Assembly: GCA_051313645.2 (NCBI GenBank)
Contig: JBNRSN020000015.1
Coordinates: forward strand, 2,356,001 to 2,420,000
Length of the DNA stretch: 64,000 bases
Source of the DNA: Centroscyllium fabricii
Taxonomy: Eukaryota
Direction of reading: 5' to 3'
Position numbers and translations under genes: made by a program. This document shows positions 1 to 64,000 of this stretch, piece after piece. The notes under the pieces were generated by a model. It ran no database searches. It saw nothing but the letters and a program-made list of their open reading frames with translations, and was not told where the DNA came from. Position 1 is the first letter of the stretch; every line of letters begins with the position of its first letter.

Positions 1-1419
1 GGTTGATGGCATCAAGTTTGATGGTGTGAGGTTTGATGGCGTGAGGTTTGATGACGTGAGCTATGATGGCATCAAATTTGATCCCGTGAGGTTTGATGGC
101 TTGAGGTTTGATGGCGTGCGGTTTGATGTCGCGAGGTTTGATGACATGAGATTTGATGGTGTGAGTTTTGATGGAGTGAAGTTTGATGATGTGAGATTTG
201 ATGACGTGAGGTTTGATGACATCAGGTATGATGACGTGAGGTTTTACGACGTGGTGTTTGATGATGTGAGGTTTGATGATGTGAGGTTTGATCGCGTGGA
301 TTGATCGCGTGAGATTTGATGATGTGAGGTTTGATGGCGTGAGCTTTGATGGCATGAGGTTTGATGGCGTGAGGTTTGATGGCGTGACATTTGATAGCGT
401 GAGGTTTGATGGCATGAGGTTTGATGGCGTGAGGTGTGATGACGTGAGGTTTGATGGCGTGAATTTTGATGGCGTGAGCTTTGTTGACGTGAGGTTTGAT
501 GGCGTGAGTTTGATGACGTGAGGTTTGATGGCATGAGTTTGATGATGTGAGGTTTGATGGCGTGAGGTTTGATGGCGTGAGGTTTGATGGCATGAGGATT
601 GATGGCATGAGGTTTGATCATGAGGTTTGATGGCGTGAGCTTTGATGGAATGAGATTTGATGGCGTGTGGTTTGATGGCGTGAGGTTTGATGGCGTGATG
701 TTTGATCACGAGGTTTGATGGCCTGAGATTTGATGACATATGGTTTGATGGCATGAGGTTTGATGGCATGGGGTTTGATGGCATGAGTTTGATGGCGTGA
801 GATTTGGTGGTGTGAGGTTTGATGGCGTGTGGTTTAATGGCATGTGATTTGATGGCATGAGGTTTGAAGGCGTGAGGTTTGATGGCATGAGGTTTGGGGA
901 CATGAGATTTGATGGCAGGGGTTTTGATGGAGTGAAGTTTGATGACATAAGGTTTGATGGCATGAGGTTTGATGATGTGAGGTTTGATGGCGTGAGGTTT
1001 GATGACGTGAGGTTTGATGATGTGAGGTTTGATGGCATGACAATTGCTGACGTGAGGTTTGATGGCGTGAGGTTTGATGGCGTGATGTTTGATCGTGTGA
1101 GGTTTGATGACGTGAGATTTGACAGCGTGAGATTTGATGGCGTGAGGTTTGATGGCGTGAGATTTGATACCTTGAGGTTTGATGGCGTGAGGTATGATCG
1201 CGTGAGATTTGATGGAGTGAGGTTTGATGGCATGAGGTATAATGGCGTGAGATTTGATGGAGTGAGGTTTGATGGCGTGAGGTTTAATGACGTGAGGTTT
1301 GATGCCGGGATGTTTGATTTTGTGAGGTTTGCTCATGTGAGGTTTAATGGCATGAGGTTTGATGGCGTGAGGTTTGATGGCATGAGGTTTGATGGCATGA
1401 GGTTTGATCGTGTGAGGTT

Positions 1420-4400
1420 TGATGGCTTGAGGTTTGATGGCGTGAGGTTTGACGCCATGAGGTATGATGGCATTTGATGGTGTGAGGTTTGATCGCATGA
1501 GGTTTGATGGCGTGAGGTTTGAAGGCATGAGGTATGATGGCGTGAGGTTTGATGACGTGAGGTATGATCGCGTGAGGTTTGATGTCATGAGGTTTGATGG
1601 TGTGAGGTTGATGGCATCAAGTTTGATGGTGTGAGGTTTGATGGCGTGAGGTTTGATGACGTGAGCTATGATGGCGTCAGATTTGATCCCGTGAGGTTTG
1701 ATGGCTTGAGGTTTGATGGCGTGCGGTTTGATGGCGCGAGGTTTGATGGTGTGATGTTTGATATCGTGAGGTTTGATGACATGAGATTTGATGGTGTGAG
1801 TTTTGATGGAGTGAAGTTTGATGACGTGAGATTTGATGACATGAGGTTTGATGACATCAGGTATGATGACGTGTGGTTTTACGATGTGGTGTTTGATGAT
1901 ATGAGGTTTGATGATGTGAGGTTTGATGATGTGAGGTTTGATCGCGTGGATTGATCGCGTCAGATTTGGTGACGTGAGGTTTGATGGCGTGATCTTTGAT
2001 GGCGTGAAGTTTGATGGCGTGAGGTTTGATGGCGTGACATTTGATAGCGTGAGGTTTGATGGCATTTGATGGTGTGAGGTTTGATCGCATGAGGTTTGAT
2101 GGCGTGAGGTTTGAAAGCGTGAGGTATGATGGCGTGAGGTTTGATGACGTGAGGAATGATCGCGTGAGGTTTGATGGCATGAGGTTTGATGGCATGAGAT
2201 TCGATGACATGAGGTTTAATGGCGTGAGGTTTGATGTTGTGAGGTTTGATGTCGTGAAGTTTGATGGCGTGAGGTTTGATTGCATGAGGTTTGAAGGCGT
2301 GAGGTTTGATGGTGTGAGATTTGATTGCGTGAGGTTTGATGGCATTTGATGGTGTGAGGTTTGATCGCATGAGGTTTGATGGCGTGAGGTTTGAAGGCGT
2401 GAGGTATGATGGCGTGAGGTTTGATGACGTGAGGTATGATCGCGTGAGGTTTGATGGCGTGAGGTTTGATGGCATGAGGTTTGATGGCATGTGGTTTGAT
2501 GGTGTGAGATTTGATGGCATTTGATGGTGTGAGGTTTGATCGCATGAGGTTTGATGGCGTGAGGTTTGGTCGCATGAGGTTTGAAGGCGTGAGTTTTGAT
2601 GGCGTGAGATTTGATGGCGTGAGGTTTGATGGCGTGAGATTTGATACCTTGAGGTTTGATGGTGTGAGGTATGATGGCGTGAGATTTGATGGAGTGAGGT
2701 TTGATGGCATGAGGTATGATGGCGTGAGATTTGATGGAGTGAGGTTTGATGGCATGAGGTTTAATGACGTGAGGTTTGATGCCGGGATGTTTGATTTTGT
2801 GAGGTTTGCTTATGTGAGGTTTAATGGCGTGAGGTTTGATGGCGGGAGGTTTGATGCCGTGAGGTTTGATGGCATGATGTTTGATCGCATGAGGTTTGAT
2901 GGCATGAGGTTTGATCGTGTGAGGTTTGATGGCTTGAGGTTTGATGGCGTGAGGTTTGACGCCATGAGGTTTGATGGCATTTGATGTTGTGAGGTTTGAT
3001 CGCATGAGGTTTGATGGCGTGAGGTTTGAAGGCGTGAGGTTTGATGACGTGAGGAATGATCGCGTGAGGTTTGATGGCGTGAGGTTCGATGGTATGAGGT
3101 TGATGGCATCAAGTTTGATGGTGTGAGGTTTGATGGCGTGAGGTTTGATGACGTGAGCTATGATGGCATCAAATTTGATCCCGTGAGGTTTGATGGCTTG
3201 AGGTTTGATGGCGTGCGGTTTGATGGCGCGAGGTTTGATGGTGTGATGTTTGATATCGTGAGGTTTGATGACATGAGATTTGATGGTGTGAGTTTTGATG
3301 GAGTGAAGTTTGATGATGTGAGATTTGATGACGTGAGGTTTGATGACATCAGGTATGATGACGTGAGGTTTTACGACGTGGTGTTTGATGATGTGAGGTT
3401 TGATGATGTGAGGTTTGATCGCGTGGATTGATCGCGTGAGATTTGATGATGTGAGGTTTGATGGCGTGAGCTTTGATGGCATGAGGTTTGATGGCGTGAG
3501 GTTTGATGGCGTGACATTTGATAGCGTGAGGTTTGATGGCGTGAGGTTTGATGGTGTGAGGTGTGATGACGTGAGGTTTGATGGCGTGAATTTTGATGGC
3601 GTGAGCTTTGATGACGTGAGGTTTGATGGCGTGAGGTTTGATGGCGTGAGGTTTGATGGCATGAGGATTGATGGCATGAGGTTTGATCATGAGGTTTGAT
3701 GGCGTGAGCTTTGATGGAATGAGATTTGATGGCGTGTGGTTTGATGGCGTGAGGTTTGATGGCGTGATGTTTGATCACGAGGTTTGATGGCCTGAGATTT
3801 GATGACATATGGTTTGATGGCATGAGGTTTGATGGCATGAGGTTTGATGGCATGAGGTTTAATGGCAGGAATTTTGAGGGCATGAGATTTGATGGCGTGT
3901 GGTTTGATGGCGTGAGGTTTGATGGCGTGATGTTTGATCACGAGGTTTGATGGCCTGAGATTTGATGACATATGGTTTGATGGCATGAGGTTTGATGGCA
4001 TGAGGTTTGATGGCATGAGGTTTAATGGCAGGAATTTTGAGGGCATGAGGTTTGATGGCATGGGGTTTGATGGCATGAGTTTGATGGTGTGAGATTTGGT
4101 GGCGTGAGGTTTGATGGCGTGTGGTTTAATGGCATGTGATTTGATGGCATGAGGTTTGAAGGCGTGAGGTTTGATGGTGTGAGGTTTGATGGCATGAGGT
4201 TTGGTGACATGAGATTTGATGGCAGGAATTTTGATGGAGTGAAGTTTGATGATATAAGGTTTGATGGCATGAGGTTTGATGATGTGAGGTTTGATGGCGT
4301 GAGGTTTGATGACGTGAGGTTTGATGATGTGAGGTTTGATGGCATGACAATTGCTGACGTGAGGTTTGGTGGCGTGAGGTTTGATGGCGTGATGTTTGAT

Positions 4401-7400
4401 CGTGTGAGGTTTGATGACGTGAGATTTGACAATGTGAGATTTGATGGCGTGAGGTTTGATGGCGTGAGATTTGATACCTTGATGTTTGATGGCGTGAGGT
4501 ATGATCGCGTGAGATTTGATGGAGTGAGGTTTGATGGCATGAGGTATAATGGCGTGAGATTTGATGGAGTGAGGTTTGATGGCGTGAGGTTTAATGACGT
4601 GAGGTTTGATGCCGGGATGTTTGATTTTGTGAGGTTTGCTCATGTGAGGTTTAATGGCATGAGGTTTGATGGCGTGAGGTTTGATGGCATGAGGTTTGAT
4701 GGCATGAGGTTTGATCGTGTGAGGTTTGATGGCTTGAGGTTTGATGGCGTGAGGTTTGACGCCATGAGGTATGATGGCATTTGATCGTGTGAGGTTTGAT
4801 CGCATGAGGTTTGATGGCGTGAGGTTTGAAGGCGTGAGGTATGATGGCGTGAGGTTTGATGACGTGAGGTATGATCGCGTGAGGTTTGATGGCATGAGGT
4901 TCGATGGTGTGAGGTTTATGGCATCAAGTTTGATGGTGTGAGGTTTGATGGCGTGAGGTTTGATGACGTGAGCTATGATGGCGTCAGATTTGATCTCGTG
5001 AGGTTTGATGGCTTGAGGTTTGATGGCGTGCGCTTTGATGGCGCGAGGTTTGATGGTGTGATATTTGATATCGTGAGGTTTGATGACATGAGATTTGATG
5101 GTGTGAGTTTTGATGGAGTGAAGTTTGATGACGTGAGATTTGATGACATGAGGTTTGATGACATCAGGTATGATGACGTGTGGTTTTACGATGTGGTGTT
5201 TGATGATGTGAGGTTTGATGGCGTGAGGTGTGATGACGTGAGGTTTGATGGTGTGAATTTTGATGGCGTGAGCTTTGATGACGTGAGGTTTGATGGCGTG
5301 AATTTGATGACGTGAGCTTTGATGGCATGAGTTTGATGATGTGAGGTTTGATGGCGTGAGGTTTGATGGCGTGAGGTTTGATGGCATGAGGATTGATGGC
5401 ATGAGGTTTGATCATGAGGTTTGATGGCGTGAGCTTTCATGGAATGAGATTTGATGGCGTGAGGTTTGATGGCATGAGGTTTGATGGCGTGATGTTTGAT
5501 CGCGAGCTTTGATGGCCTGAGATTTGATGACATATGGTTTGATGGCATGAGGTTTGATGGCATGAGGTTTGATGGCAGGAATTTTGATGGCATGAGGTTT
5601 GATGGCATGGGGTTTGATGGCATGAGTTTGATGGCGTGAGATTTGGTGGCGTGAGGTTTGATGGCGTGTGGTTTAATGGCATGTGATTTGATGGTATGAG
5701 GTTTGAAGGCGTGAGGTTTGATGGTGTGAGGTTTGATGGCATGAGGTTTGATGACATGAGATTTGATGGCAGGGGTTTTGATGGAGTGAAGTTTGATGAC
5801 ATAATGTTTGATGGCATGAGGTTTGATGATGTGAGGTTTGATGGCGTGAGGTTTGATGACGTGAGGTTTGATGATGTGAGGTTTGATGGCATGACAATTG
5901 ATGACGTGAGGTTTGATGGCGTGGGGTTTGATGGCGTGATGTTTGATCGTGTGAGGTTTGATGACATGAGATTTGACAGCGTGAGATTTGATGGCGTGAG
6001 GTTTGATGGCGTGAGATTTGATACCTTGAGGTTTGATGTCGTGAGCTATGATCGCGTGAGATTTGATGGAGTGAGGTTTGATGGCATGAGGTATAATGGC
6101 GTGAGATTTGATGGAGTGAGGTTTGATGGCGTGAGGTTTAATGACGTGAGGTTTGATGCCGGGATGTTTGATTTTGTGAGGTTTGCTCATGTGAGGTTTA
6201 ATGGCATGAGGTTTGATGGCGTGAGGTTTGATGGCATGAGGTTTGATGGCATGAGGTTTGATCGTGTGAGGTTTGATGGCTTGAGGTTTGATGGCGTGAG
6301 GTTTGACGCCATGAGTTATGATGGCATTTGATGGTGTGAGGTTTGATCGCATGAGGTTTGATGGCATGAGGTTTGAAGGCGTGAGGTATGATGGCGTGAG
6401 GTTTGATGACGTGAGGTATGATCGCGTGAGGTTTGATGGCATGAGGTTTGATGGTGTGAGGTTGATGGCATCAAGTTTGATGGTGTGAGGTTTGATGGCG
6501 TGAGGTTTGATGACGTGAGCTATGATGGCGTCAGATTTGATCCCGTGAGGTTTGATGGGTTGAGGTTTGATGGCGTGCGGTTTGATGGCGCGAGGTTTGA
6601 TGGTGTGATGTTTGATATCGTGAGGTTTGATGACATGAGATTTGATGGTGTGAGTTTTGATGGAGTGAAGTTTGATGACGTGAGATTTGATGACGTGAGG
6701 TTTGATGACATCAGGTGTGATGACGTGTGGTTTTACGATGTGGTGTTTGATGATGTGAGGTTTGATGATGTGAGGTTTGATGATGTGAGGTTTGATCGCG
6801 TGGATTGATCGCGTGAGATTTGATGACGTGAGGTTTGATGGCGTGAGCTTTGATGGCGTGAGGTTTGATGGCATGAGGTTTGATGGCGTGACATTTGATA
6901 GCGTGAGGTTTGATGGTGTGAGCTTTGATGGCGTGAGGTGTGATGACGTGAGGTTTGATGGTGTGAATTTTGATGGCGTGAGCTTTGATGATGTGAGGTT
7001 TGATGGCGTGAGCTTGATGACGTGAGGTTTGATGGCATGAGTTTGATGATGTGAGGTTTGATGTCATGAGGTTTGATGGCGTGAGGTTTGATGGCATGAG
7101 AATTGATGGCCTGAGGTTTGATCATGAGGTTTGATGGCGTGAGCTTTGATGGAATGAGATTTGATGGCGTGAGGTTTGATGGCATGAGGTTTGATGGCGT
7201 GATGTTTGATCGCGAGGTTTGATGGCCTGAGATTTGATGACATATGGTTTGATGGCATGAGGTTTGATGGCATGAGGTTTGATGGCAGGAATTTTGATGG
7301 CATGAGCTTTGATGGCATGGGGTTTGATGGCATGAGTTTGATGGCGTGAGATTTGGTGGCGTGAGGTTTGATGGCGTGTGGTTTAATGGCATGAGGTTTG

Positions 7401-10400
7401 ATGCCATGAGATTTGATGGCAGGGGTTTTGATGGAGTGAAGTTTGATGACATAAGGTTTGATGGCATGAGGTTTGATGATGTCAGGTATGATGGTGTGAG
7501 GTTTGATGGCATGACAATTGATGACGTGAGCTTTGATGGCGTGAGGTTTGATGGCATGATGTTTGATCGTGTGAGGTTTGATGACGTGAGATTTGATAGC
7601 GTGAGGTTTGATGACGTGAGGTTTGATGACCTGAGGTTTGATGGCGTGTGGTTTGATGATGAGAGGTTTGATGACGTGAGGTTTGATGGCATGAGGTTTG
7701 ATGGCTTGAGGTTTGATGGCTTGAGGTTTGATGGCGTAAGGTTTGATGACGTGAGATTTGATGGAGTGAGGTTTGATGATGTGAGGTTTGATGACGTGAG
7801 GTTTGATGGCGTGAGGTTTGATGCTGTGAGCTTTGATGGCATGAGGTTTTATGATGTGAGGTTTGATGGCGTGAATGTGATGACGTGAGGTTTGATGGCG
7901 TAAGGTTTGATGCTGTGAGCTTTGATGGCATGAGGTTTGATGACATGAGGTTTGATGGCGTGAGGTTTGATGGCATGAGGTTTTGATGGCATGAGGATTG
8001 ATGGCATGTTGTTTGATGGCATGTGATTTGATGGCGTGAAGTTTGATGGAGTGAGGTTTGATGATGTGAGGTTTGATGACGTGAGGTTTGATGGCGTGAT
8101 GTTTGATGCTGTGAGCTTTGATGGCATGAGGTTTGATGACATGAGGTTTGATGGCATGAGGTTTGATGGCATGAGGTTTGATGGCATGAGGATTGATGGC
8201 ATGATGTTTGATGGCGTGTGATTTGATGGCGTGAAGTTTGATGACATGAGATTTGATGGCAAGGGTCATGATGGCATGAGGTTTGATGACGTGAGGTTAG
8301 ATTGCGTGAGGTTTGATGGCGTGAGGTTTGATGTCGTGAGATTTGATGGCGTGAGGATTGATGATGTGAGGTTTGATGGCATGAGGTTTGATGGCGTGAT
8401 GTTTGATGGCATGAGGTTTGATGACGTGCATTATGACATGAGGTTTGATCGCGAGGTTTGATGGCGTGAGGTTTGTTGACGTGAGTTTTGATGACGAGAT
8501 CTTCGATGACGTTAGGTTTGATGACGTGAGGTTTGATGACGTAAGGTTTGATGGTGTGAGGTCTGATGACGTGAGATTTGATTGCGTGCGGTTTGATGAC
8601 GTGAGGTTTGATGACGTGAGTTTTAATGACGTGACGTTTGATAACATGAAGTTTGATGATGTGAGGTTTGATCTCATGGTTTGATGCCGTGAGATTTGAT
8701 GACATGTGGTTTGATGGCGTGAGGTTTGATGATGTGAGGTTCTATGGCGTGAAGTTTGATGGCGTGAGGTGTGATGGGATGAGGTTTGATGGCATGAGGT
8801 TTGATGGCGTGAGGTTTGATGACGTGAGGTTCTATGGCGTGAGGTTCGATGGCGTGAGGTTTGATGGCATGAGGTTTGATGGCATGAGGTTTGATGGCAT
8901 GAGGTTTGATGGCTTGAGGTTTGATGACTTGAGGTTTGATGGCGTGAGGTTTGATGGCGTGAGGTTTGCTGACGTGAGTTTTAATGACGTGACGTTTGAT
9001 GGCTTGAGGTTTGATGGCGTGAGGTTTGACGCCATGAGGTATGATGGCATTTGATCGTGTGAGGTTTGATCGCATGAGGTTTGATGGCGTGAGGTTTGAA
9101 GGCGTGCGGTATGATGGCGTGAGGTTTGATGACGTGAGGTATGATCGCGTGAGGTTTGATGGCATGAGGTTTGATGGTGTGAGGTTGATGGCATCAAGTT
9201 TGATGGTGTGAGGTTTGATGGCGTGAGGTTTGATGACGTGAGCTATGATGGCGTCAGATTTGATCCCGTGAGGTTTGATGGCTTGAGGTTTGATGGCGTG
9301 CGGTTTGATGGCGCGAGGTTTGATGGTGTGATGTTTGATATCGTGAGGTTTGATGACATGAGATTTGATGGTGTGAGTTTTGATGGAGTGAAGTTTGATG
9401 ACGTGAGATTTGATGACATGAGGTTTGATGACATCAGGTATGATGACGTGTGGTTTTACGATGTGGTGTTTGATGATGTGAGGTTTGATGATGTGAGGTT
9501 TGATGATGTGAGGTTTGATCGCGTGGTTTGATCGCGTCAGATTTGGTGACGTGAGGTTTGATGGCGTGATCTTTGATGGCGTGAAGTTTGATGGCGTGAG
9601 GTTTGATGGCGTGACATTTGATAGCGTGAGGTTTGATGGCATTTGATGGTGTGAGGTTTGATCGCATGAGGTTTGATGGCGTGATGTTTGAAAGCGTGAG
9701 GTATGATGGCGTGAGGTTTGATGACGTGAGGAATGATCGCGTGAGGTTTGATGGCGTGAGGTTTGATGGCATGAGATTCGATGACATGAGGTTTAATGGC
9801 GTGAGGTTTGATGTTGTGAGGTTTGATGTCGTGAAGTTTGATGGCGTGAGGTTTGATTGCATGAGGTTTGAAGGCGTGAGGTTTGATGGTGTGAGATTTG
9901 ATTGCGTGAGGTTTGATGGCATTTGATGGTGTGAGGTTTGATCGCATGAGGTTTGATGGCGTGAGGTTTGAAGGCGTGAGGTATGATGGCGTGAGGTTTG
10001 ATGACGTGAGGTATGATCGCGTGAGGTTTGATGGCGTGAGGTTTGATGGCATGAGGTTTGATGGCATGTGGTTTGATGGCGTGAGATTTGATGGCATTTG
10101 ATGGTGTGAGGTTTGATCGCATGAGGTTTGATGGCGTGAGGTTTGATCGCATGAGGTTTGAAGGCGTGAGTTTTGATGGCGTGAGATTTGATGGCGTGAG
10201 GTTTGATGGCGTGAGATTTGATACCTTGAGGTTTGATGGTGTGAGGTATGATGGCGTGAGATTTGATGGAGTGAGGTTTGATGGCATGAGGTATGATGGC
10301 GTGAGATTTGATGGAGTGAGGTTTGATGGCGTGAGGTTTAATGACGTGAGGTTTGATGCCGGGATGTTTGATTTTGTGAGGTTTGCTTATGTGAGGTTTA

Positions 10401-13400
10401 ATGGCGTGAGGTTTGATGGCGGGAGGTTTGATGCCGTGAGGTTTGATGGCTTGATGTTTGATCGCATGAGATTTGATGGCATGAGGTTTGATCGTGTGAG
10501 GTTTGATGGCTTGAGGTTTGATGGCGTGATGTTTGACGCCATGAGGTTTGATGGCATTTGATGTTGTGAGGTTTGATCGCATGAGGTTTGATGGCGTGAG
10601 GTTTGAAGGCGTGAGGTTTGATGACGTGAGGAATGATCGCGTGAGGTTTGATGGCGTGAGGTTCGATGGTATGAGGTTGATGGCATCAAGTTTGATGGTG
10701 TGAGGTTTGATGGCGTGAGGTTTGATGACGTGAGCTATGATGGCATCAAATTTGATCCCGTGAGGTTTGATGGCTTGAGGTTTGATGGCGTGCGGTTTGA
10801 TGGCGCGAGGTTTGATGGTGTGATGTTTGATATCGTGAGGTTTGATGACATGAGATTTGATGGTGTGAGTTTTGATGGAGTGAAGTTTGATGACGTGAGA
10901 TTTGATGACGTGAGGTTTGATGACATCAGGTATGATGACGTGAGGTTTTACGACGTGGTGTTTGATGATGTGAGGTTTGATGATGTGAGGTTTGATCGCG
11001 TGGATTGATCGCGTGAGATTTGATGATGTGAGGTTTGATGGCGTGAGCTTTGATGGCATGAGGTTTGATGGCGTGAGGTTTGATGGCGTGACATTTGATA
11101 GCGTGAGGTTTGATGGCGTGAGGTTTGATGGCGTGAGGTGTGATGACGTGAGGTTTGATGGCGTGAATTTTGATGGCGTGAGCTTTGATGACGTGAGGTT
11201 TGATGGCGTGAGTTTGATGACGTGAGGGTTGATGGCGTGAGGTTTGATGGCATGAGGATTGATGGCATGAGGTTTGATCATGAGGTTTGATGGCGTGAGC
11301 TTTGATGGAATGAGATTTGATGGCGTGTGGTTTGATGGCGTGAGGTTTGATGGCGTGATGTTTGATCACGAGGTTTGATGGCCTGAGATTTGATGACATA
11401 TGGTTTGATGGCATGAGGTTTGATGGCATGAGGTTTGATGGCATGAGGTTTAATGGCAGGAATTTTGAGGGCATGAGATTTGATGGCGTGTGGTTTGATG
11501 GCGTGAGGTTTGATGGCGTGATGTTTGATCACGAGGTTTGATGGCCTGAGATTTGATGACATATGGTTTGATGGCATGAGGTTTGATGGCATGAGGTTTG
11601 ATGGCATGAGGTTTGATGGCATGAGTTTGATGGCGTGAGATTTGGTGGCGTGAGGTTTGATGGCGTGTGGTTTAATGGCATGTGATTTGATGGCATGAGG
11701 TTTGAAGGCGTGAGGTTTGATGGTGTGAGGTTTGATGGCATGAGGTTTGGTGACATGAGATTTGATGGCAGGGATTTTGATGGAGTGAAGTTTGATGACA
11801 TAAGGTTTGATGGCATGAGGTTTGATGATGTGAGGTTTGATGGCGTGAGGTTTGATGACGTGAGGTTTGATGATGTGAGGTTTGATGGCATGACAATTGC
11901 TGACGTGAGGTTTGATGGCGTGAGGTTTGATGGCGTGATGTTTGATCGTGTGAGGTTTGATGACGTGAGATTTGACAGCGTGAGATTTGATGGCGTGAGG
12001 TTTGATGGCGTGAGATTTGATACCTTGATGTTTGATGGCGTGAGGTATGATCGCGTGAGATTTGATGGAGTGAGGTTTGATGGCATGAGGTATAATGGCG
12101 TGAGATTTGATGGAGTGAGGTTTGATGGCGTGAGGTTTAATGACGTGAGGTTTGATGCCGGGATGTTTGATTTTGTGAGGTTTGCTCATGTGAGGTTTAA
12201 TGGCATCAGGTTTGATGGCGTGAGGTTTGATGGCATGAGGTTTGATGGCATGAGGTTTGATCGTGTGAGGTTTGATGGCTTGAGGTTTGATGGCGTGAGG
12301 TTTGACGCCATGAGGTATGATGGCATTTGATCGTGTGAGGTTTGATCGCATGAGGTTTGATGGCGTGAGGTTTGAAGGCGTGAGGTATGATGGCGTGAGG
12401 TTTGATGACGTGAGGTATGATCGCGTGAGGTTTGATGGCATGAGGTTTGATGGTGTGAGGTTGATGGCATCAAGTTTGATGGTGTGAGGTTTGATGGCGT
12501 GAGGTTTGATGACGTGAGCTATGATGGCGTCAGATTTGATCTCGTGAGGTTTGATGGCTTGAGGTTTGATGGCGTGCGGTTTGATGGCGCGAGGTTTGAT
12601 GGTGTGATATTTGATATCGTGAGGTTTGATGACATGAGATTTGATGGTGTGAGTTTTGATGGAGTGAAGTTTGATGACGTGAGATTTGATGACATGAGGT
12701 TTGATGACATCAGCTATGATGACGTGTGGTTTTACGATGTGGTGTTTGATGATGTGAGGTTTGATGGCGTGAGGTGTGATGACGTGAGGTTTGATGGTGT
12801 GAATTTGATGACGTGAGGTTTGATGGCATGAGTTTGTTGATGTGAGGTTTGATGGCGTGAGGTTTGATGGCGTGAGGTTTGATGGCATGAGGATTGATGG
12901 CATGAGGTTTGATCATGAGGTTTGATGGCGTGAGCTTTGATGGAATGAGATTTGATGGCGTGAGGTTTGATGGCATGAGGTTTGATGGCGTGATGTTTGA
13001 TCGCGAGGTTTGATGGCCTGAGATTTGATGACATATGGTTTGATGGCATGAGGTTTGATGGCATGAGGTTTGATGGCAGGAATTTTGATGGCATGAGGTT
13101 TGATGGCATGGGGTTTGATGGCATGAGTTTGATGGCGTGAGATTTGGTGGCGTGAGGTTTGATGGCGTGTGGTTTAATGGCATGTGATTTGATGGTATGA
13201 GGTTTGAAGGCGTGAGGTTTGATGGTGTGAGGTTTGATGGCATGAGGTTTGATGACATGAGATTTGATGGCAGGGGTTTTGATGGAGTGAAGTTTGATGA
13301 CATAATGTTTGATGGCATGAGGTTTGATGATGTGAGGTTTGATGGCGTGAGGTTTGATGACGTGAGGTTTGATGATGTGAGGTTTGATGGCATGACAATT

Positions 13401-16400
13401 GATGACGTGAGGTTTGATGGCGTGGGGTTTGATGGCGTGATGTTTGATCGTGTGAGGTTTGATGACATGAGATTTGACAGCGTGAGATTTGATGGCGTGA
13501 GGTTTGATGGCGTGAGCTTTGATACCTTGAGGTTTGATGGCGTGAGCTATGATCGCGTGAGATTTGATGGAGTGAGGTTTGATGGCATGAGGTATAATGG
13601 CGTGAGATTTGATGGAGTGAGGTTTGATGGCGTGAGGTTTAATGACGTGAGGTTTGATGCCGGGATGTTTGATTTTGTGAGGTTTGCTCATGTGAGGTTT
13701 AATGGCATGAGGTTTGATGGCGTGAGGTTTGATGGCATGAGGTTTGATGGCATGAGGTTTGATCGTGTGAGGTTTGATGGCTTGAGGTTTGATGGCGTGA
13801 GGTTTGACGCCATGAGTTATGATGGCATTTGATGGTGTGAGGTTTGCTCGCATGAGGTTTGATGGCATGAGGTTTGAAGGCGTGAGGTATGCTGGCGTGA
13901 GGTTTGATGACGTGAGGTATGATCGCGTGAGGTTTTATGGCATGAGGTTTGATGGTGTGAGGTTGATGGCATCAAGTTTGATGGTGTGAGGTTTGATGGC
14001 GTGAGGTTTGATGACGTGAGCTATGATGGCGTCAGATTTGATCCCGTGAGGTTTGATGGGTTGAGGTTTGATGGCGTGCGGTTTGATGGCGCGAGGTTTG
14101 ATGGTGTGATGTTTGATATCGTGAGGTTTGATGACATGAGATTTGATGGTGTGAGTTTTGATGGAGTGAAGTTTGATGACGTGAGATTTGATGACGTGAG
14201 GTTTGATGACATCAGGTGTGATGACGTGTGGTTTTACGATGTGGTGTTTGATGATGTGAGGTTTGATGATGTGAGGTTTGATGATGTGAGGTTTGATCGC
14301 GTGGATTGATCGCGTGAGATTTGATGACGTGAGGTTTGATGGCGTGAGCTTTGATGGCGTGAGGTTTGATGGCATGAGGTTTGATGGCGTGACATTTGAT
14401 AGCGTGAGGTTTGATGGTGTGAGGTTTGATGGCGTGAGGTGTGATGACGTGAGGTTTGATGGTGTGAATTTTGATGGCGTGAGCTTTGATGATGTGAGGT
14501 TTGATGGCGTGAGTTTGATGACGTGAGGTTTGATGGCATGAGTTTGATGATGTGAGGTTTGATGTCGTGAGGTTTGATGGCGTGAGGTTTGATGGCATGA
14601 GGATTGATGGCATGAGGTTTGATCATGAGGTTTGATGGCGTGAGCTTTGATGGAATGAGATTTGATGGCGTGAGGTTTGATGGCATGAGGTTTGATGGCG
14701 TGATGTTTGATCGCGAGGTTTGATGGCCTGAGATTTGATGACATATGGTTTGATGGCATGAGGTTTGATGGCATGAGGTTTGATGGCAGGAATTTTGATG
14801 GCATGAGGTTTGATGGCATGGGGTTTGATGGCATGAGTTTGATGGCGTGAGATTTGGTGGCGTGAGGTTTGATGGCGTGTGGTTTAATGGCATGAGGTTT
14901 GATGACATGAGATTTGATGGCAGGGGTTTAGATGGAGTGAAGTTTGATGACATAAGGTTTGATGGCATGAGGTTTGATGATGTCAGGTATGATGGTGTGA
15001 GGTTTGATGGCATGACAATTGATGACGTGAGGTTTGATGGCGTGAGGTTTGATGGCATGATGTTTGATCGTGTGAGGTTTGATGACGTGAGATTTGACAG
15101 CGTGAGGTTTGATGACGTGAGGTTTGATGACCTGAGGTTTGATGACGTGAGGTTTGATGGCATGAGGTTTGATGGCTTGAGGTTTGATGGCTTGAGGTTT
15201 GATGGCGTAAGGTTTGATGACGTGAGATTTGATGGAGTGAGGTTTGATGATGTGAGGTTTGATGACGTGAGGTTTGATGGCGTGAGGTTTGATGCTGTGA
15301 GCTTTGATGGCATGAGGTTTTATGATGTGAGGTTTGATGGCGTGAATGTGATGACGTGAGGTTTGATGGTGTAAGGTTTGATTCTGTGCGCTTTGATGGC
15401 ATGAGGTTTGATGACATGAGGTTTGATGGCGTGAGGTTTGATGGCATGAGGTTTTGATGGCATAAGGATTGATGGCATGTTGTTTGATGGCGTGTGATTT
15501 GATGGCGTGAAGTTTGATGGAGTGAGGTTTGATGATGTGAGGTTTGATGACGTGAGGTTTGATGGCGTGATGTTTGATGCTGTGAGCTTTGATGGCATGA
15601 GGTTTGATGACAGAGGTTTGATGGCATGAGGTTTGATGGCATGAGGTTTGATGGCATGAGGATTGATGGCATGATGTTTGATGGCGTGTGATTTGATGGC
15701 GTGAAGTTTGATGACATGAGATTTGATGGCAAGGGTCATGATGGCATGAGGTTTGATGACATGAGGTTGGATTGCGTGAGGTTTGATGGCGTGAGGTTTG
15801 ATGATGTGAGGTTTGATGGCATGAGGTTTGATGGCGTGATGTTTGATGGCATGAGGTTTGATGACGTGCATTATGACATGAGGTTTGATCGCGATGTTTG
15901 ATGGCGTGAGGTTTGTTGACGTGAGTTTTGATGACGAGATCTTCGATGACGTTAGGTTTGATGACGTGAGGTTTGATGACGTAAGGTTTGATGGTGTGAG
16001 GTCTGATGACGTGAGATTTGATTGCGTGCGGTTTGATGATGTGAGGTTTGATGACGTGAGTTTTAATGACGTGACGTTTGATAACATGAAGTTTGATGAT
16101 GTGAGGTTTGATCTCATGGTTTGATGCCGTGAGATTTGATGACATGTGGTTTGATGGCGTGAGGTTTGATGATGTGAGGTTCTATGGCGTGAAGTTTGAT
16201 GGCGTGAGGTGTGATGGGATGAGGTTTGATGGCATGAGGTTTGATGGCGTGAGGTTTGATGACGTGAGGTTCTATGGCGTGAGGTTCGATGGCGTGAGGT
16301 TTGATGGCATGAGGTTTGATGGCATGAGGTTTGATGGCATGAGGTTTGATGGCTTGAGGTTTGATGACTTGAGGTTTGATGGCGTGAGGTTTGATGGCGT

Positions 16401-16435
16401 GAGGTTTGATGACGTGAGTTTTAATGACGTGACGT
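1420..16435. repeat. ~7.5-kb tandem duplication within the satellite (about 1420-8995 and 8996-16435)
   Basis: Landmark blocks recur at matching offsets: 1631/9208 and 3123/10700 (7577 bp), 4938/12484 (7546), 6485/13986 (7501). Boundaries are approximate. Confidence 0.85.
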
Positions 16436-19400
16436 TTGATAACATGAAGTTTGATGACGTGAGGTTTGATCTCGTGGTTTGATGCCGTGAGATTTGATGA
16501 CATGTGGTTTGATGGCGTGAGGTTTGATGATGTGAGGTTCTATGGCGTGAAGTTTGATGGCGTGAGGTGTGATGGGATTAGGTTTGATGGCGTGAGGTTT
16601 GATGGCGTGAGGTTTGATGACGTGAGGTTTGATGGCGTGAGTTTGATGACGTGAGGTTTGATGGCATGAGTTTGATGATGTGAGGTTTGATGGCGTGAGG
16701 TTTGATGGCGTGAGGTTTGATGGCATGAGGATTGATGGCATGAGGTTTGATGGCATGAGGTTTGATGGCATGAGGTTTGATGGCAGGAATTTTGATGGCA
16801 TTAGGTTTGATGGCATGGGGTTTGATGGCATGAGTTTGATGGCGTGAGATTTGGTGGTGTGAGGTTTGATGGCGTGTGGTTTAATGGCATGTGATTTGAT
16901 GGCATGAGGTTTGAAGGCGTGAGGTTTGATGGTGTGAGGTTTGATGGCATGAGGTTTGATGACATGAGATTTGATGGCAGGGGTTTTGATGGAGTGAAGT
17001 TTGATGACATAACGTTTGATGGCATGAGGTTTGATGATGTGAGGTTTGATGGCGTGAGGCTTGATGACGTGAGGTTTGATGATGTGAGGTTTGATGGCAT
17101 GACAATTGATGACGTGAGATTTGATGGCGTGAGGTTTGATGGCATGATGTTTGATCGTGTGAGGTTTGAGGATGTGAGATTTGACAGCGTGAGGTTTGAT
17201 GACGTGAGGTTTGATGACCTGAGGTTTGATGGCGTGTGGTTTGATGATGAGAGGTTTGATGACGTGAGGTTTGATGGCATGAGGGTTGATGGCTTGAGGT
17301 TTGATGGCTTGAGGTTTGATGGCGTGAGATTTGATGGAGTGAGGTTTGATGATGTGAGGTTTGATGACGTGAGGTTTGATGGCGTGAGGTTTGATGCTGT
17401 GAGCTTTGATGGCATGAGGTTTTATGATGTGAGGTTTGATGGCGTGAATGTGATGACGTGAGGTTTGATGGCGTAAGGTTTAAAAACCTGAGGTTTGATG
17501 ACATGAGGTTTGATGGCGTGAGGTTTGATGGCATGAGGTTTGATGGCATGAGGATTGATGGCATGATGTTTGATGGCGTGTGATTTGATGGCGTGAAGTT
17601 CGATGACATGAGATTTGATGGCAAGGGTCATGATGGCATGAGGTTTGATGGCATGAGGTTTGATGGCTTGAGGTTTGATGACTTGAGGTTTGATGGCATG
17701 AGGTTTGATGGCGTGAGGTTTGATGACGTGAGTTTTAATGACGTGACGTTTGATAACATGAAGTTTGATGACGTGAGGTTTGATCTCGTGGTTTGATGCC
17801 GTGAGATTTGATGACATGTGGTTTGATGGCGTGAGGTTTGATGATGTGAGGTTCTATGGCGTGAAGTTTGATGGCGTGAGGTGTGATGGGATGAGGTTTG
17901 ATGGCGTGAGGTTTGATGGCGTGAGGTTTGATGACGTGAGGTTCTATGGCCTGAGGTTCGATGGCGTGAGGTTTGATGGCATGAGGTTTGATGGCATGAG
18001 GTTTGATGGCATGAGGTTTGATGGCTTGAGGTTTGATGACTTGAGGTTTGATGGCGTGAGGTTTGATGGCGTGAGGTTTGATGACGTGAGATTTGATGGC
18101 GTGAGGTTTGTTGGCATGAGGTTTGATGGCGTGAGGTTTGATGGAGTGAGGTTTGATGATGTGAGTTTTGATGGCGTGAGGTTTGATGGAGTGAAGTTTG
18201 TTGTTGTGAGCTTTGATGGCATGAGGTTTGATGATGTGAGGTTTGATGGCGTGAGGTTTGATGACGTGAGGTTTGATGATGTGAGGTTTGATGGCATGAC
18301 AATTGATGACGTGAGGTTTGATGGCGTGAGGTTTGATGGCGTGATGTTTGATCGTGTGAGGTTTGATGACGTGAGATTTGACAGCGTGAGATTTGATGGC
18401 GTGAGGTTTGATTGCGTGAGATTTGATACCTTGAGGTTTGATGGCGTGAGGTGTGATGGCGTGAGATTTGATGGAGTGAGGTTTGATGGCATGAGGTATG
18501 ATGGCGTGAGATTTGATGGAGTGAGGTTTGATGGCGTGAGGTTTAATGACGTGAGGTTTGATGCCGGGATGTTTGATTTTGTGAGGTTTGCTCATGTGAG
18601 GTTTAATGGCATGAGGTTTGATGGCGTGAGGTTTGATGGCGTGAGGTTTGATGACATGAGGTTTGATCGTGTGAGGTTTGATGGCTTGAGGTTTGATGGC
18701 TTGAGGTTTGATGGCGTGAGGTTTGACGCCATGAGGTATGATGGCATTTGATGGTGTGAGGTTTGATCGCATGAGGTTTGATGGCGTGAGGTTTGAAGGC
18801 ATGAGGTATGATGGCGTGAGGTTTGATGACGTGAGGTATGATCGCGTGAGGTTTGATGGCATGAGGTTTGATGGTGTGAGGTTGATGGCATCAAGTTTGA
18901 TAGTGTGAGGTTTGATGGCGTGCGGTTTGATGACGTGAGCTATGATGGCGTCAGATTTGATCCCGTGAGGTTTGATGGCTTGAGGTTTGATTCCGTGCGG
19001 TTTGATGGCGCGAGGTTTGATGGTGTGATGTTTGATATCGTGAGGTTTGATGACATGAGATTTGATGGTGTGAGTTTTGATGGAGTGAAGTTTGATGACG
19101 TGAGATTTGACGACGTGGGGTTTGATGACATCAGGTATGATGACGTGTGGTTTTACGATGTGGTGTTTGATGATGTGAGGTTTGATGATGTGAGGTTTGA
19201 TGATGTGAGGTTTGATCGCGTGGATTGATCGCGTGACATTTGATGATGTGAGGTTTGATGGCGTGAGCTTTGATGGCGTGAGGTTTGATGGCGTGAGGTT
19301 TGATGGCGTGACATTTGATAGCGTGAGGTTTGATGGCGTGAGGTTTGATGGCGTGAGGTGTGATGACGTGAGGTTTGATGGCGTGAATTTTGATGGCGTG

Positions 19401-22400
19401 AGCTTTGATGACGTGAGGTTTGATGGCGTGAGTTTGATGACGTGAGGTTTGATGGCATGAGTTTGATGATGTGAGGTTTGATGGCGTGAGGCTTGATGGC
19501 GTGTGGTTTGATGGCATGAGGATTGATGGCATGAGGTTTGGTCATGAGGTTTGATGGCGTGAGCTTTGATGGAATGAGATTTGATGGCGTGAGGTTTGAT
19601 GGCGTGAGGTTTGATGGCGTGATGTTTGATCGCGAGGTTTGATGGCCTGAGATTTGATGACATATGGTTTGATGGCATGAGGTTTGATGGCATGAGGTTT
19701 GATGGCAGGAATTTTGATGGCATGAGGTTTGATGGCATGGGGTTTGATGGCGTGAGTTTGATGGCGTGAGATTTGGTGGCGCGAGGTTTGATGGCGTGTG
19801 GTTTAATGGCATGTGATTTTTATGTCATGAGGTTTGATGACTTGAGGTTTGATGGCGTGAGGTTTGATGGCGTGAGGTTTGATGACGTGAGTTTTAATGA
19901 CGTGACGTTTGATAACATGAAGTTTGATGACGTGAGGTTTGATCTCGTGGTTTGATGCCGTGAGATTTGATGACATGTGGTTTGATGGCGTGAGGTTTGA
20001 TGATGTGAGGTTCTATGGCGTGAAGTTTGATGGCGTGAGGTGTGATGGGATTAGGTTTGATGGCGTGAGGTTTGATGGCGTGAGATTTGATGACGTGAGG
20101 TTTGATGGCATGAGTTTGATGACGTGAGGTTTGATGGCATGAGTTTGATGATGTTTGGTTTGATGGCGTGAGGTTTGATGGCGTGAGGTTTGATGGCATG
20201 AGGTTTGATGGCATGAGGTTTGATGGCAGGAATTTTGATGGCATTAGGTTTGATGGCATGGGGTTTGATGGCATGAGTTTGATGGCGTGAGATTTGGTGG
20301 CGTGAGGTTTGATGGCGTGTGGTTTAATGGCATGTGATTTGATGGCATGAGGTTTGAAGGCGTGAGGTTTGATGGTGTGAGGTTTGATGGCATGAGGTTT
20401 GATGATGTGAGGTTTGATGGCGTGAGGCTTGATGACGTGAGGTTTGATGATGTGAGGTTTGATGGCATGACAATTGATGAAGTGAGGTTTGATGGCGTGA
20501 GGTTTGATAGCATGATGTTTGATCGTGTGAGGTTTGAGGACGTGAGATTTGACAGCGTGAGGTTTGATGACGTGAGGTTTGATGACCTGAGGTTTGATGG
20601 CGTGTGGTTTGATGATGAGAGGTTTGATGACGTGAGGTTTGATGGCATGAGGTTTGATGGCTTGAGGTTTGATGGCTTGAGGTTTGATGGCGTGAGATTT
20701 GATGGAGTGAGGTTTGATGATGTGAGGTTTGATGACGTGAGGTTTGATGGCGTGAGGTTTGATGCTGTGAGCTTTGATGGCATGAGGTTTTATGATGTGA
20801 GGTTTGATGGCGTGAATGTGATGACGTGAGGTTTGATGGCGTAAGGTTTAAAAACCTGAGGTTTAATGACATGAGGTTTGATGGCGTGAGGTTTGATGGC
20901 ATGAGGTTTGATGGCATGAGGATTGATGGCATGATGTTTGATGGCGTGTGATTTGATGGCGTGAAGTTCGATGACATGAGATTTGATGGCAAGGGTCATG
21001 ATGGCATGAGGTTTGATGGCATGAGGTTTGATGGCTTGAGGTTTGATGACTTGAGGTTTGATGGCATGAGGTTTGATGGTGTGAGGTTTGATGACGTGAG
21101 TTTTAATGACGTGACGTTTGATAACATGAAGTTTGATGACGTGAGGTTTGATCTCGTGGTTTGATGCCGTGAGATTTGATGACATGTGGTTTGATGGCGT
21201 GAGGTTTGATGATGTGAGGTTCTATGGCATGAAGTTTGATGGCGTGAGGTGTGATGGGATGAGGTTTGATGGCGTGAGGTTTGATGGCGTGAGGTTTGAT
21301 GACGTGAGGTTCTATGGCCTGAGGTTCGATGGCGTGAAGTTTGATGGCATGAGGTTTGATGGCATGCGGTTTGATGGCATGAGGTTTGATGGCTTGAGGT
21401 TTGATGACTTGAGGTTTGATGGCGTGAGGTTTGATGGCGTGAGGTTTGATGACGTGAGATTTGATGGCGTGAGGTTTGTTGGCATGAGATTTGATGGCGT
21501 GAGGTTTGATGGAGTGAGGTTTGATGATGTGAGGTTTGATGGCGTGAGGTTTGATGGAGTGAAGTTTGATGTTGTGAGCTTTGATGGCATGAGGTTTGAT
21601 GATGTGAGGTTTGATGGCGTGAGGTTTGATGACGTGAGGTTTGATGATGTGAGGTTTGATGGCATGACAATTGATGACGTGAGGTTTGATGGCGTGAGGT
21701 TTGATGGCGTGATGTTTGATCGTGTGAGGTTTGATGACGTGAGATTTGACAGCGTGAGATTTGATGGCGTGAGGTTTGATTGCGTGAGATTTGATACCTT
21801 GAGGTTTGATGGCGTGAGGTGTGATCGCGTGAGATTTGATGGAGTGAGGTTTGATGGCATGAGGTATGATGGCGTGAGATTTGATGGAGTGAGGTTTGAT
21901 GGCGTGAGGTTTAATGACGTGAGGTTTGATGCCGGGATGTTTGATTTTGTGAGGTTTGCTCATGTGAGGTTTAATGGCATGAGGTTTGATGGCGTGAGGT
22001 TTGATGGCGTGAGGTTTGATGGCATGAGGTTTGATCGTGTGAGGTTTGATGGCTTGAGGTTTGATGGCTTGAGGTTTGATGGCGTGAGGTTTGACGCCAT
22101 GAGGTATGATGGCATTTGATGGTGTGAGGTTTGATCGCATGAGGTTTGATGGCGTGAGGTTTGAAGGCATGAGCTATGATGGCGTGAGGTTTGATGACGT
22201 GAGGTATGATCGCGTGAGGTTTGATGGCATGAGGTTTGATGGTGTGAGGTTGATGGCATCAAGTTTGATGTTGTGAGGTTTGATGGCGTGAGGTTTGATG
22301 ACGTGAGCTATGATGGCGTCAGATTTGATCCCGTGAGGTTTGATGGCTTGAGGTTTGATTGCGTGCGGTTTGATGGCGCGAGGTTTGATGGTGTGATGTT

Positions 22401-23130
22401 TGATATCGTGAGGTTTGATGACATGAGATTTGATGGTGTGAGTTTTGATGGAGTGAAGTTTGATGACGTGAGATTTGATGACGTGAGGTTTGATGACATC
22501 AGGTATGATGACGTGTGGTTTTACGATGTGGTGTTTGATGATGTGAGGTTTGATGATGTGAGGTTTGATGATGTGAGGTTTGATCGCGTGGATTGATCGC
22601 GTGAGATTTGATGATGTGAGGTTTGATGGCGTGAGCTTTGATGGCGTGAGGTTTGATGGCGTGAGGTGTGATGACGTGAGGTTTGATGGCGTGAATTTTG
22701 ATGGCGTGAGCTTTGATGACGTGAGGTTTGATGGCGTGAGTTTGATGACGTGAGGTTTGATGGCATGAGTTTGATGATGTGAGGTTTGATGGCGTGAGGT
22801 TTGATGGCGTGAGGTTTGATGGCATGAGGATTGATGACATGAGGTTTGATCATGAGGTTTGATGGCGTGAGCTTTGATGGAATGAGATTTGATGGCGTGA
22901 GGTTTGATGGCGTGAGGTTTGATGGCGTGATGTTTGATCGCGAGGTTTGATGGCCTGAGATTTGATGACATATGGTTTGATGGCATGAGGTTTGATGGCA
23001 TGAGGTTTGATGGCAGGAATTTTGATGGCATGAGGTTTGATGGCATGGGGTTTGATGGCGTGAGTTTGATGGCGTGAGATTTGGTGGCGCGAGGTTTGAT
23101 GGCGTGTGGTTTAATGGCATGTGATTTGAT
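16360..23130. repeat. ~3.4-kb tandem duplication within the satellite
   Basis: Landmarks 17593/20961, 17780/21148 and 18905/22273 are all 3368 bp apart. Boundaries are approximate. Confidence 0.8.
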
Positions 23131-25450
23131 GTCATGAGGTTTGAAGGCGTGTGGTTTGATGGTGTGAGGTTTGATGGCATGAGGTTTGATGACATGAGAT
23201 TTGATGGCAGTGGTTTTGATGGAGTGAAGTTTGATGACATAAGGTTTGATGGCATGAGGTTTGATGATGTGAGGTTTGATGGCGTGAGGTTTGATGACGT
23301 GAGGTTTGATGATGTGAGGTTTGATGGCATGACAATTGATGACGTGAGGTTTGATGGCGTGAGGTTTGATGGCGTGATGTTTGATCGTGTGAGGTTTGAT
23401 GACGTGAGATTTGACAGCGTGAGGTTTGATGACGTGAGGTTTGATGACCTGCGGTTTGATGGCTTGTGGTTTGATGATGAGAGGTTTGATGACGTGAGGT
23501 TTGATGGCATGAGGTTTGATGGCTTGAGGTTTGATGGCTTGAAGTTTGATGGCGTTAGGTTTGATGACGTGAAATTTGATGGAGTGAGGTTTGATGACGT
23601 GAGATTTGACAGCGTGAGATTTGATGGCGTGAGGTTTGATTGCGTGAGATTTGATACCTTGAGGTTTGATGGCGTGAGGTGTGATCGCGTGAGATTTGAT
23701 GGAGTGAGGTTTGATGGCATGAGGTATGGTGGCGTGAGATTTGATGGAGTGAGGTTTGATGGCGTGAGGTTTAATGACGTGAGGTTTGATGCCGGGATGT
23801 TTGATTTTGTGAGGTTTGCTCATGTGAGGTTTAATGGCATGAGGTTTGATGGCGTGAGGTTTGATGGCGTGAGGTTTGATGGCATGAGGTTTGATCGTGT
23901 GAGGTTTGATGGCTTGAGGTTTGATGGCTTGAGGTTTGATGGCGTGAGGTTTGACGCCATGAGGTATGATGGCATTTGATGGTGTGAGGTTTGATCGCAT
24001 GAGGTTTGATGGCGTGAGGTTTGAAGGCATGAGCTATGATGGCGTGAGGTTTGATGACGTGAGGTATGATCGCGTGAGGTTTGATGGCATGAGGTTTGAT
24101 GGTGTGACGTTGATGGCATCAAGTTTGATGTTGTGAGGTTTGATGGCGTGAGGTTTGATGACGTGAGCTATGATGGCGTCAGATTTGATCCCGTGAGGTT
24201 TGATGGCTTGAGGTTTGATTGCGTGCGGTTTGATGGCGCGAGGTTTGATGGTGTGATGTTTGATATCGTGAGGTTTGATGACATGAGATTTGATGGTGTG
24301 AGTTTTGATGGAGTGAAGTTTGATGATGTGAGATTTGATGACGTGAGGTTTGATGACATCAGGTATGATGACGTGTGGTTTTACGATGTGGTGTTTGATG
24401 ATGTGAGGTTTGATGATGTGAGGTTTGATGATGTGAGGTTTGATCGCGTGGATTGATCGCGTGAGATTTGATGATGTGAGGTTTGATGGCGTGAGCTTTG
24501 ATGGCGTGAGGTTTGATGGCGTGAGGTGTGATGACGTGAGGTTTGATGGCGTGAATTTTGATGGCGTGAGCTTTGATGACGTGAGGTTTGATGGCGTGAG
24601 TTTGATGACGTGAGGTTTGATGGCATGAGTTTGATGATGTGAGGTTTGATGGCGTGAGGTTTGATGGCGTGAGGTTTGATGGCATGAGGATTGATGACAT
24701 GAGGTTTGATCATGAGGTTTGATGGCGTGAGCTTTGATGGAATGAGATTTGATGGCGTGAGGTTTGATGGCGTGAGGTTTGATGGCGTGATGTTTGATCG
24801 CGAGGTTTGATGGCCTGAGATTTGATGACATATGGTTTGATGGCATGAGGTTTGATGGCATGAGGTTTGATGGCAGGAATTTTGATGGCATGAGGTTTGA
24901 TGGCATGGGGTTTGATGGCGTGAGTTTGATGGCGTGAGATTTGGTGGCGCGAGGTTTGATGGCGTGTGGTTTAATGGCATGTGATTTGATGTCATGAGGT
25001 TTGAAGGCGTGTGGTTTGATGGTGTGAGGTTTGATGGCATGAGGTTTGATGACATGAGATTTGATGGCAGTGGTTTTGATGGAGTGAAGTTTGATGACAT
25101 AAGGTTTGATGGCATGAGGTTTGATGATGTGAGGTTTGATGGCGTGAGGTTTGATGACGTGAGGTTTGATGATGTGAGGTTTGATGGCATGACAATTGAT
25201 GACGTGAGGTTTGATGGCGTGAGGTTTGATGGCGTGATGTTTGATCGTGTGAGGTTTGATGACGTGAGATTTGACAGCGTGAGGTTTGATGACGTGAGGT
25301 TTGATGACCTGCGGTTTGATGGCTTGTGGTTTGATGATGAGAGGTTTGATGACGTGAGGTTTGATGGCATGAGGTTTGATGGCTTGAGGTTTGATGGCTT
25401 GAAGTTTGATGGCGTTAGGTTTGATGACGTGAAATTTGATGGAGTGAGGT
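21730..25450. repeat. 1860-bp near-identical tandem duplication within the satellite
   Basis: Landmarks 22273/24133 and 23134/24994 are 1860 bp apart and share private variants (GGCAGTGGTTTTG, GACCTGCGG, GGCGTTAGG). Confidence 0.85.
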
Positions 25451-25619
25451 TTGATGATGTGAGGTTTGATGACGTGAGGTTTGATGGCATGAGGTTTGAT
25501 GCTGTGAGCTTTGATGGCATGAGGTTTTATGATGTGAGGTGTGATGGCGTGAATGTGATGACGTGAGGTTTGATGGCGTAAGGTTTAAAAACCTGTGGTT
25601 TGATGAACTGAGGTTTGAT

Positions 25620-28000
25620 GGCGTGAGGTTTGATGGCATGAGGTTTGATGGCATGAGGATTGATGGTATGATGTTTGATGGCGTGTGATTTGATGGCGTG
25701 AAGTTTGATGACATGAGATTTGATGGCAAGGGTCATGATGGCATGAGGTTTGATGACATGAGGTTAGATTGCGTGAGGTTTGATGGCGTGAGGTTTGATG
25801 TCGTGAGGTTTGATGGCGTGAGGATTGATGATGTGAGGTTTGATGGCATGAGGTTTGATGGCGTGATGTTTGATGGCATGATGTTTGATGACGTGCGTTA
25901 TGACATGATGTTTGATCGCGAGGTTTGATGGCGTGAGGTTTGATGATGTGAGTTTTGATGACGTGAGATTTGATTGCGTGCGGTTTGATGATGTGAGGTT
26001 TGATGACGTGAGTTTTAATGACGTGACGTTTGATAACATGAAGTTTGATGACGTGAGGTTTGATGTCGTGGTTTGATGCCGTGGGATTTGATGACATGTG
26101 GTTTGATGGCGTGAGGTTTGATGATGTGAGGTTCTATGGCGTGAAGTTTGATGGCGTGAGGTGTGATGGGATGAGGTTTGATGGCATGAGGTTTGATGGC
26201 GTGAGGTTTGATGATGTGAGGTTCTATGGCGTGAGGTTCGATGGCGTGAGGTTTGATGGCATGAGGTTTGATGGCATGGGGTTTGATGGCACGAGGTTTG
26301 ATGGCTTGAGGTTTGATGATTTGATGTTTGATGGCGTGAGGTTTGATGGCGTGAGGTTTGATGACGTGAGTTTTAATGACGTGACGTTTGATAACATGAA
26401 GTTTGATGACGTGAAGTTTGATCTCGTGGTTTGATGCCGTGAGATTTGATGACATGTGGTTTGATGGCGTGAGGTTTGATGATGTGAGGTTCTATGGCGT
26501 GAAGTTTGATGGCGTGAGGTGTGATGGGATGAGGTTTGATGGCATGAGGTTTGATGGCGTGAGGTTTGATGACGTGAGGTTCTATGGCGTGAGGTTCGAT
26601 GGCGTGAGGTTTGATGGCATGAGGTTTGATGGCATGAGGTTTGAAGGCGTGAGGTATGATGGCATTGTGTTTGATGACGTGAGGTATGATTGCGTGAGGT
26701 TTGATGGCGTGAGGTTTGATGGCGTGAGGTTTGATGGCATGTGGTTTGATGGCGTGAGATTTGATGGCATTTGATGGTGTGAGGTTTGATCGCATGAGGT
26801 TTGATGGCGTGAGGTTTGATCGCATGAGGTTTGAAGGCGTGAGGTTGATGGCGTGATGTTTGATCGTGTGAGGTTTGATGACGTGAGATTTGAAAGCGTG
26901 AGGTTTGATGACGTGAGGTTTGATGACCTGAGGTTTGATGGCGTGTGGTTTGATGATGAGAGGTTTGATGACGTGAGGTTTGATGGCGTGAGGTTTGATG
27001 GCATGAGGTTTGATGGCATGAGGATTGATGGCATGATGTTTGATGGCGTGTGATTTGATGGCGTGAAGTTTGATGACATGAGATTTGATGGCAAGGGTCA
27101 TGATGGCATGAGGTTTGATGACATGAGGTTAGATTGCGTGAGGTTTGATGGCGTGAGGTTTGATTTCGTGAGGTTTGATGGCGTGAGGATTGATGATGTG
27201 AGGTTTGATGGCATGAGGTTTGATGGCGTGATGTTTGATGGCATGAGGTTTGATGACGTGCGTTATGACATGAGGTTTGATCGCGAGGTTTGATGGCGTG
27301 AGGTTTGATGACGTGAGTTTTGATGACGTGAGATTTGATTGCGTGCGGTTTGATGACGTGAGGTTTGATGACGTGAGTTTTAATGACGTGACGTTTGATA
27401 ACATGAAGTTTGATGACGTGAGGTTTGATCTCGTGGTTTGATGCCGTGAGATTTGATGACATGTGGTTTGATGGCATGAGGTTTGATGATGTGAGGTTCT
27501 ATGGCGTGAAGTTTGATGGCGTGAGGTGTGATGGGATGAGGTTTGATGGCATGAGGTTTGATGGCGTGAGGTTTGATGATGTGAGGTTCTATGGCGTGAG
27601 GTTCGATGGCGTGAGGTTTGATGGCATGAGGTTTGATGGCATGATGTTTGATGGCATGAGGTTTGATGGCTTGAGGTTTGATGACTTGATGTTTGATGGC
27701 GTGAGGCTTGATGGCGTGAGGTTTGATGACGTGAGTTTTAATGACGTGACGTTTGATAACATGAAGTTTGATGACGTGAGGTTTGATCTCGTGGTTTGAT
27801 GCCGTGAGATTTGATGACATGTGGTTTGATGGCGTGAGGTTTGATGATGTGAGGTTCTATGGCGTGAAGTTTGATGGCGTGAGGTGTGATGGGATGAGGT
27901 TTGATGGCATGAGGTTTGATGGCATGAGGTTTGATGACGTGAGGTTCTATGGCGTGAGGTTCGATGACGTGAGGTTTGATGGCATGAGGTTTGATGGCAT
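25620..28000. repeat. 1365-bp-offset duplication with 358-bp sub-units
   Basis: Landmarks 25698/27063, 26060/27425 and 26418/27783 are 1365 bp apart. 26060/26418 and 27425/27783 are 358 bp apart. Confidence 0.7.
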
Positions 28001-29017
28001 GAGGTTTGATGGCATGAGTTTTGATGGCTTGAGGTTTGATGACTTGAGGTTTGATGGCATGAGGTTTGATGGCGTGAGGTTTGATGACGTGAGATTTGAT
28101 GGCGTGAGGTTTGTTGGCATGAGGTTTGATTGCATGAAGTTTGAAGGTGTGAGGTTTGATGGCGTGAGATTTGATGGCGTGAGGTTTGATGACATGAGGT
28201 TTGATGGCGTGAGTTTGATGTCGAGAGGTTTAATGGCATGAGATTCGATGACATGAGGTTTGATGGCGTGAGGTTTGATGTTGTGAGGTTTGATGTCGTG
28301 AAGTTTGATGGCGTGAGGTTTGATTGCATGAAGTTTGAAGGTGTGAGGTTTGATGGCGTGAGATTTGATGGCGTGAGGTTTGATGGCATTTGATGGTGTG
28401 AGGTTTGATCGCATGAGGTTTGATGGCGTGAGATTTGAAGGCGTGAGGTATGATGGCATGAGGTTTGATGACGTGAGGTATGATCGCGTGAGGTTTGATG
28501 GCGTGAGGTTTGATGGTGTGAGGTTTGATGGCATGTGGTTTGATGGCGTGAGATTTGATGGCATTTGATGGTGTGAGGTTTGATCGCATGAGGTTTGATG
28601 GCATGAGGTTTGATCGCATGAGGTTTGAAGGCGTGAGGTTAATGGCGTGAGATTTGATGGCGTGAGGTTTGATGGCGTGAGATTTGATACCTTGCTGTTT
28701 GATGGCGTGAGGTATGATGGCGTGAGATTTGATGGAGTGAAGTTTGATGGTGTGAGGTATGATGGCGTGAATTTGATGGAGTGAAGTTTGATGGCGTGAG
28801 GTTTAATGACGTGAGGTTTGATGCTGGGATGTTTGATTTTGTGAGGTTTGCTCATGTGAGGTTTAATGGCGTGAGGTTTAATGGCGTGAGGTTTGATGGC
28901 GTGAGGTTTGATGGCATGAGGTTTGATCGCATGAGGTTTGATGGCATGAGGTTTGATCGTGTGAGGTTTGACGCCATGAGGTTTGATGGCATTTGATGGA
29001 GTGAGGTTTGATGGCGT

Positions 29018-29265
29018 TGTTGCGCCGGCAAGGCCTAGGAACCACACGTGAGCCAGAGAGCTAGAGAAAACACAACTTTAATACACTAGAGCTAAACAAG
29101 AAAGAGAGTGAACCACTCGCAACAAGCATATTTAAACAGTCCCGCGGTTGGTGACGTCATCGCGTCGGCAGACGTGGTGACGTCGTCGCGTCACCCGGAT
29201 CAATGGGGCTCTGCTCCGCGGAGTTCCCGTGGCGGATTCGGTGTCCCAGTGGGCGTGCCGCCACA
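29018..29265 (-). repeat. 3' LTR (248 bp)
   Basis: TGTTGCGCC...GCCACA. It matches 33509-33756 with 5 substitutions by eye. ATTAAA poly(A) signal on minus at 29077-29082. Confidence 0.95.
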
Positions 29266-29268
29266 CAG

Positions 29269-29276
29269 CTCCCCCC
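29269..29276 (-). other. Polypurine tract (GGGGGGAG)
   Basis: Purine run on the minus strand, 3 nt upstream of the 3' LTR. Confidence 0.85.
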
Positions 29277-29307
29277 AGAATCCGTCCGGGATGAATAGTA
29301 AAAGAGT

Positions 29308-30756
29308 CTATGTGTGCCGTTGGGGTGGCCGGATAATGCGGCCGGACCGTGTTGCCTGCTGCTTCTGGTTCTGCGGTGGAGTGTGGGCGGGTTTTGTTGC
29401 GGGAGGGCGACCGCGTTGTGGTGGTTGTGCGGGGACAGTCGTCTCGCCCGCTATGACGTGTGCCGGCTTGAGCCGGTCTATTGTCAAAGTTTTAGTTCTA
29501 TTGCCCAATTGTAGTTCAAAAGCTTTAGCCCCCGCCCGAAGCACTCTGTAGGGGCCATCGTACGCTGGCTGTAGTGGAGATCGGTGTCCGTCGCGCCGGA
29601 CGAACACGAATTTAGCGTTTTTGATGCCGTCTGGCACCCGAGCCGCCGGCTCTCCGTGCCGGGCCACTGGTAGTGGCTGGAAAACACGTGCCGGGTTGCC
29701 GAAGTCTTTTAAATACTGGTCGGCTGACCAGGGAGCGTTGGGCTCAGCTAGGAACTCGCCCGGCACTGTTAAGGCTTGGCCGTAGACGAGTTCAGCTGCC
29801 GAGGCATTGAGGTCTTCCTTGACTGCCGAGCGCAGCCCGAGGAGAACCCATGGGAGACGGTCGGTCCACGACGCGTCCTTGAGAGTGGCTCGTAGCGATG
29901 CCTTCATTGAGCGGTGGAACCGTTCGCATAGCCCGTTCGCCTGTGGGTGGTATGCGGTGGTTCGATGTAGCGTTACCCCGAGGTCGCGGGCGATGGCCGC
30001 CCATAATTCTGACGTAAACTGGGGTCCTCTGTCGGAGGTGATGTCGGTGGGCACGCCGAAGCGGGCGACCCAGGTGGCGATAAACGCCCTGGCCAAGTCC
30101 GTGGTGCCGTTGGCGGTGAGGGGGACTGCTTCTGGCCAGCGGGCGTTGCCGTCGACCATGGTCATCACGTGCATGTGGCCCCGGGATGGCGGTAGTGGCC
30201 CGACGAGATCGATATGGACGTGGTCAAAGCGTCTGGCCGGCACTTTAAAAGTTTCCAGCGGTGCCCTGATGTGCTTATGCACTTTGGAGCGCTGGCAGGC
30301 GATGCAGGAGCTGGCCCAGGCGCGAACGTCCTTACGCAGGCCACGCCATACGAACCGGGCCGAGACTAATTTGATGGACGCGCGGGTGCCGGGGTGGGAC
30401 AGGTCATGGAGGGTCCTAAATATGTGTCGCCTCCAAGCGTGGGGGACGACGGGCCTAGGCTGCGGCAGCGATACGTCGCAGCAGACGACGGTGGGAGCGG
30501 GGCCGTGTGCGATATTGGCCCAGTGGAGGCCAGGGAGATTAGCTGCTGCGTTGAGCAGGTCCGGGTCGGCCAGCTGGTCAGCGGCCAGCTGGGCGTAATC
30601 GACCGTCATTTTGGCGGCGTTAATGGTGGGGCGTGAGAGGCAGTCAGCGACCACGTTGTCACGGCCGGATATGTGTTGGATGTCGGTCGTAAATTCCGAC
30701 ACGGCCGCGAGTTGGCGCTGCTGCCTGGCCGACCAGGGTTCGGCGACCTTAGCCAT
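29308..30756 (-). CDS. Open integrase-containing part of pol (RNase H end, tether, HHCC-DDE integrase)
   Basis: 482-aa ORF containing LHDLSHPG...CIACQ, HIDLVGP, SDRGPQFTS, HPQANGLCERFHR and YDGPYRV. It is in frame with the upstream RT/RH across the premature stop. Confidence 0.85.
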   Translation of the reverse strand: MAKVAEPWSARQQRQLAAVSEFTTDIQHISGRDNVVADCLSRPTINAAKMTVDYAQLAADQLADPDLLNAAANLPGLHWANIAHGPAPTVVCCDVSLPQPRPVVPHAWRRHIFRTLHDLSHPGTRASIKLVSARFVWRGLRKDVRAWASSCIACQRSKVHKHIRAPLETFKVPARRFDHVHIDLVGPLPPSRGHMHVMTMVDGNARWPEAVPLTANGTTDLARAFIATWVARFGVPTDITSDRGPQFTSELWAAIARDLGVTLHRTTAYHPQANGLCERFHRSMKASLRATLKDASWTDRLPWVLLGLRSAVKEDLNASAAELVYGQALTVPGEFLAEPNAPWSADQYLKDFGNPARVFQPLPVARHGEPAARVPDGIKNAKFVFVRRDGHRSPLQPAYDGPYRVLRAGAKAFELQLGNRTKTLTIDRLKPAHVIAGETTVPAQPPQRGRPPATKPAHTPPQNQKQQATRSGRIIRPPQRHT

Positions 30757-31346
30757 CGCAAACGTGAGTGGCTTATGGTCGACGAAGGCTGTGAAGTGGC
30801 GGCCCTCCAGGAGGAAACGAAAGTGTCACACTGCCAGATGAAGAGCGAGGAGCTCCCTATCGAAGGCGCTGTATTTAACCTCTGGGGGCCGGAGTTGCCA
30901 GCTGAAAAAGTCCAGGGGCTGCCACAAGTTGCCGGCCCACTGCTCAAATACGGCCCCGACCGCGTGGTCGGAGGCGTCGGTAGTGAGGGCTACTCTGCCG
31001 TTGGGCCTAGGGTGGGCTAGGAGGGTGGCGTTTGCCAGGGCGGTTTTAGTTGCGGTGAAGGTGGTGGCGGCGTCGGCCGTCCACTCGACCGCAGCCTTGT
31101 TGGACTGCCCGCGGGTGGCCTGGTATAAGGGGGCCATGAGAGCGGCTGCTCCCGGGATAAAGCGGTTATAAAAATTAACCATGCCCAGGAATTCCTGCAG
31201 CCCTTTAATGGAGTGCGGGCGGGGGAATTCCTGTACCGCCTGCACCTTGGAGGGCAGGGGTATAGCCCCTGTTTGGGAAATGCGGTGGCCGAGGAAGTCA
31301 ATAGTATCGAGGCCGAATTTGCACTTGGTGGGGCTTAATATAAGGC

Positions 31347-31625
31347 TGTGGCGACACGCCCACCGGCAGCCACGAACCCGCGCTGGGAAGGCTGCAAAGC
31401 GGCCCCGCCCGTCGGAGGACGCACGGACTTCCCCGACGTGATGACGTCACCAGGTGGCCAGCCGGCAGTGACGTCCCCAGCGACGGGACCTTTAAATACC
31501 TGAGCACCAGGTGGCTCAGTCTCTTTTCTCCCTCTCTGGCCCTAGCTGGAACAAGTAGTTAATAAAAACTCTGCTTTTAACCCCTCTGTGTCCAGCGTGG
31601 TCCTTCAGCCTTGCAGGCCTCAACA
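31347..31625 (+). mobile_element. Nested solo LTR (279 bp) of a related Gypsy family, antisense to the host element
   Basis: TGTGGCGACACGCCCAC...CAACA termini, TSD AGGC (31343-31346 and 31626-31629), TTTAAATA at 31491 and AATAAA at 31561. Both ends resemble the sense strand of the host LTR. Confidence 0.92.
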
Positions 31626-33495
31626 AGGCCGTGTTCGGCCAGGCGCTGGAACAGGGTCCTGAGGTGCAGGAGGTGCTCCTGGGGGGAGGTGCTGGCCACG
31701 AGGATGTCGTCTAAATAGACGAAAATGAACTTCAAGTCCCGTAGAACCGAGTCCATGAGGCGCTGGAAGGCCTGGGCCGCGTTTTTAAGGTCGAAGGGCA
31801 TCCTGAGGAACTCGAAGAGCCCAAAGGGGGTGATAACGGCCGTTTTAGGAATGTCCGCCGGGTGCACCGGAACCTGGTGGTAGCCACGCACCAGGTCGAT
31901 CTTGGAAAAGATCGTACAGCCCGCTAATCTGGCGGAAAAATCCTGGATGTGGGGTATGGTGTACCTATCCGGGGTAGTGGCGTTGTTTAGGTGGCAGTAG
32001 TCACCGCAGGGGTGCCAACCCCCATCTGGCTTGGGGGCTATGTGGAGAGGAGAGGCCCAGGGGCTGTTGGAGTGGCGGATGATGCCGAGTTGCTCCATGG
32101 TGTGGAACTCGGCGCGCGCGATCTCCTGCTTGGCCGGGTCGAGCCTACGGGCGTGGGCATGGACGGCAGGGCCTGTGGTTGTTATAAAGTGTTCCACCCC
32201 GTGTTTAGCCTGTCGGGCGGTGAACGTGGGGTTGGTTAGGGCGGGGAACTCTGCAAGTAGTGTGCCGTAGGCATCTGAGTTCCGTGAGCGGCATTGGGCT
32301 GCCGCGTGGGCCAGGAGTGCGGGCCCTGTGGAGCATGGGATGGTCGTCATGGTATTCATGTTGACCAAGCGGCGCCGGGTTACGTCGACCAGTAGGCCGT
32401 AGGCGCAGAGGAAATCTGCCCCGAGGAGGGGCGATGTGACCTGGGCTGTGACGAAATCCCAGGTGTACGTGTGGCTTGCAAGTGTGATAGTAAGCTTGCG
32501 GGTGCCGTACGTTTTAATACTGGAGCCGTTGGCCGCTGCTAGTGGCGGGCCCCGGGTGCCTTGTTTGGTTTCTGCAGGGGAGGCTGGCACGATGCTGTGC
32601 TGCGCGCCTGTGTCGCAGAGGAAACTAAGGCCTGTGCCTCTGTCTGTAACAAAGAGCAGTGCTCCTGTGTGGCCTACAGACATGGAGGGGGCTGAGTTGG
32701 GCCGTGGCTTGAACGCGCATGGCTGGACGCAGCGGTGCGCTTTGTTATCGAACCGCGTGTGGTAGTAGTACCAGCCGGTGCTAGAGGGACGCAGTTGCTT
32801 AGGTGGGCGCGGGGCCCTAGGTTCAGGCGTAAAGTTAGGCCTGGGGGGTGATTGGCTGCGCTCTACCGATGCGGAGTTAGGGTCGCACGTGGTTGAGCGG
32901 GTGCGCTGCGCCTCCATCAGCCGGTCGGCTTCCTCTGCGAGCTCGTCGTCTCTCCGTTGGCCAAGGGCCGCCAAGGCCGGTCTGATGGAACGGGGCAGTT
33001 TAAGGAGGAAGACGGTGCGGAACAGGGAGGCGGGATTGGGTGTGAGCGTTTGCATCTGACCTAAGAGGTCCGATGGGTCTGCGTCCCCGAGTTCGGGGAG
33101 GTCAAGGAGCTGGCAGTCGCGCTCAAATTGAGAGGGGGTAAAAAAAATTATGAGCGCGGCCTTAAGGGATTCGTACCTGCCTGTAGTGGGCACACGCTGT
33201 ATTTTTGACCACATCCAATCGATCGTCGATTGCGGTAGGGCTGAGAACACCAGGTCGTAGCGGTCGTCCCCCTTGATGCCATGTGTGCGGCAGCTGGTCT
33301 CGATGCACATAAACCAGGCCGCTGGCCGTTGCTCCCAGAACTCAGGTAGAGTTAGTCCATGTCCGAAGTTCTGGCCAAGTCCTTGCGTTCGTGGAGCTTG
33401 GTTCCTTGCTCGTGCCATGTTTTCTGTTTAAAAAGTTCTTTGGCTGGTGGTCCCAGATCCTGCGGCAGCTTTTCTTCTTTGGAAGTCGTTCCAAT

Positions 33496-33507
33496 TCGGG
33501 GTCACCA
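33496..33507 (-). other. Primer-binding site complementary to tRNA-Trp
   Basis: The minus strand reads TGGTGACCCCGA 1 nt after the 5' LTR, matching the first 12 nt of the canonical tRNA-Trp PBS (TGGTGACCCCGACGTGAT). Confidence 0.88.
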
Positions 33508-33508
33508 C

Positions 33509-33756
33509 TGTAGCGCTGGCAAGGCCTAGGAACCACACGTGAGCCAGAGAGCTAGAGAAAACACAACTTTAATACACTAGAGCTAAACAAGAAAGAGAGT
33601 GAACCACTCGCAACAAGCGTATTTAAACAGTCCCGCGGTTGGTGACGTCATCGCGTCGGCAGACGTGGTGACGTCGTCGCGTCACCCGGATGAGTGGGGC
33701 TCTGCTCCGCGGAGTTCCCGTGGCGGATTCGGTGTCCCAGTGGGCGTGCCGCCACA
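33509..33756 (-). repeat. 5' LTR (248 bp)
   Basis: TGTAGCGCT...GCCACA, adjacent to the PBS. Contains TTTAAATA (minus, 33620-33627) and CRE-like TGACGTCA. Confidence 0.95.
33620..33675 (-). promoter_or_regulatory. Putative LTR promoter: TATA-like TTTAAATA with upstream CRE-like TGACGTC sites
   Basis: The same arrangement (TGACGTC sites followed by TTTAAATA) is conserved in the diverged nested LTR at 31441-31498. Confidence 0.5.
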
Positions 33757-34864
33757 GCGTGAGGTTTAATGACGTGAGGTTTGATGCCGGGATGTTTGAT
33801 TTTATGAGGTTTGCTCATGTGAGGTTTAATGGCGTGAGGTTTGATGGCGTGAGGTTTGATGGCGTGAGGTTTGATGGCATGAGGTTTGATCGCATGAGGT
33901 TTGATGGCATGAGGTTTGATCGTGTGAGGTTTGATGGCTTGAGGTTTGATGGCGTGCGGTTTGATGGCGCGAGGTTTGATGGTGTGATGTTTGATATCGT
34001 GAGGTTTGATGACATGAGATTTGATGGTGTGAGTTTTGATGGAGTGAAGTTTGATGACGTGAGATTTGATGACGTGAGGTTTGATGACATCAGGTATGAT
34101 GATGTGAGGTTTTACGAGGTGGTGTTTGATGATGTGAGGTTTGATGATGTGAGGTTTGATGATGTGAGGTTTGATCGCGTGGATTGATCTCGTGAGATTT
34201 GATGACGTGAGGTTTGATGGCGTGAGCTTTGATGGCGTGAGGTTTGATGGCGTGAGGTTTGATGGCGTGACATTTGACAGCGTGAGGTGTGATGACGTGA
34301 GGTTTAATGGTGTGAATTTTGATGGCGTGAGCATTGATGACGTGAGGTTTGATGGCGTGAGTTTGATGACGTGAGGATTGATGGCATGAGGTTTGATGGC
34401 GTGAGGTTTGATGGCATGAGGATTGATGGCATGAGGTTTGATCATGAGGTTTGATGGCGTGAGCTTTGATGGAATGAGATTTGATGGCGTGAGGTTTGAT
34501 GGCGTGAGGTTTGATGGCGTGATGTTTGATCGCGAGGTTTGATGGCCTGAGATTTGATGACATATGGTTTGATGACCTGAGGTTTGATGGCGTGTGGTTT
34601 GATGATGAGAGGTTTGATGACGTGAGGTTTGATGGCATGAGGTTTGATGGCGTAAGGTTTGAAGGCGTGAGGTTTGATGGCGTGAGGTTTGATGATGTGA
34701 GGTTTGATGGCGTGAGGTTCTATGGCATGAGGTTTGATGGCGCGATGTTTGATGGCATGAGGTTTGATGGCTTGAGGTTTGATGGCTTGAGGTTTGATGG
34801 CATGAGGTTTGATGGCATGAGATTTGATGGAGTGAGGTTTGATGATGTGAGGTTTGATGACGTG
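33757..34864. repeat. 15-bp satellite segment
   Basis: Same monomer, carrying left-domain variants. Confidence 0.97.
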
Positions 34865-35860
34865 TGTAACGGTGGGGTGTGGGGCCCAAATGCAAGACAC
34901 TGATAAAACTGTCTAGGTCCTTAAATTCCTTTATATACAAAACTGCTGTAATAACAAACATACATGCATACATTCATAAAGTTACAATACATAATTAAAT
35001 GGCATACAATTAGTTAGATACAGAAAAACAAGTTCCCTTCCGAACTGGTACAAAACTTTCCTCAGTGAGTGGAATGATACTCCGTCAAGAGCATCATAAT
35101 GTAGTGAATTACATGTCCAACCCTGACTACAGGTGGTAGAGAGAAAAGTCCAGGCTGTTGAATTAAGAATACTCCCGAGTCCGCCCTACAGCAGGGACTC
35201 ACTCCAACGGAGTCTTCAGAGGAAGAATCCATCTTCACAAACAAGGAAACTCCCCACATACTCTACTGAAATGTCCAAACCTCAGTTCGGGTGATAACGA
35301 CCAATGTCCAGGAAGTAGAACCAGGATTTCTTCAAAGTCCGCTCGACCGCGGGGACTCAACCCAACGGAGTTCACAGAACGAGAATACTTGATCTACTTA
35401 GCAGGGGAACTCCCTTACTTAACTAATGGAATGTCCAAACCTGAGCCCAGGTGGCAGAGTGCAATGTCCAGAATGTAGACAACTGTAGTTCTCCGAAGTC
35501 CGCTCCACAGCTAAGACTCACTCTACCCGAGTTTCCAGAAGAGAATACATCATCTACAAGGCAGGGGAACACCCAAACCCATTGCCTCTCCAGGAGCTCA
35601 GACAGCAACCACTCCTTCCAGTAGTTCATAGTAATGAGTCGTAAGTAGTATAATGATCCGGCAACGCCCTGGTCACAGAGCCCAGCTTATAAGCCGATCA
35701 GCCAAACACGATTCATTAATGCAAACCAATAAAATGCAGGTATTGAGAACCAGGAACACACAGGTATGTGCACAGGTAATTGAGGTATAATGAACCAAAA
35801 CAGAGAACAAAACAAAGAATTCCAAAATGGATTACTTAAAGGGGAATGCCATCTGTGACA
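34865..35860 (-). mobile_element. ~1-kb solo LTR (996 bp), Gypsy/ERV-like
   Basis: TGTAAC...GTGACA termini and 5-bp TSD ACGTG (34860-34864 and 35861-35865). No coding domains. On minus there is TATAAGCTGGG near 35690 and a 3' end ...TGCATTTGGGCCCC...GTTACA. Homologous to 41289-42286. Orientation is inferred. Confidence 0.88.
35110..35575. repeat. Three diverged ~160-bp tandem units inside the solo LTR
   Basis: AGTCCGC...GACTCA...GAGT...AGAAT recurs at about 35178, 35336 and 35497. ATGTCCA motifs recur with the same period. Confidence 0.8.
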
Positions 35861-38800
35861 ACGTGAGGTTTGATGGCGTGAGGTTTGATGCTGTGAGCTT
35901 TGATGGCATGAGGTTTTATGACGTGAGGTTTGATGGCGTGAATGTGATGACGTAAGGTTTAAAAACCTGAGGTTTGATGACATGAGGTTTGATGGCGTGA
36001 GGTTTGATGGCATGAGATTTGATGACATGAGGTTTGATGGCATGAGGTTTGATGGCATGAAGATTGATGGCATGAGGATTGATGGCATGATGATTGATGG
36101 CATGAGGTTTGATGGCATGTGATTTGATGGCGTGAAGTTTGATGACATGAGATTTGATAGCAAGGGTCATGATGGCATGAGGTTTGATGACATGAGGTTA
36201 GATTGCGTGAGGTTTGATGGCGTGAGGTTTCATGTCGTGAGGTTTGATGGCATGCGGATTGATGACGTGAGGTTTGATGGCTTGAGTTTTGATGGCTTGA
36301 GGTTTGATGGCGTGAGGTTTGATGACGTGAGATTTGATGGAGTGAGGTTTGATGATGTGAGGTTTGATGACGTGAGGTTTGATGGCGTGAGGTTTGATGC
36401 TGTGAGCTTTGATGACATGAGGTTTTATGACGTGAGGTTTGATGGCGTGAATGTGATGACGTGAGGTTTGATGGCGTGAGGTTTAAAAACCTGAGGTTTG
36501 ATGACATGAGGTTTGATGGCGTGAGGTTTGATGGCATGAGATTTGATGACATGAGGTTTGATGGCATGAGGTTTGATGGCATGAGGATTGATGGCATGAG
36601 GATTGAAGGCATGAGGATTGATGGCATGAGGTTTGATGGCGTGTGATTTGATGGCGTGAAGTTTTATGACATGAGATTTGATGGCAAGGGTCATGATGGC
36701 ATGAGGTTTGATGACATGAGGTTAGATTGCATGAGGTTTGATGGCGTGAGGATTGATGACGTGAGGTTTGATGGCATGAGGTTTGATGGCGTGATGTTTG
36801 ATGGCATGAGGTCTGATGACGTGCGTTATGACATGAGGTTTGATGGCGAGGTTTGATGGCGTGAGGTTTGATGACGTGAGTTTTGATGATGAGAGCTTCG
36901 ATCACGTTAGGTTTGATACGTGAGGTTTGATGACGTGAGGTTTGATGACGTAAGGTTTGATGGTGTGACGTCTGATGACGTGAGATTTGATTGCGTGCGG
37001 TTTGATGACGTGAGGTTTGACGACGTGAGGTTTAATGACGTGACATTTGATAACATGACGTTTGATGACGTGAGGTTTGATCTCGTGGTTTGATGCCGTG
37101 CGATTTGATGACATGTAGTTTGATGGCGTGAGGTTTGATGATGTGAGGTTCTATGGCGTGAAATTTGATGGCGTGAGGTGTGATGGGATGATGTTTCATG
37201 GCATGAGGTTTGATGGCGTGAGGTTTGATAACGTGAGGTTCTATGGCGTGAGGTTCGATGGCGTGATGTTTGATGGCATGAGGTTTGATGGCATGAGGTT
37301 TGATGGCATGAGGTTTGATGGCTTGAGGTTTGATGACTTGAGGTTTGATGGCATGAGGTTTGATGGCGTGAGGTTTGATGACGTGAGATTTGATGGCGTG
37401 AGGTTTGTTGGCATGAGGTTTGATGATGTGAGGTTTGATGGCGTGAGGTTTGATGGCGTGAAGTTTGATGTTGTGAGCTTTGATGGCATGAGGTTTGATG
37501 ACGTGAGGTTTGATGGCGTGAGTTTGATGGCGTGAGGTTTGATGGCATGCGATTTGATGCCATGAGGTTTGATGGCATGAGGATTGATGTCGTGTGATTT
37601 GATGGCGTGAAGTTTGATGACATGAGATTTGATGGCAAGGGTCATGATGGAGTGAAGTTTGATGACGTGCGATTTGATGGCGTGATGTTTGATCATGTGA
37701 GGTTTGATGATGTGAGATTTGATAGCGTGAGGTTTGATGACGTGAGGTTTGAGACCTGAGGTTTGATGTCGTGTGGTTTGATGACGTGAGGTTTGATGAC
37801 GTGAGGTTTGATGACGTGAGGTTTGATGGCGTGAGGTTTGATGGCGTGATGTTTGATGGCGTGAGGTTTGATGGCATGAAGTTTGATGGCGTGAGGTTTG
37901 ATGGCGTGAGGTTTGATGGTGTGAGGTTCGATGACGTTAGGTTTGATGTTGTGAGTTTTGAGGACGTGACGATTGATTGCGTGAGGTTTGATGAGGTGAG
38001 GTTTCATCGTGCGGTTTGATGGCGTGAGATTTGACGACATGAGGTTTGATGGCTTGAGGTTTGATGGCGTGAGGTTTGATGGCATGACAATTGATGACGT
38101 GAGATTTGATGGCGTGAGGTTTGATGGAGTGATGTTTGATCATGTGAGGTTTGATGACTTGAGATTTGATGACCTGAGGTTTGATGACGTGAGGTTTGAT
38201 GACATGAGGTTTGATGACGTGAGGTTTGATGGCGTGAGGTTTGATGACGTGAGGTTTGATGACGTGAGGTTTGATGACGTGAGGTTTGATGGCATGACAA
38301 TTGATGACGTGAGGCTTGATGGCATGAGGTTTGATGATGTGAGGTTTGATGGCATGACAATTGATGATGTGAGGTTTGATGGCATGGCAATTGACGATGT
38401 GAGGTTTGATCGTGTGAGGGTTGATGACGTGAGATTTGATAGCGTGAGGTTTGATGACGTGAGGTTTGATGACGTGTGGTTTGATGACGTGAGGTTTGAT
38501 GACGTGAGGTTTGATGACGTGAGGTTTTATGGCGTGAGGTTTGATGGCATGAGGTTTGATGGCATGAGGTTTGATGACGTGAGGTTTGATGATGTGAGTT
38601 TTGATGACGTGAGGTTTGATGACGTGCGTTATGACATGAGGTTTGATCGCGAGGTTTGATGGCGTGAGCTTTGATGGCATGAGTTTTGATGATAAGAGCT
38701 TTAATGACGTTAGGTTTGATGGCGTGAGGATTGATGACATGAGGTTTGATGACGTAAGGTTTGATGGTGTGAGGTTTGATGACGTGAGGTTTGATGACGT

Positions 38801-41288
38801 GAGGTTTGATGACGTGAGGTTTGATGATGTGAGGTTTGATGGCGTGACATTTGATGACGTGAGGTTTGATCTCGTGGTTTGATGGCGTGAGGTTTGATGA
38901 CATGTGGTTTGATGGCATGAAGTTTGATGATGTGAGGTTTGATGGTGTGAGGTTTGATTATGTCAGGTTTGATATCGTGAGGTCTGATGTCATGATGTTT
39001 GATGGCGTGAAATTTGATGGCGTGAGGTTTGATGGAGTGTGGTTTTTTGGCATGTTCTTTGATGGCATGAGCTTTGATGGCATGAGTTTTGATCGCGTGA
39101 GGTTTGATGGCGTGAGATTGTATGGCCTGAGTTTGTATGGCCTGACGTTTGCAGGCGTGAGATTTGATGGCATGAGGTTTGATGGCGTGAGGTTTGATGG
39201 CGTGAGGTTTGATGGCGTGAGGTTTGATGGCGTGAGGTTTGATGGCTTGATATTTGGCGGCGTGAGGTTTGGTGGCGTGAGGTTTGATGGCGTGTGGTTT
39301 GGTTGCGTGCCATTTGATTGACTGAGGTTTGATGTCATGAAGTTTAATGGCATGATGTTTGCTGGCGAGAAATTTAATGGTGTGAGGTTTAATGATGTGA
39401 GGGTTGATGGCGTGAGGTTTGATGATGTGAGGTTTGGTGGCGTGTGGTTTGATGGGGTGTGGTTTGATGGCATGTGATTTGGTCGCGTGAGGTTTGATGG
39501 CATGAGGTTTGGTATCGTGAGGCTTGTGGGCATGAGGTTTGGTGTCTTCAGGTTTGATGGTGTGCAGTTTGAGGGCGTGAGGTTTGATGGTGTGAGGTTT
39601 GAGGGCGTGAGATTTGATGGCGTGATGTTTGATCATGTTATTTGATTGTGTGAGGTTTGATGACGTGCGGTTTTATGACATGCGGTTTGATCGCGAGGTT
39701 TGATGGCGTGAGGTTTGATGACGTGAGGTTTGATGACGTGAGGTTTGATAACGTGAGGTTTGATGACGTGAGATTTGATCTCGTGGTTTGATGGCGTGAG
39801 ATTTGATGACATGTGTTTTGGTGGCATGAGGTTTGATGGCATGAGATTTGATGACATGAAGTTTAATGGCGTGAGGTTTGATGGCGTGAGGTTTGATGGC
39901 GTGAGGTTTGATGGCGTGATGTTTGAATGTATGAGGTTTGATGGCGTGAAGTTTGATGGTGTGAGGTTTGATGGCGTGAGGTTTGATGGCGTGAGGTTTG
40001 ATGGCGTGAGGTTTGATGGCGTGAGGTTTGATGACGTGAGGTTTGATGACGTGAGGTGTGATGATGTGAGGTTTGATGATGTGAGGTTTGAGGACGTGAG
40101 GTTTGAGGATGTGAGGTTTGATGGCGTGAGGTTTGATGACGTGAGGTTTGATGACGTGAGGTTTGATAACATGAGGTTTGATGACGTGAGATTTGATCTC
40201 GTGGTTTGATGGCGTGAGATTTGATGACATGTGTTTTGATGGCATGAGGTTTGATGGCATGAGGTTTGATGACATGAAGTTTAATGGCGTGAGGTTTGAT
40301 GGCATGAGGTTTGATGGCGTGAGGTTTGATGGCGTGAGGTTTGATGGCGTGAGGTTGGATGGTCTGAGGTTTGATGGCGTGAAGTTTGATGGTGTGAGGT
40401 TTGATGGCGTGAGGTTTGATGGCGTGAGGTTTGATGGCGTGAGGTTTGATGGCGTGAGGTATGATGATGTGACGTTTGATGGTGTGAGGTTTGATGACGG
40501 GATGTTTGCTGACATGAGGTTTGATGGCATGAGGTTTGATGACGTGGGGTTTGATGGTGTGAGTTTTGAGGACGTGACGATTGATTGCCTGAGGTTTGAT
40601 GAGGTGAGGTTTCATCGCGTGGTTTGATGGCGTGTGATTTGATGACATGAGGATTGATGGCGTGAGGTTTGATGGCGTGAGGTTTGATGGCATGACAATT
40701 GATGACGTGAGATTTGATGGCATGGGGTTTGATGGCGTGATGTTTGATCGTGTGAGGTTTGATGACGTGAGATTTGATGACCTGAGGTTTGATGGCGTGT
40801 GGTTTGATGACGTGAGGTTTGATGGCGGGAGGTTTGATGGCGTAAAGGTTGATGACATGAGGTTAGATGACGTGAGGTTTGATGACGTGCGGTTTTACGA
40901 CATGCGGTTTGATCGCGAGCTTTGATGGCGTGAGGTTTGATGACGTGAGGTTTGATGACGAGAGGTTTGTTGACGTTATATTTGATTGCATGAGCTTTGA
41001 TGACGTGAGGTTTGAGGACGTAAGGTTTGATGGTGTGAGGTTTGATGACATGAGGTTTGATGATGCGAGGTTTGAGGACGTGCGGTTTTACGACATGAGG
41101 TTTGATTGCGAGGTTTGATGGCGTGAGGTTTGATGACGTGAGGTTTGATGACGAGAGGTTTGTTGACATTATGTTTGATGGTGTGAGGTTTGATGGCGTG
41201 AGGTATGATGACGTGAGGTTTGATGACGTGAGGTTTTATAACGTGAGTTTTGATGACGTGAGATTTGATCTCGTGGTTTTATGGCGTG
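35861..41288. repeat. 15-bp satellite, more heterogeneous transition zone
   Basis: Same monomer with many private variants. Right-domain landmarks first appear near 39.2 kb. Confidence 0.97.
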
Positions 41289-41368
41289 TGTAAGGGAATG
41301 TGTAACGGAATGTGGTGGGGCCCAAATGCAGAGACACTGAAACGTCCTTCCAAAGCAAACTCCTTTAA

Positions 41369-41384
41369 TATATATATATATATA
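41369..41384. repeat. (TA)8 microsatellite
   Basis: Read directly. It corresponds to a short TATATA in the sister LTR at about 34932. Confidence 0.9.
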
Positions 41385-41599
41385 ACAAAACCCTCATAAA
41401 TTGCATTCACACATAAACAATTCTATTAAACATCTAATCAAGTCTTTGCTGAAGACTGGCACAAGCTTCATACAGTTACAAAATAATAAGATAGAATTAG
41501 AAATCAAGTTCCATTTGGAACTGGTACAATACTTTCCAAAGTTGTGTGGAATAGAGTAGAGGAATGCTACGCAGCCAAGCGCATCATTGACCAAAGGAA

Positions 41600-41950
41600 T
41601 AAATGTCCAAATCCTGAATCCAGGTGGGTAGCAATACTGGATCTCTTCCGAGTCCGCCCTGCAGTCGAGACTCACTCCAACTGAGTCTTCTGAGGAAGAG
41701 AATACCATCCAGAATCCTTGGGACTCCTTGCATACCCTACAGCAATGTCCAAACCTGAGTTCGGTTGATTATGACCAAATGTCCAAGTAGTAGATTCTGA
41801 ACTCTCTTCCGAGTCCGCCGTGCGGTCGAGACTCACTCCCCCGGAGTCTTCTGAGGAAGAGAATACCTGATCCACAAGCAGGGGGACGCCCTTACTCGAC
41901 AGATGAATGTCCAAGCCTGAACTGCAGAATAGCAGAGTGCAATGTCAAGG
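41600..41950. repeat. Two ~161-bp tandem units inside the solo LTR
   Basis: CTCTTCCGAGTCCGCC...GAGACTCACTCC...GAGTCTTCTGAGGAAGAGAATACC at 41643 and 41804. Confidence 0.85.
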
Positions 41951-42286
41951 CTGAGTGATATGAGCTCCAAACCCCATTGCCTCTCGAGCAGCTCAGCACA
42001 GAAACCAACTCCTCCAGCAGTATGAAGAAAGTCCGTCCAATTCAATGAATGTAGCTAATGATCCCGCACCTGCCTCATAGAGACCTCCAGCTTATGAACC
42101 AAACCGGCATAGAGATCATTTGGTGTTTAGCCAATAAGCTGCAGGCAACGAGAACAGGGACACACAGGCAAGTGAACAGCTAATTGATAAGATAATAGAA
42201 CTAACAGGGAAACCAGTCCTCAAAACAGGTGTGGAGCACACAACCAAACTGTTTTGCTATCTTAAAGGGACAGGCACCCTGTGACA

Positions 42287-45200
42287 GCGTGAGATTTGAT
42301 GACATGTGTTTTGAGGGCATGAGGTTTGATGGCATGAGGTTTGATGACATGAAGTTTAATGGCGTGAGGTTTGATGGCGTGAGGTTTGATGGCATGAGGT
42401 TTGATGGCGTGAGGTTTGATGGTATGAGGTTTGATGGCGTGAGGTTTGATGGTGTGAGGTTTGATGGCGTGAGGTTTGATGGCGTGAGGATTGATGGTAT
42501 GAGGTTTGATGGCGTGAGGTTTGATGGTGTGAGGTTTGATGGCGTGAGGTTTGATGGCGTGAGGTTTGATGGTATGAGGTTTGATGGCATGAGGTTTGAT
42601 GGTGTGAGGTTTGATGGCGTGAGGTTTGATGGCATGAGGTTTGATGGCGTGAGGTTTGATGGTATGAGGTTTGATGGCGTGAGGTTTGATGGCGTGAGGT
42701 TTGATGGCATGAGGTTTGATGGCGTGAGGTTTGATGGTGTGAGGTTTGATGGCGTGAGGTTTGATGGCGTGAGGTTTGATGGCTTGATGTTTGCTGGCGT
42801 GAGGTTTGGTGGCGTGAGGTTTGATGGCGTGTGGTTTGGTTGCGTGCCATTTGATTGACTGAGTTTTGATGTCATGAAGTTTAATGGCATGATGTTTGCT
42901 GGCGTGAAATTTAATGGTGTGAGGTTTAATGATGTGAGGGTTGGTGGCGTGTTGTTTGATGGCGTGTGGTTTGATGGCATGTGATTTGGTCGCGTGAGGT
43001 TTGATGGCATGAGGTTTGGTATCGTGAGGCTTGTGGGCATGAGGTTTGGTGTCTTCAGGTTTGATGGTGTGCAGTTTGAGGGCGTGAGGTTTGATGGTGT
43101 GAGGTTTGAGGGCGTGAGATTCGATGGCGTGATGTTTGATCATGGTATTTGATTGTGTGAGGTTTGATGACGTGCGGTTTTACGACATGCGGTTTGATCG
43201 CGAGGTTTGATGGCGTGAGGTTTGATGACGTGAGGTTTGATGACATGAGGTTTGATAACGTGAGGTTTGATGACGTGAGATTTGATCTCGTGGTTTGATG
43301 GCGTGAGATTTGATGACATGTGTTTTGGTGGCATGAGGTTTGATGGCATGAGGTTTGATGACATGAAGTTTAATGGCGTGAGGTTTGATGGCGTGAGGTT
43401 TGATGGCGTGAGATTTGATGGCATGAGGTTTGATTGTATGAGGTTTGATGGCGTGAGGTTTGATGGTGTGAGGTTTGATGGCGTGAGGTTTGATGGCGTG
43501 AGGTTTGATGGCGTGAGGTTTGATGACGTGAGGTTTGATGACGTGAGGTGTGATGATGTGAGGTTTGATGATGTGAGGTTTGAGGACGTGAGGTTTGAAC
43601 ACGTGAGGTTTGATGGCGTGAGATTTGATGACGTGAGGTTTGATGACGTGAGGTTTGATAACATGAGGTTTGATGATGTGAGATTTGATCTCGTGGTTTG
43701 ATGGCGTGAGATTTGATGACATGTGTTTTGATGGCATGAGGTTTGATGGAATGAGGTTTGATGACATGAAGTTTAATGGCGTGAGGTTTGATGGCGTGAG
43801 GTTTGATGGCGTGAGGTTTGATGGCGTGAGGTTTGATGGCGTGAGTTTGGATGGTATGAGGTTTGATGGCGTGAGGTTTGATGGTGTGAGGTTTGATGGC
43901 GTGAGGTTTGATGGCGTGAGGTTTGATGGCATGAGGTTTGATGGCGTGAGGTTTGATGACGTGAGGTTTGATGACGTGAGGTGTGATGATGTGACGTTTG
44001 ATGGTGTGAGGTTTGATGACGGGAGGTTTGCTGGCATGAGGTTTGATGGCGTGAGGTTTGATGACGTGAGGTTTGATGGTGTGAGTTTTGAGGACGTGAC
44101 GATTGATTGCGTGAGGTTTGATGAGGTGAGGTTTCATCGCGTGGTTTGATGGCGTGTGATTTGACGACATGAGGATTGATGGCGTGAGGTTTGATGGTGT
44201 GAGGTTTGATGGCATGACAATTGATGACGTGAGATTTGATGGCATGGGGTTTGATGGCGTGATGTTTGATCGTGTGAGGTTTGATGACGTGTGATTTGAT
44301 GACCTGAGGTAAATGGCGTGTGGTTTGATGACGTGAGGTTTGATGACGTGAGGTTTGATGGCGGGAGGTTTGATGGCATAAAGGTTGATGACATGAGGTT
44401 AGATGACGTGTGGTTTGATGACGTGCGGTTTTACGACATGCGGTTTGATCGCGAGGTTTGATGGCGTGAGGTTTGATGACGTGAGGTTTGATGACGAGAG
44501 GTTTGTTGACATTATATTTGATTGCATGAGGTTTGATGACGTGAGGTTTGAGGACGTAAGGTTTGATGGTGTGAGGTTTGATGACATGAGGTTTGATGAT
44601 GCGAGGTTTGATGATGTGAGGTTTGTGGACGTGCGGTTTTACGACATGAGGTTTGATTGCGAGGTTTGATGGCGTGAGGTTTGATGACGTGAGGTTTGAT
44701 GACGAGAGGTTTGTTGACATTATGTTTGATGGCGTGAGGTTTGATGTCGTGAGGTTTGATGACGTGAGGTTTGATGACGTGAGGTTTGATAACGTGAGGT
44801 TTGATGACGTGAGATTTGATCTCATGGTTTTATGGCGTGAGATTTGATGACATGTGTTTTGATGGCATGAGGTTTGATGGCATGAGATTTGATGACATGA
44901 AGTTTAATGGCGTGAGGTTTGATGGCGTGAGGTTTGATGACGTGAGGTTTGATAACATGAGATTTGATGACATGAGGTTTGATGACCTGCGGTTTGATGA
45001 CGTGAGGTTTGATGGCATGACAATTGATGACATGAGGTTTGATGGCGTGAGGTTTGATGATGTGAGGTTTGATGGCATGACAATTGATGATGTGAGGTTT
45101 GAAGGCGTGAGGTTTGATGACGTGAGCTTTGATGGCATGACAATTGATGATGTGAGGTTTGATGGCATGACAATTAATGACGTGAGGTTAGATCGTGTGA

Positions 45201-48200
45201 GGTTTGATGACGTGAGATTTGATAGCGTGAGGTTTGATGACCTGAGGTTTGATGACGTGTGGTTTGATGACGTGAGGTTTGATGACGTGAGGTTTGATGA
45301 CGTGAGGTTTGATGGCGTGAGGTTTGATGACGTGATGTTTGATGACGTGAGGTTTGATCTCGTGGTTTGATGCCATGAGATTTGATGACGTGAGGTTCTA
45401 TGGCGTGAGGTTTGATGGCGTGAGGTTTGATGGCATGAGGTTTGATGGCATGAGGTTTGATGGCATGAGTTTTGATGGCATGAGGTTTGATCGCGTGAGG
45501 TTTGATGACGTGAGGTTTGATGACGTGAGGTGTGATGATGTGATGTTTGATGGCGTGAGGTTTGATGACGTGACGTTTGATGACGTGAGGTTTGATGGCA
45601 TGACAATTGATGGCATGAGGTTTGATGTCATGAGGTTTGATGACATGAAGTTTAATGGCGTGAGGTTTGATGGCGTGAAGTTTGATGGCATGAGGTTTGA
45701 TGGCGTGAGGTTTGATGGTATGAGGTTTGGTATCGTGAGGCTTGTGGGCATGAGGTTTGGTGTCTTCAGGTTTGATGGTGTGCAGTTTGAGGGCGTGAGG
45801 TTTGATGGTGTGAGGTTTGAGGGCGTGAGATTTGATGGCGTGATGTTTGATCATGGTATTTGATTGTGTGAGGTTTGATGACGTGCGGTTTTACGACATG
45901 CGGTTTGATCGCGAGGTTTGATGGCGTGAGGTTTGATGACGTGAGGTTTGATTGTGTGAGGTTTGATGGCGTGAGGTTTGATGGCGTGAGGTTTGATGGT
46001 ATGAGGTTTGATGGCATGAGGTTTGATGGTGTGTGGTTTGATGGCGTGAGGTTTGATGGCATGAGGTTTGATTGCGTGAGGTTTGATGGCATGAGGTTTG
46101 ATGGCGTGAGGTTTGATGGCGTGAGGTTTGATGGCATGAGGTTTGATGGCGTGAGGTTTGATGGCGTGAGTGTTTGATGGCGTGAGGTTTGATGGCGTGA
46201 GGTTTGATGGCTTGATGTTTGCTGGCGTGAGGTTTGGTGGCGTGAGGTTTGATGGTGTGTGGTTTGGTTGCATGCCATTTGATTGACTGAGGTTTGATGT
46301 CATGAAGTTTAATGGCATGATGTTTGCTGGCGTGAAATTTAATGGTGTGAGGTTTAATGATGTGAGGGTTGATGGCGTGAGGTTTGATGATGTGAGGTTT
46401 GGTGGCGTGTTGTTTGATGGCGTGTGGTTTGATGGCATGTGATTTGGTCGCGTGAGGTTTGATGGCATGAGGTTTGGTATCGTGAGGCTTGTGGGCATGA
46501 GGTTTGGTGTCTTCAGGTTTGATGGTGTGCAGTTTGAGGGCGTGAGGTTTGATGGTGTGAGGTTTGAGGGCGTGAGATTTGATGGCGTGATGTTTGATCA
46601 TGTTATTTGATTGTGTGAGGTTTGATGACGTGCGGTTTTACGACATGCGGTTTGATCGCGAGGTTTGATGGCGTGAGGTTTGATGACGTGAGGTTTGATG
46701 ACATGAGGTTTGATAACGTGAGGTTTGATGACGTGAGATTTGATCTCGTGGTTTGATGGCGTGAGATTTGATGACATGTGTTTTGGTGGCATGAGGTTTG
46801 ATGGCATGAGGTTTGATGACATGAAGTTTAATGGCGTGAGGTTTGATGGCGTGAGGTTTGATGGCGTGAGATTTGATGGCATGAGGTTTGATTGTATGAG
46901 GTTTGATGGCGTGAGGTTTGATGGTGTGAGGTTTGATGGCGTGAGGTTTGATGGCGTGAGGTTTGATGGCGTGAGGTTTGATGGCGTGAGGTTTGATGAC
47001 GTGAGGTTTGATGACGTGAGGTGTGATGATGTGAGGTTTGATGATGTGAGGTTTGAGGACGTGAGGTTTGAACACGTGAGGTTTGATGGCGTGAGATTTG
47101 ATGACGTGAGGTTTGATGACGTGAGGTTTGATAACATGAGGTTTGATGACGTGAGATTTGATCTCGTGGTTTGATGGCGTGAGATTTGATGACATGTGTT
47201 TTGATGGCATGAGGTTTGATGGAATGAGGTTTGATGACATGAAGTTTAATGGCGTGAGGTTTGATGGCGTGAGGTTTGATGGTGTGAGGTTTGATGGCGT
47301 GAGGTTTGATGGCGTGAGTTTGGATGGTATGAGGTTTGATGGCGTGAGGTTTGATGGTGTGAGGTTTGATGGCGTGAGGTTTGATGGCGTGAGGTTTGAT
47401 GACGTGAGGTTTGATGACGTGAGGTGTGATGATGTGATGTTTGATGGTGTGATGTTTGATGACAGGAGGTTTGCTGGCATGAGGTTTGATGGCGTGAGGT
47501 TTGATGACGTGAGGTTTGATGACGTGAGGTGTGATGATGTGAGGTTTGATGATGTGAGGTTTGAGGACGTGAGGTTTGAACACGTGAGGTTTGATGGCGT
47601 GAGATTTGATGACGTGAGGTTTGATGACGTGAGGTTTGATAACATGAGGTTTGATGACGTGAGATTTGATCTCGTGGTTTGATGGCGTGAGATTTGATGA
47701 CATGTGTTTTGATGGCATGAGGTTTGATGGAATGAGGTTTGATGACATGAAGTTTAATGGCGTGAGGTTTGATGGCGTGAGGTTTGATGGCGTGAGGTTT
47801 GATGGCGTGAGGTTTGATGGTGTGAGGTTTGATGGCGTGAGGTTTGATGGCGTGAGGTTTGATGGCGTGAGGTTTGATGGCGTGAGGTTTGATGACGTGA
47901 GGTTTGATGACGTGAGGTGTGATGATGTGATGTTTGATGGTGTGATGTTTGATGACAGGAGGTTTGCTGGCATGAGGTTTGATGGCGTGAGGTTTGATGA
48001 CGTGAGGTTTGATGACGTGAGGTGTGATGATGTGAGGTTTGATGATGTGAGGTTTGAGGACGTGAGGTTTGAACACGTGAGGTTTGATGGCGTGAGATTT
48101 GATGACGTGAGGTTTGATGACGTGAGGTTTGATAACATGAGGTTTGATGACGTGAGATTTGATCTCGTGGTTTGATGGCGTGAGATTTGATGACATGTGT

Positions 48201-51200
48201 TTTGATGGCATGAGGTTTGATGGAATGAGGTTTGATGACATGAAGTTTAATGGCGTGAGGTTTGATGGCGTGAGGTTTGATGGCGTGAGGTTTGATGGCG
48301 TGAGGTTTGATGGCGTGAGTTTGGATGGTATGAGGTTTGATGGCGTGAGGTTTGATGGTGTGAGGTTTGATGGCGTGAGGTTTGATGGCGTGAGGTTTGA
48401 TGGCGTGAGGTTTGATGGCGTGAGGTTTGATGACGTGAGGTTTGATGACGTGAGGTGTGATGATGTGATGTTTGATGGTGTGATGTTTGATGACAGGAGG
48501 TTTGCTGGCATGAGGTTTGATGGCGTGAGGTTTGATGACGTGAGGTTTGATGGTGTGAGTTTTGAGGACGTGACGATTGATTGCGTGAGGTTTGATGAGG
48601 TGAGGTTTCATCGCGTGGTTTGATGGCGTGTGATTTGACGACATGAGGATTGATGGCATGAGGTTTGATGGTGTGAGGTTTGATGGCATGACAATTGATG
48701 ACGTGAGATTTGATGGCATGGGGTTTGATGGCATGATGTTTGATCGTGTGAGGTTTGATGACGTGTGATTTGATGACCTGAGGTAAATGGCGTGTGGTTT
48801 GATGACGTGAGGTTTGATGGCGTAAAGGTTGATGACATGAGGTTAGATGACGTGTGGTTTGATGACGTGCGGTTTTACGACATGCGGTTTGATCGCGAGG
48901 TTTGATGGCGTGAGGTTTGATGACGTGAGGTTTGATGACGAGAGGTTTGTTGACATTATATTTGATTGCATGAGGTTTGATGACGTGAGGTTTGAGGACG
49001 TAAGGTTTGATGGTGTGAGGTTTGATGACATGAGGTTTGATGATGCGAGGTTTGATGATATGAGGTTTGAGGACGTGCGGTTTTACGACATGAGGTTTGA
49101 TTGCGAGGTTTGATGGCGTGAGGTTTGATGGCGTGAGGTTTGATGGCATGAGGTTTGATGGCGTGAGGTTTGATGGCGTGAGTGCTTGATGGCGTGAGGT
49201 TTGATGGCGTGAGGTTTGATGGCTTGATGTTTGCTGGCGTGAGGTTTGGTGGCGTGAGGTTTGATGGTGTGTGGTTTGGTTGCATGCCATTTGATTGACT
49301 GAGGTTTGATGTCATGAAGTTTAATGGCATGATGTTTGCTGGCGTGAAATTTAATGGTGTGAGGTTTAATGATGTGAGGGTTGATGGCGTGAGGTTTGAT
49401 GATGTGAGGTTTGGTGGCGTGTTGTTTGATGGCGTGTGGTTTGATGGCATGTGATTTGGTCGCGTGAGGTTTGATGGCATGAGGTTTGGTATCGTGAGGC
49501 TTGTGGGCATGAGGTTTGGTGTCTTCAGGTTTGATGGTGTGCAGTTTGAGGGCGTGAGGTTTGATGGTGTGAGGTTTGAGGGCGTGAGATTTGATGGCGT
49601 GATGTTTGATCATGTTATTTGATTGTGTGAGTTTTGATGACGTGCGGTTTTACGACATGCGGTTTGATCGCGAGGTTTGATGGCGTGAGGTTTGATGACG
49701 TGAGGTTTGATGACGAGAGGTTTGTTGACATTATATTTGATTGCATGAGGTTTGATGACGTGAGGTTTGAGGACGTAAGGTTTGATGGTGTGAGGTTTGA
49801 TGACATGAGGTTTGATGATGCGAGGTTTGATGATGTGAGGTTTGAGGACGTGCGGTTTTACGACATGAGGTTTGATTGCGAGGTTTGATGGCGTGAGGTT
49901 TGATGACGTGAGGTTTGATGACGAGAGGTTTGTTGACATTATGTTTGATGGCGTGAGGTTTGATGTCGTGAGGTTTGATGACGTGAGGTTTGATGACGTG
50001 AGGTTTGATAACGTGAGGTTTGATGACGTGAGATTTGATCTCGTCGTTTTATGGCGTGAGATTTGATGACATGTGTTTTGATGGCATGAGGTTTGATGGC
50101 ATGAGATTTGATGACATGAAGTTTAATGGCGTGAGGTTTGATGGCGTGAGGTTTGATGACGTGAGGTTTGATAACATGAGATTTGATGACATGAGGTTTG
50201 ATGACCTGCGGTTTGATGACGTGAGGTTTGATGGCATGACAATTGATGACATGAGGTTTGATGGCGTGAGGTTTGATGATGTGAGGTTTGATGGCATGAC
50301 AATTGATGATGTGAGGTTTGAAGGCGTGAGGTTTGATGACGTGAGCTTTGATGGCATGACAATTGATGATGTGAGGTTTGATGGCATGACAATTAATGAC
50401 GTGAGGATAGATCGTGTGAGGTTTGATGACGTGAGATTTGATAGCGTGAGGTTTGATGACCTGAGGTTTGATGACGTGTGGTTTGATGACGTGAGGTTTG
50501 ATGACGTGAGGTTTGATGACGTGAGGTTTGATGGCGTGAGGTTTGATGACGTGACGTTTGATGACGTGAGGTTTGATCTCGTGGTTTGATGCCATGAGAT
50601 TTGATGACGTGAGGTTCTATGGCGTGAGGTTTGATGGCGTGAGGTTTGATGGCATGAGGTTTGATGGCATGAGGTTTGATGGCATGAGTTTTGATGGCAT
50701 GAGGTTTGATCGCGTGAGGTTTGATGACGTGAGGTTTGATGACGTGAGGTGTGATGATGTGATGTTTGATGGCGTGAGGTTTGATGACGTGATGTTTGAT
50801 GACGTGAGGATTGATGGCATGACAATTGATGGCATGAGGTTTGATGTCATGAGGTTTGATGACATGAAGTTTAATGGTGTGAGGTTTGATGGCGTGAGGT
50901 TTGATGGCATGAGGTTTGATGGCGTGAGGTTTGATGGTATGAGGTTTGGTATCGTGAGGCTTGTGGGCATGAGGTTTGGTGTCTTTAGGTTTGATGGTGT
51001 GCAGTTTGAGGGCGTGAGGTTTGATGGTGTGAGGTTTGAGGGCGTGAGATTTGATGGCGTGATGTTTGATCATGGTATTTGATTGTGTGAGGTTTGATGA
51101 CGTGCGGTTTTACGACATGCGGTTTGATCGCGAGGTTTGATGGCGTGAGGTTTGATGACGTGAGGTTTGATGGTGTGAGGTTTGATGGCGTGAGGTTTGA

Positions 51201-54200
51201 TGGCATGAAGTTTGATGGTATGAGGTTTGATGGCATGAGGTTTGATGGTGTGAGGTTTGATGGCGTGAGGTTTGATGGCATGAGGTTTGATGGCGTGTGG
51301 TTTGATGGCATGAGTTTTGATGGCGTGAGATTTGATGGCGTGAGGTTTGATGGCATGAGGTTTGATGGCGTGAGGTTTGATGGCGTGAGGTTTGATGGCG
51401 TGAGGTTTGATGGCGTGAGGTTTGATGGCTTGATGTTTGCTGGCGTGAGGTTTGGTGGCGTGAGGTTTGATGGCGTGTGGTTTGGTTGCGTGCCATTTGA
51501 TTGACTGAGGTTTGATGTCATGAAGTTTAATGGCATGATGTTTGCTGGCGTGAAATTTAATGGTGTGAGGTTTAATGATGTGAGGGTTGATGGCGTGAGG
51601 TTTGATGATGTGAGGTTTGGTGGCGTGTTGTTTGATGGCGTGTGGTTTGATGGCATGTGATTTGGTCGCGTGAGGTTTGATGGCATGAGGTTTGGTATCG
51701 TGAGGCTTGTGGGCATGAGGTTTGGTGTCTTCAGGTTTGATGGTGTGCAGTTTGAGGGCGTGAGGTTTGATGGTGTGAGGTTTGAGGGCGTGAGATTTGA
51801 TGGCGTGATGTTTGATCATGGTATTTGATTGTGTGAGGTTTGATGACGTGCGGTTTTACGACATGCGGTTTGATCGCGAGGTTTGATGGCGTGAGGTTTG
51901 ATGACGTGAGGTTTGATGACATGAGGTTTGATAACGTGAGGTTTGATGACGTGAGATTTGATCTCGTGGTTTGATGGCGTGAGATTTGATGACATGTGTT
52001 TTGGTGGCATGAGGTTTGATGGCATGAGGTTTGATGACATGAAGTTTAATGGCATGAGGTTTGATGGCGTGAGGTTTGATGGCGTGAGATTTGATGGCAT
52101 GAGGTTTGATTGTATGAGGTTTGATGGCGTGAGGTTTGATGGTGTGAGGTTTGATGGCGTGAGGTTTGATGGCGTGAGGTTTGATGGTGTGAGGTTTGAT
52201 GGCGTGAGGTTTGATGACGTGAGGTTTGATGACGTGAGGTGTGATGATGTGAGGTTTGATGATGTGAGGTTTGAGGACGCGAGGTTTGAGGACGTGAGGT
52301 TTGATGGCGTGAGATTTGATGACGTGAGGTTTGATGACGTGAGGTTTGATAACATGAGGTTTGATGACGTGAGATTTGATCTCGTGGTTTGATGGCGTGA
52401 GATTTGATGACATGTGTTTTGATGGCATGAGGTTTGATGGATTGAGTTTGATGACATGAAGTTTAATGGCGTGAGTTTTGATGGCGTGAGGTTTGATGGC
52501 GTGAGGTTTGATGGCGTGAGGTTTGATGGCGTGAGTTTGGATGGTATGAGGTTTGATGGCGTGAGGTTTGATGGTGTGAGGTTTGATGGCGTGAGGTTTG
52601 ATGGCGTGAGGTTTGATGGCGTGAGGTTTGATGACGTGAGGTTTGATGACGTGAGGTGTGATGATGTGACGTTTGATGGTGTGAGGTTTGATGACGGGAA
52701 GTTTGCTGGCATGAGGTTTGATGGCGTGAGGTTTGATGACGTGAGGTTTGATGGTGTGAGTTTTGAGGACGTGACGATTGATTGCGTGAGGTTTGATGAG
52801 GTGAGGTTTCATCGCGTGGTTTGATGGCGTGTGATTTGACGACATGAGGATTGATGGCGTGAGGTTTGATGGTGTGAGGTTTGATGGCATGACAATTGAT
52901 GACGTGAGATTTGATGGCATGGGGTTTGATGGCGTGATGTTTGATCGTGTGAGGTTTGATGACGTGTGATTTGATGACCTGAGGTAAATGGCGTGTGGTT
53001 TGATGACGTGAGGTTTGATGGCGGGAGGTTTGATGGCGTAAAGGTTGATGACATGAGGTTAGATGACGTGCGGTTTTTGCGACATGCGGTTTGATCGCGA
53101 GGTTTGATGGCGTGAGGTTTGATGACGTGAGGTTTGATGACGAGAGGTTTGTTGACATTATATTTGATTGCATGAGGTTTGATGACGTGAGGTTTGAGGA
53201 CGTAAGGTTTGATGGTGTGAGGTTTGATGACATGAGGTTTGATGATGCGAGGTTTGATGATGTGAGGTTTGAGGACGTGCGGTTTTACGACATGAGGTTT
53301 GATTGCGAGGTTTGATGGCGTGAGGTTTGATGACGTGAGGTTTGATGACGAGAGGTTTGTTGACATTATGTTTGATGGCGTGAGGTTTGATGTCGTGAGG
53401 TTTGATGACGTGAGGTTTGATGACGTGAGGTTTGATAACGTGAGGTTTGATGACGTGAGATTTGATCTCGTGGTTTTATGGCGTGAGATTTGATGACATG
53501 TGTTTTGATGGCATGAGGTTTGATGGCATGAGATTTGATGGCATGAAGTTTAATGGCGTGAGGTTTGATGGCGTGAGGTTTGATGACGTGAGGTTTGATA
53601 ACATGAGATTTGATGACATGAGGTTTGATGACCTCTGGTTTGATGACGTGAGGTTTGATGGCATGACAATTGATGACATGAGGTTTGATGGCGTGAGGTT
53701 TGATGATGTGAGGTTTGATGGCATGACAATTGATGATGTGAGGTTTGAAGGCATGAGGTTTGATGACGTGAGCTTTGATGGCATGACAATTGATGATGTG
53801 AGGTTTGATGGCATGACAATTAATGACGTGAGGTTAGATCGTGTGAGGTTTGATGACGTGAGATTTGATAGCGTGAGGTTTGATGACCTGAGGTTTGATG
53901 ACGTGTGGTTTGATGACGTGAGGTTTGATGACGTGAGGTTTGATGACGTGAGGTTTGATGGCGTGAGGTTTGATGACGTGACGTTTGATGACGTGAGGTT
54001 TGATCTCGTGGTTTGATGCCATGAGATTTGATGACGTGAGGTTCTATGGCATGAGGTTTGATGGCGTGAGGTTTGATGGCATGAGGTTTGATGGCATGAG
54101 GTTTGATGGCATGAGTTTTGATGGCATGAGGTTTGATCGCGTGAGGTTTGATGACGTGAGGTTTGATGACGTGAGGTGTGATGATGTGATGTTTGATGGC

Positions 54201-57200
54201 GTGAGGTTTGATGACGTGACGTTTGATGACGTGAGGTTTGATGGCATGACAATTGATGGCATGAGGTTTGATGTCATGAGGTTTGATGACATGAAGTTTA
54301 ATGGCGTGAGGTTTGATGGCGTGAGGTTTGATGGCATGAGGTTTGATGGCGTGAGGTTTGATGGTATGAGGTTTGGTATCGTGAGGCTTGTGGGCATGAG
54401 GTTTGGTGTCTTCAGGTTTGATGGTGTGCAGTTTGAGGGCGTGAGGTTTGATGGTGTGAGGTTTGAGGGCGTGAGATTTGATGGCGTGATGTTTGATCAT
54501 GGTATTTGATTGTGTGAGGTTTGATGACGTGCGGTTTTACGACATGCGGTTTGATCGCGAGGTTTGATGGCGTGAGGTTTGATGACGTGAGTTTTGATGA
54601 CGTGAGATTTGATGACCTGATGTTTGATGGCGTGTGGTTTGATGACGTGAGGTTTGATGACGTGAGGTTTGATGGCGTGTGGTTTGATGACGTGAGGTTT
54701 GATGACGTGAGGTTTGATGGCGGGAGGTTTGATGGCGTAAAGGTTGATGACATGAGGTTAGATGACGTGTGGTTTGATGACGTGCGGTTTTACGACATGC
54801 GGTTTGATCGCGAGGTTTGATGGCGTGAGGTTTGATGACGTGAGGTTTGATGACGAGAGGTTTGTTGACGTTATATTTGATTGCATGAGCTTTGATGACG
54901 TGAGGTTTGAGGACGTAAGGTTTGATGGTGTGAGGTTTGATGACATGAGGTTTGATGATGCGAGGTTTGAGGACGTGCGGTTTTACGACATGAGGTTTGA
55001 TTGCGAGGTTTGATGGCGTGAGGTTTGATGACGTGAGATTTGATGACGAGAGGTTTGTTGACATTATGTTTGATGGTGTGAGGTTTGATGGCGTGAGGTA
55101 TGATGACGTGAGGTTTGATGACGTGAGGTTTGATAACGTGAGGTTTGATGACGTGAGATTTGATGACGAGAGGTTTGTTGACGTTATATTTGATTGCATG
55201 AGCTTTGATGACGTGAGGTTTGAGGACGTAAGGTTTGATGGTGTGAGGTTTGATGACATGAGGTTTGATGATGCGAGGTTTGAGGACGTGCGGTTTTACG
55301 ACATGAGGTTTGATTGCGAGGTTTGATGGCGTGAGGTTTGATGACGTGAGGTTTGATGACGAGAGGTTTGTTGACATTATGTTTGATGGTGTGAGGTTTG
55401 ATGGCGTGAGGTATGATGACGTGAGGTTTGATGACGTGAGGTTTGATAACGTGAGGTTTGATGACGTGAGATTTGATCTCGTGGTTTTATGGCGTGAGAT
55501 TTGATGACATGTGTTTTGATGGCATGAGGTTTGATGGCATGAGGTTTGATGACATGAAGTTTAATGGCGTGAGGTTTGATGGCGTGAGGTTTGATGGCAT
55601 GAGGTTTGATGGCGTGAGGTTTGATGGTATGAGGTTTGATGGCGTGAGGTTTGATGGTGTGAGGTTTGATGGCGTGAGGTTTGATGGCGTGAGGTTTGAT
55701 GGTATGAGGTTTGATGGCGTGAGGTTTGATGGTGTGAGGTTTGTTGGCGTGAGGTTTGATGGCATGAGGTTTGATGGCGTGAGATTTGATGGCGTGAGGT
55801 TTGATGGCGTGAGGTTTGATGGCGTGAGGTTTGATGGCTTGATGTTTGGTGGCGTGAGGTTTGGTGGCGTGAGGTTTGATGGCGTGTGGTTTGGTTGCGT
55901 GCCATTTGATTGACTGAGGTTTGATGTCATGAAGTTTAATGGCATGATGTTTGCTGGCGTGAAATTTAATGGTGTGATGTTTAATGATGTGAGGGTTGAT
56001 GGCGTGAGGTTTGATGATGTGAGGTTTGGTGGCGTGTTGTTTGATGGCGTGTGGTTTGATGACGTAAGGTTTGATGGTGTGAGGTTTGATGACATGAGGT
56101 TTGATGATGCGAGGTTTGATGATGTAAGGTTTGAGGACGTGCATTTTTACGACATGAGGTTTGATTGCGAGGTTTGATGGCGTGAGGTTTGATGACGTGA
56201 GGTTTGATGACGAGAGGTTTGTTGACATTATGTTTGATGGTGTGAGGTTTGATGGCGTGAGGTATGATGACGTGAGGTTTGATGACGTGAGGTTTGATAA
56301 CGTGAGGTTTGATGACGTGAGTTTTGATCTCGTGGTTTTATGGCGTGAGATTTGATGACATGTGTTTTGATGGCATGAGGTTTGATGGCATGAGGTTTGA
56401 TGACATGAAGTTTAATGGCGTGAGGGTTGATGGCGTGAGGTTTGATGGTATGAGGTTTGATGGCGTGAGGTTTGATGGTGTGAGGTTTGATGGCGTGAGG
56501 TTTGATGGCGTGAGGTTTGATGGTATGAGGTTTGATGACGTGAGGTTTGATGGTGTGAGGTTTGTTGGCATGAGGTTTGATGGCATGAGGTTTGATGGCG
56601 TGAGGTTTGATGGTATGAGGTTTGATGGCGTGAGGTTTGATGGTGTGAGGTTTGATGGCGTGAGGTTTGATGGCGTGAGGTTTGATGGTATGAGGTTTGA
56701 TGGCGTGAGGTTTGATGGTGTGAGGTTTGTTGGCATGAGGTTTGATGGCATGAGGTTTGATGGCGTGAGGTTTGATGGCGTGAGGTTTGATGGCGTGAGG
56801 TTTGATGGCGTGAGGTTTGATGGCTTGATGTTTGGTGGCGTGAGGTTTGGTGGCGTGAGGTTTGATGACGTGAGATTTGATCTCGTGGTTTGATGGCGTG
56901 AGATTTGATGATATGTGTTTTGGTGGCATGAGGTTTGATGGCATGAGGTTTGATGACATGATGTTTAATGGCGTGAGGTTTGATGGCGTGAGGTTTGATG
57001 GCGTGAGATTTGATGGCGTGAGGTTTGATTGTATGAGGTTTGATGGCGTGAGGTTTGATGGTGTGAGGTTTGATGGCGTGAGGTTTGATGGCGTGAGGTT
57101 TGATGGCGTGAGGTTTGATGGCGTGAGGTTTGATGACGTGAGGTTTGATGACGTGAGGTGTGATGATGTGAGGTTTGATGATGTGAGGTTTGAGGACGTG

Positions 57201-60200
57201 AGGTTTGAGGACGTGAGGTTTGATGGCGTGAGATTTGATGACGTGAGGTTTGATGGCGTGAGATTTGATGATATGTGTTTTGGTGGCATGAGGTTTGATG
57301 GAATGAGGTTTGATGACATGAAGTTTAATGGCGTGAGGTTTGATGGCGTGAGGTTTGATGGCGTGAGGTTTGATGGCGTGAGGTTTGATGGCGTGAGTTT
57401 GGATGGTATGAGGTTTGATGGCGTGAGGTTTGATGGTGTGAGGTTTGATGGCGTGAGGTTTGATGGCGTGAGGTTTGATGGCGTGAGGTTTGATGACGTG
57501 AGGTTTGATGACGTGAGGTGTGATGATGTGACGTTTGATGGTGTGAGGTTTGATGACGGGAAGTTTGCTGGCATGAGGTTTGATGGCGTGAGGTTTGATG
57601 ACGTGAGGTTTGATGGTGTGAGTTTTGAGGACGTGACGATTGATTGCGTGAGGTTTGATGAGGTGAGGTTTCATCGCGTGGTTTGATGGCGTGTGATTTG
57701 ATGACATGAGGATTGATGGCGTGAGGTTTGATGGCGTGAGGTTTGATGGCATGACAATTGATGACGTGAGATTTGATGGCATGGGGTTTGATGGCGTGAT
57801 GTTTGATCGTGTGAGGTTTGATGACGTGTGATTTGATGACCTGACGTAAATGGCGTGTGGTTTGATGAGGTGAGGTTTGATGACGTGAGGTTTGATGGCG
57901 TAAAGGTTGATGACATGAGGTTAGATGACGTGCGGTTTTACGACATGCGGTTTGATCGCGAGGTTTGATGGCGTGAGGTTTGATGACGTGAGGTTTGATG
58001 ACGAGAGGTTTGTTGACGTTATATTTGATTGCATGAGGTTTGATGACGTGAGGTTTGAGGACGTAAGGTTTGATGGTGTGAGGTTTGATGACATGAGGTT
58101 TGATGATGCGAGGTTTGATAATGTGAGGTTTGAGCACGTGCGGTTTTACGACATGAGGTTTGATTGCGAGGTTTGATGGCGTGAGGTTTGATGACGTGAG
58201 GTTTGATGACGAGAGGTTTGTTGACATTATGTTTGATGGCGTGAGGTTTGATGTCGTGAGGTTTGATGACGTGAGGTTTGATGACGTGAGGTTTGATAAC
58301 GTGAGGTTTGATGACGTGAGATTTGATCTCGTGGTTTTATGGCGTGAGATTTGATGACATGTGTTTTGATGGCATGAGGTTTGATGGCATGAGATTTGAT
58401 GACATGAAGTTTAATGGCATGAGGTTTGATGGCGTGAGGTTTGATGACGTGAGGTTTGATAACATGAGATTTGCTGACATGAGGTTTGATGACCTGCGGT
58501 TTGATGACGTGAGGTTTGATGGCATGACAATTGATGACATGAGGTTTGATGGCGTGAGGTTTGATGATGTGAGGTTTGATGGCATGACAATTGATGATGT
58601 GAGGTTTGAAGTCGTGAGGTTTGATGACGTGAGCTTTGATGGCATGATAATTGATGATGTGAGGTTTGATGGCATGACAATTAATGACGTGAGGTTAGAT
58701 CGTGTGAGGTTTGATGACGTGAGATTTGATAGCGTGAGGTTTGATGACCTGAGGTTTGATGACGTGTGGTTTGATGACGTGAGGTTTGATGACGTGAGGT
58801 TTGATGACGTGAGGTTTGATGGCGTGAGGTTTGATGACGTGACGTTTGATGACGTGAGGTTTGATCTCGTGGTTTGATGCCATGAGATTTGATGACGTGA
58901 GGTTCTATGGCGTGAGGTTTGATGGCATGAGGTTTGATGGCATGAGGTTTGATGGCATGAGGTTTGATGGCATGAGTTTTGATGGCATGAGGTTTGATCG
59001 CGTGAGGTTTGATGATGTGAGGTTTGATGACGTGAGGTGTGATGATGTGATGTTTGATGGCGTGAGGTTTGATGACGTGACGTTTGATGACGTGAGGTTT
59101 GATGGTATGAGGTTTGGTATCGTGAGGCTTGTGGGCATGAGGTTTGGTGTCTTCAGGTATGATGGTGTGCAGTTTGAGGGCGTGAGGTTTGATGGTGTGA
59201 CGTTTGAGGGCATGAGATTTGATGGCGTGATGTTTGATCATGGTATTTGATTGTGTGAGGTTTGATGACATGCGGTTTTACGACATGCGGTTTGATCGTG
59301 AGGTTTGATGGCGTGAGGTTTGATGACGTGAGGTTTGATGACGTGAGATTTGATGGCGTGAGGTTTGATGGCATGAGGTTTGATTGCGTGAGGTTTGATG
59401 GTATGAGGTTTGATGGCGTGAGGTTTGATGGTGTGAGGTTTGATGGCGTGAGGTTTGATGGCGTGAGGTTTGATGGTATGAGGTTTGATGGCGTGAGGTT
59501 TGATGGTGTGAGGTTTGTTGGCATGAGGTTTGATGACATGAAGTTTAATGGCGTGAGGTTTGATGGCGTGAGGTTTGATGGCATGAGATTTGATGGCATG
59601 AGGTTTGATGGCATGAGTTTTGATGGCATGAGGTTTGATCGCGTGAGGTTTGATGATGTGAGTTTTGATGACGTGAGGTGTGATGATGTGATGTTTGATG
59701 GCGTGAGGTTTGATGACGTGACGTTTGATGACGTGAGGTTTGATGGTATGAGGTTTGGTATCGTGAGGCTTGTGGGCATGAGGTTTGGTGTCTTCAGGTT
59801 TGATGGTGTGCAGTTTGAGGGCGTGAGGTTTGATGGTGTGAGGTTTGAGGGCGTGAGATTTGATGGCGTGATGTTTGATCATGGTATTTGATTGTGTGAG
59901 GTTTGATGACATGCGGTTTTACGACATGCGGTTTGATCGCGAGGTTTGATGGCGTGAGGTTTGATGACGTGAGGTTTGATGACGTGAGATTTGATGGCGT
60001 GAGGTTTGATGGCATGAGGTTTGATTGCGTGAGGTTTGATGGTATGAGGTTTGATGGCGTGAGGTTTGATGGTGTGAGGTTTGATGGCGTGAGGTTTGAT
60101 GGCGTGAGGTTTGATGGTATGAGGTTTGATGGCGTGAGGTTTGATGGTGTGAGGTTTGTTGGCATGAGGTTTGATGACATGAAGTTTAATGGCGTGAGGT

Positions 60201-63200
60201 TTGATGGCGTGAGGTTTGATGGCATGAGGTTTGATTGCGTGAGGTTTGATGGTATGAGGTTTGATGGCGTGAGGTTTGATGGTGTGAGGTTTGATGGCGT
60301 GAGGTTTGATGGCGTGAGGTTTGATGGTATGAGGTTTGATGGCGTGAGGTTTGATGACGTGAGCTTTGATGGCATGACAATTGATGATGTGAGGTTTGAT
60401 GGCATGACAATTAATGACGTGAGGTTAGATCGTGTGAGGTTTGATGACGTGAGATTTGATAGCGTGAGGTTTGATGACCTGAGGTTTGATGACGTGTGGT
60501 TTGATGACGTGAGGTTTGATGACGTGAGGTTTGATGACGTGAGGTTTGATGGCGTGAGGTTTGATGACGTGACGTTTGATGACGTGAGGTTTGATCTCGT
60601 GGTTTGATGCCATGAGATTTGATGACGTGAGGTTCTATGGCGTGAGGTTTGATGGCATGAGGTTTGATGGCATGAGGTTTGATGGCATGAGGTTTGATGG
60701 CATGAGTTTTGATGGCATGAGGTTTGATCGCGTGAGGTTTGATGATGTGAGGTTTGATGACGTGAGGTGTGATGATGTGATGTTTGATGGCGTGAGGTTT
60801 GATGACGTGACGTTTGATGACGTGAGGTTTGATGGAATGAGGTTTGGTATCGTGAGGCTTGTGGGCATGAGGTTTGGTGTCTTCAGGTATGATGGTGTGC
60901 AGTTTGAGGGCGTGAGGTTTGATGGTGTGAGGTTTGAGGGCATGAGATTTGATGGCGTGATGTTTGATCATGGTATATGATTGTGTGAGGTTTGATGACA
61001 TGCGGTTTTACGACATGCGGTTTGATCGCGAGGTTTGATGGCGTGAGGTTTGATGACGTGAGGTTTGATGACGTGAGATTTGATGGCGTGAGGTTTGATG
61101 GCATGAGGTTTGATTGCGTGAGGTTTGATGGTATGAGGTTTGATGGCGTGAGGTTTGATGGTGTGAGGTTTGATGGCGTGAGGTTTGATGGCGTGAGGTT
61201 TGATGGTATGAGGTTTGATGGCGTGAGGTTTGATGGTGTGAGGTTTGTTGGCATGAGGTTTGATGACATGAAGTTTAATGGCGTGAGGTTTGATGGCGTG
61301 AGGTTTGATGGCATGAGGTTTGATGGCATGAGGTTTGATGGCATGAGTTTTGATGGCATGAGGTTTGATCGCGTGAGGTTTGATGATGTGAGGTTTGATG
61401 ACGTGAGGTGTGATGATGTGATGTTTGATGGCGTGAGGTTTGATGACGTGACGTTTGATGATGTGAGGTTTGATGTTATGAGGTTTGGTATCGTGAGGCT
61501 TGTGGGCATGAGGTTTGGTGTCTTCAGGTATGATGGTGTGCAGTTTGAGGGCGTGAGGTTTGATGGTGTGAGGTTTGAGGGCCTGAGATTTGATGGCGTG
61601 ATGTTTGATCATGGTATTTGATTGTGTGAGGTTTGATGACATGCGGTTTTACGACATGCGGTTTGATCGCGAGGTTTGATGGCATGAGGTTTGATGACGT
61701 GAGGTTTGATGACGTGAGATTTGATGGCGTGAGGTTTGATGGCATGAGGTTTGATTGCGTGAGGTTTGATGGTATGAGGTTTGATGGCGTGAGGTTTGAT
61801 GGTGTGAGGTTTGATGGCGTGAGGTTTGATGGCGTGAGGTTTGATGGTATGAGTTTTGATGGCGTGAGGTTTGATGGTGTGAGGTTTGTTGGCATGAGGT
61901 TTGATGACATGAAGTTTAATGGCGTGAGGTTTGATGGCGTGAGGTTTGATAGCATGAGGTTTGATTGCGTGAGGTTTGATGGTATGAGGTTTGATGGCGT
62001 GAGGTTTGATGGTGTGAGGTTTGATGGCGTGAGGTTTGATGGCGTGAGGTTTGATGGTATGAGGTTTGATGGCGTGAGGTTTGATGGTGTGAGGTTTGTT
62101 GGCATGAGGTTTGATGGCATGAGGTTTGATGGCGTGAGGTTTGATGGCGTGAGGTTTGATGGCGTGAGGTTTGATGGCGTGAGGTTTGATGGCTTGATGT
62201 TTGGTGGCGTGAGGTTTGGTGGCGTGAGGTTTGATGACGTGAGATTTGATCTCGTGGTTTGATGGCGTGAGATTTGATGATATGTGTTTTGGTGGCATGA
62301 GGTTTGATGGCATGAGGTTTGATGACATGAAGTTTAATGGCGTGAGGTTTGATGGCGTGAGGTTTGATGGCGTGAGATTTGATGGCGTGAGGTTTGATTG
62401 TATGAGGTTTGATGGCGTGAGGTTTGATGGTGTGAGGTTTGATGGCGTGAGGTTTGATGGCGTGAGGTTTGATGACATGAAGTTTAATGGCGTGAGGTTT
62501 GATGGCGTGAGGTTTGATGACGTGAGGTTTGATAACATGAGATTTGCTGACATGAGGTTTGATGACCTGCGGTTTGATGACGTGAGGTTTGATGGCATGA
62601 CAATTGATGACATGAAGTTTGATGGCGTGAGGTTTGATGATGTGAGGTTTGATGGCATGACAATTGATGATGTGAGGTTTGAAGACATGAGGTTTGATGA
62701 CGTGAGCTTTGATGGCATGACAATTGATGATGTGAGGTTTGATGGCATGGCAATTAATGACGTGAGGTTAGATCGTGTGAGGTTTGATGACGTGAGATTT
62801 GATAGCGTGAGGTTTGATGACCTGAGGTTTGATGACGTGTGGTTTGATGACGTGAGGTTTGATGACGTGAGGTTTGATGACGTGAGGTTTGATGGCGTGA
62901 GGTTTGATGACGTGACGTTTGATGACGTGAGGTTTGATCTCGTGGTTTGATGCCATGAGATTTGATGACGTGAGGTTCTATGGCATGAGGTTTGATGGCG
63001 TGAGGTTTGATGGCATGAGGTTTGATGGCATGAGGTTTGATGGCATGAGTTTTGATGGCATGAGGTTTGATCGCGTGAGGTTTGATGATGTGAGGTTTGA
63101 TGACGTGAGGTGTGATGATGTGATGTTTGATGGCGTGAGGTTTGATGATGTGACGTTTGATGACGTGAGGTTTGATGGTATGAGGTTTGGTATCATGAGG

Positions 63201-64000
63201 CTTGAGGGCATGAGGTTTGGTGTCTTCAGGTTTGATGGTGTGCAGTTTGAGGGCGTGAGGTTTGATGGTGTGAGGTTTGAGGGCGTGAGATTTGATGGCG
63301 TGATGTTTGATCATGGTATTTGATTGTGTGAGGTTTGATGACATGCGGTTTTACGACATGCGGTTTGATCGCGAGGTTTGATGGCGTGAGGTTTGATGAC
63401 GTGAGGTTTGATGACGTGAGATTTGATGACCTGAGGTTTGATGGCGTGTGGTTTGATGACGTGAGGTTTGATGACGTAAGGTTTGATGGTGTGAGGTTTG
63501 ATGACATGAGGTTTGATGATGCGAGGTTTGATGATGTAAGGTTTGAGGACGTGCGGTTTTACGACATGAGGTTTGATTGCGAGGTTTGATGGCGTGAGGT
63601 TTGATGACGTGAGGTTTGATGACGACAGGTTTGTTGACATTATGTTTGATGGTGTGAGGTTTGATGGCGTGAGGTATGATGACGTGAGGTTTGATGACGT
63701 GAGGTTTGATAACGTGAGGTTTGATGACGTGAGTTTTGATCTCGTGGTTTTATGGCGTGATATTTGATGACATGTGTTTTGATGGCATGAGGTTTGATGG
63801 CATGAGGTTTGATGACATGAAGTTTAATGGCGTGAGGTTTGATGGCGTGAGGTTTGATGGCATGAGGTTTGATGGCGTGAGGTTTGATGGTATGAGGTTT
63901 GATGGCGTGAGGTTTGATGGTGTGAGGTTTGATGGCGTGAGGTTTGATGGCGTGAGGTTTGATGGTATGAGGTTTGATGGCGTGAGGTTTGATGGTGTGA
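42287..64000. repeat. 15-bp tandem satellite, right higher-order-repeat domain
   Basis: Same monomer with a different landmark set (GGCTTGTGGGCAT, GTCTTCAGG, GTGCAGTTTGAGGG, TTTTACGACATGCGG, TGTTGACATTAT, GTGCCATTTGATTGACT). The array runs off the right edge of the window. Confidence 0.98.
58620..62080. repeat. 1730-bp tandem duplication containing 641-bp sub-units
   Basis: Landmarks 58861/60591, 59262/60992 and 59903/61633 are 1730 bp apart. 59262/59903 are 641 bp apart. Confidence 0.8.

What the first reader, a model, noticed from the sequence alone, without database searches (positions are those of the whole stretch)
35167..35548. Tandemly repeated three-way-junction RNA-like motif inside the ~1-kb solo LTRs
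Seen: five copies of a ~60-nt motif, at about 35167-35228, 35327-35388, 35488-35548, 41643-41700 and 41804-41861, spaced ~160 bp. On the inferred sense (minus) strand each folds by eye into an outer stem (clearest as CUCUUCC/GGAAGAG in copies 4 and 5), a ~7-nt linker, hairpin 1 ACUC(C)-loop-(G)GAGU, and abutting hairpin 2 GAGUCY-N12-GGACUY. Loops diverge freely while most stem substitutions give G-U wobbles, e.g. AACUC/GGGUU, GAGUCU/GGACUU and GAGUCC/GGACUU. An alternative pairing (AGACUC/GAGUCU) also exists. The units lie between the putative TATA and poly(A) signals, so they would be transcribed. Inference: an uncharacterised multimerised cis-acting RNA element (export, packaging/dimerisation, or an unrecognised ribozyme). 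I cannot assign it to a known family.
Basis: partly seen in the sequence, partly recalled or inferred. Interest (0 to 1): 0.7.

Follow-up and report, generated by a model that had tools for sequence, protein, structure and literature searches.

The report
Hairpin repeats in protein-less retrotransposon ends
The five repeats are real and sit in the end-repeats of an abundant, protein-less jumping gene, in the part predicted to be copied into RNA, where they likely act as RNA hairpin tags that help it borrow the proteins of full-size relatives; the three-way-junction fold is only partly supported, and the repeats match no catalogued RNA family and lack the hammerhead ribozyme core.

Summary
The five copies are there. 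Both LTRs are solo relics of very abundant non-autonomous elements (LTR, about 165 bp, LTR). Their primer site pairs with their own predicted 5' end, as in Tf1/sushi chromoviruses, so the repeats lie in a long predicted R region. The module has about 21,000 exact genome matches and a homologue in Gag-coding relatives. The three-way junction is weaker than proposed. Only stem P3 has support (G-U over A-C, swap test). No pair shows covariation above background, folding is no better than shuffles, and the loops and junction are conserved in sequence. The module is missing from 38 of 86 non-autonomous LTRs. Rfam gives nothing and the hammerhead core is incomplete. Best reading (0.45): RNA cis-signals for capture by helper proteins, multiplied by duplications within R. 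DNA enhancer, neutral duplication and m6A remain open. No RNA data were available. The scan holds no look-alike sequence; a similar element type was noted in another genome (e1-7879995).

The parts
34865..35860 (-). Solo LTR E1 of a non-autonomous, predicted self-priming sushi-type Gypsy element; TG..CA ends, 5-bp target duplication
   Evidence: 40 scored of 4646 candidates, 95-100% identical; complete LTR-internal-LTR forms
41289..42286 (-). Solo LTR E2, a second subfamily about 70% identical to E1; TG..CA ends, 5-bp target duplication
   Evidence: 40 scored of 3906 candidates, 97-100% identical
35686..35691 (-). TATA-like box of E1 (CCAAT-like element at 35726-35730)
   Evidence: motif match only
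35652..35662 (-). Predicted RNA 5' end and self-primer of E1, complementary to the family's primer site; marks the start of R
   Evidence: 11-bp duplex in complete copy L004
35481..35560 (-). Module copy (first in E1 RNA order)
35320..35400 (-). Module copy (second in E1); minimum-energy fold is not the three-way junction
35162..35242 (-). Module copy (third in E1)
35075..35096 (-).
34930..34935 (-). Poly(A)-signal-like hexamer of E1 (non-canonical in this copy)
   Evidence: motif match
42091..42096 (-). TATA-like box of E2 (CCAAT-like element at 42131-42135)
   Evidence: motif match only
42057..42067 (-). Predicted RNA 5' end and self-primer of E2; differs from E1 in step with its family's primer site
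41796..41878 (-). Module copy (first in E2)
41635..41715 (-). Module copy (second in E2)
41565..41586 (-). Hairpin H6 of E2; carries G-C where E1 has U-A (compensatory change)
41364..41369 (-). Poly(A)-signal-like hexamer of E2
   Evidence: motif match
35115..35472 (-). Six TGGAC sites in E1, two after each module; E2 has further sites between 41605 and 42040
35245..35574 (-). Three kappaB-like palindromic decamers, one before each E1 module (35245, 35405, 35565); one in E2 at 41882-41891. The kappaB label is recalled, not tested by a call

Best explanation
The repeats are a conserved module of about 65 nt in the predicted R region of solo LTRs left by an abundant, protein-less, likely self-priming sushi-type Gypsy retrotransposon, and they likely act on the RNA as hairpin tags that help helper proteins (most likely Gag) of full-size relatives capture and copy that RNA. 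Shown by calls: the element anatomy; the primer-site complementarity and its covariation; a homologous module in Gag-coding relatives; R plus U5 twice as long in the non-autonomous elements; duplications of several periods that contain the module. Inferred: transcription from the self-primer site, so that every module is present twice per RNA; folding of P3 (moderate support) and of P1 and P2 (weak support); spread by misaligned strand transfer within R; a benefit in competing for helper proteins. With only about 165 nt between the LTRs, mostly primer site, leader stem and polypurine tract, any further cis signals must lie in the LTR. The module is one of several exchangeable R modules and is not essential.
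For: Internal region 152-175 bp in 87 of 90 junction loci; self-primer complement found in 86 of 90. 7,052 exact junctions against 1 control. Gag-start relatives: 8,647 matches against 0; one tested ORF has gag, RT, RNase H, integrase and chromodomain. Module in 48 of 86 non-autonomous LTRs (1-4 copies) and 14 of 35 Gag-start LTRs. Median R+U5 792 against 384 nt; periods near 70, 140, 160, 220 and 240 nt. P3: arm-swap p=0.002; G-U 18 cells against A-C 2; lineage-shared changes 9 towards G-U against 1 towards A-C (binomial p=0.011), private changes 4 against 5. Whole structure 81.4% paired against 79.5% shuffled, covariation score 0.235 against 0.199, 0 of 500 shuffles (this control ignores kinship). 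Junction shape is the minimum-energy fold in 17 of 29 representatives against 40 of 348 shuffles. The neighbouring hairpin H6 shows sense-strand RNA selection in the same R: 83 of 86 LTRs, 94.4% paired against 83.6%, G-U 31 against A-C 3. In Ty1 and Ty3, cis signals for trans mobilisation lie at the RNA ends, and Ty3 packaging depends on UTR or POL sequence (PMC4974528, passages).
Against: 0 of 22 module pairs rank in the top 5% for covariation, against 2 of 8 for H6. RNAalifold keeps 4 pairs. P1 swap p=0.06 and P2 p=0.12, and one of five non-pairing controls reached p=0.011. A-C cells are nearly as common as G-U in P1 (19 against 21). Shared-against-private contrast in P3 is not significant (Fisher p=0.057 and 0.12). 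Folding z is -0.75 sense and -1.52 antisense; R as a whole is no more stable than shuffles. The inner P3 stem is unsupported. 38 of 86 non-autonomous LTRs lack the module. In two Gag-coding branches the homologous unit does not fold this way. The two Gag-start loci read with a well-matching module and a long open frame, L159 and L166, lack the zinc knuckle. No binding or RNA data.
Confidence: 0.45

Rival explanations
1. The 160-bp unit is a DNA enhancer or downstream-promoter array; the inverted GACTC/GAGTC words are transcription-factor sites and fold only incidentally.
For: Junction and loop bases are conserved in sequence. Both strands fold alike. kappaB-like decamers are enriched in non-autonomous R, 8 observed against 1.6 expected. 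TGGAC is the top 5-mer, in 44 of 44 dereplicated R regions.
Against: G-U bias in P3 and H6 on the sense strand. By eye, no recalled factor motif (AP-1, GC box, ETS, STAT) is kept across module lineages. The units lie downstream of the predicted start. kappaB-like sites are absent from Gag-start R.
Confidence: 0.2
2. The module has little function: it was multiplied passively by misaligned strand transfer inside a repetitive R region, and G/U-rich sequence folds easily.
For: Other R segments without the module are duplicated too. 38 of 86 elements spread without it. Folding is not above shuffles. No significant covariation.
Against: Lineage-shared changes per column are about 1-3 in the core against about 6 in the flanks (flanks may differ by recombination). 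The 74-nt module alone was duplicated in tandem. P3 wobble bias.
Confidence: 0.17
3. The repeats are an m6A or host-factor cluster that stabilises or exports the intron-less RNA, as m6A does for L1.
For: GGAC[ACU] 206 observed against 78 expected and RRACH 386 against 227 on the sense strand of non-autonomous R (copies are related). The two positions before the P2 'AC' are purines in 82 of 82 copies. RRACH density promotes L1 RNA stability and retrotransposition (PMC8324889, passages).
Against: The module's GGACU lies in a predicted stem, which is recalled to disfavour methylation. Gag-start R often has GGAUU in similar contexts (27 against 29 for GGACU). DRACH is not enriched on the sense strand of Gag-start R.
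Confidence: 0.13
4. The module is an undescribed or hammerhead-derived self-cleaving ribozyme, making these elements animal LTR retrozymes.
For: Type-I-hammerhead-like layout: a 7-nt junction reading CUGANGA in 52 of 129 hits, an A-U pair followed by H at the matching place, non-autonomous LTR anatomy with tandem arrays.
Against: GAAA follows in 0 of 129 hits. A complete-core pattern has 0 genome matches against 23 for its reversed control. The position matching G8 is A in 28 of 82. Gag-coding relatives lack CUGANGA. No Rfam ribozyme hit on the module. Cleaving R several times would fragment the strand-transfer template (inference).
Confidence: 0.05

Closest known systems
Tf1/sushi group of self-priming Ty3/Gypsy chromoviruses (Tf1, Tj1; PMC4600332 passages; Sushi LTR model in PMC3601003 passages and section 12)
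   Same: TG..CA ends matching the Sushi integrase motifs; poly(A) signal near the LTR end; primer site complementary to the predicted RNA 5' end; U5-leader duplex; Gag-start relatives with a chromodomain.
   Different: The window's elements encode nothing and R+U5 is about 790 nt. No repeated R structure is described in the passages read.
TRIMs, including Cassandra, Helenus and Ajax (PMC10886601, abstract and introduction read)
   Same: Two LTRs around a very short non-coding internal part with primer site and polypurine tract; 5-bp target duplication; tandem arrays.
   Different: About 2.1 kb in all, against under 1 kb. Self-priming site instead of a tRNA site. The LTR module is not tRNA- or 5S-derived.
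Plant LTR retrozymes (PMC4918200, abstract read)
   Same: Non-autonomous Gypsy-dependent element with a three-helix RNA motif in each LTR.
   Different: No hammerhead core; LTRs about 1 kb with 0-4 modules; internal part about 165 bp rather than 600-1000; circular RNA untested.
Terminal cis-acting packaging and dimerisation regions of Ty1 and Ty3 (PMC4974528, passages read)
   Same: Signals at the RNA ends suffice for mobilisation in trans.
   Different: Those signals are not defined as repeated modules, and R is reported dispensable for Ty1 retrosome localisation.

Membership tests
Tf1/sushi self-priming chromovirus lineage (host element) | Primer site complementary to the element's own predicted 5' end | tested here: met
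   86 of 90 junction loci; covaries between subfamilies; 11-bp duplex
Tf1/sushi self-priming chromovirus lineage (host element) | U5-leader stem flanking the primer site (recalled from Tf1 work; the papers were not held) | tested here: met
   duplex of about -41 kcal/mol in two complete copies; compensatory change between Gag-start and non-autonomous rows
Tf1/sushi self-priming chromovirus lineage (host element) | Gag-PR-RT-RH-IN with chromodomain in coding relatives | tested here: met
   Pfam on L172; one copy tested
Tf1/sushi self-priming chromovirus lineage (host element) | RNA actually starts at the primer segment and is cut to prime | not testable with these tools
   no RNA run available
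TRIM | Two LTRs, non-coding internal part with primer site and polypurine tract | tested here: met
TRIM | Total length under 1000 bp | tested here: not met
   about 2.1 kb; definition from PMC10886601
TRIMp3 (Cassandra, Helenus, Ajax) | tRNA- or 5S-derived sequence in the LTR | tested here: not met
   Rfam and ARAGORN, 0 genes in 4 loci
Hammerhead ribozyme, type I | Three helices around a junction | tested here: inconclusive
   17 of 29 minimum-energy folds; covariation not significant
Hammerhead ribozyme, type I | C3 U4 G5 A6 N7 G8 A9 (core as in PMC3088659) | tested here: inconclusive
   52 of 129 hits contain it; absent from Gag-coding relatives
Hammerhead ribozyme, type I | G12 A13 A14 A15 | tested here: not met
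   0 of 129; 0 genome matches for a complete core with this P3
Hammerhead ribozyme, type I | Self-cleavage | not testable with these tools
   bench assay needed
LTR retrozyme | Hammerhead in each LTR | tested here: not met
LTR retrozyme | Circular RNA products | not testable with these tools
   no RNA run available
Any Rfam 15 family | Covariance-model match on the module | tested here: not met
   no hit on the units at E up to 10; five further loci gave only two sub-threshold hits, one per LTR of L013, E 0.77

The most novel reading that the evidence does not exclude
The module is an undescribed structured RNA signal, a three-way junction inherited from one branch of vertebrate sushi-type chromoviruses. 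Protein-less derivatives multiplied it and added hairpin H6 to outcompete their helpers for Gag, which would give the first defined, modular capture signal for the lineage that gave rise to PEG10 (lineage link from PMC4340606, abstract start). At the far end, the junction is a hammerhead-like fold with a non-canonical core.
Probability: 0.25. Interest if true: 0.7.

Novelty: new variant of a known kind. Interest (0 to 1): 0.4.

Why it matters
How Gypsy-type Gag proteins pick their RNA is poorly defined; the Ty1/Ty3 review says packaging sequences are not precisely defined (PMC4974528). These elements keep only about 165 bp between their LTRs and exist in thousands of copies with exchangeable R modules, so they are a natural deletion and multimerisation series for finding such signals. 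If the module proves to be an enhancer or neutral, what remains is an abundant non-autonomous chromovirus family with one well-supported hairpin, which is of modest interest.

Tried and rejected
Rfam and ARAGORN: nothing on the module. Sequencing runs: no RNA holder listed; two runs of contigs showed only presence and variants, nothing on expression or ends. Hammerhead: rejected as a member. The first census pattern had one letter too many and caught only a 125-match variant with an extra base between P2 and P3; it was rerun. The inner P3 stem is not above shuffled loops; that parse also caught non-homologous hairpins. Windowed pairing probabilities exceeded 1 through an averaging error, so only its motif counts are used. 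One search stopped with an error after folding 14 units; its arm matrix was not obtained. ranks G-test/APC scores against other column pairs and is not a true R-scape run. Covariance-model searches reached the divergent branch only weakly (E 0.007-0.93) and missed the L151 branch. Earlier scan notes: no look-alike by sequence or place, none for the word search. Literature searches listed no paper on this motif or family; Repbase, Dfam and subscription papers were not searchable, so this does not show absence from print. The two Tf1 mechanism papers were not held. No supplements were read.

Full report
Setting. The window is a 15-bp satellite of about 4,260 copies with three inserts. Two are the solo LTRs in question: E1 at 34865-35860 and E2 at 41289-42286, both on the minus strand, with TG..CA ends and 5-bp target duplications. 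They are about 70% alike. The genome is 7.2 Gb; earlier scan notes call it a shark, which I did not test.

Observation. The five copies exist where stated, about 160 bp apart. Four fold into the proposed junction as their minimum-energy structure; copy 2 does not. A degenerate pattern of the module has 20,977 exact matches in the genome and its reversal 0. Rfam gives nothing on the units.

What the LTRs belong to. Searches with E1 and E2 gave 4,646 and 3,906 candidates, of which 40 each were scored, at 95-100% identity. Of the top 30 loci each, 23 and 22 are solo (21 and 15 with an exact 5-bp duplication) and 7 and 8 belong to LTR-internal-LTR forms; two LTRs of one element count separately. 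The LTR-primer-site junction occurs 7,052 times against 1 control. In 90 such loci, the first listed on one contig and including some neighbours in tandem arrays, the internal part is 152-175 bp in 87 and was not delimited in 3. The two LTRs of three complete copies are 98.9-99.4% identical. The primer site matches a segment about 25-30 nt behind the TATA-like box (86 of 90, at most one mismatch) and changes with it between subfamilies. An 11-bp duplex was computed for L004; L035 has a changed primer site and gave none. Both show a U5-leader duplex near -41 kcal/mol. This is the arrangement described for Tf1 and Tj1 (PMC4600332, passages), and the ends fit the Sushi motifs (PMC3601003, passages). 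Relatives with a Gag start codon behind a similar primer site number 8,647. One open frame has gag, protease, RT, RNase H, integrase and chromodomain; not all such relatives were checked for full coding capacity. On U5 and leader, 13 non-autonomous rows separate from 11 Gag-start rows with support 0.997. The modules therefore lie in R by inference; no RNA run was available to test it.

Distribution. A sequence-only profile found 129 modules: 0, 1, 2, 3 and 4 copies in 38, 7, 19, 21 and 1 of 86 non-autonomous LTRs, and 0, 1 and 2 in 21, 11 and 3 of 35 Gag-start LTRs. Median R+U5 is 792 against 384 nt, and module spacings cluster near 70, 140, 160, 220 and 240 nt, so there were several duplications. 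Segments without the module were duplicated as well. In two Gag-coding branches a recognisably homologous unit of about 80 nt does not fold as a junction. What all branches share is TGGAC or TGGAT: TGGAC is the top 5-mer and is present in 44 of 44 dereplicated R regions (related sequences).

Structure test. From 33 representatives under 90% identity I dropped 4 (two L087 hits, two with long insertions) and aligned 29 by sequence alone. With a structure taken from single-copy folds, 81.4% of cells pair against 79.5% shuffled, and the covariation score is 0.235 against 0.199; that control ignores kinship. RNAalifold keeps only four P3 pairs. Arm swaps give p=0.002 for P3, 0.06 for P1 and 0.12 for P2, while one of five controls gave 0.011. 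No pair of 22 ranks in the top 5% by G-test with APC. Folding z is -0.75 on the sense strand (3 of 29 below -2) and -1.52 on the other (8 of 29). The junction shape is the minimum in 17 of 29 sense, 15 of 29 antisense and 40 of 348 shuffled sequences. On a tree of 82 distinct non-autonomous copies (99 hits kept after removing L087, odd lengths and five tandem neighbours), lineage-shared changes in P3 kept pairing 13 times and broke it 3 times, against 7 and 7 for private changes. Moves to G-U outnumbered moves to A-C 9 to 1 (binomial p=0.011), against 4 to 5 (Fisher p=0.057). P1 and P2 show no clear bias by column, partly because their register slides between lineages. Junction and loop bases are conserved. 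In sum, P3 is moderately supported as a sense-strand RNA stem and the full junction is unproven.

A better hairpin next door. Just downstream of the modules both LTRs carry an 8-bp hairpin, H6 (35075-35096, 41565-41586). It is in 83 of 86 non-autonomous LTRs, including 38 of 38 without the module, and in 0 of 35 Gag-start LTRs. In 20 representatives RNAalifold finds it unprompted, 94.4% of cells pair against 83.6%, one G-U pair is kept in 19 of 20, G-U cells outnumber A-C 31 to 3, and one pair ranks in the top 0.1%. The two compensatory pairs change largely in the same lineage, so events are few. H6 shows that this R region is under selection for RNA structure, and it shows how much weaker the module's own signal is.

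Ribozyme. The layout recalls a type I hammerhead, and CUGANGA occurs in 52 of 129 hits, but GAAA never follows and a complete-core pattern has 0 genome matches against 23 for its control. The core required in PMC3088659 (passages) is not met, and coding relatives lack CUGANGA. It is not an LTR retrozyme as defined in PMC4918200 (abstract).

Mechanism. Inferred chain: the element is transcribed from the self-primer, so R and its modules occur at both RNA ends. The internal part holds little beyond priming signals, so further cis signals must be in the LTR, as terminal regions suffice for mini-Ty mobilisation (PMC4974528, passages). The module came from one coding branch, was copied by misaligned strand transfer, and likely helps helper Gag capture the RNA (0.45). 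Against this: it is dispensable in 38 of 86, and the two coding loci L159 and L166 lack the zinc knuckle that 4 of 8 long Gag frames carry exactly. Rivals are a DNA enhancer array (0.2), passive duplication (0.17), an m6A or host-factor cluster (0.13; PMC8324889, passages) and a ribozyme (0.05).

Novelty. The host is a non-autonomous derivative of a known lineage, too long for a TRIM as defined in PMC10886601 (abstract and introduction). Neither the module nor H6 is in Rfam or appeared in ten literature searches (listings only, except the seven papers named above); repeat libraries could not be searched. Verdict: new variant of a known kind, interest 0.4.

Noticed in passing
window 35075-35096 and 41565-41586; alignment A4: Hairpin H6: 8-bp stem with a near-invariant G-U pair and compensatory changes, in 83 of 86 non-autonomous LTRs and 0 of 35 Gag-start LTRs. 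A better-supported RNA element than the module and a candidate gain specific to the parasites.
   Followed up: yes
L159, L166/L172: Gag-start elements that carry the module lack the whole zinc-knuckle segment, and gag runs in frame into pol. Other subfamilies end Gag at 322 aa with a knuckle.
   Followed up: partly
window about 29019-33757, minus strand: An unrelated Gypsy element with LTRs of about 250 bp, RT and integrase domains, a primer site that looks tRNA-type by eye, and an insert of about 280 bp near 31350-31630 interrupting pol.
   Followed up: partly
window 1-64000: 15-bp satellite of about 4,260 copies with very strong strand skew, hosting three LTR insertions within 14 kb.
   Followed up: no
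L069-L071, L073-L074, L078-L079, L054; G000:C823:30063490-30066814: Tandem arrays in which neighbouring elements share an LTR; junction matches 5,019 bp apart suggest the same for coding relatives.
   Followed up: no
L069, L088, L064 (R region): Module-less subfamilies carry a long predicted hairpin of about 90 nt and other stems; one L069 window had z -5.7 on the sense strand.
   Followed up: no
125 genome matches: Mostly one subfamily with an extra base between P2 and P3, so the junction tolerates an insertion there.
   Followed up: no
window 41289-41312: The 3' end of E2 carries a short tandem duplication of the terminal motif, shared by its family.
   Followed up: no
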